Assembly (NCBI GenBank): GCA_963422645.2
Contig: CAXXVO010000004.1
Span: 576,001 to 640,000 of the forward strand
DNA length: 64,000 nucleotides
Reading direction: 5' to 3'
Source: Alphaproteobacteria bacterium
GTDB lineage: Bacteria; Pseudomonadota; Alphaproteobacteria; UBA828
Part shown: positions 1 through 64,000 of the stretch, piece by piece
Layout: the number at the start of each line of letters is the position of its first letter
How positions within the stretch are numbered: position 1 is the stretch's first letter
Notes under the pieces: model-generated
Databases searched by the model: none
Told to the model about the DNA's origin: nothing
What the model saw: the letters and a program-made list of their open reading frames with translations, nothing else
Translations under genes and position numbers: made by a program

Positions 1-1
1 C

Positions 2-1204
2 GTGGGCTATCGCTCCGCCGGCACGGTGGAGTTCGTCGCCGACCAGCAGCGGAACTTCTACTTCCTGGAGATGAATACGCGGCTCCAGGTCGAGCATCCG
101 ATTACGGAGATGGTCACCGGTATCGACCTGGTGGAGCAGCAGATCAGGATCTCTGCCGGCGATCCCCTGTCCTTCAGCCAGGAAGATGTCGGACGGAACG
201 GCTGGGCGATGGAGTGCCGCATCTATGCTGAGGACCCGGCGCGGGGCTTCGTCCCCTCCATCGGTCGCCTCTCGCGCTACCGTGAGCCCGCGGCGAGCGA
301 GACCTGCCGCGTTGACGCCGGTGTAGACGAGGGCTCAGAGATTTCGATGTTTTACGATCCCATGATCGCGAAGCTCGTCACCCACGGCCCCGACCGACCG
401 GCGGCGATCGCCGCCATGCAGGATGCGCTCGATCGCTACGAGATTCGCGGCGTCGCCCACAATGCTGGCTTTCTCAACGCCGTGCTCGGGCGCCCGCGCT
501 TCGCCGAAGGGCGGCTCTCCACGGCCTTCATCGAGGAGGAGTTCGGCGGGCGCTTCGACCCCGCGGCGCTCACAGACGAGGCACGCGCGGTGCTCGTGCC
601 CGTGGCGGCGCTGGTTCACGCGCGGCTCGCGGCTCGCGCGGGGCGTATCTCGGGGCAGATCGAGGGCCTGCCGCCGGTGCGGCATACCGGCGAGTGGGTG
701 GTCGATCTCGGCGCCAGCCGCCACGAGGTGCGCATCGAGGAAGGCGCGGACGGACTCACCGTCGTCGACGGCGAGCGGGGGGTCCCGGTGGCGAGCGACT
801 GGCAGCCCCACGAGAGCCTCTTCATCGGCACCGTAGCCGGCGCTCCCGTCACGATTCAGGTCCGGCGCCGAGGCACGGCGCTCACTCTGCGCTGGCGGGG
901 CTGCGAGGTCAGGGCACATGTGCGCACGCCCCGGGCAGCGGAGCTTGCCGCCACGATGCCGGCGAAGGAGGCGCCCGACCTCTCGCGCTTCCTGCTCTCG
1001 CCCATGCCCGGGCTGGTGGTGGCGCTTCCCGTATCGGAGGGCGACAACGTGCGGGCGGGGCAGCCGCTCGCCATCGTGGATGCCATGAAGATGGAGAACG
1101 TGCTCCGCGCCGAACGCGACGGATGCATCGTCGCGATCAGGGCCAAGGTCGGCGACAGCCTTGCCGCCGACCAGGTCATCATGGAGTTCGCCGAAGAGGA
1201 GTGA
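2..1204 (+). CDS. pccA: Propionyl-CoA carboxylase alpha subunit (biotin carboxylase + biotinyl domain), 5'-truncated by window
   Basis: FLEMNTRLQVEHP and YDPMIAKL biotin-carboxylase motifs; C-terminal SPMPG...AMKMEN biotin-attachment motif. Confidence 0.85.
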   Translation: MGYRSAGTVEFVADQQRNFYFLEMNTRLQVEHPITEMVTGIDLVEQQIRISAGDPLSFSQEDVGRNGWAMECRIYAEDPARGFVPSIGRLSRYREPAASETCRVDAGVDEGSEISMFYDPMIAKLVTHGPDRPAAIAAMQDALDRYEIRGVAHNAGFLNAVLGRPRFAEGRLSTAFIEEEFGGRFDPAALTDEARAVLVPVAALVHARLAARAGRISGQIEGLPPVRHTGEWVVDLGASRHEVRIEEGADGLTVVDGERGVPVASDWQPHESLFIGTVAGAPVTIQVRRRGTALTLRWRGCEVRAHVRTPRAAELAATMPAKEAPDLSRFLLSPMPGLVVALPVSEGDNVRAGQPLAIVDAMKMENVLRAERDGCIVAIRAKVGDSLAADQVIMEFAEEE

Positions 1205-1229
1205 TGCCCGGCCGGCAGTCGACGGGGCG

Positions 1230-1538
1230 TTACTTGTTGGGCGCGGCGATGCGGTGACCGAAGGCGACCATCTCCACTTCGCCGTCGACCATGTGCGCGG
1301 TCCGCTCCATCTGGCGCTTGAGCCACGGGGTTTGCGTGTGGGCGTCGAAATCGGCCTCCTCGACATAGACCTCGTAGAAGATGAAGCGGCGCGGGTCGTC
1401 GCGGTCGACGCTGACCTCGAAGCTGATGCAGCCCGGTTCCTTGGTCACGGTGTTGTTGGCGTGGCGCTTCACCAGCCGGGTGAACTCGGCGACGTGCTTC
1501 TTCTTGATTCTGAGCGTGGCGGCGAGGGTAAAGGGCAT
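1230..1538 (-). CDS. ABM-family (putative quinol) monooxygenase
   Basis: 102 aa; EPGCISFEV...FIFYEVY...AH pattern; GGAGG RBS upstream. Confidence 0.85.
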   Translation of the reverse strand: MPFTLAATLRIKKKHVAEFTRLVKRHANNTVTKEPGCISFEVSVDRDDPRRFIFYEVYVEEADFDAHTQTPWLKRQMERTAHMVDGEVEMVAFGHRIAAPNK

Positions 1539-2220
1539 GAGGTCCTCCCTTGAAGTTCTTGCGGGCGGCGCTAATCACGTAGCGGCGCGGATCATCTCCC
1601 CCGCGCGCTCGCCGATCATAATGCAGGTGGCGTTGAGGTTGGCACTGACGACCGTCGGCATGATCGAGGCGTCGGCGACGTAGAGTCCCTCCATCCCGTG
1701 CACCTTGAGGCCGTCGTCCACCACCGCCATGGGATCATGCCCCATCTTGCAGGTGCCGGCAGGGTGATAGACGCCAATGGCGTTGGCGCGGATGTAGTCG
1801 GTCCACTCGTCGTCGCTCTGCACGTCCCTGCCGGGCAGGTGCTCGCCCACGATGTAGCGCGCGATGGGCTCGCTCTCCAGCACCGTGCGGAAGAAGCGGG
1901 AGCCCAGAATCAGGGTCTCGATGTCGCGCTCGTCGGCGAAGAGGTTGGGCTGGATCGCAGGCTGCTTCAGTGGATCGGCCGAGGCGAGGCGCACCCTACC
2001 GGCCGAATAGGGCCGGTGCAGGTTGGTGAGACCCGTGATCGCAGGCTTTTCGAAGGTAACTGCCCAGGTACCCCCTCTCTCTTATGGAACAAGCCAGTTC
2101 CTTTTGCGTCAACGCCCCCACGCCGCGGGGGTGCCTACTCTCTTGAGCGCGAGAGGATGATGAACGCCGCGTCGCGAACAAGATGAGAGGACAGCGATAC
2201 TCAGGATGAGCCGGAGAAGT

Positions 2221-3759
2221 TCAGGAGCGCAGTATAGGGATCAGCTGCATCGGTTCCGGGTGCGCCAGGATTTGCAGGATGTTCCAGCCTTGCTTTCGAG
2301 CGGTGACGATGACGCTGCGCATTCCGGCGAAGTTGCAGGCGCCTTGCAGGGAGCGGAAGCCGCCTGAGATCTTCTCATGCACTTTGTTCATACGGATGTC
2401 ACGCTCCGCCTCGTTATTCGTGAACGGCGTGCGCAGGTCGGTGAGGAAGCGCAGGCAGCCCTCCTTATGCTTTTGAAGGCGGCGCGCGAGGTTGTGGCCG
2501 ATGCGGCGTTTCTTTCGCCCTCGCTTTGCGATCTGGAGCGGCGGTTGGGCCTCATGGAAGGCGATGGCTTCTTCGAGGATACGGTCCCATGCCCTTGAGA
2601 TGCGGGCCACCAGGGAGGCGGGGACTTGACGGTCTTTCTCACGGGCGAAGCGGGCGGCCCTGCGCGCGCGCTGAAGCAGGCGGTGCATGCTCGCCGCCCA
2701 TTCCTCCTTCTCGATGTCGATCAGGGCCTGGAGTTCGCGCAGGTGATGTGCGTTGCAGGCGCCGTGGCGGACGCCCTTGATGGTGAAGTAGGGGGCGAAG
2801 TCGTCGTGGACGAGGATGCCTTTCAGGTTCTTTTCGACATCGCCGCGTCCCTCGCCGATGCGCAGGACGGTGAGCAACGGGGTGCACAGCACATGGAGCC
2901 AGCGGGTACGGGCGGCGATACGCAGGCCGGTCTCGTCGAGGTGCTTGACCGGCGCCTGCGTGCGGATCAGATCGGCGACATGGTCGAGGAAGCCCTCGAA
3001 GCGCTGCGCTGTGCGCCGGCCCATGGCGGCGATCGTGGCAGTGGAGATGGACACCGCGAAGATGTCGCTCATGAGTTCGGCCAGACGCTTCTCGGGCACG
3101 AACTGGGCGTACAGCAGGTAACTCACCCAAGCGGTGATGCGAGGGCCGTACTGGACCGGGGCGGTGACGCCCGGCGGGAAGGCGGCTCGTGTCAGCGTGC
3201 CGCATGCGCCGCAGAGGCAGCGATGGGCGCGGTGTTCGGTGACCTCGAGAGGCTGCGGCTCGGGTACGTCGAAGACCTGCCGACAGGCGGGCGCGCCTTG
3301 CCGGTCGGCGTCCGAGAGCTCGACGCCACAGCCGGAACAGGTGGAGGGGTGGTGATCGACGACACGGTCCGGGCTGTCGCTCCGCGCGAGGGTGGTTCCC
3401 TTGTGGCCGGGCTGGCCGCCACTGGGCCCGCCGGACTTTCCGCGCTGGCTTTGGGTGCGCCTCTGGGCTCCGCTTTTCTTCTTGAGCCCGTCGCTGGCGG
3501 GGGGCTTGCTGCTTGTGGTGCTGTTGAGGGCCGCGCTGCGCTCGAGTTCGGCGATGCGCTCGCGCAGGGCCGCGTTCTCCTGCTCGAGTGCGGCATTTTC
3601 CCGGGCGAGCGCGGTGGCTGATCGCAGCAGCCCCTGCCCCCATTCCCGGACGGCAACGACGACAGTGGTTGCGAGGGATGATGGCTCGAGAAGCTCCTTC
3701 AGGCAGCAGAAGGCCTCGTTACGGGCGGCGAGGTCTTCGTGCCAGTGCGACACCGTCAC
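2221..3759 (-). CDS. IS66 transposase (TnpC type), ~512 aa
   Basis: Coiled coil, LNSTTSSKPPASDG, CxxC...CxCxxC zinc finger, HLDETG / VHDDF / TNNEAER; GTG start at 3759 overlaps the MTase TGA (GTGA). Confidence 0.92.
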   Translation of the reverse strand: MTVSHWHEDLAARNEAFCCLKELLEPSSLATTVVVAVREWGQGLLRSATALARENAALEQENAALRERIAELERSAALNSTTSSKPPASDGLKKKSGAQRRTQSQRGKSGGPSGGQPGHKGTTLARSDSPDRVVDHHPSTCSGCGVELSDADRQGAPACRQVFDVPEPQPLEVTEHRAHRCLCGACGTLTRAAFPPGVTAPVQYGPRITAWVSYLLYAQFVPEKRLAELMSDIFAVSISTATIAAMGRRTAQRFEGFLDHVADLIRTQAPVKHLDETGLRIAARTRWLHVLCTPLLTVLRIGEGRGDVEKNLKGILVHDDFAPYFTIKGVRHGACNAHHLRELQALIDIEKEEWAASMHRLLQRARRAARFAREKDRQVPASLVARISRAWDRILEEAIAFHEAQPPLQIAKRGRKKRRIGHNLARRLQKHKEGCLRFLTDLRTPFTNNEAERDIRMNKVHEKISGGFRSLQGACNFAGMRSVIVTARKQGWNILQILAHPEPMQLIPILRS

Positions 3760-4421
3760 GTGTCTTCGGCCTCGACGGCCATCATGGCGGCGAGCACGGC
3801 GAGGCGTTCGCCCGGCGGCAAGGCCTGGTAGCGCCGGCCCCAGTTGGCTGCCTTGCGCTTGATGCGCTGGCGGTCGGTGAAGTTCCGGCCTGCGTGGCTG
3901 GCCCAATGCATCCGGTCGGGGGCGTAGTTGAACCAGACGACCTCGGTTCGCACCAGACCCTGGGTCGTGACCTGCAGCGCCAGCCGGCGCCATCCCGCCA
4001 GCACCTCGTCATAGAGCGCCGACGGATGGCCCGAGATCATGACCTGGCAGGGCAGAGCCTTGAGCAGCGCGAGAAGCGCGACGTGGCCGGCCTCCTCGTA
4101 CTCGAAGCGGTAGCGCTGCGCCGAGCGGCGGGTCGCGTGCAGATAGGGCGGATCGCTGTAAACCAGCTCCGGGCCCAGGAACGGGAACGAGGCCAGGAAG
4201 TCATGGGCACAGCCGTGAACCAGATCGACCGGGTAGTCGCAGACGAAGGCCTCGAGCGCCTGCGCATCGCGGTCGATGCCGATCGAACGCACGGCCGGCG
4301 GCTTGCGCTTCATCAGCGCCCCGCCCCCAAGGTGGCTTTCGATGTAGACGGAGTGCGGCGGCATCAGCGCAATCAGCGCTTGGCACAGACCTGCTGTCGC
4401 CTTCGAGCCGAAATACCCCAT
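3756..4421 (-). CDS. Small D12/Dam-like N6-adenine DNA methyltransferase (221 aa)
   Basis: N-terminal YFGSK, motif I ESHLGGGA, motif II IGIDRD, catalytic YSDPPY, C-terminal TEVVWFNY. Confidence 0.85.
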   Translation of the reverse strand: MGYFGSKATAGLCQALIALMPPHSVYIESHLGGGALMKRKPPAVRSIGIDRDAQALEAFVCDYPVDLVHGCAHDFLASFPFLGPELVYSDPPYLHATRRSAQRYRFEYEEAGHVALLALLKALPCQVMISGHPSALYDEVLAGWRRLALQVTTQGLVRTEVVWFNYAPDRMHWASHAGRNFTDRQRIKRKAANWGRRYQALPPGERLAVLAAMMAVEAEDT

Positions 4422-5732
4422 GGACCGCTCCCGTCACGCGAGAGAGCAGTCCATAGTCCCGCAACTCTATGAGGTCAAGAACCAATCGCGGTGGCAGAAC
4501 CAGGCCGCGGCCGCCGCCATAATCACCGTCCTCAACTCAGGATTGGGGTACCTGGGTAGTTACTTTCGAAGACCTCCGGCCCGTCGGCGGTCAGATCGTA
4601 GCCGGCCGGCGAGAAGAGATACTGCACGTGGCTGCGCGACTTGCTGGGGTCGCAGCGTCTGTAGCCGCAAACCTGGGCGATCGGCGTCAGACGCAGGCCC
4701 GGTGCCGGACAGCAGCCACTGGGCACCATAGACAAGCGCGCTGAGTAGCCCGGTTTGCACGTTGTAGGTCTTGCGGTTGACCCACATGGTCTGGCTGATC
4801 CCGGCGTGGTCCTGCATGTTCTCGCCAACGCCAGGCAGGTCGTTGCGCACCTCGATGCCGTGCTCGCGGAGGTGCGCCGCAGGCCCCACGCCGGAGAGCA
4901 TCAGGAGCTGCGGCGAGCCGAAGCTGCCCGCGCAAAGAACAACTGCCTTGGAGGCTGTTGCTCGCCTGCGCTTACCCCGGCGCAGATATTCGACGCCTGT
5001 GGCCCGGGTGCCCTCGAACGTGAGGCCCAGCGCCTGCGCGTGGGTCACGATGCGCAGGTTTGCACGCTCCTTGGCCGGCCAGAGATACGCGCGCGACGTG
5101 CTGTGCCGCCAGCCCTTTCGCTGGCTGGCCTGCATGTAGCCCACGCCCATCTGCGGCGGCAGGTTGATGTCCTCCCGGAACGTCATGCCCGCCTTCACGC
5201 AGCTCTCGATCAAGGCGCGGGAGAGCGGATGCACCGAGCGGATGTGGGAGACAGAAAGCGGGCCGCCGGCGCCACGGTACTCGTTGGCGCCTCCTTCGTA
5301 ATCCTCAAGCCGGCGGAAATAGGGAAGCACGGTCTCGAAGTCCCAGCCGCGACAGCCGAGCGCCGCCCAGCCGTTGTAATCCTCCGGCGCGCCCCGAATG
5401 AACGAGGTGGCGTTGATCGAACTGGTGCCGCCCAGCACCTTGCCGCGCGGCATGTAGTCCTCGCGCCCGTCGCGGGTGGGGTCGGGCTCCGCCATGAAGC
5501 GCCAGTCGTAGCGCGGGTTGGTGATCGCGAACAGCATGGTCGCCGCAGGCATGAGGATGGTGAGGCGGCGGTCCGAACCGCCGGCTTCCAGCAGCAGCAC
5601 CTGCCGCCGCCCGTCCTCCGAGAGGCGCGCAGCGACGACGCTCCCGGCCGAGCCGGCGCCGACCACGATGTAGTCCGCCTGATGCTCGGCCGGCATCGCC
5701 CGGACCGCTCGTCGACGTTAGGCGCCTTCCGA

Positions 5733-6347
5733 TCAGGAGTCGGGAGGCGCCGTCACTTTCTGGATGACCACGGCCTCTTGCGGCACGTCGCTCGGGAACG
5801 GGCCGCCGGGGCCGGTCTGCAACGCGGCGATGCGGTCCACGGTCTCCATGCCGTCGACCACCCGGCCGAACGCGGCATAGCCCCAGCCTTGCGGGTTCTT
5901 GCCACTGTGGTTGAGGAAGTCGTTGTCGGCCACGTTAATGAAGAACTGCGCCGTGGCGGAGTGCGGATCGGCCGTGCGCGCCATGGCGATCGTGCCCCGG
6001 TCGTTGCCGGGCGCATCCGGCGCCTCGTTCTCGATCGGCGCTCGGGTCGACAGCTGCTGGTAACGCTCGTCGTAGCCGCCGCCCTGAATCATGAAGCTCG
6101 CGATAATGCGGTGGAAGATGGTCCCGTCGTAGTGCCCCGCCCGGACGTAAGCGAGGAAGTTCTCGACCGTCTTGGGCGCGGATTCGGGCTCCAGCGCGAC
6201 GGCGAACGAGCCGTGTGAGGTCTCGAAGGTGACGACGGGTTTTGCGCCCTCGTCGGCTTGGGTCTCGGTCTGGTCAGTCATCATGCTCCCCGCCGCGACG
6301 GCAAGCGCGAGAAAGACCGAGAGCCGCCGCAATCTGGATTTGAACAA
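5733..6347 (-). CDS. Cyclophilin-type peptidyl-prolyl cis-trans isomerase with probable signal peptide
   Basis: APKTVENF, FHRII..FMIQGGG, GTIAMART, SATAQFFIN motifs; start uncertain. Confidence 0.92.
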   Translation of the reverse strand: MFKSRLRRLSVFLALAVAAGSMMTDQTETQADEGAKPVVTFETSHGSFAVALEPESAPKTVENFLAYVRAGHYDGTIFHRIIASFMIQGGGYDERYQQLSTRAPIENEAPDAPGNDRGTIAMARTADPHSATAQFFINVADNDFLNHSGKNPQGWGYAAFGRVVDGMETVDRIAALQTGPGGPFPSDVPQEAVVIQKVTAPPDS

Positions 6348-6532
6348 GGCCTTGCTCCCGAATCGTGAAGGTGCGTGCCGGCGCGCAGTCTACACACCGC
6401 GTCCGGAAAGGACAGTTGCGCACCGATACGCTCCGAACGCGGGCCGTGACCGTGGTGAGACATCCGTGGTAGCGTTTTTCCGGATGGGAAGGCTTCCATC
6501 TGCCCGACGCAGACACGCTAAGGGAGGCGCAT

Positions 6533-7960
6533 ATGCGAAATTCAGACCACGATAGCAGAGCCTACGATAGCGCGATGAAGCGCATCAAGCACTTTCGCGA
6601 GCGGGAGCTGACCCGCCGCCAGGTGCTCAAGGCCTCGGCTGCGACCGCGCTCGGCGCGACGCTTGCGGCACAGTTCGTGCCTAAGGAGGTGCATGCCGAT
6701 GTCGGCGGCACCATCGTTCACTTCGCATCGTCCGGCAAACGGCTTGCGAATTCCTTGAGGGCGGTCAAGCCGCTCTTCGACAAGGTGTTTCCCAACGTCG
6801 AGCTCGAAGTCGTGTCCAAGCCGATGAGCGAGGCGCTGACCCAGATCAACACCTACATGCGGTCCAAGAGCGACGCCTTCGACATCATCACCCAGGACCA
6901 CGCCCAGTTCGCAGCGCTCGACGCGATGGGCGCGCTCACAGACCTCGGCCCCTATCTGGAGCCCTTCCCGGACTGGCTCGCGGACTACGAGGAGGACGTG
7001 CCGGAGAATTATCGGCACATGTGGAATCTGCCGAAGGGGCCGGCCCCGCCAGGGTACATCGCAGCGCTCGCGCCGGACGGCAACGCGATGATGACCTTCT
7101 ACCGCAAGGACGTCTTCGAGAAGGCCGGCATTTCCCCGCCGTTGACCTGGGACGACGTGATCGACGCCTGCAAGGAGATCCACGACCCGGCCAATGAGCG
7201 CTACGCCTACTGCGCGGCGATGGCGCGCAGCTTCTGGGCCGGCTACCAGTTCTTCGGTGCTCTACGCGGCATGGGCGGTGCCGTCTTCACCGACGAGGAG
7301 AACAAGGACTATACGGTGACTCTGGAGAGCGAGGAGTCCTTCCAGGCCCTGAAGGTCCTGGTCGAGCTCCAGAAGTACGCACACCCGGTCTCCGCCAACG
7401 CCGGCGAGGACGAGGTCAACCAGGTGTTCGCCCAGGGCACGGCGCTCTACAGCCCACTCACCTGGGGCACCGCGGTGCTCAACGACCCGACGTACACGGA
7501 CCTGCACGAGCACTGGCACATGGACCTCTCGCCGAGGGGCACCGGGCCCAACGGCGCGCACCGCGCGCTCGCCGGTGGCTTCGGCCAGTTCATGCCGACC
7601 TTCGGCGGCAATCGGGAAACCGCGTTCGCCTGGATCAAGTTCCTCAACTCGGGCGACCGGGAGGATCTCGACGGCAGTCCGCTCATCGCGGATGCGATCG
7701 TGGGTGCTGGTGGCCAGCTCTCGCGCCGCTCGACGCTCAGCCGCTGGGCGGACCGCAAGCCCTTCTTCGTCGGCCTGATGAAGGCGTATCCGGTCTCCGT
7801 GGTCAACACGCCCACGGTGCCGGAGGCCTATGCCATCATGGGCGCCATGGGCGAGGAGGTGGCCGACGCGGTCAACGAGGAGCAGAGCATCGAAGACGCG
7901 ATGGCGGCCATGAGCAAGCGGGTTTACCGCATCATGGAGGACAGCGGCTACTATTCGTGA
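6533..7960 (+). CDS. CUT1-type ABC transporter substrate-binding protein, Tat-exported
   Basis: LTRRQVLK twin-arginine signal; FYRKDVFEKAG..P.TWDD motif; precedes two permeases and an ATPase. Confidence 0.85.
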   Translation: MRNSDHDSRAYDSAMKRIKHFRERELTRRQVLKASAATALGATLAAQFVPKEVHADVGGTIVHFASSGKRLANSLRAVKPLFDKVFPNVELEVVSKPMSEALTQINTYMRSKSDAFDIITQDHAQFAALDAMGALTDLGPYLEPFPDWLADYEEDVPENYRHMWNLPKGPAPPGYIAALAPDGNAMMTFYRKDVFEKAGISPPLTWDDVIDACKEIHDPANERYAYCAAMARSFWAGYQFFGALRGMGGAVFTDEENKDYTVTLESEESFQALKVLVELQKYAHPVSANAGEDEVNQVFAQGTALYSPLTWGTAVLNDPTYTDLHEHWHMDLSPRGTGPNGAHRALAGGFGQFMPTFGGNRETAFAWIKFLNSGDREDLDGSPLIADAIVGAGGQLSRRSTLSRWADRKPFFVGLMKAYPVSVVNTPTVPEAYAIMGAMGEEVADAVNEEQSIEDAMAAMSKRVYRIMEDSGYYS

Positions 7961-7995
7961 GTGCGTGAGGCCGGGGGCTCCCCGGAGCCTCGACC

Positions 7996-8961
7996 GTGAC
8001 GGACGTTAGCATCGAGGCCCGGCCGCTGCGGGCGGCCGGGCCGCCACGGTCCGGGCGGCCGGGCGGTGTCGCGCGCCAGCAGCGGCGCACGGCCTACCTG
8101 CTGCTCGCGCCCTGCGTGATCGTGCTGTTGGCGCTCGCGATCTTTCCACTGATCTTCTCGGGCACGCTCTCCTTCAAGGTCGATCCGCTCTACAACCCCG
8201 ACGTCGCGCGCTTCGTCGGCTGGCGCAACTACAACGACCTGTTCGAGGACCACCGTTTCTGGAGCAGCATCCGGCTCACGGTGATGTGGGCCGTCGTCAC
8301 CGTCTCGATTCAGATGGTTCTCGGCTTCCTCCTCGCCGTGCTGCTCGACCGCAAGATGCGGGGTGCCGGCCTCCTGCGCACGCTCATCATCATCCCGGTC
8401 TTCATTTCGCCGATCGCCATGGGGCTCACCTGGCGCTTCATCTTCGAGCCGGTCTCGGGGCTTGCCAACTGGATCCTCAACAGCGGCTTCGGGCTCGAGA
8501 AGTGGACCTGGCTCTCACACAAGGACACCGCGCTCGCCACGCTGATGTTCGTCGACTGCTGGCAGTGGACGCCCTTCATCGCACTGATTCTGCTCGCTGG
8601 CATGCAGAGCATCTCGCCTGAGATCACGGAGGCTGCACGGCTCGACCGTGTGCGCGGTGTCACCTATTACTCGCGCATCGTGCTTCCGCTGATCCGCCCG
8701 GTCATCATGGTGGTGATCCTGATCCGGCTGGTGGATGCGATCCGAATCTTCGATCTCAACTTCATCATGACCAAGGGCGGGCCTGGATCGGCGACTCTGC
8801 TCGCCAGCGTCTATGACTACACCATCTTCGAGCAGGGCCATCTCGGCCTGATGGCGGCCTACGGGTTCCTGATTCTAATTCTGATTAACGTCGTGGTCGT
8901 CGCGTTCCTCAACACGCTCTACCGAACGGAGAAGGCGGCGCGCGCCGCCGACCGACCATGA
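7996..8961 (+). CDS. Carbohydrate ABC transporter permease
   Basis: Multi-TM; WQWTPF...EAARLD EAA loop; T.GGPG. Confidence 0.9.
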   Translation: MTDVSIEARPLRAAGPPRSGRPGGVARQQRRTAYLLLAPCVIVLLALAIFPLIFSGTLSFKVDPLYNPDVARFVGWRNYNDLFEDHRFWSSIRLTVMWAVVTVSIQMVLGFLLAVLLDRKMRGAGLLRTLIIIPVFISPIAMGLTWRFIFEPVSGLANWILNSGFGLEKWTWLSHKDTALATLMFVDCWQWTPFIALILLAGMQSISPEITEAARLDRVRGVTYYSRIVLPLIRPVIMVVILIRLVDAIRIFDLNFIMTKGGPGSATLLASVYDYTIFEQGHLGLMAAYGFLILILINVVVVAFLNTLYRTEKAARAADRP

Positions 8962-9779
8962 TGTCGTCGATCTACATGCGCGCAATCAATGTGCTCGCGG
9001 TGGTCGTCGTCATCATCTGGCTGCTTCCGGTGGCGTGGGTAGCGCTCAATTCGGTCAAGCCGACCAATGTCATCAATGCCGAGACGCCGACCTTCTATTC
9101 GTTCGAGCCGACCGGCGAGCACTATGTCGAAATCTTCGATCGCTTCCTCTTCGACCGGGCGATCCTGAACAGCCTGATTACGGTTGGCGTCTCGACCCTA
9201 ATCGTGATGATTCTGGCGCTGCCTGCAGCTTACGCAGTGGCGCGCATGGGGCTCATGGGGGGCGATACCTGGGCCCTTGTCATATTGTCATTGCGATTTA
9301 TGCCCGGGGTGGTCGTCGTGCTGCCCTACTTCAAGATGGCCAACTGGTTCAGCTTGATCGACACGCAGATTGTTCTCATCGTCGTCTATGTCGCCTTCGG
9401 ACTGCCCTTCGCGGTCTGGATTCTGCGCGGATTCCTGCTCGATTTGCCGAAAGAGGTGGAGGAGGCAGCCCGGCTCGACGGGCTGAGCTGGCTGCAGATC
9501 ATCTTCCGCCTCATTCTGCCGATGGCCGCACCCGGCATCGCAGTCACAGCCATCTTCACCTTCGTCTTCAGTTGGAATGAATATCTCTACGCGCTGTTCC
9601 TCACCTACGACAAAGCGACGACGATGCCGGTCGCACTGCAAAAGACCATCGACCTCTACAACGTATTATGGGGTTCGCTCAGCGCCGGCGCGGTGATACA
9701 GCTATTGCCGATGATCGCCGTCGTGTTCCTCCTCCAGCGACACATCGCGCGCGGCCTCGCGCTCGGCGCGGTGAAATAG
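8958..9779 (+). CDS. Carbohydrate ABC transporter permease (MalG type)
   Basis: EVEEAARLDG EAA loop; FVFSWNEY. Confidence 0.9.
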   Translation: MMSSIYMRAINVLAVVVVIIWLLPVAWVALNSVKPTNVINAETPTFYSFEPTGEHYVEIFDRFLFDRAILNSLITVGVSTLIVMILALPAAYAVARMGLMGGDTWALVILSLRFMPGVVVVLPYFKMANWFSLIDTQIVLIVVYVAFGLPFAVWILRGFLLDLPKEVEEAARLDGLSWLQIIFRLILPMAAPGIAVTAIFTFVFSWNEYLYALFLTYDKATTMPVALQKTIDLYNVLWGSLSAGAVIQLLPMIAVVFLLQRHIARGLALGAVK

Positions 9780-9786
9780 GGCCGCC

Positions 9787-10872
9787 ATGAACGTCACGCT
9801 CAGGGGACTGGTAAAGCGGTTTCGCGACGGCACCGAGGCCGTCAAGGGGATCGACCTCGACATCGCCAAAGGCGAGTTCCTGACCCTGCTCGGGCCGTCC
9901 GGGTGCGGCAAGACCACGACGCTCCGCCTGATCGCAGGCCTGGAGGAGCCGACAGAGGGTTCCATCGCGATCGGCGAGCGTGACGTCACCCACGTCAATC
10001 CGGGCGATCGCAACGTGGCGATGGTCTTCCAGACTTATGCCCTCTATCCCCACATGACCGCGCTACAGAATATGACGCTCGGCCTCACGGTCGCAGGCAT
10101 GTCCAAGGCCCAGGCGAACGAGAAGGCGCGGGAGACGGCGGAACTGCTCAATATTGAGCGGCTGCTCGACCGCAAGCCGGCCAAGCTCTCCGGTGGCGAG
10201 CGCCAGCGCGTCGCCCTCGGTCGCGCCATGGTGCGAAGCCCCGCCTGCTACCTAATGGACGAGCCGCTCTCCAACCTCGACCTTAAGCTGCGCGAGCATA
10301 TGAGGACCGAGCTCAAGCGCCTCCATCAGGCCTACAAGGTGACGACGATCTATGTGACCCACGACCAGGCCGAAGCGCTGATTCTTTCCGACCGCGTGGC
10401 CGTGCTCGACCAGGGCGAGGTCCAGCAGGTGGCGGATCCGGTCACGATCTACGAGCGCCCGGCCAACATGTTCGTCGCCGACTTCATCGGCAGCCCGGGG
10501 ATCAACTTCCTGAAGGGCGAGCTCAGCAAGGGCAGGGTTACGGTCGGCGGCCGCGCGCTCGAAGGCGCGAGCGCCGAAGGCAGCGGTTCCATCGTGCTCG
10601 GCGTCCGGCCCGAGGACGTGATCCTGAATCCGCCCGGCGAGGGCATTGCCGACGGGACGATCGAATTCACTGAGTCCTACGGCGGCGTCATCATCGCGTT
10701 CATCGCGCTCGATGGTGGAGAGGGCCTGATGGTCAACCGCGAGTACGTGGCCGCGAGCATGGACGTGCACGAGCCGGTCTCGATCGGCGCCCGGGTCGGT
10801 CTCGTGCTCCGCGCGAGCCGTAGCACGCTATTCGGCGCCGAATCCGGGCTCGCTCTGACCGCAGCGGAATAA
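9787..10872 (+). CDS. ABC transporter ATP-binding protein (MalK/UgpC type)
   Basis: GPSGCGKT, LSGGERQRVALGRA, MDEPLSNLD, YVTHDQ. Confidence 0.93.
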   Translation: MNVTLRGLVKRFRDGTEAVKGIDLDIAKGEFLTLLGPSGCGKTTTLRLIAGLEEPTEGSIAIGERDVTHVNPGDRNVAMVFQTYALYPHMTALQNMTLGLTVAGMSKAQANEKARETAELLNIERLLDRKPAKLSGGERQRVALGRAMVRSPACYLMDEPLSNLDLKLREHMRTELKRLHQAYKVTTIYVTHDQAEALILSDRVAVLDQGEVQQVADPVTIYERPANMFVADFIGSPGINFLKGELSKGRVTVGGRALEGASAEGSGSIVLGVRPEDVILNPPGEGIADGTIEFTESYGGVIIAFIALDGGEGLMVNREYVAASMDVHEPVSIGARVGLVLRASRSTLFGAESGLALTAAE

Positions 10873-10921
10873 GCGCTCGCCCGGTGACGGGCGTGAATGT
10901 TCCAACTCCCATGACGACGCA

Positions 10922-12834
10922 ATGACGCGGCGCGAGCGACGACGGGCCAAGGGGCGAGGCTCCGGCGCCTCGCCGGCGGGTGCCGATCCCGTCGACGATG
11001 TCCTTCGGGCCGCGCTGGACCATCATCGCGCGGGCCGCGTGGCACCAGCGGCGGCGCTCTACCAGCGAGTCCTGCAACAGCGACCCGGTCATGCGGATGC
11101 GCTGCACCTCTTCGGCGTGCTCCAAGCACAGGCGGGACGGCTCGAGGAGGCGCTGCCGCTGCTGACGAAGGCCGCGCGCCGCGCAACGCCGGCTTCCTGA
11201 ACGATCTCGCCAATGTCCTCAACGGATTGGGCCGCTTCGACGAGGCCGAGGCGCACTACCGCCGCGCCGTCGCCTTCGAAAAGAACAATGCCGACATCCG
11301 CTACAACCTCGGCCACGCGCTGCGCGCCGCGGGCCGACCGGCCGATGCGGTCGAGTGGTTCGAGAGAGCGCTGGCGATCCGCCCCGATCACGGGCCGGCG
11401 CGGTCGGAGCTCGGCCTCGCGCTGTTGGAGCTCGGCCGGGCGGAGGACGCAGTGGCGGCGCTGCGGCAGGTAGTCGCGCTCGATGAGGGCGCGGCGGGCG
11501 GCCATTCCGACCTCGGCAACGCCTTGCAGGAGATCGGTGCGCTGGAAGAGGCCGAGGCGAGCCTGCGCCGTGCCATCGACCTCGACCCGAAGCTTGCGGC
11601 GGCACACGCCAATCTCGGCAATGTGCTGCAGGACCTCCACCGCGTGATGGAGGCGGAGGCCGCCTACCGCGAGGCCATCGTCCTCGATCCTACGTACGCG
11701 GCGGCGCATGCCAATCTTGGCAACGCCCTCAAGAACCTCGGCCGCGAAGACGAAGCGGTTACGAGCCTGGAGCGTGCGCTCGAGCTGAAGCCGGGGAACG
11801 CGACCTACCGCGCCAATCTCGGCATGGTCCACGTGGCCCGCGGCGATGCCACAGCCGCACTCGCCTGCTTCGGCCGCGCGGCCGAACGCCGCCACGGCCC
11901 GTCGCTTTCGCCCGGCATGCTGACCCGCCGGGAGGGAGAGCGGGCCGCTATTCCCATCGCGCCCTTCAAGCTCCAGCACGATGCCGAGCAGATCCGCCGG
12001 CTCTGCCGCGACGGGCGCGTCGATCCGTCGCTCGGCAAGATCGCCGACACTTACGAGCAGGTGCTCGCTGCATTGCCTCCCGATGCGCCACCGGACGAAC
12101 CGATCGCGCTCTCTGATCGGGAATGGCGCCGCATTGCGCCTGCCTACAACCGTCCGCTGTACCTCCCCGAGGCTCCGGCCGCGGCGGAAGGCGCCGTCAA
12201 TCCGGATCTGGATGCGGACGAAATCGAGCGCGCTTATCGCGAGAGCGCGCCCAACCTCGTGATCGTCGACGACTTTCTGACCGCGGATGCGTTAGAGAGA
12301 CTGTGGCGCTTCTGCCTCGATGCGACGGTCTGGTATCAGGTGAAGCGTGGCTACCTCGGCGCCTATCTGGTGGACGGCTTCGCCACCGCGCTCGCGCTTC
12401 AGATCGCCGACGAGCTGCGCGCACGCCTCCCCGATATCTTCGGCCGCCATCGGCTGGAGCAGCTCTGGGCCTACAAGTACGATTCCAGGCTGCAGGGGAT
12501 CGCCACCCACGCCGACTTCGCCGCGGTCAACGTCAACTTCTGGGTGACACCCGATGAGGCGAACCGCGATCCGGCCTCGGGCGGACTCGTCGTCCATAAG
12601 GCCCACGCGCCTTCGGACTGGGCCTTCCGCGCCTACAATGCCGACAGCGCCCGCATGGCGCAGTTCTTGGAGGAAGCCGGCGACGAGCCGGTGACGGTAC
12701 CCTACCGACGAAACCGCGTGGTGATCTTCGATTCCGATCTCTTCCATCGGACGGACAATCTGGACTTCCGCCCTGGCTACGAGAACCGGCGCATCAACGT
12801 GACGATGCTCTTCGGCAACCGCGGCGAGCGCTAG
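10922..12834 (+). pseudogene. TPR-repeat protein with C-terminal 2OG-Fe(II) oxygenase-like domain, frameshifted near 11180
   Basis: ORF 10922-11200 (TPR: HADALHLFGVL) continues in another frame as PRNAGFLNDLANVL... into ORF 11227-12834; C-terminal THAD...FHRT...RRIN. Confidence 0.7.
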
Positions 12835-12878
12835 ACTTGGGCCGCGCGCGACCCAATATGGAGTGCGGAGAAGCACGC

Positions 12879-14237
12879 ATGAGCGACTGTCACCGGGCAA
12901 TCGAGGCCTGGCTCAGAGAGCGGAACATCGTCGAGGTCGAGTGCATCGTGCCCGACCTCGCCGGTGTGGCGCGCGGCAAGATTCTGCCCACGGACAAGTT
13001 CATCGAGGGGCTGGCGGGCGGCCAGCACCGGTTGCCCAAGAACGTCCTCGTCCACACGCTCACCGGCGACTTCCCGCCGCCCGGCGCCGTCTCCATCGAC
13101 GTGAGCGACGGCGACTTCGTGCTGGAGCCGGACCCCGCGACGCTCACCCTGGTGCCCTGGTACGACGAGCCCACCGCGCAGGTGATCGCCGATTGCGTGC
13201 TGCGAGACGGCGGGCATTCGCCCTTCTATTCCCGCCGCGTGCTCGCTGCCCTGCTGGAGCGCTTCGCCGAGCGCGGCTGGTATCCGATCATTGCACCGGA
13301 GATCGAATTCTACCTGGTGGAGAAGAACACCGATCCCGACCAGCCGTTGAAGCCGCCCATCGGCGCCTCCGGCCGGCGCGAGGCGGGGCGCCAGGAGTTC
13401 GGCATCGACGCGGTCAACGAGTTCGACCCCTTCTTCGAGGACCTCTACGACTACTGCGAGGCCCAGGAGCTCGACATCGACACGCTCAATCACGAGAGCG
13501 GGGCCGGGCAGGTGGAAATCAACTTCCGCCACGGCGAGGCGCTGCGGCTCGCCGACCAGGTCTTCGTCTTCAAGCGCACGGTGCGCCAGACCGCCCAGCG
13601 CCACGGCTTCTATGCGACCTTCATGGCGAAGCCGATGCAAGGCGAGCCGGGCAGCGCCATGCACGTACACCAATCGGTCTACGAAGGCGCGAAACGCCGG
13701 CCGCTATTCTCTGACACAGACGGGGCTGAATCGGCGGCATTCCGCCACTATCTCGGCGGCCTTCAGCGCTTCCTGCCGATCTTCACGCCGCTCATGGCGC
13801 CCAACGTCAACTCCTATCGCCGGCTCCGCTTCGGCGCGAGCAGGCCCTTCAACGTCGGCTGGGGCTACGACAACCGCATTGCGGGGCTGCGCGTGCCGGA
13901 CGCGCGGCCCAAGAACCGCCGGGTCGAGAACCGGCTGCCAGGTTCCGACACCAACCCCTACCTCGCCTTCGCGGCCACGCTCGCAGCCGGCTATCTCGGC
14001 ATGACGCAAACGCTCGAGCCCTCGCCGCCGGTGGCAGGGGAGGCGACCGGCGGGTTCGAGACGCTGCCCCTCGATCTCAGGACCGCACTCGAACAGTTCG
14101 AGTCCTCGGACGAGGCGAGCGCCATGTTCGGCGAGAGTTTCGTCAAGGGCTTCACCGAAGTGGTGCGCGCCGAATACGACGCCTATCTGCGCGTCGTGAG
14201 CTCCTGGGAGCGCAAGTTTCTCCTGCTGGCCGTGTGA
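12879..14237 (+). CDS. Glutamine synthetase-like gamma-glutamylpolyamine synthetase (PuuA/PauA-like)
   Basis: EIEFYL, HESGAGQVE, GSAMHVHQS, NR...LRVP, ENRLPG.D.NPYL; next to a PuuB-like gene and potFGHI. Confidence 0.85.
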   Translation: MSDCHRAIEAWLRERNIVEVECIVPDLAGVARGKILPTDKFIEGLAGGQHRLPKNVLVHTLTGDFPPPGAVSIDVSDGDFVLEPDPATLTLVPWYDEPTAQVIADCVLRDGGHSPFYSRRVLAALLERFAERGWYPIIAPEIEFYLVEKNTDPDQPLKPPIGASGRREAGRQEFGIDAVNEFDPFFEDLYDYCEAQELDIDTLNHESGAGQVEINFRHGEALRLADQVFVFKRTVRQTAQRHGFYATFMAKPMQGEPGSAMHVHQSVYEGAKRRPLFSDTDGAESAAFRHYLGGLQRFLPIFTPLMAPNVNSYRRLRFGASRPFNVGWGYDNRIAGLRVPDARPKNRRVENRLPGSDTNPYLAFAATLAAGYLGMTQTLEPSPPVAGEATGGFETLPLDLRTALEQFESSDEASAMFGESFVKGFTEVVRAEYDAYLRVVSSWERKFLLLAV

Positions 14238-15547
14238 TGGGCTCGCCGTGCCGCGCGGGCCGCTACGCGCAACACGACGGCGCAGCGCCTACCTGGTACG
14301 AAGCGAGCGCCCGGACGAGCCCCTCCAGGCCCCCGCTTGAAGGCGATAAGCACGCGGACGTCTGCGTCGTTGGCGGAGGCTACACCGGGCTCTCCTGCGC
14401 GCTCCATCTCGCCGAGCGGGGCTATCGCGTAGTCCTGCTCGAAGCGCGGCGCATCGGCAACGGTGCCTCCGGGCGCAACGGCGGGCAGCTCGGCAGCGGG
14501 CACCGGCGCGATCAGTCCACCCTGGAGCGCGAGCTTGGCGAGGAGCGGGCGCGGCTTCTCTGGTCCATGGCCGAGGAGGCCAAAGCGCTCGTACGCGATC
14601 GCATCGCCCGGCACGGGATCGAATGTGACCTGAAGTCCGGTATCGCCATCGCCGCACACCGGCCGCGCCACGCGCGCGCGCTGGCCCAAGAGGCCGCCCA
14701 CCTTAGAGACCGTTACGGCTACACCGAAGTCGAGGTTCTGGATCGCGCCGCTCTCCGCGCCGAAGTGGCGTCGGAGGATTTTCACGGTGGCCTTATGGAT
14801 CGCGGCGCGGGTCACCTTCACCCCCTCGATTACGCGCGCGGCCTCGCCAAAGCAGCGGCAGGGGCGGGTGCGGATATCTGCGAGGGGACGCCGGTCACCG
14901 GGCTCGAAACCGGCGCGCCCTGCAAGGTCCAGGCCGGGCCGCACACGGTCTCGGCGGATACAGTCGTGCTCGCCTGCAACGGCTATCTCGACGCGCTCGA
15001 TCCTGGCTGTGGCAAGCGCTTCATGCCGATCAACAACTTCATCCTGGCGACGGAGCCCCTCGGCGAAGAGCGAGCGCGGGCGTTGATCCCTCACGATGTC
15101 GCGGTCGTCGATACCCGCTTCGTGGTGAACTACTTTCGGCTTTCACGCCACGGGCGGCTGCTCTTCGGCGGTGGGGAGACCACGAGCAGTCGCCTGCCTG
15201 CCAATCCCGGCCCGCTCGTTCGGCGCTGCATGCTGCGCATCTTCCCCCAGCTCGCCGATGTGCGCGTGGACCATGCCTGGGGCGGGACGCTCGCCATCAC
15301 GCGCTCTCGAATGCCGAGCATCGGCAGGCTCCAGGGCGGGCTTTACTATGGCCAGGGCTACTCCGGCCACGGCGTGGCGCTGGCGACGCTCGGCGGCGCG
15401 CTCATCGCCGAGGCAATCTCAGGCACGCTGGAGCGCTTCGATGTCTTCGCGCGACTGCCGCAGCCGCCCTTCCCCGGCGGCCGGTTCCTGCGCTGGCCCA
15501 CGCTCGCCCTCGCACTCACCTACGGCGCGCTCCGTGACCGGCTGTGA
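14234..15547 (+). CDS. puuB: FAD-dependent oxidoreductase, gamma-glutamylputrescine oxidase-like
   Basis: VVGGGYTGLS, GASGRNGGQ, GHLHPL, GYSGHGV; genomic context. Confidence 0.8.
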   Translation: MMGSPCRAGRYAQHDGAAPTWYEASARTSPSRPPLEGDKHADVCVVGGGYTGLSCALHLAERGYRVVLLEARRIGNGASGRNGGQLGSGHRRDQSTLERELGEERARLLWSMAEEAKALVRDRIARHGIECDLKSGIAIAAHRPRHARALAQEAAHLRDRYGYTEVEVLDRAALRAEVASEDFHGGLMDRGAGHLHPLDYARGLAKAAAGAGADICEGTPVTGLETGAPCKVQAGPHTVSADTVVLACNGYLDALDPGCGKRFMPINNFILATEPLGEERARALIPHDVAVVDTRFVVNYFRLSRHGRLLFGGGETTSSRLPANPGPLVRRCMLRIFPQLADVRVDHAWGGTLAITRSRMPSIGRLQGGLYYGQGYSGHGVALATLGGALIAEAISGTLERFDVFARLPQPPFPGGRFLRWPTLALALTYGALRDRL

Positions 15548-15559
15548 GGGACGAGAACG

Positions 15560-16372
15560 CTACGTAGCCTCCTGCGCCTCCCGCTCCCGGACGACCATGG
15601 CGCGCTTGTTGATCAGGCTCGCGGCGATCACGCCGATGGAGACGATCCCGACCAGTACCGTGGAGACCGCGTTGATCTCCGGCGTCACGCCCAGGCGCAC
15701 CTGGGAATAGATCTTCATCGGCAGCGTCGTCGAGCCGGGGCCGCTGGTGAAGGACGCGATCACCAGGTCGTCGAGGGAGAGTGTGAAGGCCAACAGCCAG
15801 CCGGCGACCAGCGCCGGGCTGATGATCGGCAGCGTGACCGCGAAGAAGGTCTTGACCGGCGGCGCGCCCAGGTCCATCGCCGCCTCCTCCAGCGAGCGGT
15901 CCATGGTGAGCAGGCGGGACTGCACCACCACCGCCACGTAGGCCATGGAGAAGGTGATGTGGGCGATCGTCACGGTCCAATAGCCGCGTGTCCAGGAGAG
16001 TGCCACGAATAGCAGCAGCATTGAGAGACCGGTGATGACCTCGGGCATGACCAGCGGCGCGTAGACCATGCCAGAGAAGAGCGTGCGGCCGGGGAAGCGC
16101 CCGAGCCGGGCCAGCGCGAGCCCCGCGAGGGTGCCGAGGACCAGCGCCACGGTCGACGAGACGAAGGCGACCTTCAGCGTCATCCAGGCCGCGTCGAGCA
16201 GCAGCTCGTTCTCCACCATCGCGGTGTACCACTTGGTGGAGAACCCGGCCCACACGGTCACGAGCTTGGATTCGTTGAAGGAAAAGATGATGAGCAGAAG
16301 GATCGGGATGTAGAGAAAGGCGAAGCCCAGCGTGAGCGCCGCCAGGTTGACCCCGCTGAGCCCCCGGCGCAT
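15560..16372 (-). CDS. potI: Putrescine ABC transporter permease
   Basis: FSFNESKLVTVWAGFS, LEEAAMDLGA, SLDDLVIASF. Confidence 0.9.
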   Translation of the reverse strand: MRRGLSGVNLAALTLGFAFLYIPILLLIIFSFNESKLVTVWAGFSTKWYTAMVENELLLDAAWMTLKVAFVSSTVALVLGTLAGLALARLGRFPGRTLFSGMVYAPLVMPEVITGLSMLLLFVALSWTRGYWTVTIAHITFSMAYVAVVVQSRLLTMDRSLEEAAMDLGAPPVKTFFAVTLPIISPALVAGWLLAFTLSLDDLVIASFTSGPGSTTLPMKIYSQVRLGVTPEINAVSTVLVGIVSIGVIAASLINKRAMVVREREAQEAT

Positions 16373-17301
16373 CAGGCCTCTGCCTCGCGCTGGCGCTGCT
16401 GGTGGCGCTGGAACAGTACGATGGGCACGATCAGCACCAGCAGCAGGATCACGGCCACCGCCGACGCCACCGGCCAGTCGCGGTTTCTGAAGAACTCGGT
16501 CCAGAGGATGCGCCCGATCATCAGCGTGCCGGAGCCGCCGAGCAGGTCGGGGATCACGAACTCGCCGACCGCCGGAATGAACACCAGGAAGCAGCCGGCG
16601 ACGATGCCGGGCCTCGCCAACGGCACGGTGATCTTCCAGAAAGCGCCGGCCGGCCGGCAGCCGAGATCGGCCGCGGCCTCCAGCAGCGAGCGGTCCATTC
16701 GCACCAGATTGGCGTAGAGCGGCAGGACCATGAAGGGCAGGTACGAGTAGACGATACCGATATAGACCGCGATGTCGGTGTTGAGGATGATCAGCGGTTT
16801 GTCGATCACGCCGATCCAGCGCAGCACCCCGTTGAGCATCCCTTCGTTCTTGAGGATGCCGATCCAGGCGTAGACCCGGATCAGGAACGAGGTCCAGAAG
16901 GGCAGGATCACCAGCATCACCAGGCTCGCCTGCCAGGCGCGGGGCGCGCGGGCCATGGCGTAGGCGATGGGGAAGCCCACCAGCAGGGCGAGCGCGGTCG
17001 AGATTGCCGCGATCTTGAGACTGTTCGCGTAGGCACGGATGTAGAGGCTGTCCTCGATCAGGAGCCGGTAGTTGTCTCCCACGGCGAAGAGCTCGAAGGA
17101 GCCGCCCTCGGGCCAGGCGAAGAGCGGTGTGTAGGGTGGGATGGCGAGCTGGACCTCGGCCACGCTGATCTTGAGCACGATCACGAAGGGGACGAGGAAA
17201 AAGAAGAGCAGCCAGAGATAGGGGCTCGCGATCACCGAGCCGCGCCCGAGCAGGCCCCAGGCTGCACGCGGCGGCTTGCGGCCTTCGCGCCGTGCCCTCA
17301 T
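16372..17301 (-). CDS. potH: Putrescine ABC transporter permease
   Basis: LPFWTSFLIRVYAW, LLEAAADLG, NRDWPVASA. Confidence 0.9.
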   Translation of the reverse strand: MRARREGRKPPRAAWGLLGRGSVIASPYLWLLFFFLVPFVIVLKISVAEVQLAIPPYTPLFAWPEGGSFELFAVGDNYRLLIEDSLYIRAYANSLKIAAISTALALLVGFPIAYAMARAPRAWQASLVMLVILPFWTSFLIRVYAWIGILKNEGMLNGVLRWIGVIDKPLIILNTDIAVYIGIVYSYLPFMVLPLYANLVRMDRSLLEAAADLGCRPAGAFWKITVPLARPGIVAGCFLVFIPAVGEFVIPDLLGGSGTLMIGRILWTEFFRNRDWPVASAVAVILLLVLIVPIVLFQRHQQRQREAEA

Positions 17302-18446
17302 GAGCGGAGCAGTATGCTCGCCTCGACCGGCCAGGAGAGATGAACGCGCGCGCCCCGGTCGATGGCCGCGCCGCCGTAGTGGTGGCGGTTGGTCTGGGTC
17401 GAGACCACCATCTTGCCGCTGTCGAGACGCACCCGGTAGGTGGAGACGCTGCCCAGATAGGCGATCTCCGTCACCTGCCCCGCCACCGCGTTCACGGTGC
17501 CGGGCGGCAGCGCTTGAGGGGCGATTTCGATCTTCTCGGGCCGCACCGCGAGCAGCACGGTGTCGCCCTCGGCGGGGCTGTCCGCCCGTGCCGGGGCCGC
17601 GAGCCCCGCCGGCGCGTCAACCTGATCGACCGCAATGCCGCCGCCGTTCACGATTCTGGCCTGCCCCTCGAAAATATTCACGTCGCCGATGAACTCGGCC
17701 ACATAGCGCGTGCAGGGCGCCTCGTAGATCGCGGACGGGGTGTCGACCTGGGCGATCCGGCCCTCCTCCATTACGGCAATGCGGTCGGCGACGGTCATCG
17801 CCTCGTCCTGATCGTGGGTCACGATCACGAAGGTGATGCCGACCCGCTGCTGAATCTCCATCAGCTCGAACTGGGTCTGCTCGCGGAGCTTCTTGTCGAG
17901 CGCGGCGAGCGGCTCGTCGAGCAGCAGCAGCTTGGGCCGCTTGACCAGGCTGCGGGCCAGCGCTACCCGCTGGCGCTGGCCGCCCGAAAGCTGATGCGGC
18001 CTGCGCCGCGCGAGGGGCGAAAGCTCCACCAGAGCCAGCGCGTCGGCCACACGCGCCGCGATCTCGGCCCTCGGCACCCGGTCCTGGCGCAGGCCGAAGG
18101 CGACGTTGCCGGCGACGCTCATGTGAGGAAAGAGCGCATAGGACTGGAACATCATGTTGACCGGCCGCCGGTAGGGCGGCAGCGCCGCGAGGTCCACGCC
18201 ATCGAGCAGCAGCGCGCCGGCGCTCGGGGTCTCGAAGCCCGCAAGCAAGCGGAGCAGCGTGGTCTTGCCGCAGCCCGACGGGCCGAGCAGGGCGAAGAAC
18301 TCCCCCTGTGCGATGTCGAGCGAGACGTTATCGACGGCGGTTACGGCGCCGAAGCTCTTGCTGACGCCTTCGATGTGAAGGAAGGCGGCCTCGCCGCCGG
18401 GGGCAGACGGAGCCTCTCCCCCGGCGGGCTCAGGCGGCAGGGTCAC
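17298..18446 (-). CDS. potG: Putrescine ABC transporter ATP-binding protein
   Basis: GPSGCGKT, RPVNMMFQSYALFPHM, LSGGQRQR. Confidence 0.88.
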   Translation of the reverse strand: MTLPPEPAGGEAPSAPGGEAAFLHIEGVSKSFGAVTAVDNVSLDIAQGEFFALLGPSGCGKTTLLRLLAGFETPSAGALLLDGVDLAALPPYRRPVNMMFQSYALFPHMSVAGNVAFGLRQDRVPRAEIAARVADALALVELSPLARRRPHQLSGGQRQRVALARSLVKRPKLLLLDEPLAALDKKLREQTQFELMEIQQRVGITFVIVTHDQDEAMTVADRIAVMEEGRIAQVDTPSAIYEAPCTRYVAEFIGDVNIFEGQARIVNGGGIAVDQVDAPAGLAAPARADSPAEGDTVLLAVRPEKIEIAPQALPPGTVNAVAGQVTEIAYLGSVSTYRVRLDSGKMVVSTQTNRHHYGGAAIDRGARVHLSWPVEASILLRS

Positions 18447-18489
18447 GAGCGCCGCGCCTGCGCGCGCCCGTGCAGTGTGTGCGTCGTGC

Positions 18490-19587
18490 CTATTCCGCGC
18501 CCTTGATGCTGGTCCACATCCGCGTGATGAAGCGCTGCACCTTTTGCGGATAGGGGTTCGTCACGTAGAGCCCTTTCCGTGCCTCATCCGTCGGGTAGAT
18601 ACCGGGATCCTCGGTGATCTCCGCGTCGAGCAGCGGCGTCGAGGCCGCGTTGCCGTTGGCGTAGTAGACGTAGTTGGACGCCTTGGCGATCACCTCGGGC
18701 CGCATGATGTAATCGAGGAACTTGTGCGCGTTATCGGGATGCGGCGCGTCCGCCGGGACCGCCATCATGTCGAACCATGACAGTGCGCCCTCGTCCGGGA
18801 TCACATAGGCGATCTCGACATTGTTCTCGGCCTCCCAGGCACGGTCGCGGGCCTGCAGCATGTCGCCCGACCAGCCCATGGTGAGGCAGATGTCGCCGTT
18901 GGCGAGATCGTTGATCTGGGCCGAGTTGTGGAAGCGGCGGATGTGCGGCCGGATCGCCAGCAGCACCGGCTCCACCTTGGCGATCACGTCGGTGTCGTGG
19001 CTGTTGGGGTCCTCGCCGATGTAGTTGAGCACGGCCGGGACCACCTCGTCCGGCTCGTCCATCATGTAGACGCCGCAATCGGCGAACTTGGCGACGACAT
19101 CGGGGTCGAAGAGCATGCCCCAGGAGCCGGTGGGGGCTTCCGCGTCGCGCTCGGCGATCTTGTCGATGTTGTAGCCGAAGCCCGTGGTGCCCCACATGTA
19201 ATTGATGGCGTACTGGTTCCCGGGGTCCCACTGGCCCACGACCGTCATGATCGTCTCGTCCATGTTGCCGATGTTGGCGAGCTGGCTCTTGTCGAGCGGC
19301 TGGAAGATGCCCGCCTGGATCTGGCGCGCGAGGAAGGTTCCGCTCGGCACCACCACGTCGTAGCCGGTGCTGCCGGTGAGCAGCTTGGTCTCGAGGATGT
19401 TGTTGGAATCGAAGACGTCGTAGACGACCTTGATCCCGGTCTCGTCCTCGAACTCGGTCAGGATCTCTTCGTCGATGTAGTCCGACCAGTTGTAGACGTT
19501 GACGACCGCTTCCTCCTCGGCGAAGGCGGTTGTCGCGGCCAGAAGCGCCGCAGCGGCGGCGCCGGCGGTCAGCGGCAGCTTGATCAT
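18490..19587 (-). CDS. potF: Putrescine-binding periplasmic protein
   Basis: Signal peptide; VYNWSDYI, YMWGTTG, GWSGD motifs. Confidence 0.9.
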   Translation of the reverse strand: MIKLPLTAGAAAAALLAATTAFAEEEAVVNVYNWSDYIDEEILTEFEDETGIKVVYDVFDSNNILETKLLTGSTGYDVVVPSGTFLARQIQAGIFQPLDKSQLANIGNMDETIMTVVGQWDPGNQYAINYMWGTTGFGYNIDKIAERDAEAPTGSWGMLFDPDVVAKFADCGVYMMDEPDEVVPAVLNYIGEDPNSHDTDVIAKVEPVLLAIRPHIRRFHNSAQINDLANGDICLTMGWSGDMLQARDRAWEAENNVEIAYVIPDEGALSWFDMMAVPADAPHPDNAHKFLDYIMRPEVIAKASNYVYYANGNAASTPLLDAEITEDPGIYPTDEARKGLYVTNPYPQKVQRFITRMWTSIKGAE

Positions 19588-19703
19588 GGGATTCGTCCTC
19601 TCTTGCCCGGCCTCGTCTGGCCGGCCGTGGTGGCGATCGGGCGATTCAGGACCTTCGCGCCGCCCCTGTCAACGCGTCTCGCTATGTCGTGTCCGCGAGA
19701 CGC

Positions 19704-20498
19704 CTATCGCGCAAAGGTGACGCTGGCCTCGCCCAGGCCCTCGATGGCGACGCGGACCCTATCGCCGGGCTCGACCCACTTGGTCTCGACCACGCTGCCG
19801 GTCAGCACCACGTCGCCGGCTGCAAGCGGCCGCCCGCACGCGGCGGCGTGGTTCGCGAGCCAGGTCAAAGCTTCGAGGGGATGCCCCATGACGTCGGCCC
19901 CGGTGCCGGCGCCCACTTGCGCGCCCTTGATCGCCATGGCGCCGCCGGCCGCCGCGAGGTCAATCCCGCGCCAGGCCGTCACAGGCGGGCCGAGCACGGC
20001 GCCGGCACTGAAGAAGTCGTCGGCGATGAGCGTCGGCGTATCGAGAGCCCGAAAATCGTCGTAGCGGTCGTCCACGATCTCGATCGCCGCCATGCAGGCC
20101 TCCACCGCGTCGGCGACGGCGGCACGGTCGAAGGGCGCTGCGGCGGCCGGCAGCGGTTGCCCGAGCCGCACCGCGATCTCGCACTCGACGCCCGGCCGCC
20201 AGTGGTCGGCATACTTCACCGTCGCGGGGGCGCTCAGGGTCCGGCGCTCGTAGAGCGCGCCGGCGCAGGGATGCGCGATCTCCAGATAGCGCTGCATCAC
20301 CGGCGTGGTGCAGCCGATCTTGCGGCCGCAGACGGCGCCGTGCGTGTCTGCGAGCCGTTCGTTGAGCGCGGCCTGAACTGCATACGCTTCGTCGAGGGAG
20401 GCCGGCCGGCAGTCCTCGGGCAGTACGGCGATCCGCTGCCGGCGATGCCGCGCGCCAACGTAGAGTGCGACCGCCTGGTCGATGGCGAGCGGTGTCAT
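19704..20498 (-). CDS. 2-keto-4-pentenoate hydratase-like FAH-superfamily protein
   Basis: AYAVQ, KIGCT, VECEIA, EIVDDRY, GHPLEAL.WLAN, GDVVLTGS. Confidence 0.85.
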   Translation of the reverse strand: MTPLAIDQAVALYVGARHRRQRIAVLPEDCRPASLDEAYAVQAALNERLADTHGAVCGRKIGCTTPVMQRYLEIAHPCAGALYERRTLSAPATVKYADHWRPGVECEIAVRLGQPLPAAAAPFDRAAVADAVEACMAAIEIVDDRYDDFRALDTPTLIADDFFSAGAVLGPPVTAWRGIDLAAAGGAMAIKGAQVGAGTGADVMGHPLEALTWLANHAAACGRPLAAGDVVLTGSVVETKWVEPGDRVRVAIEGLGEASVTFAR

Positions 20499-20505
20499 GC
20501 CGTCC

Positions 20506-21447
20506 TCATGCGGCGTCGACCCGGTGGTTCAGCGCCGCGACCGCCGGCTGCACCTCCTCGATCAGCCGGCGCGTCTGGTCGAGGATGTCGTCGTCATCGC
20601 CGCCGATCGGCCAGAGCACGAACTTCGACGCGCCGGCCGCGACGAAGGCCTCGATCCGCTGCATGATGTCGGCCGCATCGCCCGCGACGATGCCGCCCTT
20701 CGGATCGCGCTGGAAGCGCACCGCATAGGTCTCGGCCATCCGCTGCATCAAGGGCTCGTCCCAGCTGCCGAAGCGGAAGTGGAAGCTCGCGCCGTAATGG
20801 TCGGCATCGATACGCCGTCCAGTTTCCTTGAGCGCTTCCTTGATCCCGGCAATCGCGGGCGCCACCTGCGCCGGCGTCTCGAGCCCGGCTACCCAGCCGG
20901 TACCGATGCGCGCCGTGCGCCGGATCGCGGGCTTGCTGGAACCGCCGAGCCAGAGTGGCAGGTCCTTCTGCGCCGGCTTGGGCTCGATCCGCGCGCCTGA
21001 GTAGCGATAGAACTCGCCGTCGAAATCGACCGAGTCCTCCGTCCAGAGCCGGGCGATGAGCTCCAGCGCTTCGTCGGTGCGCCGGCCGCGGCACTTCGTG
21101 TCCGTGCCGGTCGCCGCCCAGTCCGGCGCCCGGATCGCGCCGATGCCGAAGGCCGGCAGCAGGCGCCCCTCGCTCAGCACGTCGATGGTGGCGCACTGCT
21201 TGGCGAGCAGCAGCGGGTCGCGCAGCCCGACCGAGGCCACATTCATGCCGAACTTGGTCCGCCTGGTCCGGCCGGCAAGCGCCGCCATCACGCTCATCAC
21301 CTCGAGGAAGGGTTCCTCCGAGACGAGGCGATCGGTCTGCCACAGCGAATCGACCCCGCCCTCTTCGCAGAGATCGACCCAGCGCCAGAAGGCGGCGGCG
21401 CCCGAGAAGGGGAACGCATTGAGCCCGAGTCCGACGGCGATCGACAG
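20506..21447 (-). CDS. LLM-class flavin-dependent oxidoreductase
   Basis: [39 protein letters not shown]; start uncertain (CTG at 21447 after GGAGG, or ATG at 21504). Confidence 0.85.
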
Positions 21448-21683
21448 CGTTGCCTCCCCTCGCAGGTGCCGCGCGCTCCGCCGGGACCGGCGGAACCGAG
21501 ACATTTCTACGCGCAGCCTCGGGCAGCGTCCAGGCGGTCATGGGCCGCCCCCCCAACACCGGCACACATACCCAGGTCCCGGCGTTGACAGGTTTTCGGG
21601 CCAGCCCTAGTGTGCCGCGCGCGCGGCGGGGTGTCTGCCGCAGCGCAACAATCGGCTCGTCACGTTGCCCTGCAGGGAAGCCC

Positions 21684-22436
21684 ATGAAGGTTCTGGTCGC
21701 GGTCAAGCGCACGATCGACCCCAACGTGAAGGTGCGGGTCAAGTCCGACCAGACCGGGGTCGAGACCGCGAACGTGAAGATGGCGATGAACCCCTTCTGC
21801 GAGATCGCCGTCGAAGAAGCCATCCGGATGAAGGAAGCCGGCAACGCCGACGAGGTGATTGCGGTTTCCGCCGGCGCCGACAAGGCGCAGGAGACCTTGC
21901 GCACGGCGCTCGCCATGGGCGCGGACCGCGCCGTCCACATCGTGACCGAGGCTGACCTGCAGCCGCTCGCCGTGGCGCGACTGCTGAAGGTGATCGCGGA
22001 CGAAGAGCAGCCCGGCCTCGTCATTTTGGGCAAGCAGGCCATCGACGACGACAGCAACCAGACCGGCCAGATGCTGGCGGCGTTGCTCGGCTGGCCGCAG
22101 GCGACCTTTGCCTCCGAGATCATGTTCAAGGACGGGACAGCGGACGTGACCCGCGAGATCGACGGCGGGCTCGAGACCCTCAACGTCAATCTGCCGGCGG
22201 TGGTCACCACCGATCTCAGGCTCAACGAGCCGCGCTATGCCTCGCTCCCCAACATCATGAAGGCCAAGAAGAAGCCTATCGACAAGCGGGAGGCGGAGGC
22301 GCTCGGCGTGGATATCAGCCCCAGGCTCGCGATCCACAAGGTGGAGGAGCCGCCCAGGCGCGAGGCGGGGATCAAGGTGGCGGACATCGCAGAGCTCGTC
22401 GCGAAGCTCCGCGATGACGCCAAGGTGATCGGGTGA
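21684..22436 (+). CDS. etfB: Electron transfer flavoprotein beta subunit
   Basis: [47 protein letters not shown]. Confidence 0.96.
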
Positions 22437-22446
22437 GGGCAACCTT

Positions 22447-23400
22447 ATGAGCATTCTGGTCCTTGCCGAGCACGACAACGCCGAGCTGAAGCGGCCGAGC
22501 CTCAATGCGGTCACGGCCGCCTGCGCGCTGGGCGGAGAGGTCCACATGCTGGTCGCGGGCTCCGGCGCCGGGCCGGTGGCCGAGGCCGCGGCGCAGGCCG
22601 TCGGCGTCGACAAGGTCCTGCACGCGGACGATCCGGCCTACGAGCACGGCATCGCCGAAAACCTGGCGCCGCTGCTGGTCGGCCTTGCCGAGGGCTACAG
22701 CCATCTGATCGCGTCGGCCACAACCTTCGGCAAGAACGTCATGCCGCGGGTCGCGGCCCTGCTCGACGTGGCCCAGGTCTCCGACATCATCGAAATCGTG
22801 TCCGAGAGCGTCTTCGTGCGCCCGACCTATGCGGGCAACGCGCTTGCCACGGTGGAAAGCGGCGATTCCACGAAGGTGGTGACGGTGCGCACCACGGCGT
22901 TCGACGCGGCGCCTGCCGAAGGCGGCAGCGCCGCGGTCGAGGCGGTCTCGGGCGCGGGCGACCAGGGGCTGGTCCGCTTCGTCCGCCACGAGCTGAGCAA
23001 GTCTGACCGGCCGGAGCTCACCAGTGCGGGCATCGTGATCTCGGGCGGGCGCGGGATGCAAAGCGGCGAGAACTTCCCGCTGATCGAGGCGGTGGCGGAC
23101 CGGCTGGGCGCCGCCGTCGGCGCCTCGCGAGCCGCAGTAGACGCCGGCTACGTGCCCAACGACTTCCAGGTCGGGCAGACCGGCAAGGTGGTGGCGCCCG
23201 ATCTCTACATCGCGGTGGGCATCTCTGGCGCGATTCAGCATCTCGCCGGGATGAAGGACAGCCGCGTGATCTGCGCCATCAACAAGGACGAGGAAGCGCC
23301 GATCTTCCAGATCGCCGACTTCGGCCTCGTGGCCGATCTGTTCAAGGCTCTGCCGGCACTCGCCGAAGAGCTCGACCGCCAAGGTATCTCCAAGGTCTGA
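22447..23400 (+). CDS. etfA: Electron transfer flavoprotein alpha subunit
   Basis: GASRAAVDAG, QVGQTGK, GISGAIQHLAGM. Confidence 0.96.
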   Translation: MSILVLAEHDNAELKRPSLNAVTAACALGGEVHMLVAGSGAGPVAEAAAQAVGVDKVLHADDPAYEHGIAENLAPLLVGLAEGYSHLIASATTFGKNVMPRVAALLDVAQVSDIIEIVSESVFVRPTYAGNALATVESGDSTKVVTVRTTAFDAAPAEGGSAAVEAVSGAGDQGLVRFVRHELSKSDRPELTSAGIVISGGRGMQSGENFPLIEAVADRLGAAVGASRAAVDAGYVPNDFQVGQTGKVVAPDLYIAVGISGAIQHLAGMKDSRVICAINKDEEAPIFQIADFGLVADLFKALPALAEELDRQGISKV

Positions 23401-23409
23401 CCCGCGAAC

Positions 23410-24282
23410 ATGGTGCAATCGATCGGGATCATCGGAGCAGGCCATATGGGCAGCGGCATCGCCCATGTCGCTGCGCTCGCGGGCTTCGACGTGACGCTGA
23501 GCGATCTCGGGCAGGCCGAGCTCGACAGGGCGCTCGAGACCATCAGCACCAACCTCGGGCGTCAGGCGCGAAAAGGCTTGATCGCCGACGAGCAGCCGGC
23601 GGCAGCGCTTGAGCGGATCTCGACCGGCGTCGGCCTCGACGCCATCAAGGGCGTCGACATGGTGATCGAGGCCGTCGTCGAGGACGAGGCGGTCAAGAAG
23701 GAGATCTTCGTCGCGCTGCGCGGCGCGTTGCCGGAGCACACCATCATCTGCACCAACAGCTCGACATTGCCAGTCACCCGCCTGGCGGCGAGCACCGACC
23801 GACCCGGCAAGTTCATGGGCATGCACTTCATGAACCCGGCGCCGATGATGGAGCTGGTCGAGCTGGTGCGCGGTATCGCGACCGAGGAAGAGACCTACGA
23901 GATTGCGCGTAAGGTGACCGAGCGCATGGGCAAGACCTCGGCGATGGCCGAGGACTTCCCGGCCTTCATCGTGAACCGCATCCTTATGCCGATGGTCAAC
24001 GAGGCGATCTACGCGCTCTACGAGGGCGTAGGCAACGTGAAGGCGATCGACACGGCGATGAAGCTCGGCGCGCACCATCGGATGGGGCCGCTGGAGCTCG
24101 CCGACTTCATCGGCCTCGACACCTGCCACTCGATCATGCAGACGCTCTACGAGGGCCTGGCCGACAGCAAGTACCGGCCCTGCCCGCTGCTCGCCAAGTA
24201 CGTCGAGGCCGGCTGGCTGGGCCGCAAGACCGGCAAGGGATTCTACGACTACTCCACGGGCACGCCGGTCCCGACCCGCTAA
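23410..24282 (+). CDS. hbd: 3-hydroxybutyryl-CoA dehydrogenase
   Basis: GAGHMGSGIA, GMHFMNP, MGPLELADFIGLD, GRKTGKGFY. Confidence 0.92.
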   Translation: MVQSIGIIGAGHMGSGIAHVAALAGFDVTLSDLGQAELDRALETISTNLGRQARKGLIADEQPAAALERISTGVGLDAIKGVDMVIEAVVEDEAVKKEIFVALRGALPEHTIICTNSSTLPVTRLAASTDRPGKFMGMHFMNPAPMMELVELVRGIATEEETYEIARKVTERMGKTSAMAEDFPAFIVNRILMPMVNEAIYALYEGVGNVKAIDTAMKLGAHHRMGPLELADFIGLDTCHSIMQTLYEGLADSKYRPCPLLAKYVEAGWLGRKTGKGFYDYSTGTPVPTR

Positions 24283-24427
24283 AACGTTTCCGTTCAATAC
24301 GGAAACGCTTCAGCCATTTATCGCTCACGGCAGCCGGCCTCCGGCCGGCGCCTCCGCGAGGGCGCCGCATAAGCGGTGGGCCGCGGTCGCGGCCTGTCGC
24401 GAGCCCGCCAAAGACGGACTCGCTCTA
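24280..24427. repeat. ~145-bp double-hairpin interspersed repeat, copy 1
   Basis: Similar to 51086-51226 (inverted) and 56715-56861; its ends overlap the hbd TAA and rlmH TAG. Confidence 0.85.
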
Positions 24428-24880
24428 GGCGCCGCGATGATAAGGGTGGCCGGAGAGGATGCTCGCCGTACGCCACAACTGCTCCGCCAGCATCGCGCGC
24501 ACAAGCAGGTGCGGCCAGGTCATCGGCCCGAGGGAGAGAGCCATGTCGGCACGGGCGAGAACGGGGGCCCCGTGCCCGTCCGCCCCGCCGATCAGGAATG
24601 CCACGACGGCCGTGCCGTTGTCGCGGACGGAAGCCAGTCGCGCCGCGAATTCTTCGCTGGTGAGCGCCTTTCCGGCGCCGTCCAGAGCGACGACATAGGC
24701 GTCCGTCGGCAATCCCTTAAGCAGCGCCGCCGCCTCGCGCTCGCGCCCGACCTCGCCTCCGCCGCCGACCCGGACCTCGCGCAACTCAATTGGCCACGGC
24801 AAGCGCTTGCGGTAATTCTCGAAGATCTGTTGCGCCGGGTCGCCCCGGCCGCGGCCTACTGCCGCCACGACGAGGCGCAT
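24425..24880 (-). CDS. rlmH: 23S rRNA pseudouridine-1915 N3-methyltransferase
   Basis: FLIGGADG, LSLGPMTWPH.LVR, HPYHR; strong RBS; conserved position after rsfS. Confidence 0.95.
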   Translation of the reverse strand: MRLVVAAVGRGRGDPAQQIFENYRKRLPWPIELREVRVGGGGEVGREREAAALLKGLPTDAYVVALDGAGKALTSEEFAARLASVRDNGTAVVAFLIGGADGHGAPVLARADMALSLGPMTWPHLLVRAMLAEQLWRTASILSGHPYHRGA

Positions 24881-24910
24881 CGGCGGCTGGCGCTCCTTTC
24901 CTCCTGCTAG

Positions 24911-26530
24911 GAGTGTGCGCCGCAGGAATCGCGGATCGCAAGGGATTGCTTTCCTGCGAAGCGACTGTGTGATCTGATAAGGCATCGCGTAGCGAGGACG
25001 GGTTGGATGTCGACGACGTATCGTCCCTATCAGCCGGACCAGTTGCTGTTGCTGGCGCCGGACCTTCGGGAGTGGCTCCCGGCGGGTCACTTGGCGCATC
25101 ACGTGAGCGATTTGGTGGATTCTCTGGAGTTGAGCGCGTTGTACGCGCCGTATGAGGGTGACGGTCGGCGCAATTCCCCGTACGAGCCCTCGATGATGGT
25201 CAAGGTGTTGATTTACGCCTATGCGACGGGGGTGTTTTCCTCGCGCGCGATTGCGAGAAAGATCGAGGAGGACGTGGCGTTTCGGGTGCTGGGGGCGGGG
25301 AACTTCCCGCAGCACCGCACGATTTGTGAATTTCGCCGTCGTCATCTCGAAGACTTCGAGCGGATGTTCGTCGAGGTGGTGCGGGTGGCGCGCGAGATGG
25401 GGGTGGTGCGGTTTGGGACGCTGTCGGTCGATGGGACGAAGGTGCGGGCGAACGCGAGCAAGCGCAAGGCGATGAGCTATGGGCGGATGTTGACCGAGGA
25501 GTCTCGGCTGAAGGAGGAGATTCAACGGCTGCTGGACCGAGCGGGCGCGGTCGATGCCGAAGAGGATGAACGCTACGGTGATGAGGTGCGCGGTGATGAG
25601 TTGCCCGCGGAGCTCGAACGGCGCGAGAAACGCCTGGCGGCGATTCAGGAGGCGAAGGCGCGGCTGGAAGCGGCGCAACGTGAGGCCGATGACGCGCGCG
25701 GGCGCGAGCCCGGCCAGGACCGCAATCGCAAAGGAGGCCGGCCGTACAAGCGCGCCTACGGTGAGCCCGACCCCGGTGCGCAGAGCAACTTCACCGACCC
25801 CGAGAGCCAGATCATGAACACCTCCACCGAGGGGTTCCAGCAGTGCTACAACGCCCAGACGGTGGTCGACGAGACGCATCAACTCATTGTCGCCACCGAT
25901 GTCGATGCGAACGCCAGCGACCAGGGCCAGTTGCTCCCATTGCTCGATGGGGTGAGCGAGACCTTCGATGTCGAGCCCGAGGTGGTGTTGGCCGACGCGG
26001 GCTACTGCAACGAGGCGGACTTGGTGGCGTTGGAGCAGTGCGGCATCGATGCTCATGTCGCGCTGGGGCGCGAGGGCAAGGCACGAGTGGCGGTGGACCC
26101 CGAGACGCGTCCGGCCACCCACCGCATGGGCGAGAAGCTGGCCAGTAAGACGGGCCGGGCTCAATACGCCAAGCGCAAGTGGTTGTCCGAGGCACCGAAC
26201 GGCTGGATCAAAGAGGTGCTGGGGTTCCGGCGGTTCAGCGTTCGGGGTGCGCACCAAGTCCGAGGTGAATGGCATCTGGTGTGCCTGGCATTGAACATCA
26301 AGCGCATGGCGGGGCTGGCGGCATGTTGACGCAACCAATGGCGCTTCGCGGTGTCGACTGGCGGGGGTCGTTCGCCCCCGCAACGCGCTCTCTACGCCTT
26401 CGAGCGTTCCCGGCGCAGTTCCTCGGCTCCGGACCATGAAAAACCCCAATCACCGCGTTCGGTCAATCGGCCGACGTCACTACGGCCAAACGCCGTTTGC
26501 CCGACGCGAAAACTCCTGCGGCGCACGCTC
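24911..26530 (+). mobile_element. IS1182-family element (1620 bp)
   Basis: 17-bp IRs GAGTGTGCGCCGCAGGA / GAGCGTGCGCCGCAGGA; CTAG duplicated at 24907-24910 and 26531-26534. Confidence 0.93.
25007..26329 (+). CDS. IS1182 transposase
   Basis: PYEPSMMVKVLIYAY..G..SSR, VDGTKVRANAS, NFTDPES, LADAGY, GFRRFSVRG. Confidence 0.93.
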   Translation: MSTTYRPYQPDQLLLLAPDLREWLPAGHLAHHVSDLVDSLELSALYAPYEGDGRRNSPYEPSMMVKVLIYAYATGVFSSRAIARKIEEDVAFRVLGAGNFPQHRTICEFRRRHLEDFERMFVEVVRVAREMGVVRFGTLSVDGTKVRANASKRKAMSYGRMLTEESRLKEEIQRLLDRAGAVDAEEDERYGDEVRGDELPAELERREKRLAAIQEAKARLEAAQREADDARGREPGQDRNRKGGRPYKRAYGEPDPGAQSNFTDPESQIMNTSTEGFQQCYNAQTVVDETHQLIVATDVDANASDQGQLLPLLDGVSETFDVEPEVVLADAGYCNEADLVALEQCGIDAHVALGREGKARVAVDPETRPATHRMGEKLASKTGRAQYAKRKWLSEAPNGWIKEVLGFRRFSVRGAHQVRGEWHLVCLALNIKRMAGLAAC

Positions 26531-26555
26531 CTAGGCGGCACTCGGCTCCGCGCCG

Positions 26556-26993
26556 CTAGTCCTCGTCGGTAAACGCCGGCTCATCGGCCGCGCCGATGGA
26601 TTCGACGGACCACATCTTCTCGAGGTTGTAGAGGGCGCGGACTTCGGGCCGGAAGACGTGCACGATGATGTCGCCGGCATCGATCAGCACCCAGTCCGAG
26701 TTTTCGCGGCCCTCCGCCGCGAGCGCGGGCGTGCCGTCGTCCTTGAGCTGTTTCAGGAGCCGTGCCGCCACCGCACCGACATGGCGCTTCGACCGTCCGC
26801 TGGCGATAACCATGAAGTCGGCGATCGTGGTCTTGCCGTCGAGGTCGATGGTGACGATGTCCTCCGCCTTGGCGTCTGCAAGAGCGCCGGCGACGAAGCG
26901 CTGAAGCGCCTCAGCGCCGGCTTTGCCCGATTCCCGGCGACTGGGCCTAACAGGTTGATTCGGTGCTTCTATGGTGTTCCTCCAGCCTCCCAT
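26556..26993 (-). CDS. rsfS: Ribosome silencing factor RsfS
   Basis: KAEDIVTIDL, DWVLIDAGDIIVHVF, YNLEKMW; start uncertain. Confidence 0.95.
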   Translation of the reverse strand: MGGWRNTIEAPNQPVRPSRRESGKAGAEALQRFVAGALADAKAEDIVTIDLDGKTTIADFMVIASGRSKRHVGAVAARLLKQLKDDGTPALAAEGRENSDWVLIDAGDIIVHVFRPEVRALYNLEKMWSVESIGAADEPAFTDED

Positions 26994-27628
26994 TGTCGGT
27001 CCGGTGCACCGGTCGCGGCGCGCAACGCAGTCGCCGACGCGGGGTGCAGCGGTCCATGGATTACCATCCAGGCGGGCGGCTTGCTGCGCACGAGCCCTGG
27101 CGCTCGGCGTTCCGCCAATCTTTGGCGTGCAAATCGTTTCGCAGGCTTAACCACACTAGCGTAGCGAGAGTAAGGCCAGCGGTCGATGACCGCAACGGGT
27201 AGTGCCTGGAAGAGCGCGGGCCAGCGCCGCCACGCCGCGAGCGTCGGCAGGTTGTCGGCGCCGACGATCCAGACCAGCCGGTGCCGCGGAAAGCGCCGTT
27301 TGAGCCGGGCGACCGTGTCCACCGAGTAGCAGCTGCCGAGGCGGCGCTCGATATCGCTTACCCGGAGACGTCGGTCCCCCGCCGCTGTCCTCGCGGCGGC
27401 GAAGCGCTCGTCAAACGCCGCCATCCCGGCGCGGGGCTTGAGCGGGTTCTGGGGCGAGACCAGCCACCAGATCTCGTGCAGGCCCAGGCGCTTGAGCGCC
27501 AGCAGGCTGATGTGGCGGTGGCCCTCATGGGCCGGATTGAAGGAGCCGCCGATCAGGCCGATTTTGCGCCCCGGCGGACGGGCGCGCGGAGCGCCGCCCG
27601 GCACAGGCCGCGACCGCCGCCGGCGCAT
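26969..27628 (-). CDS. nadD: Nicotinate-nucleotide adenylyltransferase
   Basis: GGSFNPAHEGH, WWLVSPQNPLK, WIVGADN, SATALR (C-terminal part of ORF 26969-28594). Confidence 0.93.
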   Translation of the reverse strand: MRRRRSRPVPGGAPRARPPGRKIGLIGGSFNPAHEGHRHISLLALKRLGLHEIWWLVSPQNPLKPRAGMAAFDERFAAARTAAGDRRLRVSDIERRLGSCYSVDTVARLKRRFPRHRLVWIVGADNLPTLAAWRRWPALFQALPVAVIDRWPYSRYASVVKPAKRFARQRLAERRAPGLVRSKPPAWMVIHGPLHPASATALRAATGAPDRQWEAGGTP

Positions 27629-27642
27629 GGGCACGAGCGCGG

Positions 27643-28931
27643 TCAGGGGCGAACCTGCCCGTTGCCGTAGACCTTGTACTTGTAGGTGGTGAGCTGCTCG
27701 ACGCCCACCGGCCCACGGGCGTGCAGTTTGCCGGTGGAGATGCCGATCTCGGCCCCCATGCCGAACTCGCCGCCGTCGGCGAACTGGGTGGAGGCGTTGT
27801 GCAGAACGATCCCGCTGTCGACGCCTTCCATGAAGCGTTCGGCGGCGGCGGCGTCCTCGGTAATGATGCTGTCGGTATGGTGGGAGCCATGCTCGTTGAC
27901 GTGGGAAATCGCCGCGTCGAGCCCATCCACCACGCCGACCGAGATGATCGCGTCGAGATATTCGGTTCCCCAATCGGCGTCGGCCACCGGCACCACGCGC
28001 GAGTCCATCGCCTGCACGCGGGCATCGCCGCGCACCTCGCAGCCGGCCTCGAACAGCGGCTCGAGGATCTCGGGCAGCGTCTCCGCCGCAGCGGCATCGA
28101 CCAACAACGTCTCCGCCGCGCCGCAGATACCGGTCCGCCGCATCTTGGCGTTGAAGGTCACGTCGCGAGCCTTCTCGGGATCGGCGGCCGCATGCACGTA
28201 GACGTGGCAGTTGCCGTCCAGGTGGGCCATCACCGGCACCCGGCTCTCCGCGAGCACCCGCTCGATCAGCGAGCGGCCGCCGCGCGGCACGATCAGGTCG
28301 AGCGCATCGTCCATGCCGAGCAGAATGCCGACCGCAGCCCGGTCGGTCGTCGGCACCAGCTGGATGCACCCCGCCGGCAGCCCGGTCTCGGCGAGCGCCG
28401 CGCGCAGCACCGATGCAATGGCACGCGAGGAGTGCCAGCTCTCGGAGCCGCCGCGCAGGATCGCCGCATTCCCCGACATGAGGCAAAGCGCGCCGGCATC
28501 GACGGTCACGTTGGGCCGCGATTCGTAGATGATCCCGATGACGCCGATCGGCACCGACACCCGGCGAATGCGAAGCCCGTTGGGCCGCTCCCACTCACCC
28601 AGAAGGCGGCCAAGCGGGTCGTCGAGGGCGGCCACTTGCTCGACACCAACCGCCATCGCCTCGACCCGGCCGGGATCAAGGGCAAGGCGGTCGAGAAGCG
28701 CGCTGCTCAGGCCGGACGCCTCAGCGGCCGCCATGTCCCTGCCGTTCGCCTCCAGGATTGCAGCCTCGTCGCAGCGGATCGCCGCGGCGGCTGCCTCGAG
28801 CGCACGTCGCCTGGCCTCGGCCGAGCTTGCCGCGAGCATCCGCGCCGCCGCGCGCGCCTCGGCGCCGAGCGCGGCCATCTCGGCGGCGATGTCCTGTTCC
28901 GTCTCGCGGCTCCGCGCCGCCTCGGCCATGC

Positions 28932-28935
<4 letters not shown>
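27643..28935 (-). CDS. proA: Gamma-glutamyl phosphate reductase
   Basis: [39 protein letters not shown]. Confidence 0.97.
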
Positions 28936-31126
<2,191 letters not shown>

Positions 31127-31384
31127 TTACGCGCTCGGCTCGACCGAGACGACCGTCTTGCCGCCGCTGCGCCGCGCGAACTTCACATGGCCGCCAGAAA
31201 GCGCAAAGAGCGTGTGATCGCGCCCGATCCCGACGTTCTCACCGGGGTGCCACTTGGTGCCCCGCTGGCGCGCGATGATGTTGCCAGGGATCACCGTCTC
31301 GCCGCCGTACTTCTTGATGCCGAGGCGTCTGCCCGCCGTGTCCCGGCCGTTTCGCGAACTGCCGCCTGCCTTCTTGTGCGCCAT
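31127..31384 (-). CDS. rpmA: 50S ribosomal protein L27
   Basis: [15 protein letters not shown]. Confidence 0.98.
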
Positions 31385-32049
31385 CAGCTCTTCTCCTCCG
31401 CCGGCTCGTCCGCAGCAGACTCCGCAGTCTCCTCGGCCGGCGTGTCGGTCGTCTCGTCTGCCGGGGACTTGGCCGCCTCGGCTGCCGCATCGGCCGTCTC
31501 ATCCGAAGGCGGAGCGGCGGCCTCTTCTACCGGCGCCTCGGCCGGCTCCGGGGTTGCCGTCTCGGCGGGCGCGGGTGCGGTCTCCTCGGCCGTCTCGACC
31601 TTGGCGGCCGGCTTCTTCCGGGTCTTCGGCTTGGCAGCGGTCTTCGCTTTCGTCGACCTCTTGGCCTTGGTGCCGGCTGCCTCTTCGCCTTCCGCCGTCG
31701 CGGCCTTCTTCTTCCGGCGTGCGCGCCGCTTCTGGCCCGCCGCCAGAATCTCGTCGATGCGAAGCACGGTGAGCTCCTGCCGGTGCCCGCGTTTGCGCCG
31801 ATGGTTCTTCCGCCGCTTCTTGCGGAAAATGATGATCTTTTCGCCGCGCGTGTGCTCGACGACCGTGGCCGCTACGCGCGCGCCCTCGACCAGCGGCTGC
31901 CCGAGAGAGACGGTCTCGCCGTCGCTCATCGCCAGCACTTCGCCGAGCTCGATCGCCTCACCGGCCTCGGCCTTGAGCCGTTCCACCCGGATAACGTCCT
32001 CGGGCGCGACGCGGTATTGCTTCCCGCCAGAGCGAACCACAGCGAACAT
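31384..32049 (-). CDS. rplU: 50S ribosomal protein L21 with long low-complexity C-terminal tail
   Basis: [14 protein letters not shown]...GHRQ..T.LRI; upstream of rpmA. Confidence 0.96.
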
Positions 32050-32266
32050 GACAACCATCCGTATTGGGAGGAGCGGGGTGCACCCCGCAGCGGGCGCACT
32101 ATAGGCCGGGCGTCTCCCGTGTCAATTGCCGGTGCCCATTTGTATCCCTCAAACGCCGGGCGCGAGCTCCGCTCGCTTGGCTTTCGCGCCAAAGGCGCGG
32201 CGCGCAGTCGCGCGCTCTGGGCCTGACGGCCCGGCTCACTTCATCCACCGCAAGCTCCCGTGATCC

Positions 32267-33157
32267 TCAGTCTGGCCAGCGCCGGTGCAGCCAGAGCCAT
32301 TGTTCGGGCCGCTCACGGATCCAGTCCTCGAAGATGCGGTTGATGGCGATCGTGGTCGCACGGATGCGCTCCTCCCGCGTGCCCTCCTCGGGCATGGCGA
32401 GCTTGGGATATACGGTGACCCGGAACGCCGCACCGCTGAGCCGTTCCACCCGGACCGGCCAGATCGGGCAGTCGTAGCGCAGCGCGAATGTTGCCACGGA
32501 AGGTGCAGTCATGGCATCGCGGCCGAAGAAGGGGACCGGAATGCCGGTGTTGAGCTTCTGATCCACCAGGAGGGCGACGTGCCTGCCGGCGCCGAGCGTG
32601 CGCATCAACTCGCGGGTGCCGTCGCGGCCTTTGGGCACGCGGTGTTGCATGACCGCGCTCCTGAACCGCGAGATCATGCGGTCGACGATCGGGTTGTTCG
32701 CCGCCCTGTAGATGGCGGTTACCGGGATCCCGCTCCGCTCCAGCGGCAGCACGGTGAGCTCCCAATTGCCGATATGGCCTGAGACGAAGATTCCGCCGGT
32801 GGCGGAGCGCTTCGCCTCGTCCAGATGGGCGCGACCGACGAGCTCGATCCGCCCGCCGGGCGCGTCGACGGAGAAACGATGGAGATGCGGGTATTCCGCA
32901 GCGACGCGGCCGAGATGACACCACATGCGCCGCGCACAGCGCCGAACTTCGGCCGGCGATAGCTCCGGCAGCGCACGGGCGAGGTTGTCGAGACCCTGGC
33001 GGTGCACCGGGAGCAACGGGCCGATGGAGCCGCCCAGTGCGGCGCCGACGGCCGACGCCCATCCCATGGGCAGCGAGCCCAGCAGCCCGAAAAGGACTTG
33101 GGCGGCGACGGCCTCGCAGACGTGCCGCGCCGCGCGTGCCGGCCCCCTCTTAGCCAC
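32267..33157 (-). CDS. Lipid A late acyltransferase (LpxL/HtrB/LpxXL family)
   Basis: GHIGNWE, LLVDQK, VPFFGR, PEQWLWLHRRW. Confidence 0.9.
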   Translation of the reverse strand: MAKRGPARAARHVCEAVAAQVLFGLLGSLPMGWASAVGAALGGSIGPLLPVHRQGLDNLARALPELSPAEVRRCARRMWCHLGRVAAEYPHLHRFSVDAPGGRIELVGRAHLDEAKRSATGGIFVSGHIGNWELTVLPLERSGIPVTAIYRAANNPIVDRMISRFRSAVMQHRVPKGRDGTRELMRTLGAGRHVALLVDQKLNTGIPVPFFGRDAMTAPSVATFALRYDCPIWPVRVERLSGAAFRVTVYPKLAMPEEGTREERIRATTIAINRIFEDWIRERPEQWLWLHRRWPD

Positions 33158-34142
33158 GGCGGCAGCGCGCCACGAGGGGCGCCAGCAGCTCGCGAGGCTC
33201 TTGCGGCGCGCGCCAGGCAAGGGTCACGGGCAGCGTGCGAACCATTTCTCTCGTGTCCATCGGCAGCCGCACATGGTCCTTCTCGGTGGTGACCGGCACG
33301 GCCCCCCGCTCCCTCGCTTCGTCGACGATGGCCGCGATCTCTCTCGGCTTATAGCGGTGGTGATCAGCAAAGGCATAGCGCGCGATCACAGTGCAGCCAT
33401 TCTCTGCCAACGTCTCGAAGAACTTATCCGGCCGCCCGATCCCGGCGAAGGCAATCACCGGCCGCTCGCGCAATTCACGGACCTCGTCGTTGGGCACCAG
33501 ATCGGCCTCGATGACCGGCATGTCGTGTTGCCCGAGGGCTGCTCGCGCACCCCGACGGTCGTCCCCGACGAGAACCAGCGCCTGCACCCGGCGCAGGCCT
33601 CTGGCGAGCGGTTCGCGCAATGGCCCGGCAGGCAACACGCAGCCATTGCCGATTCCGGCACCGCCGTCCACCACCGCAAGACAGAGATCCTTCGCTAGTC
33701 CGGGCGACTGCATGCCGTCGTCCATGAGCAGCATTTCTGCGCCGGCGGACTGGGCAGCGTCGGCGCCTGCTGCCCGGTCGCGGGAGAGCCAGGTCGGCGC
33801 TGCCCGGGCGAGCAGCAGCGCTTCGTCGCCGACCGCGTGCGCGTCATGGCGGGCGGGATCGACCCGGATCGGGCCTCGCATACTTCCGCCGTAACCGCGC
33901 GTCAGGACATGGGGGCGGATGCCCTCTTCCGCCAGCAGCGCGACGAGGGCGAGAACGGTGGGGGTCTTGCCCGCGCCGCCCACGGTGAAATTGCCGACGC
34001 AGATCACGGGTAGTCCCGCCTCAGCCGGCTGCACCAGAGATTCGCGGCTCCGCGCGCCGAAGCGATAGAGCCAGGAGAGCGGCGTCAGCGCGGCGGCAGC
34101 GAGACCGCCGCGCTCAGCCGCCCAGAATGCCGGCGCGCGCAT
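33150..34142 (-). CDS. lpxK: Tetraacyldisaccharide 4'-kinase
   Basis: VGNFTVGGAGKTP, RGYGG, GDEALLL, DDGMQ, TTEKD. Confidence 0.96.
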   Translation of the reverse strand: MRAPAFWAAERGGLAAAALTPLSWLYRFGARSRESLVQPAEAGLPVICVGNFTVGGAGKTPTVLALVALLAEEGIRPHVLTRGYGGSMRGPIRVDPARHDAHAVGDEALLLARAAPTWLSRDRAAGADAAQSAGAEMLLMDDGMQSPGLAKDLCLAVVDGGAGIGNGCVLPAGPLREPLARGLRRVQALVLVGDDRRGARAALGQHDMPVIEADLVPNDEVRELRERPVIAFAGIGRPDKFFETLAENGCTVIARYAFADHHRYKPREIAAIVDEARERGAVPVTTEKDHVRLPMDTREMVRTLPVTLAWRAPQEPRELLAPLVARCRRG

Positions 34143-35427
34143 CGCGGCCGCAGGGCGCGAGATGGTCGCGTATTAGGCCGAGTGCCGCCTCGACCGCACC
34201 GCCGAGGCCGCTTGCGGCCTCGTGCGCGGCAGCGGCACGGGCGAGCCGCGCGATCTCGTCGTCGAGCAAGGCGCGCACGGCGCCGGCGAACGCACCCGCG
34301 TCGCTCACCCGGCTGAGCGCATCGGCGCCCTCCAGCGCGGCGTACGCCTCGGCGAAGTTCTCCGTGTGCGGGCCGGCCACAATCGCACAATCGAGCCGCG
34401 CCGGCTCCAATGGATTGTGCCCGCCGTGGGGCTTGAGCGAGCCACCGACGAAAGCGATATCGGCGAGGCGATAGACCAGGCCGAGCTCGCCCAGCGTGTC
34501 CACGAGATAGATGGCGGTGGACGGTGCGATCGCTCCGTTCGCCGAGCGCCGGGCGGTGACGAGACCGCGTCGCTCCATCGTCTCGGCGATGGCAGAGCCC
34601 CGCTCCGGGTGCCGCGGCGCGAGGATCGTGAGCAGATCGGGGAAGCGTCGACGCAACGCGGAGACCGCCTCGCCTACAGCTTCCTCCTCGCCCTCGTGGG
34701 TGCTCGCTGCAGCCCAGCAAGGCCGGCCACCGATGGCTTGTCTGAGGGCCGTCACATCTTGCCCATCCGCCGACAGCGGCGGGGCGTCGTTCTTGAGGTT
34801 GCCGCGGACCCCGACGTTATGCGCGCCGAGCCCGCGAAATCGCGCCGCGTCCGCCTCAGTCTGCGCCAGGACTCCGGCGAAGGCCGCGAGCAAGGGCCGG
34901 CTCAGGTGCGGCGCCCGCCGCCAGCGCGCGGCGGAGCGCTCTGACATGCGCGCGTTGACCAGCAACATGGGGACACCGTGCGCGGCGGTCTCCAGGATCA
35001 GGTTTGGCCACAGCTCCGATTCCACCCAGACCGCAAGGTCCGGTCGCCAGTGCTGGGCGAAGCGCCGGACCGCGCCCGGCCGGTCGACCGGTGCGAACTG
35101 GTGACAGACGCCGTCCGGCACGCGCTCCCGCAGCAGCCGCTCCGAGCTAACGGTGCCGGACGTGATCAACACGCCGACGTCCGGGAGCGTTTCGCGCAAC
35201 CGCTCGACCAGCGGCAGCAGGGAGAGGCTCTCGCCGACGCTCACCGCGTGCATCCAGACCAGTCGGCCCTCGGGCCGGGGCAGGGTGGGCTTCCCGAGCC
35301 GCTCGCCGTAACGGACGCGGTCTTCCTTGCCCCGGCGCCGCCGGTGGGCGAGCCAGACATCGACCACCGGCGTGGCCAGCAGGCTGGCGCAGCGGTAGCT
35401 GCGCGGCGTGATCAGCGCTTCGATCAT
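34114..35427 (-). CDS. waaA: Kdo transferase
   Basis: WMHAVSVGE, ESELWPN, AASTHEGEE, PRHPER, GGHNPLEPA. Confidence 0.96.
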   Translation of the reverse strand: MIEALITPRSYRCASLLATPVVDVWLAHRRRRGKEDRVRYGERLGKPTLPRPEGRLVWMHAVSVGESLSLLPLVERLRETLPDVGVLITSGTVSSERLLRERVPDGVCHQFAPVDRPGAVRRFAQHWRPDLAVWVESELWPNLILETAAHGVPMLLVNARMSERSAARWRRAPHLSRPLLAAFAGVLAQTEADAARFRGLGAHNVGVRGNLKNDAPPLSADGQDVTALRQAIGGRPCWAAASTHEGEEEAVGEAVSALRRRFPDLLTILAPRHPERGSAIAETMERRGLVTARRSANGAIAPSTAIYLVDTLGELGLVYRLADIAFVGGSLKPHGGHNPLEPARLDCAIVAGPHTENFAEAYAALEGADALSRVSDAGAFAGAVRALLDDEIARLARAAAAHEAASGLGGAVEAALGLIRDHLAPCGRDARAGILGG

Positions 35428-36176
35428 GGGCGCGCAGCGGCGGCCGCCGCGCCCGAGCGCTCGCCCTTCGCCCGAGCGGCTTCCCCGGCCGGCTCGACCG
35501 GCTCCGTGCCGACCATGCGGTCGGCTTCGGCGGTGAGCGCGTTGAGCCGCTCCTCCAGAGTCTGGCGAGCCTCCTCCAGCGCGGCCTTGTCTGCGTCAGC
35601 AGCGACATAGAACGGGGGTCCCCACAGAACGACGCCGCGGCCGAAGGGCAGTGCGATGACGAAACGATCCCAACTGTTCGCGACCTTGCGCCGCGAGACC
35701 GCAAAGGTGATCGGCACGATCGGCGCCCCGGAGAGACGTGCCAGTGCGATGATCCCGGGCTGCGCCCGCATGCGGGGTCCGCGCGGACCGTCCGGCGTGA
35801 TGCCGAGATAGCCGCCCTTCTTCAACAAACGGAGAGAGGAGCGGATCGCTGCGGTACCGCCCCGCGTGGTCGAGCCGCGAATTGCCGCCACGCCCAGGTG
35901 CCGCACGGCGCGCGCGATGTTCTCGCCGTCGCGGTGGCGGGAGATGATGACGTGTATCGTGGCCTCTGCCTGCCAGCAATGCGGCGCCATCATCAGCCGC
36001 CCGTGCCAGAAAGCGGCGATGAAGGGCTGGCCCACGCCCAGCATTGCATCGGCGTCTTCACGTCCGACGGTCTGCCAGCGGTTCGTTGCGAAGACCAGAC
36101 GCACGAAGCGAACGAAGAGCCAGATGAGCACGGCACGCCCGAGCCGGCTCCGCGCGACGCGCTTGCCGAGCGCCAT
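35424..36176 (-). CDS. DUF374 lysophospholipid acyltransferase-family protein
   Basis: AFWHGR, ISRHRDGE, IRGS, TPDGPRGP, WDRF; canonical position between msbA and waaA. Confidence 0.88.
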   Translation of the reverse strand: MALGKRVARSRLGRAVLIWLFVRFVRLVFATNRWQTVGREDADAMLGVGQPFIAAFWHGRLMMAPHCWQAEATIHVIISRHRDGENIARAVRHLGVAAIRGSTTRGGTAAIRSSLRLLKKGGYLGITPDGPRGPRMRAQPGIIALARLSGAPIVPITFAVSRRKVANSWDRFVIALPFGRGVVLWGPPFYVAADADKAALEEARQTLEERLNALTAEADRMVGTEPVEPAGEAARAKGERSGAAAAAARP

Positions 36177-36178
36177 GC

Positions 36179-37957
36179 CTATTCGGCAGCCATGCCTGCG
36201 GAAAACTGCACGGCGTGAAGCCGCGCGTACACGCCATTCGCCGCCAAGAGCGATCGATGCGTGCCCGATTCCGCGAGCCTGCCGTCTTCCAGCACGTAGA
36301 TCCGGTTGGCCTCCCGGACCGTGGAGAGGCGGTGGGCGATGACGAGGGTGGTGCGGCCCTGCATCAGGCTCCGCAAGGCGTCCTGCACTTGCCGCTCTGA
36401 CTCAGCGTCGAGCGCGCTGGTCGCCTCGTCGAGCAGCAGGATCGGGGCATCCTTGAGCATGGCGCGGGCGATGGAGAGTCGCTGCCGCTGGCCGCCCGAG
36501 AGCTTGACTCCGTGCTCGCCGATGATCGTGTCGTATCCGTCGGGGAGCTCCTCGATGAAGCGCCCGGCGCCGGCCGCGCGCGACGCGGCTTCGATGTCAT
36601 CGTCGCTTGCACCGATCCGCCCGTAGGCGATGTTGGCGCGGACGCTTTCGTCGAAGAGCACTGCTTCCTGGCTCACCAGTGCCAGAGCGTCGCGCACGCT
36701 TTCGATCGTCGCCTCGCGCACGTCGGTCCCGTCGATGCTGACCCTTCCTTCGTCCACGTCATAGAGCCGGGGGATCAGGTTGAGCACCGTGGACTTGCCG
36801 GCGCCGGAGGGCCCGACCAGGGCGACCGTCTCACCCGCCGGGATGTCCAGGGTTACGTCGAGGAGCGCCGGTGCGCCATTCGGATAGGAGAAGCTGACGC
36901 GATGGAGCGCGACGGCGCCGCCCGCGACCTTCAGGGGCCGCGCATCCGGGGCCTCTCCGATGCGGGGTTCCGTGTCCAGCAGATCGAACACGCGCTGGCT
37001 CGCGGCGAGGCCCTCCTGCAGGCTGGCGTTGAGATTGGCGAGCGCCTTGAGCGGCCGATAGGCAAGCAGCATGGCGGTCACGAAGGCGAAGAAAGCGCCT
37101 GGCGTCAGCGCACCCTGGATTACCTGCCAGCCGCCATAGAGGATCAGCACGGCAATGAAGATGCCGCCGAGCGTTTCCATGATCGGCGTCGCGGCGGCAC
37201 GGATGCGCTGCTGTTTGAAGATCAGGCGGAAAACGCTCTCGATCAGGCGGTCGGTGCGCTCGGATTCGAAGCGTTCCCGGTTGTACGCCTTGACGTGGCG
37301 CGCGCCCTGAAAGGTCTCGTTGAGCCGCGCGGTGAAGAGGCCCAGCTCGTGCAGCGCCGAGGTCGAGACCCTGCGCATGCGCCGGCCGATTTTCGAAATC
37401 GGGTAGATCGCAATGGGGAAGACGACACAGGCGATCAACGCAAGCTTCCAGTCCTTCTCGAACATTACGCCGACCAGGAACAGCAAGGTCAGGACGTCCT
37501 TGACCACGCCTGTGAGCGCGTTGGAGACCGCGTTGCGCATCATGTTGACGTCGTTGGTCAGCCGCGAGACCAGCCTGCCGGACGCCGTGTCCTGGAAGAA
37601 CGCGAGGTCGAAACGCAGGATGTGGGCGAAGATTCGGCTCTGGAGGTCGGCAATGACGCGCTGCCCGACGAAGGCCATCAGCACCGCCTGCCCGTAGGTG
37701 GCGGCGCCTCGGATCAGCGTGATTCCGATCACCGCGATGGGGACCACGATGAGGAGCGTACGGTCCTTCTCCAGGAAGATCTGGTCCAGCACCGGCTCCA
37801 TGAGATAGGCCAGCGCCGCCGTGGAGCCGGCGGCAAGCGTCATGCAAAGCACAGCGAGCGCGAGCCGGCCCAAATGGGGGCGCACATGATCGCGCACGAG
37901 GCGGATCAGCAGGTGCCTCGTCAAGCCTGGTCGAGGGGACGGGTCGGGTCGCTCCAC
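36179..37957 (-). CDS. msbA: Lipid A flippase, MsbA-like ABC transporter
   Basis: TMD + NBD fusion (GPSGAGKS, LSGGQRQR, DEATSALD); in the lipid A cluster. Confidence 0.88.
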   Translation of the reverse strand: MERPDPSPRPGLTRHLLIRLVRDHVRPHLGRLALAVLCMTLAAGSTAALAYLMEPVLDQIFLEKDRTLLIVVPIAVIGITLIRGAATYGQAVLMAFVGQRVIADLQSRIFAHILRFDLAFFQDTASGRLVSRLTNDVNMMRNAVSNALTGVVKDVLTLLFLVGVMFEKDWKLALIACVVFPIAIYPISKIGRRMRRVSTSALHELGLFTARLNETFQGARHVKAYNRERFESERTDRLIESVFRLIFKQQRIRAAATPIMETLGGIFIAVLILYGGWQVIQGALTPGAFFAFVTAMLLAYRPLKALANLNASLQEGLAASQRVFDLLDTEPRIGEAPDARPLKVAGGAVALHRVSFSYPNGAPALLDVTLDIPAGETVALVGPSGAGKSTVLNLIPRLYDVDEGRVSIDGTDVREATIESVRDALALVSQEAVLFDESVRANIAYGRIGASDDDIEAASRAAGAGRFIEELPDGYDTIIGEHGVKLSGGQRQRLSIARAMLKDAPILLLDEATSALDAESERQVQDALRSLMQGRTTLVIAHRLSTVREANRIYVLEDGRLAESGTHRSLLAANGVYARLHAVQFSAGMAAE

Positions 37958-38069
37958 GGCTTTCGCCCGGTTCAGGCGCCAACGCCTAAACGCTTGAAAT
38001 CAACCCCATAGCATGGCCGGGGCATGGGCTCCAACCGTAGCATACCCCGTGAAGAATTGCCGTCGGCGC

Positions 38070-39419
38070 TTAGCGGCCCGCCACCGTCATGCCGTCGATG
38101 CGCACGGTGGGGCTATTGACCCCATAGAGGAACTCGAGATCGCTGGCCGGCGTCAGGTGGCGGAACATCTCCTTGAGACTGCCGGCGACGGTGACCTCGC
38201 TCACCGGATAGGCGATTTCGCCCTGCTCGATCCAGAAGCCCGCCGCGCCCCGGCTGTAGTCGCCGGTCACCATGTTCACGCCCATGCCCATCAGCTCGGT
38301 GACATAGAGGCCGCTTTCCGCGCCGCCGATCAGAGCCTCTGCGCTCTCGGCGCCGGGTTCCAGCCATAAATTGGTGCAAGAGGGCGAGGGCGGTGCGCTG
38401 GCGCCCCGCGAGGCATGGCCGGTGCTAACGAGCTCCAGCTGGCGGGCCGAGCGGGAGTCGAGCAGCCAGGTCTGCAGCACGCCATCGGCGATGATGGCGC
38501 GCCGCTCCGACGCAACCCCCTCGCCGTCGAAGGGGCGTGAGCGCAGTCCCCGCGCCCGGTGCGGGTCATCCATGACGGTGATGCCGGTCGCGAACAGCTG
38601 GGTTTCCAGCGAGTCCTTCAGAAAGCTCGTTCCGCGCGCGATCGATGGGCCGGTGATGGCACCGGCGAGGTGGGAGAGCAGCCCGCCCGCGATCCGAGGG
38701 TCGTAGACCACCGGCACCTGCCCCGATTGCGCCTTGCGGGCGCCTAGCCGGCGCACCGCGCGCTCGCCGGCGCGGCGGCCGATCGTCGCGGGGTCGTCCA
38801 GATCGGCCTCGTGCACCGTCGCCGACCAGTCGTAGTCGCGCTCCATCGCCGTGCCCTCGCCGGCCAGCGCCGCAGCGCTCACCGAGAACCGGCTCGTGGC
38901 GTAGCCGCCGGCGAAGCCGCCGCTGGTCGCGAGCGTCACCTCGGACCGGCCCCAGCTCGCGCTCGCGCCATCAGAATTGGTGACGCCGGTGACGGCGCGG
39001 GCGGCGTCCTCCGCCTCTGCCGCGCGGGCCATCAGGCTCTCGGCGTCGGGCTCGCTCGCATCGGCGAGATCGAAGGAGGGCCAGTCTCGGGCGAGGAGGG
39101 CCGGATCGGCGAGGCCCGCATAGGGGTCCTCCGGCACCGAGCGCGCCATGGCGATCGCCCGCTCGGCGAGCGGCCCGAGCGTGCTTTCCGAGAGGTCCGT
39201 GGTGGAGACGATGGCCTGGCGCGCACCAACGAAGACGCGGAGACCCAGGGTGCGGCCTTCCGCCCGCACGAGCTCCTCCGGCTCCCCGAGCCGGTAGCCG
39301 GCATCGAGCGCACTGCCGTGGACGTAGAGCGCGTCGGCGGCATCGGCGCCGAGCCGACGCGCGCGCGCAATCAGCCCTTCCAGCAGGGTGGCGGACTCAC
39401 CCGCCTCGGCGGTTCCCAT
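38070..39419 (-). CDS. pmbA: TldD/PmbA family protein (PmbA/TldE)
   Basis: MERDY, PFDGEG, TGDYSRGAAGFWIE.GE. Confidence 0.9.
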   Translation of the reverse strand: MGTAEAGESATLLEGLIARARRLGADAADALYVHGSALDAGYRLGEPEELVRAEGRTLGLRVFVGARQAIVSTTDLSESTLGPLAERAIAMARSVPEDPYAGLADPALLARDWPSFDLADASEPDAESLMARAAEAEDAARAVTGVTNSDGASASWGRSEVTLATSGGFAGGYATSRFSVSAAALAGEGTAMERDYDWSATVHEADLDDPATIGRRAGERAVRRLGARKAQSGQVPVVYDPRIAGGLLSHLAGAITGPSIARGTSFLKDSLETQLFATGITVMDDPHRARGLRSRPFDGEGVASERRAIIADGVLQTWLLDSRSARQLELVSTGHASRGASAPPSPSCTNLWLEPGAESAEALIGGAESGLYVTELMGMGVNMVTGDYSRGAAGFWIEQGEIAYPVSEVTVAGSLKEMFRHLTPASDLEFLYGVNSPTVRIDGMTVAGR

Positions 39420-39469
39420 GATCGGAGAGGCGCAGCCTTGGTCGTTGCGTAGCGGCCGGGCGCGGCCGG

Positions 39470-39943
39470 TCAGAGGCCGAAAAGGCCGGAGCGAATGCGC
39501 CGGTTCTTCTCGAGATACTGCTGGTGGTAGTCCTCGGCCATCCAGAACTCCGCAGCCGGCTCGATCAGGGTCGCGATGGGGTGCCCCGCCGCCACGAGCT
39601 TCGCCTTGCTTGCCTCCGCGGCCTCCTTCTGCCCCTCCGAGCCGCAGAAGATGACCGAGCGATACTGGGTGCCGACGTCGGGCCCCTGGCGGTTGACCTG
39701 GGTCGGATCGTGGACCTGCCAGAAGAGCTCCAGCAGCGTCTCGTAGCTCACCCTGGCGGGGTCGAAGACCACCCGCACCACCTCCGCATGGCCGGTCTGG
39801 CCGCTGCACACGTCGTAATAGCCAGGCTCGGCCGTGTGGCCGCCTGCGTATCCGACCGCAGTCTCGACGACGCCGTCGACCCGGCGAAACGCGGCCTCGA
39901 CGCCCCAGAAGCAGCCCGCTCCGAAAATTGCCGTCTCAGTCAT
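39470..39943 (-). CDS. msrA: Peptide methionine sulfoxide reductase A
   Basis: [34 protein letters not shown]. Confidence 0.96.
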
Positions 39944-40026
39944 CTCGCCCTCACACCCGTCTCTTCCTTGTGTGTTAGATAGCACCTCGCGGAGATGCGG
40001 CAAACAAAAGCGGCAGGAGTCACGGC

Positions 40027-41289
40027 ATGGCGAACGGAGTTGAAACGCAGAGCGACTACGAGGCCTACCGCAAGAGGGTCTTCGACTTCCTCTGGCGGGA
40101 GGTCGAACCCAGGGCGAGCGAGATGGAGCGCACGGGCACGTTCCCGCAGGACGCGCTCTTCCCGCAATTCCGCGATCACGGCCTCTTCGGCGCGGTCATC
40201 CCCGAGGAATACGGCGGAATCGCGTTGAACTGCTCCCAGTATCTGCCGCTGCTCGCCGAGTTCTCGAAGGTCTCAGGCGTCGTCCGGGTGCTGCTGCACG
40301 TCCACAACACCAGCGCGCGGGCGATCGTCGCCTACGGCACCGAGGCGCAGAAGAAGACGCTGCTGCCGGCGTTAGCCACCGGCGAGCAGTCGCTCACCTT
40401 CGCCATCACCGAGCCGAATTCCGGGAGCGGCATGGATGTCGGCACGTATGCGAGACGCGAGGGCGACCGCTGGATCGTCAACGGCGCGAAGCACTACATC
40501 ACCAATGCCGACTTCGCGACGGGCCACCTGATCTGCTGCCGCACCGGCGCGCGCGGCGATCGCCGCGGGCTCAGCGCGCTGGTGGTGCCCACCGGCGCGC
40601 CCGGGTTCACCATCGAGCCCATGCCCGACATGATGGGCAACAACGGCCCGCCCCACGGCATCCTGCACTTCAAGGACACGCCGGTGCCGGTGGACAGCAT
40701 GGTGGGCGCCGAGGGCGACGGCCTCGACGTCTTCCTCGGTGAGCTGGAGCCGAGCCGCGTTTTCGTTGCCGCGAGCTCGCTGGGCACCGCCGAGCGGGCG
40801 CTGGAGATCGCCCTCCACTTCGCCGGCGAGCGCGTCACATTCGGCAAGCCCATCGCCGCGCGTCCCTCCGTCCAGTCCGAGCTCGCCGACATGGCCCGCG
40901 ACGTCTACGCGCTCCGCCTCATTCTGGAAGACGTGGCCGCCAAGATCGACCGCGAGCAGCCGTGCGCGGTGGAGGCCTCCATCGCCAAGCTCTTCGGGCT
41001 CGAGACCGTGATGCGGGTGACCGACAAGGCGATGGACGTGGTGGGCGGGCGCGCCTACTTCACCGACTACCCCTATCCGCTGGAGCGGCTCTACCGCGAG
41101 TGCCGGATCAACATGCTGGAGGAAGGCACGCCCTCGATCCAGCGGCTGGTCATCGCGCGCAGCCTGCTCCGTCAGCCGGTGCCGCTCGACATCGGCACGC
41201 TGGGGGAGCCCTATCAGCCGGCGGGCACCGATCCCGCCCTCGGCGACCGGCGGCCACATGACCTCACCTACGCCCACGCGGAGGAGTGA
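40027..41289 (+). CDS. Acyl-CoA dehydrogenase family protein
   Basis: [32 protein letters not shown]...EGT..IQR. Confidence 0.92.
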
Positions 41290-41313
41290 CGGCGTAGCAC
41301 CGCTCCGCAGGGT

Positions 41314-41937
41314 TCAAAGTGCGGGGCCGTGCTCCGCGATCAGGCGCTCGGCCTCGGTCAGGTCGTCCGCGCGGTTGGCGTTGAAGAAGGGGTCCACCGG
41401 ATCGCAGGGGAAGGCGACTTCCACCAGCCTGTGCCTTGCGGTCCAGCGATCGATCTTACGCTCGCCCTGTTTGACCAGAGCGTCGCGCAAGTCGGCGCGG
41501 AGCGCCACCGGCCAGAGCCCGAACACCGGATGCGCCCGCCCGCCCGAGGCGGCGCAGGCAAGATCGGCGCCCGCAAGGTCGCGGGCCTCCACCATCGTCT
41601 CGACCAGATCACGCGGCAGGAAGGGCGCATCTGTGGCAAAGCTCGCCACCAATGGGTGGTGGGGCGCATTCTCTGCCGCCCAGTCGAGCGCGGTCAGGAT
41701 TCCGGCGAGCGGCCCGGCGTAACCCTCCACCACATCGGCCACCACCGGCAGGCCGAATGACGCGAAACGCGCGGGATCGCCGTTCGCGTTCAGGATCAGC
41801 GGGCCGACCTGGGGTGCGATGCGCGCAATCACCCGTGCGAGCAGGGTCTCGCCGGCGAGCGGCCGCAAGCATTTGTCGCCGCCCCCCATGCGCCGCGCCA
41901 AGCCGCCTGCGAGGAGTACGCCTGCGACTGGCGTCAT
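41314..41937 (-). CDS. mobA: Molybdenum cofactor guanylyltransferase
   Basis: [32 protein letters not shown]. Confidence 0.94.
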
Positions 41938-42248
41938 GGGTTGCGCCCTTCCCTCTGCCGTCGTCTCGTGTGTTCTGGCATTCGCCGATGGTGTCTGGTT
42001 TATTCATATCCCTCAAGCTTGGCATAGCCAGTCACGACAGCCTGATGAGACCCCATAACCTACTGGAAGAACGTGAACATTTCACTTTCATCGCAGCGTG
42101 GCACGAGAGCATCTTCGTAACGCCCGTAAGCGTATCGCTAGCGAATTCATTATAACTGCAGCGTATCAAACCGCGCAGGTGTCAAATTATTGGTAACCAT
42201 TCCGCCAAACCGTGGAACCGGCTGACCCGTCGCTGCGTTCGATGTGCA

Positions 42249-42655
42249 GTGACGACGGATCTCTACGCATCGCGGCCATCGACCGCCTCCGTTCGTCCGG
42301 GCCAGCACGGCTTCGCGGAACGGTTACAATTATTGCGACACCACCGCGGGAGAGCGCCCCGTCCAAGCCGGCACGGGAAGCGGCCGCGCATAGAAGTCGT
42401 CGACTTCTTGCATGCATGCGAAAATCTCCGAACGGCATCCGACCATGCGGCGGCCTCCGACTGGTTCGAGAGGTACCGCGAGGTTCTGCGTCACAACCCC
42501 TGTAACGCCGACAAGGTGATCCGAGCGTTGCGCCATCTTGATGATAGCGCAAAGCCGGATCGGGCCGAGATCGAACGGGAACTTGCCTTCTTGCGCAAGC
42601 ACCACCAGCGCATGTGGTACCACGCCCTGAAGGCAGAGAGCGTCGCCATCGGCTA
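42249..42655 (+). pseudogene. Degraded ISKra4-like transposase fragment
   Basis: VVDFLHACENL...ELAFLRKHHQRMWY..LKAESVAIG resembles the ISKra4 C-terminal DxxHAxExL...RMxY...PIGSG; broken off; boundaries approximate. Confidence 0.6.
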
Positions 42656-43100
42656 TCTTGACCTGGTAGTCGGCGAGGTCGCCGATAGCGAGATCGCAAA
42701 CGATGGTGTGGGACGGAGTTTGGTAGGCAGCGGTGGCACGTGCCTTGAACTCCGGCCAGAGGTCCGCCAGCACCTTGGCTGCCAAGTTTCTGAGGCGACA
42801 AGCGAAGCAGCGCTGAAGCGTCAATCGCGGGAAGCAGGTCTCGATCACCTTCATGATGCCCGCCGCACCGTCCGAGACCACAAGCAGGGGATCGCCGAAG
42901 CCGTCCTGGAGTGAGGCGGGACCGTGGCTTCGGCGGAGCAGGGTAGCCCAGCCTCGAACTGTCGGGTTCGCAGTTGTCACCGGTCATTGGGTGGACTCGG
43001 TCTGTCAGCGCGGCGAAGGTGCCGGGGATGACCTTCCGATTCTCTTCGATCAGCAGTGAGCGCGGCGGTTCGCCGGACGGAGCGGGAAGCCCTCTCCCCA
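42656..43100 (-). pseudogene. Degraded IS256-family transposase fragment
   Basis: PLLVVSDGAAGIMKVIETCFPR..LQRC...RNLAAKV..DLWPEFKARA resembles IS256 (SDG...QRCxxH); boundaries approximate. Confidence 0.7.
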
Positions 43101-43981
43101 GTACGAGGCCCATCGCATCGCTCGAGACCCGCAGAACCTCAAACGAATCACTTCCGACGGTATGCCGGTGCCGTGTGCCCGCTGATTAACCCTATGCTAG
43201 AAGTCTACAACTAAACGGATTTCCCTTAATGGCACGCACGGATAACTTTCCGACGCTTCGCGAGCGCACCCTTGTGCTGCTTATCAACGTCGCAATTTTC
43301 TACGCAGTCTTTGTCGCCACTACCGGTCGCTTGCTGCCAACGGGCGGGATCGAAAGCGTCTGGCTTGTGAGTGCTTTCGCGCTTTGGTTTCTCAGCCTGT
43401 TGTCGGCACCGTGGTTCATCCCGCCACGAGACGTTCTGGTCAACGGCATTGCCGCCGCCGCCATTCTCACTGCGATCGATCTCTCGCCTGCCCCGCAATT
43501 TCGGGCGGAACTCGAAATCATCCGTTGGACTGCGATCGTCTACTGCGCCGCAGTCTCTGTACTCGCTTTTGTCGCGCTGTTTCTTCATGACCGTAATCAG
43601 AGAGGAAGCGGCGGTCGCCTTGTATTCCGCCTGACGGGCATCTTCGGCAGAGGCGAAATCCTGTATACGCCCGCTGCCATCATCAGCATTGTCGGAGCAT
43701 ACCAGGATAGCTTCGCCATTATCGCGTGGCTCGCCATCCTGTGGATACTCTTCACCGTTGCTCGTCCAATCGAGCTCATCGCCGCGGCATGGCGCCAATG
43801 GGGTCGAGACACACTCGACTATGGTGTTGCGCCCTCCGTGGGGACCATTGACCGAATAGACCATCCCAATATCGTCCGCGTGCGCCTTATCTCGGGCAGC
43901 ACGTGGAAACCACATACGCTGCATGTCGCCGCTATGCCGGATGGACACCAGCAATACGTACTCTCACTATTCTCGCAGGTT

Positions 43982-46495
43982 CAGACTTCCTGACCTCGTG
44001 ATGCTGGCTGTTCTGGGCAGCGTGCCGGGAACTCCTTGAATTCTGATACATTTCGGTTGTTTCAGGCGGTTTTTCGCTGGGTGTCGCGCCCGAGGTCTGA
44101 TATTATAATTTGATACCAATTGCACGGGGTCTCAACCATGCCCAGTACCCTCCCAATGTGCCCTCCAGAGGCGGTCTCGATCGGCAACAGCTGCTTCGCC
44201 GTCCTGATCTCGGACGACACCTTCACCTACTTTTCCAACCTCATTCCCTTTGACAGCCACGCCGCCGATGACCGCACGGCCATGCTCTTGCGGATCGGCC
44301 GCCTCGCGGCGATCAGCGCGGTCTCGCCGCAGGAACTGGCTGACGCTTTCGCTGTCTCGCGCGCGACGGTGCAGCGCGCACGACGGCGCTACCTGGCCGA
44401 GGGCGAAGCGGGGTTCATGAAGCCCCGGCGCGGTCGCGGGCCGTCGGTGTTCACTCCGGAGTTGGCGGAGAAGGCGACGGCGTTGCTGGCATCGGGCCTG
44501 AGCGGCTCTGCGGCGGCCCGGGTTCTCGGCGTGTCAGCGCCATCGGTCAACAAGTGGCGCCGTCAGGGACTGATCGGCAACACGGAGGCGGATGGGGAGC
44601 CCGGACGCTCAGCGCTGGCTGCGCCGCCTGACGCGGGTGCGGCTCCTGAAGGCCGTGTCGATGAAGAGAGTACCGGTGCCCCGGGGCCGGAGACGGCGCC
44701 GGGGCTGGAAGCGCAGCCGCAAACGGATCGCAGCGCGCGCGATCGGCGGGACCGGCAGGCGCCGATGGGGCGTGCGACTTGCGATGTTCCGGCTCGGGTT
44801 CTGGCCAGTTGTGGACAGGCGGGGCCGGTCGAACCGCAGTTCGCCGCCGCCGCCCGCGGTGTCCGCTTCGGCGGCGTGCTCGCCGCCCTGCCGGCCCTGC
44901 TGAAGGAAGGTCTTCTCTCCGAGACCGGTCTCCTGCCATTGCTGCCGAAGGGCTATTACGGCTTGCCTACGATCCTGCTCTTCCTGGCCTTCATGACCTT
45001 GGCGCGGGTGCGCAACCCCGAGAGCCTGCGCTACCAGGCGCCGGGCGAATGGGGCGCCATTCTCGGCCTCGATCGCTGCCCCGAGGTCAAGACGCTGCGC
45101 CGCAAGATCGCTCTCATCGCCGACGACGAGGCCGGCGTGCGGGCGTGGCAGCTCGCCCTTGCCAGGCGCTGGCAAGGCCGACGAGCCGGAGCTCTGGGCG
45201 ACGCTGGCCATCGACGGGCACGTCAAGGTCTACTCCGGCCGCAAGGGGCGCTTGCCCAAGCACTTCGTCTCGCGCGAGAAGCTGTGCCTGCCGGCACGCG
45301 CCAGCTACTGGATCAACGCTCTGGGCGGCAAGCCGCTGCTCTGTCTGCACAAGCCGCTGGACCCGAAGATGGTCGCGGCCATCGAAGCCGACGTGGTGCC
45401 GGCGCTGCAGGAGCTTGGGATCGTTGGCGCCGGGGCGCCGGACCTGACCGCCGAGCATCCCGGCCAGCCGGCGCTCACCCTGGTCTTCGACCGCGAGGGC
45501 TGGAGCCCGGATCTGTTCCGCCGGCTGGCGAGGCGCGGCGTCGCCTGCCTGACCTGGCACAAGAACTTCAGGGGCGAGGACTGGCCGGCCGAGGACTTCG
45601 GCGCGATGACCGTTCCCATTCACGGACCGGCGGCGGACGGCAGCGCCACCATGCGGCTGGCTGAGAAGCCGGTGACGTTGCCGAACGGCTTCAGGGTGCG
45701 CCAGATCCGCCGCCTGCTCGACAACGGCCGTCAGGTGCCGCTGATCACCACCGATCCGCACAAGCCGATGGCTGAGGTTGCGGGCGCCATGTTCTCGCGC
45801 TGGTCGCAGGAGAACTTCTTCAAGTACATGCGTGACGAGTTCAATCTCGACGCCCTGCCGACCCACGAGCTCGAGCCTCTCGATCCCGCCGCCATGGTCG
45901 TCAACCCGCTGCGGCGGGCCTATGACAAGGCAATCCATCGCCTCGACCGCCAGCTTGGCCGCCTGCGCAACCGCATCGCCGACACGGCCCGGAAGAAGCA
46001 GCCGACGGCGGAACTCAGGAGGGAAGTCAGGGACCTCCAGGATGTCCGCGACATCGTCAGGGCCAGCCGCAGGGAGACGCCCAAGCACTGCCGGGCCGGC
46101 GACCTCGACGAAGCCGAGCAGCTCGATGCCTTGCCCGCGCGCGAGCGCCTCCTCCTCGACGTCATCCGGATGATCGCCTACCGCGCCGAAACCCGCATGA
46201 TGCTTCCCGTCATGCAGGCGCAGGGCCACAAGCCCCATCCCCGGAAACTGCTTCAAGCGCTGCTCACCGCCGATGCCGACATCCTGCCGGATCCTGGCAA
46301 TGGCCTCCTGCGGGTCCACATTCTTGGCCTCGCAAACGACGCCTGCGACCGTTGGATCGATGCGGTTCTGAGCGACCTGAACGCCACCGAAACGGTCTTC
46401 CCCGGCACCCGTCTGCGCATAGTCTACGACATCGACGGGGCCTCGGAATCCGCGCGGCTCGTGTCACCTAAAATCAGCAGAGGTCAGGAAGTCTG
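43982..46495 (+). mobile_element. IS-X copy 1: full-length unclassified DDE IS (2514 bp)
   Basis: Perfect 16-bp IRs CAGACTTCCTGACCTC; 5-bp TSD AGGTT at 43977-43981 and 46496-46500. Confidence 0.93.
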
Positions 46496-46496
46496 A
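44138..46496 (+). pseudogene. IS-X transposase (~785 aa if intact), +1 frameshift near 45175
   Basis: N-terminal HTH-like segments; IDGH, FDREG, RWSQENFFK (YREK-like). Copy 3 reads TGG CAG GCC where this copy has an extra A. Confidence 0.85.
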
Positions 46497-47696
46497 GGTT
46501 CAGTGCGCGGAAGTGATCGGCACCGGCCTGTGCGTCGCTGGGGTCTCCGATAAGTTGCAACTGCCAAATGGCCACGTCTGTGCTTCCCACGACGAGGAAA
46601 GAACCGCGGACTTCATTGAAAGTCTCAGCGGTACGAAGGGGGCCAAGCTTGTCGGTTTCACTGTCGAGAACTCGACGATCGGGACCCTCAGCTTCGAGGT
46701 CGCCGCATCCTCAGGACTTGCCGAAGGCAATGTCGTGTTTGCCAGAATTGGCGAAGCCGAAGTATTCTACCAAATCCTCGATGCCCAAACGGCCGAAGAA
46801 AGCTTCGACCGCAATCCCCGCGGCACCCATATTGTCCAGGCGGCACAACTCGGTTGCTATGCCGTGGACCAGGGCTTCACGAAGTACCCGTGGCTTCCAG
46901 TCATGAATACGCCGCTATTTGCCGCCCGCGACCGCGAGTTCCCCGCCGCACGCATCGGTGATTGGGAGTTCGAGATCGGCAAGGTGCCGTCCACAAACAT
47001 TGGCGTCATCGCCAGCATGGACGATCTTGTCGAGTACCACGCCGCCGTACTGGGCGTGACTGGTACTGGGAAGACCGAGCTGGCGCTCGATATCGTGCGC
47101 GAAGCCGTCCGGCGGAGCGTCAAGGTTTTTTGCGTGGATTTCACTGGCGATTACCGTCAACGCCTCGCCGATCTTGATCCGGCGTTTCCGGCGCCGACCG
47201 CCGAGCAGGGCAGCGATCTTGAGGCCAATCTATTCGCGGTCGAAGCGGGCAAGTATGGCGGTCAGGCTGAGAAGCCGGTCCTCAAGGAAACCGTTGACGC
47301 ACTGCGCGCACAAACCGAAGGCCAAGTTGATGAGTTCCTGAGGAACGAAGCCAACAACCTCGCCATCTTCGAGCTTGCTGAAATCGCCAACACCAAGGCT
47401 ACATTGCGACTGACAGAGTTCTATTTGTCCTCGATCATGAGTTGGGCACGGCAGCATCGCCGCGCACGTCAGATCATGCTGGTGCTCGAAGAGGCGCACA
47501 CCATCGTTCCAGAAACCCATGGGGCTGGATTCGACTACGACACGCAATGGGTGGTCAGTCGTATCGGGCAGATCGCGCTTCAGGGCCGCAAATACGGGGT
47601 CGGGCTACTTGTCATCACCCAACGGACTGCTCTTGTCAGTAAAACGATCCTTTCCCAGTGCAATTCCCAGTGCAATACCTTTTTCACGCATAGTTT

Positions 47697-48719
47697 CAGA
47701 CTTCCTGATCTCTGCTGATTTTAGGTGACACGAGCCGCGCGGATTCCGAGGCCCCGTCGATGTCGTAGACTATGCGCAGACGGGTGCCGGGGAAGACCGT
47801 TTCGGTGGCGTTCAGGTCGCTCAGAACCGCATCGATCCAACGGTCGCAGGCGTCGTTTGCGAGGCCAAGAATGTGGACCCGCAGGAGGCCACAACTGGCC
47901 AGAACCCGAGCCGGAACATCGCAAGTCGCACGCCCCATCGGCGCCTGCCGGTCCCGCCGATCGCGCGCGCTGCGATCCGTTTGCGGCTGCGCTTCCAGCC
48001 CCGGCGCCGTCTCCGGCCCCGGGGCACCGGTACTCTCTTCATCGACACGGCCTTCAGGAGCCGCACCCGCGTCAGGCGGCGCAGCCAGCGCTGAGCGTCC
48101 GGGCTCCCCATCCGCCTCCGTGTTGCCGATCAGTCCCTGACGGCGCCACTTGTTGACCGATGGCGCTGACACGCCGAGAACCCGGGCCGCCGCAGAGCCG
48201 CTCAGGCCCGATGCCAGCAACGCCGTCGCCTTCTCCGCCAACTCCGGAGTGAACACCGACGGCCCGCGACCGCGCCGGGGCTTCATGAACCCCGCTTCGC
48301 CCTCGGCCAGGTAGCGCCGTCGTGCGCGCTGCACCGTCGCGCGCGAGACAGCGAAAGCGTCAGCCAGTTCCTGCGGCGAGACCGCGCTGATCGCCGCGAG
48401 GCGGCCGATCCGCAAGAGCATGGCCGTGCGGTCATCGGCGGCGTGGCTGTCAAAGGGAATGAGGTTGGAAAAGTAGGTGAAGGTGTCGTCCGAGATCAGG
48501 ACGGCGAAGCAGCTGTTGCCGATCGAGACCGCCTCTGGAGGGCACATTGGGAGGGTACTGGGCATGGTTGAGACCGTGCAATTGGTATCAAATTATACTA
48601 TCAGACCTCGGGCGCGACACCCAGCGAAAAACCGCCTGAAACAACCGAAATGTATCAGAATTCAAGGAGTTCCCGGCACGCTGCCCAGAACAGCCAGCAT
48701 CACGAGGTCAGGAAGTCTG
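47697..48719 (-). mobile_element. IS-X copy 2: internally deleted mini-element (1023 bp, 289-aa ORF 47696-48565)
   Basis: Both IRs present (one C>T change in the right IR); flanks AGTTT and AATTT do not match. Confidence 0.92.
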
Positions 48720-49043
48720 AATTTGTCCCTCTGAAACACACGGATTATTTTTCATCTGTGACCCCAATAACGAATTCGTATGCATAACCAATCGCAACAT
48801 TATTCTTTCGATACTTCCGAATTTATATTGACGAATGTATCCAGATTTGCGACTCTTGATACGGAACGAATTCAGTTGATTGGAACGAAGGGCAGGTGCG
48901 TTCCAAGCACCAACGAAGGGGCGGAAACGCAAAATCGATATGCGGCGGCGGCTGTGGAGGAGACGCATTGGGCGGTTGGCGATGATAGAGAGCCGAGGGC
49001 GGAACCCCATGCCGTTGGCTGACGCGGTCGCGCGGAGCTAGCG

Positions 49044-49919
49044 GTGCGCGTGGAATTCGGCAAAGGGGCCGATCTCCTGACTCGGGAGTATCCGGGGCTC
49101 AGCAAACAGCTCAAGAAGTGCGCCGCCTACATTCTGGAACATCCGAGCGAGGTCGCCACGCTCTCCATGCGCCAGTTGGCGGCAAGGGCAGGGGTGCCCG
49201 CCAGCACCATGAACCGGCTCGCCAAGGCGGTTGAGTTCGCTACTTACGACGAGTTTCGTGCGCTCTATCGCGATAGTATCAACCAACAAGCGACAGGTTA
49301 TTCGCTGGAGGCCGGCCAAGTACACGTGGTCGCCCGAGAAAACAAATTCGACCACGATCTCAGTGCCTTTCAACAGGCGGCAGTCACCAATATTAACACT
49401 CTGTTTGACCACATAGACCGCGTTGCGCTGGAGCGCGCCGTGCAGGCGTTGGCGGACGCGCGCACCGTCCTCGTGGTCGGCGTGTTCGCGTCCGAGGCCT
49501 TCGCCAACTACCTGCATCACGTGGCGGCCATGGGATTCAGCAACTGGCACCAGCTGGTACCCAACAGCGGCGACTTCTCTCGTCTGTTGGAGGGCTTGGT
49601 GCCCGGCGATGTCGTCGTCTGTATCGCCGTCGAGCCCTGCGCCACCGAATCAATCAGGGTCGCGCGACGTGCTCAGGAGGCGGGCGCACGCGTTATCGGC
49701 ATCACCGATCGGCGGACGTCGCCCTTGGCCGCCTGCTCGGACGACATTCTGCTTATTTCGGTTCACAGCCCGAGCCTCTTTCCCTCACGCATTGGCGCCA
49801 CCGCGCTGGTGGAAGTGCTCGTGGGTATGGTCGCGGCGCGCAGCGAACGGTCGGTCGCCGAAAGCGTAGAAAACTTGAACCGTTCGCGCCGAAGCTTGGG
49901 TCATTATTGGCACGAATGA
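49044..49919 (+). CDS. MurR/RpiR family transcriptional regulator
   Basis: N-terminal HTH (SMRQLAARAGVPASTMNRLAK) plus SIS domain (VIGITDRRTSPLA); start uncertain. Confidence 0.9.
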   Translation: MRVEFGKGADLLTREYPGLSKQLKKCAAYILEHPSEVATLSMRQLAARAGVPASTMNRLAKAVEFATYDEFRALYRDSINQQATGYSLEAGQVHVVARENKFDHDLSAFQQAAVTNINTLFDHIDRVALERAVQALADARTVLVVGVFASEAFANYLHHVAAMGFSNWHQLVPNSGDFSRLLEGLVPGDVVVCIAVEPCATESIRVARRAQEAGARVIGITDRRTSPLAACSDDILLISVHSPSLFPSRIGATALVEVLVGMVAARSERSVAESVENLNRSRRSLGHYWHE

Positions 49920-50170
49920 TCCGTTATTTGGTCGGCTTTTCCGAATCACGCCACTAAAATGGGTGCCTTGTTCCACGGATTTTTTTGCTTGGGACGAATG
50001 GTTCCCCCACCCGCTAACCGGAATTATTCGTTGCCTTCGTTCGAGTGATTAAGTGGGCGGGCGGAAGGTCCCGAGACTCAGTTTCAACGCATCAGGCAAA
50101 CCATGGCTGGCAGGGAATGCCGGCTCGTGACACATTGGCGCCGCAACCCATTCGGACGAGAGGCGCCGCC

Positions 50171-51058
50171 ATGACCCCGGAGCAGGTGCTGGCCCATCCC
50201 CCCAAGGTGCTGACAAGAGCGCAGCGGGAGGCGTACTTCCGTGACGGCTACCTACTGCTCGAGCGCTTCGTGCCGGAGGACTGGCTCGCGACATTGCGGG
50301 CGCTCAGCGAGCACTTTATCGGCGAGAGCCGGAGCGCGAGCGCTGACGACGAGCAGTTCGACCTGGAACCCGATCATTGCGCAACAGCGCCCCGACTCAG
50401 GCGCCTGAACCAGCCGGTGGCGCGGCACCCCGACTATTGGCGCTTCGCGAGCGATTCCTGCATCACCGACCTGGCCGAGGACCTGCTCGGGCCCAACGTG
50501 ATGTTCCACCACTCCAAGCTCAACTTCAAATGGTCGGGCGGCGGCGAGGAGGTGAAGTGGCACCAGGACATCCAGTACTGGCCGCACACCAACTACAGCG
50601 TGCTCACCATCGGCGTCTATCTTGAGGACGTCGACGAGGGCATGGGCCCCATGGGCGTGATCCCCGGCGCGCACGAGGGCGAGCTCTTCGACCTCTATGA
50701 CGGGAACGACTGCTGGGCCGGCGCCATCGACGATAGCGACCTCGCGCGGGTGCCGGTGGAGAAGGCGGTCTATCTGAAGGGCCCTGCGGGCTCAGTGACG
50801 GTGCACCATTGCCGCATGATCCACGGCTCCAAGCCCAACACCAGCCCCGCGCGCTCGCGCCCGCTCCTGCTCAACGCCTTCTCCTCCGCCGACGCGTTGC
50901 CGGTGACGGCCTACAACTATCCCTCGACCCACAATGGGGAGATCGTGCGGGGCGAGCGCCCGCGCTGGATCCACTTCGACCCGAGGCCCTGCCTTCTGCC
51001 GCCGGACTGGTCGGGCGGCTACACCTCGATCTTTGCGCTGCAGCAGGGAGAGGAGTAG
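50171..51058 (+). CDS. Phytanoyl-CoA dioxygenase (PhyH) family 2OG-Fe(II) enzyme
   Basis: YFRDGYL, KLNFK, WHQD, GPMGVIPGAH, HGSKPN. Confidence 0.9.
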   Translation: MTPEQVLAHPPKVLTRAQREAYFRDGYLLLERFVPEDWLATLRALSEHFIGESRSASADDEQFDLEPDHCATAPRLRRLNQPVARHPDYWRFASDSCITDLAEDLLGPNVMFHHSKLNFKWSGGGEEVKWHQDIQYWPHTNYSVLTIGVYLEDVDEGMGPMGVIPGAHEGELFDLYDGNDCWAGAIDDSDLARVPVEKAVYLKGPAGSVTVHHCRMIHGSKPNTSPARSRPLLLNAFSSADALPVTAYNYPSTHNGEIVRGERPRWIHFDPRPCLLPPDWSGGYTSIFALQQGEE

Positions 51059-51085
51059 GAACCCCAGGCCGCAGCTGCAGGTGGT

Positions 51086-51226
51086 TAGAGCGAGTCTGTC
51101 TTTGACGGGCTCGCGACAGGCCGCGACTGCGGCCCGCCGCTAACGCGGCGCGCCGGCGTCGGCCACGGGCCGGCTGCCGTGAGCGACAAAGGCGAAAGCG
51201 TTTCCGTGTGAGACGGAAACGCTCTA
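51086..51226. repeat. ~145-bp double-hairpin repeat, copy 2 (inverted relative to copies 1 and 3)
   Basis: GCGAGTCTGTC-TTT-GACGGGCTCGC ... AGCGTTTCCGT-GTGAG-ACGGAAACGCT; end overlaps the znuA TAG. Confidence 0.85.
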
Positions 51227-52306
51227 AGCTCCGTCGTCCGGCGCTAGGCAGTCCCTGAAGGACGCTGCCATGTTGCGGAGGAGCGTGAAGTAGAGCTCCG
51301 GCCCGTTCTCGATTGTGGCGCCGATGGGATCCACGGTGGCGGCCCTCACGTCGCTGCCTTCGATGACGGTTCTGACGAGGCGCTCGTCGAACTGGGGCTC
51401 GTCGAACACGCAGACCACGCCCAGCTCACCCACCTTCTCGCGCAGCTCGGAGATGCGCCGGGCACCGGGCGCGCGATCGGGACTGATGACGACCGAGCCT
51501 GCGGTGGTCAGCCCGAAGCGGTCCTCGAAATAGCGGTAGCCGTCGTGGAAGACGATGAAGGGCACGCCGCGGGCCGGTGCGACCTCCTGGGCGATCTCCT
51601 CCGTCAGGTGATCGAGGCGATGGAGCAGGGCGTCGACGTTGGCCTCGTAGGTGGCGGCGTTGGCGGGATCGATCTCGGCCAGGGCGCCGGCAATGGTGCG
51701 CGCCAAGGTCCAACCGTTGATCGGGTCGAGCCAGACGTGCATGTCGAAGGGGCCGTGATCGTCTTGGTCGTCATGCGCGTGCCCGTGGCCGTCATCGTCG
51801 GCGTGATCGTCATCGTCGGCATGGTCGTCATCGTCGGCGTGGTCCGCATGATCATCGTGGTCGTCGTCTTCGTCCATGCCCTCGTGGCCGTGGCTGTCGT
51901 GGTCGTGCTCCTCGAAGGCGCCGCCCTCGCGCACCGGCCTAAGCACCAGGCCTGTTGCATCAACGAGCCTGACCACCCGGGCGTTTCTGGCGAGCGCGTC
52001 GACCGGCCCGGCGAGCGCGGTTTCCATCGTGTCGCCGATCATGAAGACGATGTCGGCATCCTCCAGTGCTGCTGCGTCGGAAGGGCGCATGGTGAAGGTG
52101 TGCGGCGACGAGTGGCCCCGGATGACCAGGTGAGGCTCGCCCACGCCGGCCATCACCGCGCTCACCAGCGAATGCACCGGCTTGATCGAGGCGACGACCT
52201 GCAGTTCGTCGTCCGCCGTTGCGGGGCCTGCGGCTGCACCGCCGAGCAGCGCCGCTGCGGCGAGTGCCAGGGGGAAGCGTCGTGGTACGATGCGTGGACA
52301 ATCCAT
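51224..52306 (-). CDS. znuA: Zinc ABC transporter substrate-binding protein with His/Asp-rich loop
   Basis: VVASIKPVHSL, SPH, HVWLDP, VFHDGYRYFE, CVFDEPQF. Confidence 0.93.
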   Translation of the reverse strand: MDCPRIVPRRFPLALAAAALLGGAAAGPATADDELQVVASIKPVHSLVSAVMAGVGEPHLVIRGHSSPHTFTMRPSDAAALEDADIVFMIGDTMETALAGPVDALARNARVVRLVDATGLVLRPVREGGAFEEHDHDSHGHEGMDEDDDHDDHADHADDDDHADDDDHADDDGHGHAHDDQDDHGPFDMHVWLDPINGWTLARTIAGALAEIDPANAATYEANVDALLHRLDHLTEEIAQEVAPARGVPFIVFHDGYRYFEDRFGLTTAGSVVISPDRAPGARRISELREKVGELGVVCVFDEPQFDERLVRTVIEGSDVRAATVDPIGATIENGPELYFTLLRNMAASFRDCLAPDDGA

Positions 52307-52342
52307 GGTCGCGTCTCCGTCAATCAGTCGGGCATGGTCGAG

Positions 52343-52365
52343 AAGATGTTATAATATAATGCTTG
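52343..52365. promoter_or_regulatory. Zur box
   Basis: AAGATGTTATAATATAATGCTTG matches the Zur palindrome (ATGTTATAnTATAACAT); lies between divergent znuA and znuC. Confidence 0.85.
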
Positions 52366-52426
52366 CCCTGTACACCGGCTCTTGGAAGCCGGGCGTCAGA
52401 GGCAAGCGCCTGTAGAGGCGGAGGAC

Positions 52427-53098
52427 ATGACGACAGGGAGCATGTCGCCCGCCGGGTCAGCACCGCTCGTCAGCGCCCGCGACATCGGCGTCAGGCGGAG
52501 CGAGCGCTGGATCATCCGGCACGTCGACGTCCAGGTGCCGCGCGGCGCGCTGGTCTACGTGATCGGCGCCAACGGTGCCGGCAAGTCGACCTGCGCCAAG
52601 GCGGTGCTCGGCTTGATCGAAATCGACGAGGGGGCGGTCGAGAGGGCGCCGGGTGTGGCGGTGGGCTATGTGCCCCAGCGCCTGGCCATAAGCCCGACGC
52701 TGCCGCTCACGCTCCGCCGCCTGATGACGTTGACGCGGCGTTTTCCCCGCCGGGAGATCGAGGCCGCGCTCGACGCGGTCGGTCTGGAGCGGCTCGGCAA
52801 TCCGCCCATCTTGACGCTCTCCGGCGGCGAATTCCAGCGGCTGCTGCTGGCGCGGGCGCTGATCGAAAAGCCCGACCTGCTGGTTCTCGACGAGCCGGCC
52901 CAGGGCGTCGACGTGAGCGGAGCGGACGTCTTCCACGAGTTGATCGGGGAGATTCGCCGCACCCTCGGCTGCGGCATCCTGATTATCTCCCACGACATCG
53001 AGCGCGCGGCGCGAAGCGGCGACGATGTCGTCGTCCTCGTGCCCCACGAGCATGACGCGAAGCCAGCCGGCGACGACGCCGGTGCGCCGGGGACCTGA
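52427..53098 (+). CDS. znuC: Zinc ABC transporter ATPase
   Basis: GANGAGKS, GYVPQR, LSGGEFQR, DEPAQGVD, ISHD. Confidence 0.88.
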   Translation: MTTGSMSPAGSAPLVSARDIGVRRSERWIIRHVDVQVPRGALVYVIGANGAGKSTCAKAVLGLIEIDEGAVERAPGVAVGYVPQRLAISPTLPLTLRRLMTLTRRFPRREIEAALDAVGLERLGNPPILTLSGGEFQRLLLARALIEKPDLLVLDEPAQGVDVSGADVFHELIGEIRRTLGCGILIISHDIERAARSGDDVVVLVPHEHDAKPAGDDAGAPGT

Positions 53099-53101
53099 GC
53101 G

Positions 53102-53920
53102 ATGCTCGACGACTTCTTCATGCGCGCTCTCATCGCGGGCATCGGGCTCGCGCTCGTCGCCGGGCCGGCAGGGTGCTTCGTGGTCTGGCGCAGACTGGCC
53201 TACTTCGGCGAGACCATCGCGCACTCCTCGCTGCTCGGCGTCGCGCTCGCCATCGTGCTGCAGTTCAACCTGGTGATCGGCATCCTGATCAGCGCCGCGC
53301 TGGTGGCCTTCATCATGTTCTATCTCGACCGGCGCGGCACTCTGCCGACCGACACCCTGCTGGGCCTGCTCGCCCACGGTGGGCTCGCCCTCGGCTTGGT
53401 GATCCTCTCTTTCTTCCCGGCCATGCGGATCGACCTGCACAGTCTGCTCTTCGGCGACACCCTGGCCGTCCAGCGGATCGACCTGGCGGTAATCTGGGGC
53501 GGCGGCGCGGTCGTGTTGGGCGTGCTCGCGTGGCTCTGGCGTCCGTTGCTGGCGGCGACCGTCAACCCGGACCTTGCCGCGGTGGCGGGCCTCAAACCGG
53601 AGCGGGCGCGGCTGATCTTCGGGCTGCTGGTGGCGGCGATCATCGCCGTCGCCATCAAGATCGTGGGCATCCTGCTGATCGTGGCGCTTCTGATCATTCC
53701 GGCGGCGACGGCCAGGCGCTTCGCACCGAGTCCCGAATGGATGGCCGTGGGCGCCGCGGCGGTGGGCGCCTCCGCGACCGTGGGCGGGCTCTACGCGTCC
53801 GCCACCTGGGATACGCCCTCCGGCCCCTCCATCGTCGTCACCGCGTTGGTGCTCTTCATCGTGACCCGCGCCGACGGCCTGCGGAAGCTGGGGCAATTTG
53901 TGGTCAGCCGGAGACGGTGA
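53102..53920 (+). CDS. znuB: Zinc ABC transporter permease
   Basis: GCFVVWRR.AYFG...AH, LLFGD, LLIIPAATAR, DTPSGPSIV. Confidence 0.93.
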   Translation: MLDDFFMRALIAGIGLALVAGPAGCFVVWRRLAYFGETIAHSSLLGVALAIVLQFNLVIGILISAALVAFIMFYLDRRGTLPTDTLLGLLAHGGLALGLVILSFFPAMRIDLHSLLFGDTLAVQRIDLAVIWGGGAVVLGVLAWLWRPLLAATVNPDLAAVAGLKPERARLIFGLLVAAIIAVAIKIVGILLIVALLIIPAATARRFAPSPEWMAVGAAAVGASATVGGLYASATWDTPSGPSIVVTALVLFIVTRADGLRKLGQFVVSRRR

Positions 53921-54830
53921 CGGTCTCGTCGGCGCAGCCCTCCAACTCGATCTGCACCGTGACATGGCGGATGTCGAAGCGGTCCGCGAGGCGCTCCTGA
54001 ATCGCGGCGACGGCCGAATCCGGATTGGTGCCCTCGGTGACGCGGGCGTGGAGCGTGAGCAGCGAGCGCTCCTGCGAGAGCGACCAGGCGTGGACGTGAT
54101 GCACGTCTTCGACGACGGTGACGTGGGAGACCAGATCGCGGCCGATGTCGCGAACGTCCAGCGCGGCAGGCACCCCTTCGAGCAGGACGTGCGCCGCATC
54201 CTTCACCAGGAACCAGGCGCTCCGCAGCACCAGCAGGCCGACCAGGATTGAGAGGATCGGGTCGATCGGCATCCAGCCGGTGGTCATGATGACCAGCGCT
54301 GCGCCGATCGCCGCCACCGAGCCGAGCATGTCGCCCCACACGTGGAGGAGCGCGCCCCGCACGTTGAGGTTGTTGCGGTCGGCACCATGGAGCACGGCGA
54401 AGGCCGCAATGTTGATGGCCAACCCCAGCCCCGCCACCGCCAGCATGGGGCCGGCCAGCACCTCCGTCGGGTTCAGCAGCCGGTCGGCGGCTTCGCTGAA
54501 GATCCAGATGATGATGAAGACGAGGCTGATGCCGTTGGTGAAGGCGGCGAGGACGGGGAAGCGGTGATAGCCGTAGGTGCGTGCCGCGTCGGCGGGGCGC
54601 CGGCTCAGCCTGAAGGCGAGCCAGGCGAAGAGCAGGGAGACCGAGTCGGTCAGCATGTGCGCGGCATCGGCCAGCAGCGCGAGCGAGCCCGAGAGCACGC
54701 CGCCGATCACCTCGGCGATCATGAAGCCCGCGGTCAGCAGCAGCGCCCAGAAGATGCGGGTGGCGTTGTTGCCGTGCGTGTGGTGGACGTGCGCGTGGCC
54801 GGCGTGGTCGTGGTGAGAGCCGGTCATCAC
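53904..54830 (-). CDS. CDF-family Zn/Co/Cd efflux transporter (CzcD/ZitB-like)
   Basis: SLALLADAAHMLTD, NVRGALLHVWGD, VHHVHAW, HVTVQIE; His-rich N-terminus. Confidence 0.92.
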   Translation of the reverse strand: MMTGSHHDHAGHAHVHHTHGNNATRIFWALLLTAGFMIAEVIGGVLSGSLALLADAAHMLTDSVSLLFAWLAFRLSRRPADAARTYGYHRFPVLAAFTNGISLVFIIIWIFSEAADRLLNPTEVLAGPMLAVAGLGLAINIAAFAVLHGADRNNLNVRGALLHVWGDMLGSVAAIGAALVIMTTGWMPIDPILSILVGLLVLRSAWFLVKDAAHVLLEGVPAALDVRDIGRDLVSHVTVVEDVHHVHAWSLSQERSLLTLHARVTEGTNPDSAVAAIQERLADRFDIRHVTVQIELEGCADETVTVSG

Positions 54831-54959
54831 TGCGAAACCAGCAAATGGTCTGCCGAAGGCACCTGACGATCTCCTTTCGTCAGAACTGGGACAGTCTATT
54901 GCAAAGGGGGCGTGACGGGCCGCGCATTCCCGCGATCTGCCGCTGCCGTTGCGGGCAAC

Positions 54960-56009
54960 TCAGCCGAGCGGTGTGTTGAGAAAAGCGATGAACGACACCA
55001 ACCCTACGAGGGTGACCAGGGCGGCGCCCGCGTAGTTCATGCCGTGGCGCAGCACGTTCGTTCCTCCACCGCCCGAGCGCTCCATGACTCTCATCGCGGC
55101 TTGTCTGGCGAGGATGGCGCCGACCCCCAGCACGCAGATGGTCGAGCCAATGCCGAGCGACATCGCCGCGACCAGCAGGGAGCCGGGAACGATCATGTCG
55201 TTGGCCACTGCGTAGAGCATGATCAGCACGGCGCCAGGGCAGGGGACCATGCCGGCCGCGAGCGCCAGAATGCCGCCTTCCGCCTTGGCGCCGTGGCTGT
55301 GGCCATGGTGATGGCCGTGGTCGTGATGGTGGGGGTGGCTGTGATGGTGAGGCGGGCTGTGCCCGTGGCTGTGATCATGACTGTGCCCGTGCCCTTGGCC
55401 GCGTGCGCCGCCTGAGCGCGCCCTCAGCGAGGCACGAACGGCCCGGTAGAGCATGTGGAGGCCGATGCCGACGATGATGAGGAAGCTCGCGGCGCGCACG
55501 CCCGGCACGTCCGATAGCCCGAGGCCGAAGCCGCCGCGCAGCACGAGGTCGGCGAGCCAGACGATGACGACGGCGGCGATGACGTGGACGATGGCGATCT
55601 GCACGGCCATGACCACGCCGCGCATGACCCGTGCCTCCCGCCCGAGGAAGTAGGAGACGACCACGAACTTCCCGTGCCCTGGCCCGAACGCATGGACGGC
55701 GCCGTAGGCGAACGCGACCGCAAGGGCCAGAAGGAAGGTGCCGAGGTTCTCGCCCCGCTCGATGGCGTTCATGTGGAGGGCCACCTCGGCATTGGCGCGG
55801 CGCTGGAAGTCCATCAGGAAGTCGGTCAAACCCTCGAACAGGCCGCCGTCTTCCTCGACGATCTCGACCTCGACCGGGGCAGGCGCTGCGGCGTCGGTCT
55901 GCGAGAGCGCGAGCGGTGCCGTGAACAGGGTCGTCAGGAGCAGCACGCACACCAGGCCCAGCAGCGCGATGGGTCTGCGGAGACGGCGTCTGCGGGGCCA
56001 ATGCCTCAT
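54960..56009 (-). CDS. RcnA/NiCoT-family nickel/cobalt transporter
   Basis: HAFGPGHGK, His-rich loop, GMVPCPGA. Confidence 0.88.
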   Translation of the reverse strand: MRHWPRRRRLRRPIALLGLVCVLLLTTLFTAPLALSQTDAAAPAPVEVEIVEEDGGLFEGLTDFLMDFQRRANAEVALHMNAIERGENLGTFLLALAVAFAYGAVHAFGPGHGKFVVVSYFLGREARVMRGVVMAVQIAIVHVIAAVVIVWLADLVLRGGFGLGLSDVPGVRAASFLIIVGIGLHMLYRAVRASLRARSGGARGQGHGHSHDHSHGHSPPHHHSHPHHHDHGHHHGHSHGAKAEGGILALAAGMVPCPGAVLIMLYAVANDMIVPGSLLVAAMSLGIGSTICVLGVGAILARQAAMRVMERSGGGGTNVLRHGMNYAGAALVTLVGLVSFIAFLNTPLG

Positions 56010-56015
56010 CGCGCT

Positions 56016-56606
56016 TTACCCCTCGCACGCCAGCGTGACCGGCTGGGGATGGCCGGATTGCGCGCCCTTGCCGCGTGCGATGCGGAACTTGCATCCCGGC
56101 GTCATCTCGCCGCTAACCAGCAGGAAGGGCGCATCGGAAAAGCTGAAGTCCACAAAATTCTCGCGATCGAAGAGGCTGACGCTCACCGGCTCTACCTTCG
56201 GATCGAGGGTCGGCGTAACGCCTACGGAAAACTCGTAGACGAGTTGCGCCTGCTCGATCCGCGCCGCAAAGCGATCCACGTTGTGGACCTGCTGTTTTTC
56301 CTCCCCCAACCAGATGTGAACGAAATAGTCGGCGGGCGAGAGCGGGTCGAAGGTCTCGGCGCGCAGGTGCCTGACTTCAAGAGAATTGAGCGTTCCATCC
56401 CCGTCCAGATCGTAGGTTTGGATGGTATGGGCGCTGTAGAAGTCGTCGAACGCCCAAGAAAACGCCAAGCCGCTGACACGCTGATCGTCGAACGCGACGG
56501 TGAGCGTGGTCTCGACCCACACATCCGGATTTGCGCGCGCCTCGGCTGCTGCCAGCAGTGGGATCAGCGCGAGAGCCAACGCCCATGGCCTGACGATCGC
56601 CGTCAT
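56016..56606 (-). CDS. DUF1007-like periplasmic protein
   Basis: Signal peptide; (N)PDVWV, W.FDDFYS, DLDGDGTL; usual partner upstream of RcnA-like genes. Confidence 0.75.
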   Translation of the reverse strand: MTAIVRPWALALALIPLLAAAEARANPDVWVETTLTVAFDDQRVSGLAFSWAFDDFYSAHTIQTYDLDGDGTLNSLEVRHLRAETFDPLSPADYFVHIWLGEEKQQVHNVDRFAARIEQAQLVYEFSVGVTPTLDPKVEPVSVSLFDRENFVDFSFSDAPFLLVSGEMTPGCKFRIARGKGAQSGHPQPVTLACEG

Positions 56607-56714
56607 GGTCGAAATTTATGACATGTCGTTTGACATGTCAATGAGACTGCGCGCAGGGAATGCGCTGCCGCGCTGCCCTCCTGCGGCTGAAGGGAAGAGG
56701 TGCCCAGTGTGCGT

Positions 56715-56861
56715 TAGAGCGTTTCCGTTCAAACGGAAACGCTCTCGCATTGTATCGCTCACGGCGGCCGGCCTGCGGCCGGGGCCTCCGCGAGGGCGCC
56801 GCTGACGCGGCGGGCCGCGGTCGCGGCCTAACGCGCGTCCGTCAAAAACGGACGCGCGTTA
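56715..56861. repeat. ~145-bp double-hairpin repeat, copy 3
   Basis: AGAGCGTTTCCGT-TCAA-ACGGAAACGCTCT ... TAACGCGCGTCCGT-CAAAA-ACGGACGCGCGTTA; end overlaps the gntR TAA. Confidence 0.85.
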
Positions 56862-57605
56862 GGAGCTGAGGTCCACAGGCCCGAGGGAGATCTGCGCGGG
56901 CGAGTCGGTCAGTGCCTCCATCACCTTCCTCTGGCTGCCGCGCAGCGCGTGCTCGGTCAGCTCCGCAGCCCGCTCACCGTCGCCCTCGATCAGCGCCTCG
57001 ACCAGGTCGTCGTGGAAGTGGTGGAACTCGTGCTCCCGCCGCTGCAAGGCGAGGCCCAGGTGCACGATGCGCTCGTGCTGTTCCATGAGGCCGACGACCA
57101 GGGTGACCAGGCGCTGGTTGCCGGAGCTCTCCGCAACATAGCGATGGAACTCGCGATTGGCCCGCAGGTAGGCCGCCTGGCCGGCCTTGTCGCCTTCCGG
57201 ATAGGTCGCGTGCGCGGCCTCGTTCAGCGCGCGCAGGCGCTCGGCATCCACCTTGCCGGCGGCGAGCCTCACGGCAGTGACGTCGAGCACGAGGCGGAGC
57301 TGGAAGATCTCCTGAATGTCGCGCAGCGTGACCGGGGAAACCGCGTTGCCCTGCCGCCCGCGCGAGACGATCAGCCCTTCCTGACGCAGGCGCATCATGG
57401 CGCTGCGGATGGGCGCCTTGCTCATGCCGTAGCGGGCGACGAGCAAGCCCTCGGAAATCTCCTCGCCCGGCTGCAGGGCGCAGGAGATGATCTCGTCCTT
57501 GATGGTCGCGTAGGCGATATCGTTCAGGTTCGGCTCGGCCCTTCGCGTGCTTTCGTTCAGCGGTTCAGAAGGTTGCGGGGCGGCACGATGCTTGGTGGAT
57601 GGCAT
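56859..57605 (-). CDS. GntR/FadR (FCD) family transcriptional regulator
   Basis: AYATIKDEI...L.PGE.ISE..L..RYGMSKAPIRSA wHTH; N.EFH...SGN FCD domain. Confidence 0.9.
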   Translation of the reverse strand: MPSTKHRAAPQPSEPLNESTRRAEPNLNDIAYATIKDEIISCALQPGEEISEGLLVARYGMSKAPIRSAMMRLRQEGLIVSRGRQGNAVSPVTLRDIQEIFQLRLVLDVTAVRLAAGKVDAERLRALNEAAHATYPEGDKAGQAAYLRANREFHRYVAESSGNQRLVTLVVGLMEQHERIVHLGLALQRREHEFHHFHDDLVEALIEGDGERAAELTEHALRGSQRKVMEALTDSPAQISLGPVDLSS

Positions 57606-57786
57606 GGATCGTCGGGTCCTTGCCGGCTCCTGCCGGCGGAGGCGGCCGTGCGGCGCGCCGCTGCTGCCCGAACCTAGCGCAAGTGTCTGCCGCTCGCGAG
57701 GGCCGGTACAATTGGGCGCGTGCGCCGCGGCGAATCGACGAGGGACGAGCGTGTCGCCACCGCTTCGCGCACGCAAATGCTGCAAG

Positions 57787-57810
57787 CATATCTGTTTAGA
57801 TATGTATAAT
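57787..57810. promoter_or_regulatory. Candidate GntR operator plus -10 box of a divergent promoter
   Basis: Palindrome CATATCT-GTTT-AGATATG immediately followed by TATAAT. Confidence 0.5.
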
Positions 57811-57897
57811 ACAGTATAGAATCAGACTTCCTGACCTCTGCTGATTTTAGGTGACACGAGCCGCGCGGATTCCGAGGCCCCGTCGATGTCGTAGACT

Positions 57898-58920
57898 CAG
57901 ACTTCCTGACCTCGTGATGCTGGCTGTTCTGGGCAGCGTGCCGGGAACTCCTTGAATTCTGATACATTTCGGTTGTTTCAGGCGGTTTTTCGCTGGGTGT
58001 CGCGCCCGAGGTCTGATATTATAATTTGATACCAATTGCACGGTCTCAACCATGCCCAGTACCCTCCCAATGTGCCCTCCAGAGGCGGTCTCGATCGGCA
58101 ACAGCTGCTTCGCCGTCCTGATCTCGGACGACACCTTCACCTACTTTTCCAACCTCATTCCCTTTGACAGCCACGCCGCCGATGACCGCACGGCCATGCT
58201 CTTGCGGATCGGCCGCCTCGCGGCGATCAGCGCGGTCTCGCCGCAGGAACTGGCTGACGCTTTCGCTGTCTCGCGCGCGACGGTGCAGCGCGCACGACGG
58301 CGCTACCTGGCCGAGGGCGAAGCGGGGTTCATGAAGCCCCGGCGCGGTCGCGGGCCGTCGGTGTTCACTCCGGAGTTGGCGGAGAAGGCGACGGCGTTGC
58401 TGGCATCGGGCCTGAGCGGCTCTGCGGCGGCCCGGGTTCTCGGCGTGTCAGCGCCATCGGTCAACAAGTGGCGCCGTCAGGGACTGATCGGCAACACGGA
58501 GGCGGATGGGGAGCCCGGACGCTCAGCGCTGGCTGCGCCGCCTGACGCGGGTGCGGCTCCTGAAGGCCGTGTCGATGAAGAGAGTACCGGTGCCCCGGGG
58601 CCGGAGACGGCGCCGGGGCTGGAAGCGCAGCCGCAAACGGATCGCAGCGCGCGCGATCGGCGGGACCGGCAGGCGCCGATGGGGCGTGCGACTTGCGATG
58701 TTCCGGCTCGGGTTCTGGCCAGTTGTGGCCTCCTGCGGGTCCACATTCTTGGCCTCGCAAACGACGCCTGCGACCGTTGGATCGATGCGGTTCTGAGCGA
58801 CCTGAACGCCACCGAAACGGTCTTCCCCGGCACCCGTCTGCGCATAGTCTACGACATCGACGGGGCCTCGGAATCCGCGCGGCTCGTGTCACCTAAAATC
58901 AGCAGAGGTCAGGAAGTCTG
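57898..58920 (+). mobile_element. IS-X copy 4: mini-element (1023 bp, 289-aa ORF 58052-58921) nested in copy 3
   Basis: Both IRs; 5-bp TSD AGACT at 57893-57897 and 58921-58925; same deletion junction as copy 2. Confidence 0.94.
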
Positions 58921-60143
58921 AGACTATGCGCAGACGGGTGCCGGGGAAGACCGTTTCGGTGGCGTTCAGGTCGCTCAGAACCGCATCGATCCAACGGTCG
59001 CAGGCGTCGTTTGCGAGGCCAAGAATGTGGACCCGCAGGAGGCCATTGCCAGGATCCGGCAGGATGTCGGCATCGGCGGTGAGCAGCGCTTGAAGCAGTT
59101 TCCGGGGATGGGGCTTGTGGCCCTGCGCCTGCATGACGGGAAGCATCATGCGGGTTTCGGCGCGGTAGGCGATCATCCGGATGACGTCGAGGAGGAGGCG
59201 CTCGCGCGCGGGCAAGGCATCGAGCTGCTCGGCTTCGTCGAGGTCGCCGGCCCGGCAGTGCTTGGGCGTCTCCCTGCGGCTGGCCCTGACGATGTCGCGG
59301 ACATCCTGGAGGTCCCTGACTTCCCTCCTGAGTTCCGCCGTCGGCTGCTTCTTCCGGGCCGTGTCGGCGATGCGGTTGCGCAGGCGGCCAAGCTGGCGGT
59401 CGAGGCGATGGATTGCCTTGTCATAGGCCCGCCGCAGCGGGTTGACGACCATGGCGGCGGGATCGAGAGGCTCGAGCTCGTGGGTCGGCAGGGCGTCGAG
59501 ATTGAACTCGTCACGCATGTACTTGAAGAAGTTCTCCTGCGACCAGCGCGAGAACATGGCGCCCGCAACCTCAGCCATCGGCTTGTGCGGATCGGTGGTG
59601 ATCAGCGGCACCTGACGGCCGTTGTCGAGCAGGCGGCGGATCTGGCGCACCCTGAAGCCGTTCGGCAACGTCACCGGCTTCTCAGCCAGCCGCATGGTGG
59701 CGCTGCCGTCCGCCGCCGGTCCGTGAATGGGAACGGTCATCGCGCCGAAGTCCTCGGCCGGCCAGTCCTCGCCCCTGAAGTTCTTGTGCCAGGTCAGGCA
59801 GGCGACGCCGCGCCTCGCCAGCCGGCGGAACAGATCCGGGCTCCAGCCCTCGCGGTCGAAGACCAGGGTGAGCGCCGGCTGGCCGGGATGCTCGGCGGTC
59901 AGGTCCGGCGCCCCGGCGCCAACGATCCCAAGCTCCTGCAGTGTCAATCGGCTTTCAATACTGACCCCCGATCGGCGTGCAAAATTGACCCCCCTGAGTG
60001 GCACGGCGGAGGTTGTCCCGGTAGCCAATAGGGGGGACCCGCGCGGCTTCGTGTGGCGCCCTGCGCTACGCGGAGCGAAGCCGCGTGGGGGGTCCCTGTT
60101 GGCCCACCGGGGCAACCGGGCCGCAAGGGAGGCCGGCGGCGGG

Positions 60144-60872
60144 TCAGGAGCGGTTCTTGAAGCGCCAGCTCTCGTTGCCGGTCTCGATGATCTCGCAATG
60201 ATGGGTGAGGCGATCGAGCAGCGCTGTGGTCATCTTGGGGTCGCCGAAGACGGATGGCCATTCGCCGAAGGCGAGGTTTGTGGTGATGACGATCGAGGTG
60301 CGCTCGTAGAGCCGGCTCATCAGATGGAAGAGCAGCTGCCCACCGGCCTGGGCGAAGGGCAGGTAGCCGAGCTCGTCGAGGATGACGAAGTCGCGGCGGA
60401 CGAGCTGGTCTGCAGTGCGGCCCTGGCGTCCGGCGCGAAGCTCGGCCTCGAGGAGGTTGACCAGGTCGACGACGTTGTAGCACCGGCCGCGCGCGCCCTT
60501 GCGGATGCAGGACCGCGCGATGGCGACGGCGAGATGGGTCTTGCCGGTACCGGTGCCGCCGACCAGCACGATGTTGCGTTTGCCCTCGAGGAAGCCGCCG
60601 CCGGCGAGCTCCTGGATCAGGGGCTCGTTGACCGGCGAGGCGGCGAAGTCGAAGTCGGCCAGCTCCTTGACCGTCGGCAGCTTGGCGGAGGCCATCTGGT
60701 ACTTGATCGAGCGGGCCCTCTTGTCGGCGATCTCGACCTGCAGCAGCGTACCGATGATCTGTTGCACCGGATGGCGGCGCTTGAGCCCGTCGGCAAGGAT
60801 GTCGTCGTAAGCGGCGCGCATACCTGCGAGCTTCAGCTGGGTCATCATCTCCAGCACATCATGACGCTCCAT
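60144..60872 (-). CDS. istB: IS21 helper ATPase
   Basis: [33 protein letters not shown]. Confidence 0.95.
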
Positions 60873-62373
60873 GACCGGCCTCCCTCAGGCTGTCGTAGCG
60901 CTGACAGTCGGCTACCGGCTTGTGGCGAAGCTGCAGGCCCTCGGGCGTCGGGATGATTGCCGGCGGTGCCGGCTGGCGCTGCCGGGCGAGGATGTTGAGC
61001 ACCACGTCGGCGCTGCAGGCACCGCAGTCGAGCGTCTCGGCACAGGCCGCCTCAACCGCCTCCAGTCCGTCCTCCAGCACCGCCGCGAGCACCTTGACGA
61101 ACTGCCGGTCGCCGTCGTCGTGGCCCGCGAGCCGGGTTCGCAGGCGGCCGAGCGCGTTGGGCAACTGCCAGTCCTTGAAGGGCGCGCCATTGCGTAGCGC
61201 GCCGGGCTTCCGCGTCAGGATCGGCACGTAATGCCACGGATCGTAGACGAACCGGCCGCGCCCGAAGCTGCGGGGGTGCTCGGCAACGGTCTCGCCGTCC
61301 TGGCGGATGACGATCCGATCGGCATAGGCCCGCACGTCCACCGGCCGGCCGACGGCGCGGGCCGCGACGCTGTACTGGTTGTTGTCGAAGCGCACCAGAC
61401 AGGTCTTCGAGACCGACACCTCGCTGGCATGGAAGCCGTCGAAGGGGCCGCGATACGCCATCAGGAAGGGCTGCTCCTCCTCGAACACCTGCCACACCGT
61501 CTTGCCCGGGATTGTCGGATGCGGATGCTTCTTGGCGTCCTCGATGCACCGATCCATCAGCCACTCGTTGATCTCGGCGTAGGAGCGGCCCCGCGGGATG
61601 GGCACGAACAGGCGGCCGCGAAGGTCACCCACCTGCTTCTCGACCTGCCCCTTCTCCCAGCCAGCCCCTGGCGTGCACGCCACAGGCTCCACCAGATGGT
61701 GCGAGCACAGCTCCTGGAAGCGGCGGTTGTAGTCCCGCTTCTTGCCCACGAAGATCGTGCTCACCGCCGTCTTCATGTTGTCGTAGATGCCCCGCCGGCA
61801 GACCCCGCCGAAGAAGCGGAAGGCACGCTCGTGCGCCTCGAAGACCATCTCCTGGCTCTCGCGGGGAAAGATCTGGACCAGATACATCCGGCTGTGGCAC
61901 AGCCGCATGTGCGCCGCCTTCACCCTGGTCGTCGCGCCCGACAGACGCGCGTACTCGTGGCTCCAGTCGAACTGGTAGGCCTCGCCGGGATCGAAGATCA
62001 GCGGCACATAGGCCTGCGCCGGCGACAACAGCCGCCACCGGCGCCGCCAGGCCCTGGCATAGCGGCGAACCGCGTCATAGCCGCCCTTGTAGCCCAGCGA
62101 CACAAGGTCTTCATGAATCCGCAGAAGAGACAGCCGATCCTTGCGTGCCTTCTTCTCGTTGGCCTTCAGCTGGCGCTCAAGCTCCTCCACCCACAGCCCA
62201 AGCTTCGGCATCGGCTGGATCTTGCGCTCGTAGCTGTGCGAGGTCGCATCGCCCCGCACCACCTTGCGTATCGTGTTCTTGGAAACCCTCAAATCCCGGG
62301 CGAGCTTCTTGATCGGAACGCCCTTCACCAGATGATCCCGACGGATCTTCGCGATCGTTTCCACAACCAGCAT
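60859..62373 (-). CDS. istA: IS21 transposase
   Basis: [37 protein letters not shown]. Confidence 0.95.
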
Positions 62374-63222
62374 CTCCCCCACCACCCCGTCCGTCCAAAC
62401 GACGAGGTGTGTTCATGGACACAAATCCAAGGGGGTCAATTTTGGACGCCGATCACCCCCAATAGGGGGTCACTTTTCCACGCTTAACAACACTCCTGCA
62501 GCGCCGGCACCACGTCGGCTTCGATGGCCGCGACCATCTTCGGGTCCAGCGGCTTGTGCAGACAGAGCAGCGGCTTGCCGCCCAGAGCGTTGATCCAGTA
62601 GCTGGCGCTCGCCGGCAGGCACAGCTTCTCGCGCGAGACGAAGTGCTTGGGCAAGCGCCCCTTGCGGCCGGAGTAGACCTTGACGTGCCCGTCGATGGCC
62701 AGCGTCGCCCAGAGCTCCGGCTCGTCGGCCTGCCAGCGCCTGGCAAGGGCGAGCTGCCACGCCCGCACGCCGGCCTCGTCGTCGGCGATGAGAGCGATCT
62801 TGCGGCGCAGCGTCTTGACCTCGGGGCAGCGATCGAGGCCGAGAATGGCGCCCCATTCGCCCGGCGCCTGGTAGCGCAGGCTCTCGGGGTTGCGCACCCG
62901 CGCCAAGGTCATGAAGGCCAGGAAGAGCAGGATCGTAGGCAAGCCGTAATAGCCCTTCGGCAGCAATGGCAGGAGACCGGTCTCGGAGAGAAGACCTTCC
63001 TTCAGCAGGGCCGGCAGGGCGGCGAGCACGCCGCCGAAGCGGACACCGCGGGCGGCGGCGGCGAACTGCGGTTCGACCGGCCCCGCCTGTCCACAACTGG
63101 CCAGAACCCGAGCCGGAACATCGCAAGTCGCACGCCCCATCGGCGCCTGCCGGTCCCGCCGATCGCGCGCGCTGCGATCCGTTTGCGGCTGCGCTTCCAG
63201 CCCCGGCGCCGTCTCCGGCCCC

Positions 63223-64000
63223 CAATGGCATTCACTTAGCGGTTTTCGACTGTTCACTTAAGGAGTCGTGTTCTTGCGCTGTCGGTTGCGTGCGTTTCTG
63301 TCGTTCAGGTGTTCAGGCGACGGCCCGCTTTGCGCGTGCCCACTTGCCGCGGGGTTTGCGCGACCTGCGTTCGCAGGACCGGCCGGGGCGCGGGCGCTGA
63401 CGCGCCTGGTTGATGCAGGAGAGGACATGGCTGAGGGTTTCGGCGACCATCGCCGTATGGCGCAGCAGCAGCGCTTCGAGGTTGCGCGCGACGGTGGCGA
63501 GGCCGTTGCTGAAGTTGGCTTTCATCGCCGGCTTGCCGTCGGCAGGGCGCTCGGCGTCGAGGCTTGCGTTGCTGCGGTTGGTGAAGAGCCGGGTCATGGC
63601 GATGAGGTTGAAGTGGGCGAAGAGCTCCTGGCGGACGCCGCGCTCGGTCTGGCTGTGGAAGGCCTCGACGGCCATGGCCTGTTTCGAGGTCTTGTAGAGT
63701 TCCTCGATTCCCCAGCGCGCGTGATAGAGCTCGGCCAGTTCCGCGACGCTCCAGGCCTTGGGGTCGAGGAGGGTGGTGGCGAGGATGAAGACCGTGCTGC
63801 CGATGCGGTAGCGGACCAGTCGCAGGCGCAGCGGGGTGGCGTCGACGTGCGGCGTCTTGCGGCGCAGCTTTCTCAGGGTGTCCTTTCCGGGAGCGACGGT
63901 GATCGGCGCGTCCGTGCGGCCGTCGGCGATGAAGGCGTCGAGGGCGGCGCCTGCCTTCTTCTTGATCCGGAACACGGGGTGCAGGCCGCGGGCGACATGG
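63223..64000 (-). mobile_element. IS4-family element (partial) inserted in IS-X copy 3
   Basis: IS-X sequence stops at 63222 and is followed by CAATGGCATTC, an IS4-like end. Confidence 0.8.
63313..64000 (-). CDS. IS4-family transposase, C-terminal part
   Basis: LATTLLD...LYHARWGIEELYK (YREK motif)...QELFA; basic C-terminus; start outside window. Confidence 0.85.
   Translation of the reverse strand, partial: HVARGLHPVFRIKKKAGAALDAFIADGRTDAPITVAPGKDTLRKLRRKTPHVDATPLRLRLVRYRIGSTVFILATTLLDPKAWSVAELAELYHARWGIEELYKTSKQAMAVEAFHSQTERGVRQELFAHFNLIAMTRLFTNRSNASLDAERPADGKPAMKANFSNGLATVARNLEALLLRHTAMVAETLSHVLSCINQARQRPRPGRSCERRSRKPRGKWARAKRAVA

Follow-up and report, generated by a model that had tools for sequence, protein, structure and literature searches.

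An IS66-family insertion sequence carrying a promoter and Dam-like methylase cassette that may regulate its own transposase

Introduction

Insertion sequences (ISs) are usually described as a transposase gene between two repeats, which borrows host factors such as Dam for its control. In IS10/Tn10, IS50/Tn5 and IS903, adenine methylation in the transposase promoter and at the ends ties transposition to the passage of the replication fork, and these elements rely on the host Dam enzyme acting at GATC.

Other described systems also come close to the locus reported here. Transporter insertion sequences (tISs), in which passenger genes lie within the inverted repeats and move with the IS, are treated as an accepted category in the available text of PMC9330008. 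The ISBst12 group of the IS66 family (ISDge4, ISBst12) is described with one ORF, a single IS66-type DDE transposase without tnpA or tnpB; for ISDge4, the accessible description in PMC12898284 gives terminal repeats with a start like GTAACT and an 8-bp target duplication. Upf31 is a stand-alone gene of IncP-1 beta plasmids whose product, according to the accessible part of a preprint (bioRxiv 10.1101/2024.02.05.579024), represses the promoter of its own gene, at which an inverted repeat is found. In methylation-free E. coli that part of the source reports neither GATC methylation nor a SMRT signal; it describes Upf31 as acting through KorB, with no link to a transposase.

Here we describe an IS66-family element from a 64,000-nucleotide stretch of DNA (the window) in which a gene for a Dam-like methylase-like protein, with its own promoter, precedes the transposase gene. 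In the available text of the literature searched (including PMC9330008, PMC9296519, PMC5144681 and PMC4914505), no IS66 or DDE_5 element with an internal methylase gene is described, and a catalogue entry for such an element is possible.

Results

The complete element occupies window positions 2056-4563 (2508 bp). Its terminal inverted repeats, GTAACTGCCCAGGTACCCC at 2056-2074 and the reverse complement at 4545-4563, agree at 18 of 19 positions with one mismatch, and the 8-bp target duplication TTTCGAAG is present in identical copies at 2048-2055 and 4564-4571. Both genes lie on the minus strand, with the methylase-proximal end at the right in the window. The features are as follows.

1575-2055, minus strand: 3' part of a split GMC oxidoreductase gene (PF05199 GMC_oxred_C, E 1.1e-37)
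2048-2055: target-site duplication, copy 1 (TTTCGAAG), identical to 4564-4571 and single copy in the empty-site contig of run X6
2056-2074: terminal inverted repeat at the transposase-distal end, 19 bp, 18/19 against 4545-4563, beginning GTAACT
2221-3759, minus strand: IS66-family DDE transposase, 512 aa, GTG start at 3759, stop at 2221-2223
3756-3759, minus strand: GTGA overlap of the methylase stop (TGA) and the transposase start (GTG)
3756-4421, minus strand: compact Dam-like methylase-like gene, 221 aa, DPPY at 4143-4154
4416-4455, minus strand: predicted 5'-leader hairpin, pairing the Shine-Dalgarno sequence and start codon with the -10 region
4450-4478, minus strand: promoter-like site TTGACC-17 nt-TATGGA, 8/12, start of the cassette
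4452-4471, minus strand: palindrome CATAG-N10-CTATG, situated inside the promoter spacer, a candidate for the operator and/or the site of methylation
4545-4563: terminal inverted repeat at the methylase-proximal end, 19 bp
4564-4571: target-site duplication, copy 2, same letters as copy 1
4564-5696, minus strand: 5' part of the split GMC oxidoreductase gene (PF00732 GMC_oxred_N, E 7.5e-50)

Every feature that the initial annotation had given to this IS66 element, that is, the 19-bp repeats, the 8-bp duplication and both genes between them, was present in the sequence. When the element and one duplicate were excised in silico, the reading frame ran continuously across the joint into the GMC_oxred_C part. 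The empty site itself was also found: a contig of the public run X6 joins position 2047 to 4564 with a single copy of the duplication. The 5' part of the oxidoreductase gene has a separate frameshift near 4700-4712.

Among 105 blastn pieces in the genome, 36 are full-length copies of the element with at least 99.7% identity. The methylase ORF is intact in all 36, the transposase measures 512 or 513 aa in 34, and 22 are flanked by perfect 8-bp duplications that differ between copies. A second subfamily of the element is present in the genome as well. The window element is intact and recently active, and the frame restored by excision, together with full-length copies in differing 8-bp flanks, bears out the earlier proposal that the methylase gene and the transposase move as one unit. 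No nuclease partner was recognised, as had also been noted before, for the other ORFs of the element gave no match in Pfam or PADLOC. RNA runs were absent from those listed with the element. Three public runs guessed to be RNA yielded one 166-nt contig inside the transposase gene and nothing else, and are uninformative on expression.

The transposase was matched by PF03050 (E 4.4e-41), PF20042 (DUF6444, E 5.2e-10) and zf-IS66 (E 6e-5), and scored 289.7 bits against NF033517, for which the cut-off is 180. DUF6444 forms its N-terminus, and homology in relatives begins at the GTG at 3759. tnpA and tnpB are absent inside the element: the two genes fill 2221-4421 and the remaining ORFs have no Pfam match. 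TnpB_IS66 occurs at three other places in the genome, so a supply of TnpB in trans is possible. Like the ISBst12 group, the element has a single IS66-type DDE transposase, repeats beginning GTAACT/GTGACT and an 8-bp duplication, ISDge4 being compared through its description in the accessible part of PMC12898284. Unlike that group, it holds two ORFs between its repeats, the first being the 221-aa methylase-like gene, which has a promoter of its own and runs into the transposase start. The element is thus, as judged by sequence comparison, a variant of the single-ORF (ISBst12-like) IS66 group. The initial annotation had placed the methylase in the stead of TnpA/TnpB, a view that we abandon: the transposase has the DUF6444 N-terminus, the ends and the 8-bp duplication of the element resemble those of the single-ORF ISDge4, and the methylase has therefore been added to a single-gene IS rather than replaced anything.

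The GTGA overlap was kept in all 11 IS66 clade-1 lineages examined, which upholds the translational coupling proposed for the two genes. No separate promoter is visible for the transposase, and its start codon sits on the methylase stop, so the protein would be made only through the cassette.

The methylase-like protein had no Pfam match at E 0.01 and stayed below the curated cut-offs of PF02086 (12.1 bits versus 22) and TIGR00571 (22.1 versus 114.85), and a PDB sequence search gave no match up to E 10. It does match phrog_56 (E 2e-17) and the PADLOC model MTase_II (E 5.6e-22). A structural model (pLDDT 77) found Dam and DpnM as its top Foldseek matches, and the best VIA-align matches were E. 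coli Dam (2g1p_B, Z 17.3, rmsd 2.5, 149 aligned residues) and T4 Dam (Z 16.8). Model residues 1-167 span residues 8-270 of Dam with those 149 residues aligned, and the DNA-recognition insert that Dam carries between motif I and DPPY is missing; DPPY stands at residue 90, compared with a profile position of about 180. A homodimer prediction scored 0.26 against a mark of 0.42.

DPPY, LGGGA and GSK do not vary among 32 sequences (D90, P91, P92; L31-A35), and DPPY is kept in 137 of the best 150 family representatives, even at identities as low as about 40%. The C-terminus has a conserved basic region of two helices. The dN/dS ratio was 0.08-0.28 for the methylase-like gene and 0.19-0.30 for the transposase. 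The methylase-like gene is under purifying selection, and neutral evolution, which the initial annotation had named as a possible refutation, does not hold. GGTACC in the terminal repeats was considered as a methylase target and rejected, as the repeats of IS66 clade 2 are without it.

The promoter-like site in the window, at 8/12, falls below the threshold of the promoter scan; the aligned position in two related loci (L092 and L097) reads TTGACA-17-TATGCT and matches at 10/12. In an alignment of all partner types, the -35 boxes coincide, as do the ATAG-N10-CTAT palindromes and the -10 boxes. CATAG-N10-CTATG occurs 59 times exactly in the 5.9-Mb genome, where about 0.7 would be expected, and all 59 occurrences are inside this IS, with one palindrome per element. 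Of the 80 related loci, 60 have an exact palindrome and 20 a near-exact one; all 60 exact palindromes in the 789 kb of these loci are found about 50-58 nt before the start of the methylase gene. Plasmid homologues have the same palindrome upstream of them. The right half-site, CTAT, shares bases with the -10 hexamer, whose second base is the A of CTAT; part of the conservation of this half-site may therefore be a promoter constraint. The centres of the two half-sites are separated by 15 bp, an unusual spacing for a dimer on one helix face.

The leader hairpin gave an MFE of -24.0 kcal/mol and a z score of -4.5 when folded as a single sequence. Comparable leader hairpins with other arm sequences were predicted in relatives, with z at or below -2 in 19 of 23, all z scores being derived from single-sequence folds against mononucleotide shuffles. 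RNAalifold returned no consensus structure for the joint alignment of 22 leaders because the hairpin arms cannot be aligned between the two groups. The hairpin is predicted to cover the ribosome-binding site, where it may have a role.

Next downstream of the methylase, and on the same strand, a DDE transposase was found in 78 of 80 related loci from many phyla. Hence the suspicion that the pair might be a one-off capture does not hold. The partner transposases comprise 61 of IS66 clade 1, 9 of IS66 clade 2, 1 of a third IS66 clade and 7 of the DDE_5 type; the three IS66 clades are divergent, and DDE_5 is unrelated to IS66. Nucleotide similarity to the DDE_5-type elements (83%) is confined to a region that begins at the promoter-like site, 57 nt before the ATG, and ends at the methylase stop. 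Judging from these alignments, the shared unit is a cassette of promoter and methylase gene that has been exchanged between transposase families.

The IS-borne methylase-like proteins form one clade (100/97) apart from their plasmid and prophage relatives. Such relatives, at 44-64% identity, occur in a P2-like prophage and on plasmids, of which 134 of 196 are conjugative, and the wider protein family counts 5660 representatives at E <=0.001. The IS-borne proteins belong to one protein family with the orphan Dam-like methylases of phages and conjugative plasmids, and differ from them in forming a clade of their own, always with a transposase behind. ISSp1 (IS1380 family) was considered as a carrier of homologues on Sphingobium plasmids and rejected: in three other plasmids the upstream gene is the same and the downstream neighbours are different.

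Upf31 of pBP136 is the nearest studied homologue. It aligns with the methylase-like protein over its full length (45% identity over 222 columns, E 8e-68), keeps DPPY and LGGG, and likewise has an inverted repeat at its own promoter, which here lies between -35 and -10. The operator sequence proposed for Upf31 differs from CATAG-N10-CTATG, and the analogy is one of position and homology only. Autorepression was demonstrated experimentally for Upf31 and may, by this analogy, extend to the IS-borne protein.

Discussion

We consider it somewhat probable (roughly 0.55) that the methylase-like protein is the element's own regulator of transposase expression, acting at the promoter palindrome. In this reading, a single-transposase IS66 element has taken up a portable cassette as its first gene, composed of a promoter, a spacer palindrome, a predicted leader hairpin over the ribosome-binding site and a 221-aa Dam-like protein that keeps the SAM-binding and DPPY motifs without the DNA-recognition insert of Dam. 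This protein would recognise the palindrome in its own promoter and so set the level or timing of methylase-transposase expression, amounting to a self-encoded brake on transposition. The brake could act by binding, in line with the autorepression by Upf31, and probably also by methylating adenines of the half-sites. One genome holds 75 full-length copies of such a methylase-like gene, so any brake would be leaky.

How far catalysis takes part is where the lines of evidence conflict: a plain repressor needs no conserved DPPY and SAM motifs, yet Upf31 shows no methylation in the available part of its report. We regard it as rather unlikely that the protein is a pseudo-enzyme, which would bind DNA with SAM as a cofactor or sensor and repress the operon without methyl transfer. 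The palindrome in the promoter spacer, the conserved basic C-terminal region and the autorepression by Upf31 with methylation undetected would all suit such a repressor, but the invariant D90, P91, P92 and LGGGA and the retention of DPPY in 137 of the best 150 representatives are hard to explain without catalysis or base flipping. Moreover, as far as the accessible part of the preprint tells, the host and vector used for SMRT of Upf31 apparently lacked the plasmid's repeat sites, and an enzyme with rare sites would be missed. That the cassette is a portable, self-contained epigenetic switch, in which the enzyme modifies the adenines of the palindrome in its own promoter by methylation, is a tentative possibility. 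Were it true, a fully methylated copy would be silent, and firing would be confined to one hemimethylated daughter directly after replication, giving an IS10-style, replication-coupled and copy-number-independent control without host Dam. Such a switch would need nothing from the transposase and could therefore have been picked up repeatedly by unrelated IS families (the IS66 clades and DDE_5).

The initial annotation had offered three functions, namely regulation of transposition, a shield against restriction and a change of the host methylome. Self-regulation is favoured by a promoter palindrome present only in this IS, while the other two are weakened by the findings on Upf31. A protective or genome-wide methylase would modify a short and common motif wherever it occurs in the DNA of the cell, and thereby shield the vector of the IS against restriction on reaching a new host, or change host gene expression. 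Its conserved catalytic and SAM motifs, the fold of Dam and T4 Dam, the matches to phage and type II methylase profiles and the relatives in a P2-like prophage and on largely conjugative plasmids would fit an enzyme of this kind, in which the missing recognition insert could even mean relaxed specificity. We nevertheless find it decidedly improbable. Expression of an IS can begin only once its vector has entered a cell, a nuclease partner is absent, and Upf31 gave no GATC methylation or SMRT signal in the accessible account; a shield also leaves unexplained both the palindrome, absent from the rest of the genome, and the constant placement of the gene in front of the transposase across four transposase lineages. 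A captured cargo gene with no role for the element has a precedent in the passenger genes accepted for transporter ISs in the available text of PMC9330008, but is extremely improbable here given the dN/dS of 0.08-0.28, the ORF intact in 36 of 36 copies, the same position and strand in 78 of 80 loci across four transposase lineages, and a transposase translation start that depends on the methylase gene.

The element also differs from other described systems. tIS passengers usually serve the host, as resistance genes or regulators, whereas here the passenger precedes the transposase and drives its expression, and unrelated IS families share it as a cassette. By analogy with the Dam control of IS10/Tn10, IS50/Tn5 and IS903, the cassette could act likewise at its -10 region, with the difference that this element would bring its own enzyme and its own site.

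Many elements carry this conserved promoter and methylase module, with thousands of protein records in many phyla; the module has been swapped between unrelated transposase families, and transposase expression must pass through it. Should the module be a self-encoded regulator, it would represent a new general layer of transposon control and would provide a function for the proteins annotated as "DNA adenine methylase", a very large family that includes plasmid Upf31, which was negative in the one methylation test. The system is small and lends itself to direct tests in E. coli. Within the present genome, this IS counts among the main drivers of gene loss and rearrangement.

Structure of the element and its conserved gene pair

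The element is an IS66-family insertion sequence, in which a methylase-like gene precedes the transposase gene on the minus strand.

Features of the element (window coordinates)
2056-4563: complete element, 2508 bp
Element ends: terminal inverted repeats of 19 bp, identical at 18/19 positions
Flanking the element: direct target duplication of 8 bp, TTTCGAAG
3756-4421, minus: methylase-like gene, first in the element, 221 aa, DPPY at residues 90-93
3756-3759, minus: GTGA stop/start overlap; the last two bases of the transposase GTG and the next base form the TGA of the methylase-like gene
From GTG 3759, minus: transposase frame, second in the element, 512 aa

The transposase matched DDE_Tnp_IS66, DUF6444 and zf-IS66 and scored above the threshold of the NCBIfam IS66 transposase model. 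Outside both genes, the non-coding ends measure 142 and 165 bp. Three further long ORFs inside the element gave no match in a Pfam scan, nor did two of them in a PADLOC scan. Of the IS66/ISBst12 group features tested (PMC12898284), all are present except the number of ORFs, which is two here; the element also fits the definition of a transporter IS in PMC9330008.

Relatives of the methylase-like protein are numerous: 3706 were found at E ≤0.001 in a 90%-clustered collection, and 563 of the 5660 representative clusters at 50% identity matched at E ≤1e-30. Scanning a single genome for each species yielded 142 loci, the best 80 of which were examined. According to their titles, these 80 derive from Alphaproteobacteria, Gammaproteobacteria, Tectimicrobiota, Dehalococcoidia, Binatia, Planctomycetota, Bacillota, Acidobacteria and one Uhrbacteria genome. 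A DDE transposase, broken in some cases, lies directly downstream on the same strand in 78 of the 80.

Partner transposases among the best 80 loci
IS66 clade of the window element: 61
Second IS66 clade (about 30% identity): 9
Third IS66 clade (26%): 1
DDE_5 (PF13546) transposase; the element is 2.78 kb long, its repeats differ and its duplication is 5 bp: 7

Hence the methylase-transposase pair is a conserved design. Full-text literature searches, with ISfinder outside their scope, turned up no account of IS66 or DDE_5 elements that carry a methylase gene. The two remaining loci (L076 and L079, 4867-5692, from one Thalassobaculaceae genome) are truncated and keep only a terminal repeat, the promoter and the methylase-like gene, with different DNA behind; the ORF is intact (221 aa) in L076, the one checked. 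Decay or domestication may account for their state.

Nucleotide similarity between the window element and the DDE_5 type (83%) is restricted to the methylase-like ORF and the 57 nt that precede its start codon. Therefore, the cassette of promoter, palindrome, predicted leader hairpin and methylase-like gene has moved between transposon families. In the protein tree, IS-borne sequences formed a single clade with 100/97 support, to which no plasmid or prophage relative belonged, and partner types clustered with the minimum number of changes; captures were thus rare and followed by long co-descent. The methylase-like gene is under purifying selection, with NG86 dN/dS of 0.08-0.28 in the 36 pairs that could be measured (a 37th lacked synonymous differences), and the transposase gave 0.19-0.30 with one near-identical pair left out. 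In DDE_5-type elements, about 500 bp separate the terminal repeat from the cassette start (L084 4446-5000; also L080, L081, L085 and L086).

A private palindrome in the control region

Upstream regions of 25 representatives, covering all partner types, aligned as TTGAC-3 bases-ATAG-10 bases-CTAT, the CTAT overlapping a -10-like TATGNN. The promoter match reached 10/12 in two elements of the second IS66 clade, whereas the window element scored 8/12, under the scan threshold. The host genome contains 59 exact copies of the palindrome CATAG-N10-CTATG, all within this IS, when about 0.7 would be expected; other half-site spacings from 6 to 14 never gave more than one match there. Across 789 kb of the 80 loci it was found 60 times, in each case 50-58 nt ahead of the methylase start, and the other 20 loci carry variants with one or two changes. 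The same palindrome precedes plasmid homologues of Xanthomonas, Lichenicola and Sphingobium and a Caulobacter homologue, and near-variants take this position in Photobacterium.

Downstream of the palindrome, single-sequence folds predicted a hairpin in which the -10 region is base-paired to the ribosome-binding site and the start codon. The arms vary in sequence from group to group, and z was ≤-2 in 19/23; a joint RNAalifold run on the leaders found no structure.

The methylase-like protein and its relatives

The methylase-like protein fell below the Pfam and TIGRFAM Dam cut-offs and matched phage and type II methylase profiles; a sequence search of the PDB gave no match. Its AlphaFold model (pLDDT 77) aligned best with E. 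coli Dam (Z 17.3), T4 Dam, Mcbe1 and DpnM. Model residues 1-167 cover positions 8-270 of Dam in an alignment of only 149 residues; the DNA-recognition insert of Dam is therefore missing. Residues 168-221 form two conserved basic helices outside every match. The GSK, LGGGA and DPP residues are invariant among 32 sequences, and of the 150 best representatives, 137 have DPPY.

A Yersinia prophage homologue, 44-64% identical to a 48%-identical representative, adjoins a P2-type replication nickase. Plasmid homologues at 46-56% identity were found on 196 plasmids (134 conjugative), with upf31.0 of IncP-1 beta plasmids among them; over its full length, Upf31 of pBP136 shares 45% identity and retains DPPY. 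In bioRxiv 10.1101/2024.02.05.579024, Upf31 is described as giving no GATC methylation and nothing SMRT-detectable in a methylation-free host, as strongly repressing its own promoter, the site of an inverted repeat, and as carrying a C-terminal domain predicted to mediate dimerisation. In sphingomonad and Burkholderia plasmids, the homologue lies downstream of a 358-aa gene, annotated as a zeta toxin family protein in one record (L112 227-2199; L116-L118 2770-4699), and in L112 CATAG-N10-CTATG lies upstream of this gene pair.

Probable role of the methylase-like protein

Because the transposase can only be produced through the cassette, the site is private to this IS, and the sole studied homologue represses its own promoter, the methylase-like protein is probably a regulator that the element encodes for itself and that acts at the palindrome (probability about 0.55). 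As the catalytic motifs are conserved in sequence, methylation of the half-site adenines is suspected to form part of the regulatory mechanism. A frequent methylation target is disfavoured by the Upf31 result. That result also agrees with a repressor acting free of catalysis, but such a protein is at odds with the motif conservation, and we hold it unlikely.

The initial annotation had proposed, among other roles, that a 'self-methylating' IS could be shielded from restriction or could reshape the host methylome. Although the phage and plasmid relatives of the family fit this proposal, the private palindrome site and the fixed gene position do not, and we give it still less credence. Selection and architecture both argue against a gene carried as neutral cargo, which is hardly credible.

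Insertion site and copies in the host genome

A GMC oxidoreductase gene is interrupted by the element, which separates its N domain (4564-5696) from its C domain (1575-2055), and in-silico removal of the element with one duplication copy gave a single reading frame across the joint. A contig from the public sequencing run X6 joins 2047 to 4564; a related population therefore has the site unoccupied. The element inserted at this site and is active. Independently of the IS, the oxidoreductase gene shows one more frame change at about 4700-4712 (minus), some 140 bp before the insertion site, which reflects a second lesion or else an assembly error in a homopolymer. Across window 1900-4700, summed X6 contig depth, which is no copy count, was 566-1481 over the element versus 2.5-9 on the flanks, consistent with a very high element copy number in that sample.

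In the 5.9-Mb host assembly, blastn found 105 pieces at ≥90% identity, among them 36 full-length copies (≥99.7%). The 221-aa ORF is kept in 36/36, and the transposase has 512 aa in 28 and 513 aa in 6 and is frameshifted in 2. A perfect 8-bp duplication of its own, mostly A+T-rich, flanks each of 22 copies. The flanks of the other 14 are mismatched, and several pairs are reciprocal, each carrying the other's flanks (e.g. C9:531722-534228 and C6:391794-394300), which points to inversions or translocations via recombination between IS copies. A second methylase-carrying IS66 subfamily of about 2.36 kb contributes about 24 more genes (e.g. C10:127908-128567 with flanks); relative to the window element, its methylase-like protein is about 87% and its transposase 76% identical. 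Both subfamilies together hold 75 full-length copies of the methylase-like gene. Among 40 other genomes of the class, only 4 gave a match at E ≤1e-40, and the spread is therefore patchy.

A different IS with the end motif GGTCAGGAAGTCTG interrupts at least 9 element copies in the host genome at the same position (equivalent to window 2488-2493) with differing outer flanks, and is either site-specific or part of a nested pair mobilised in trans. Of 8 second-subfamily copies, 2 carry this IS within their promoter palindrome, where it separates TAT from AG.
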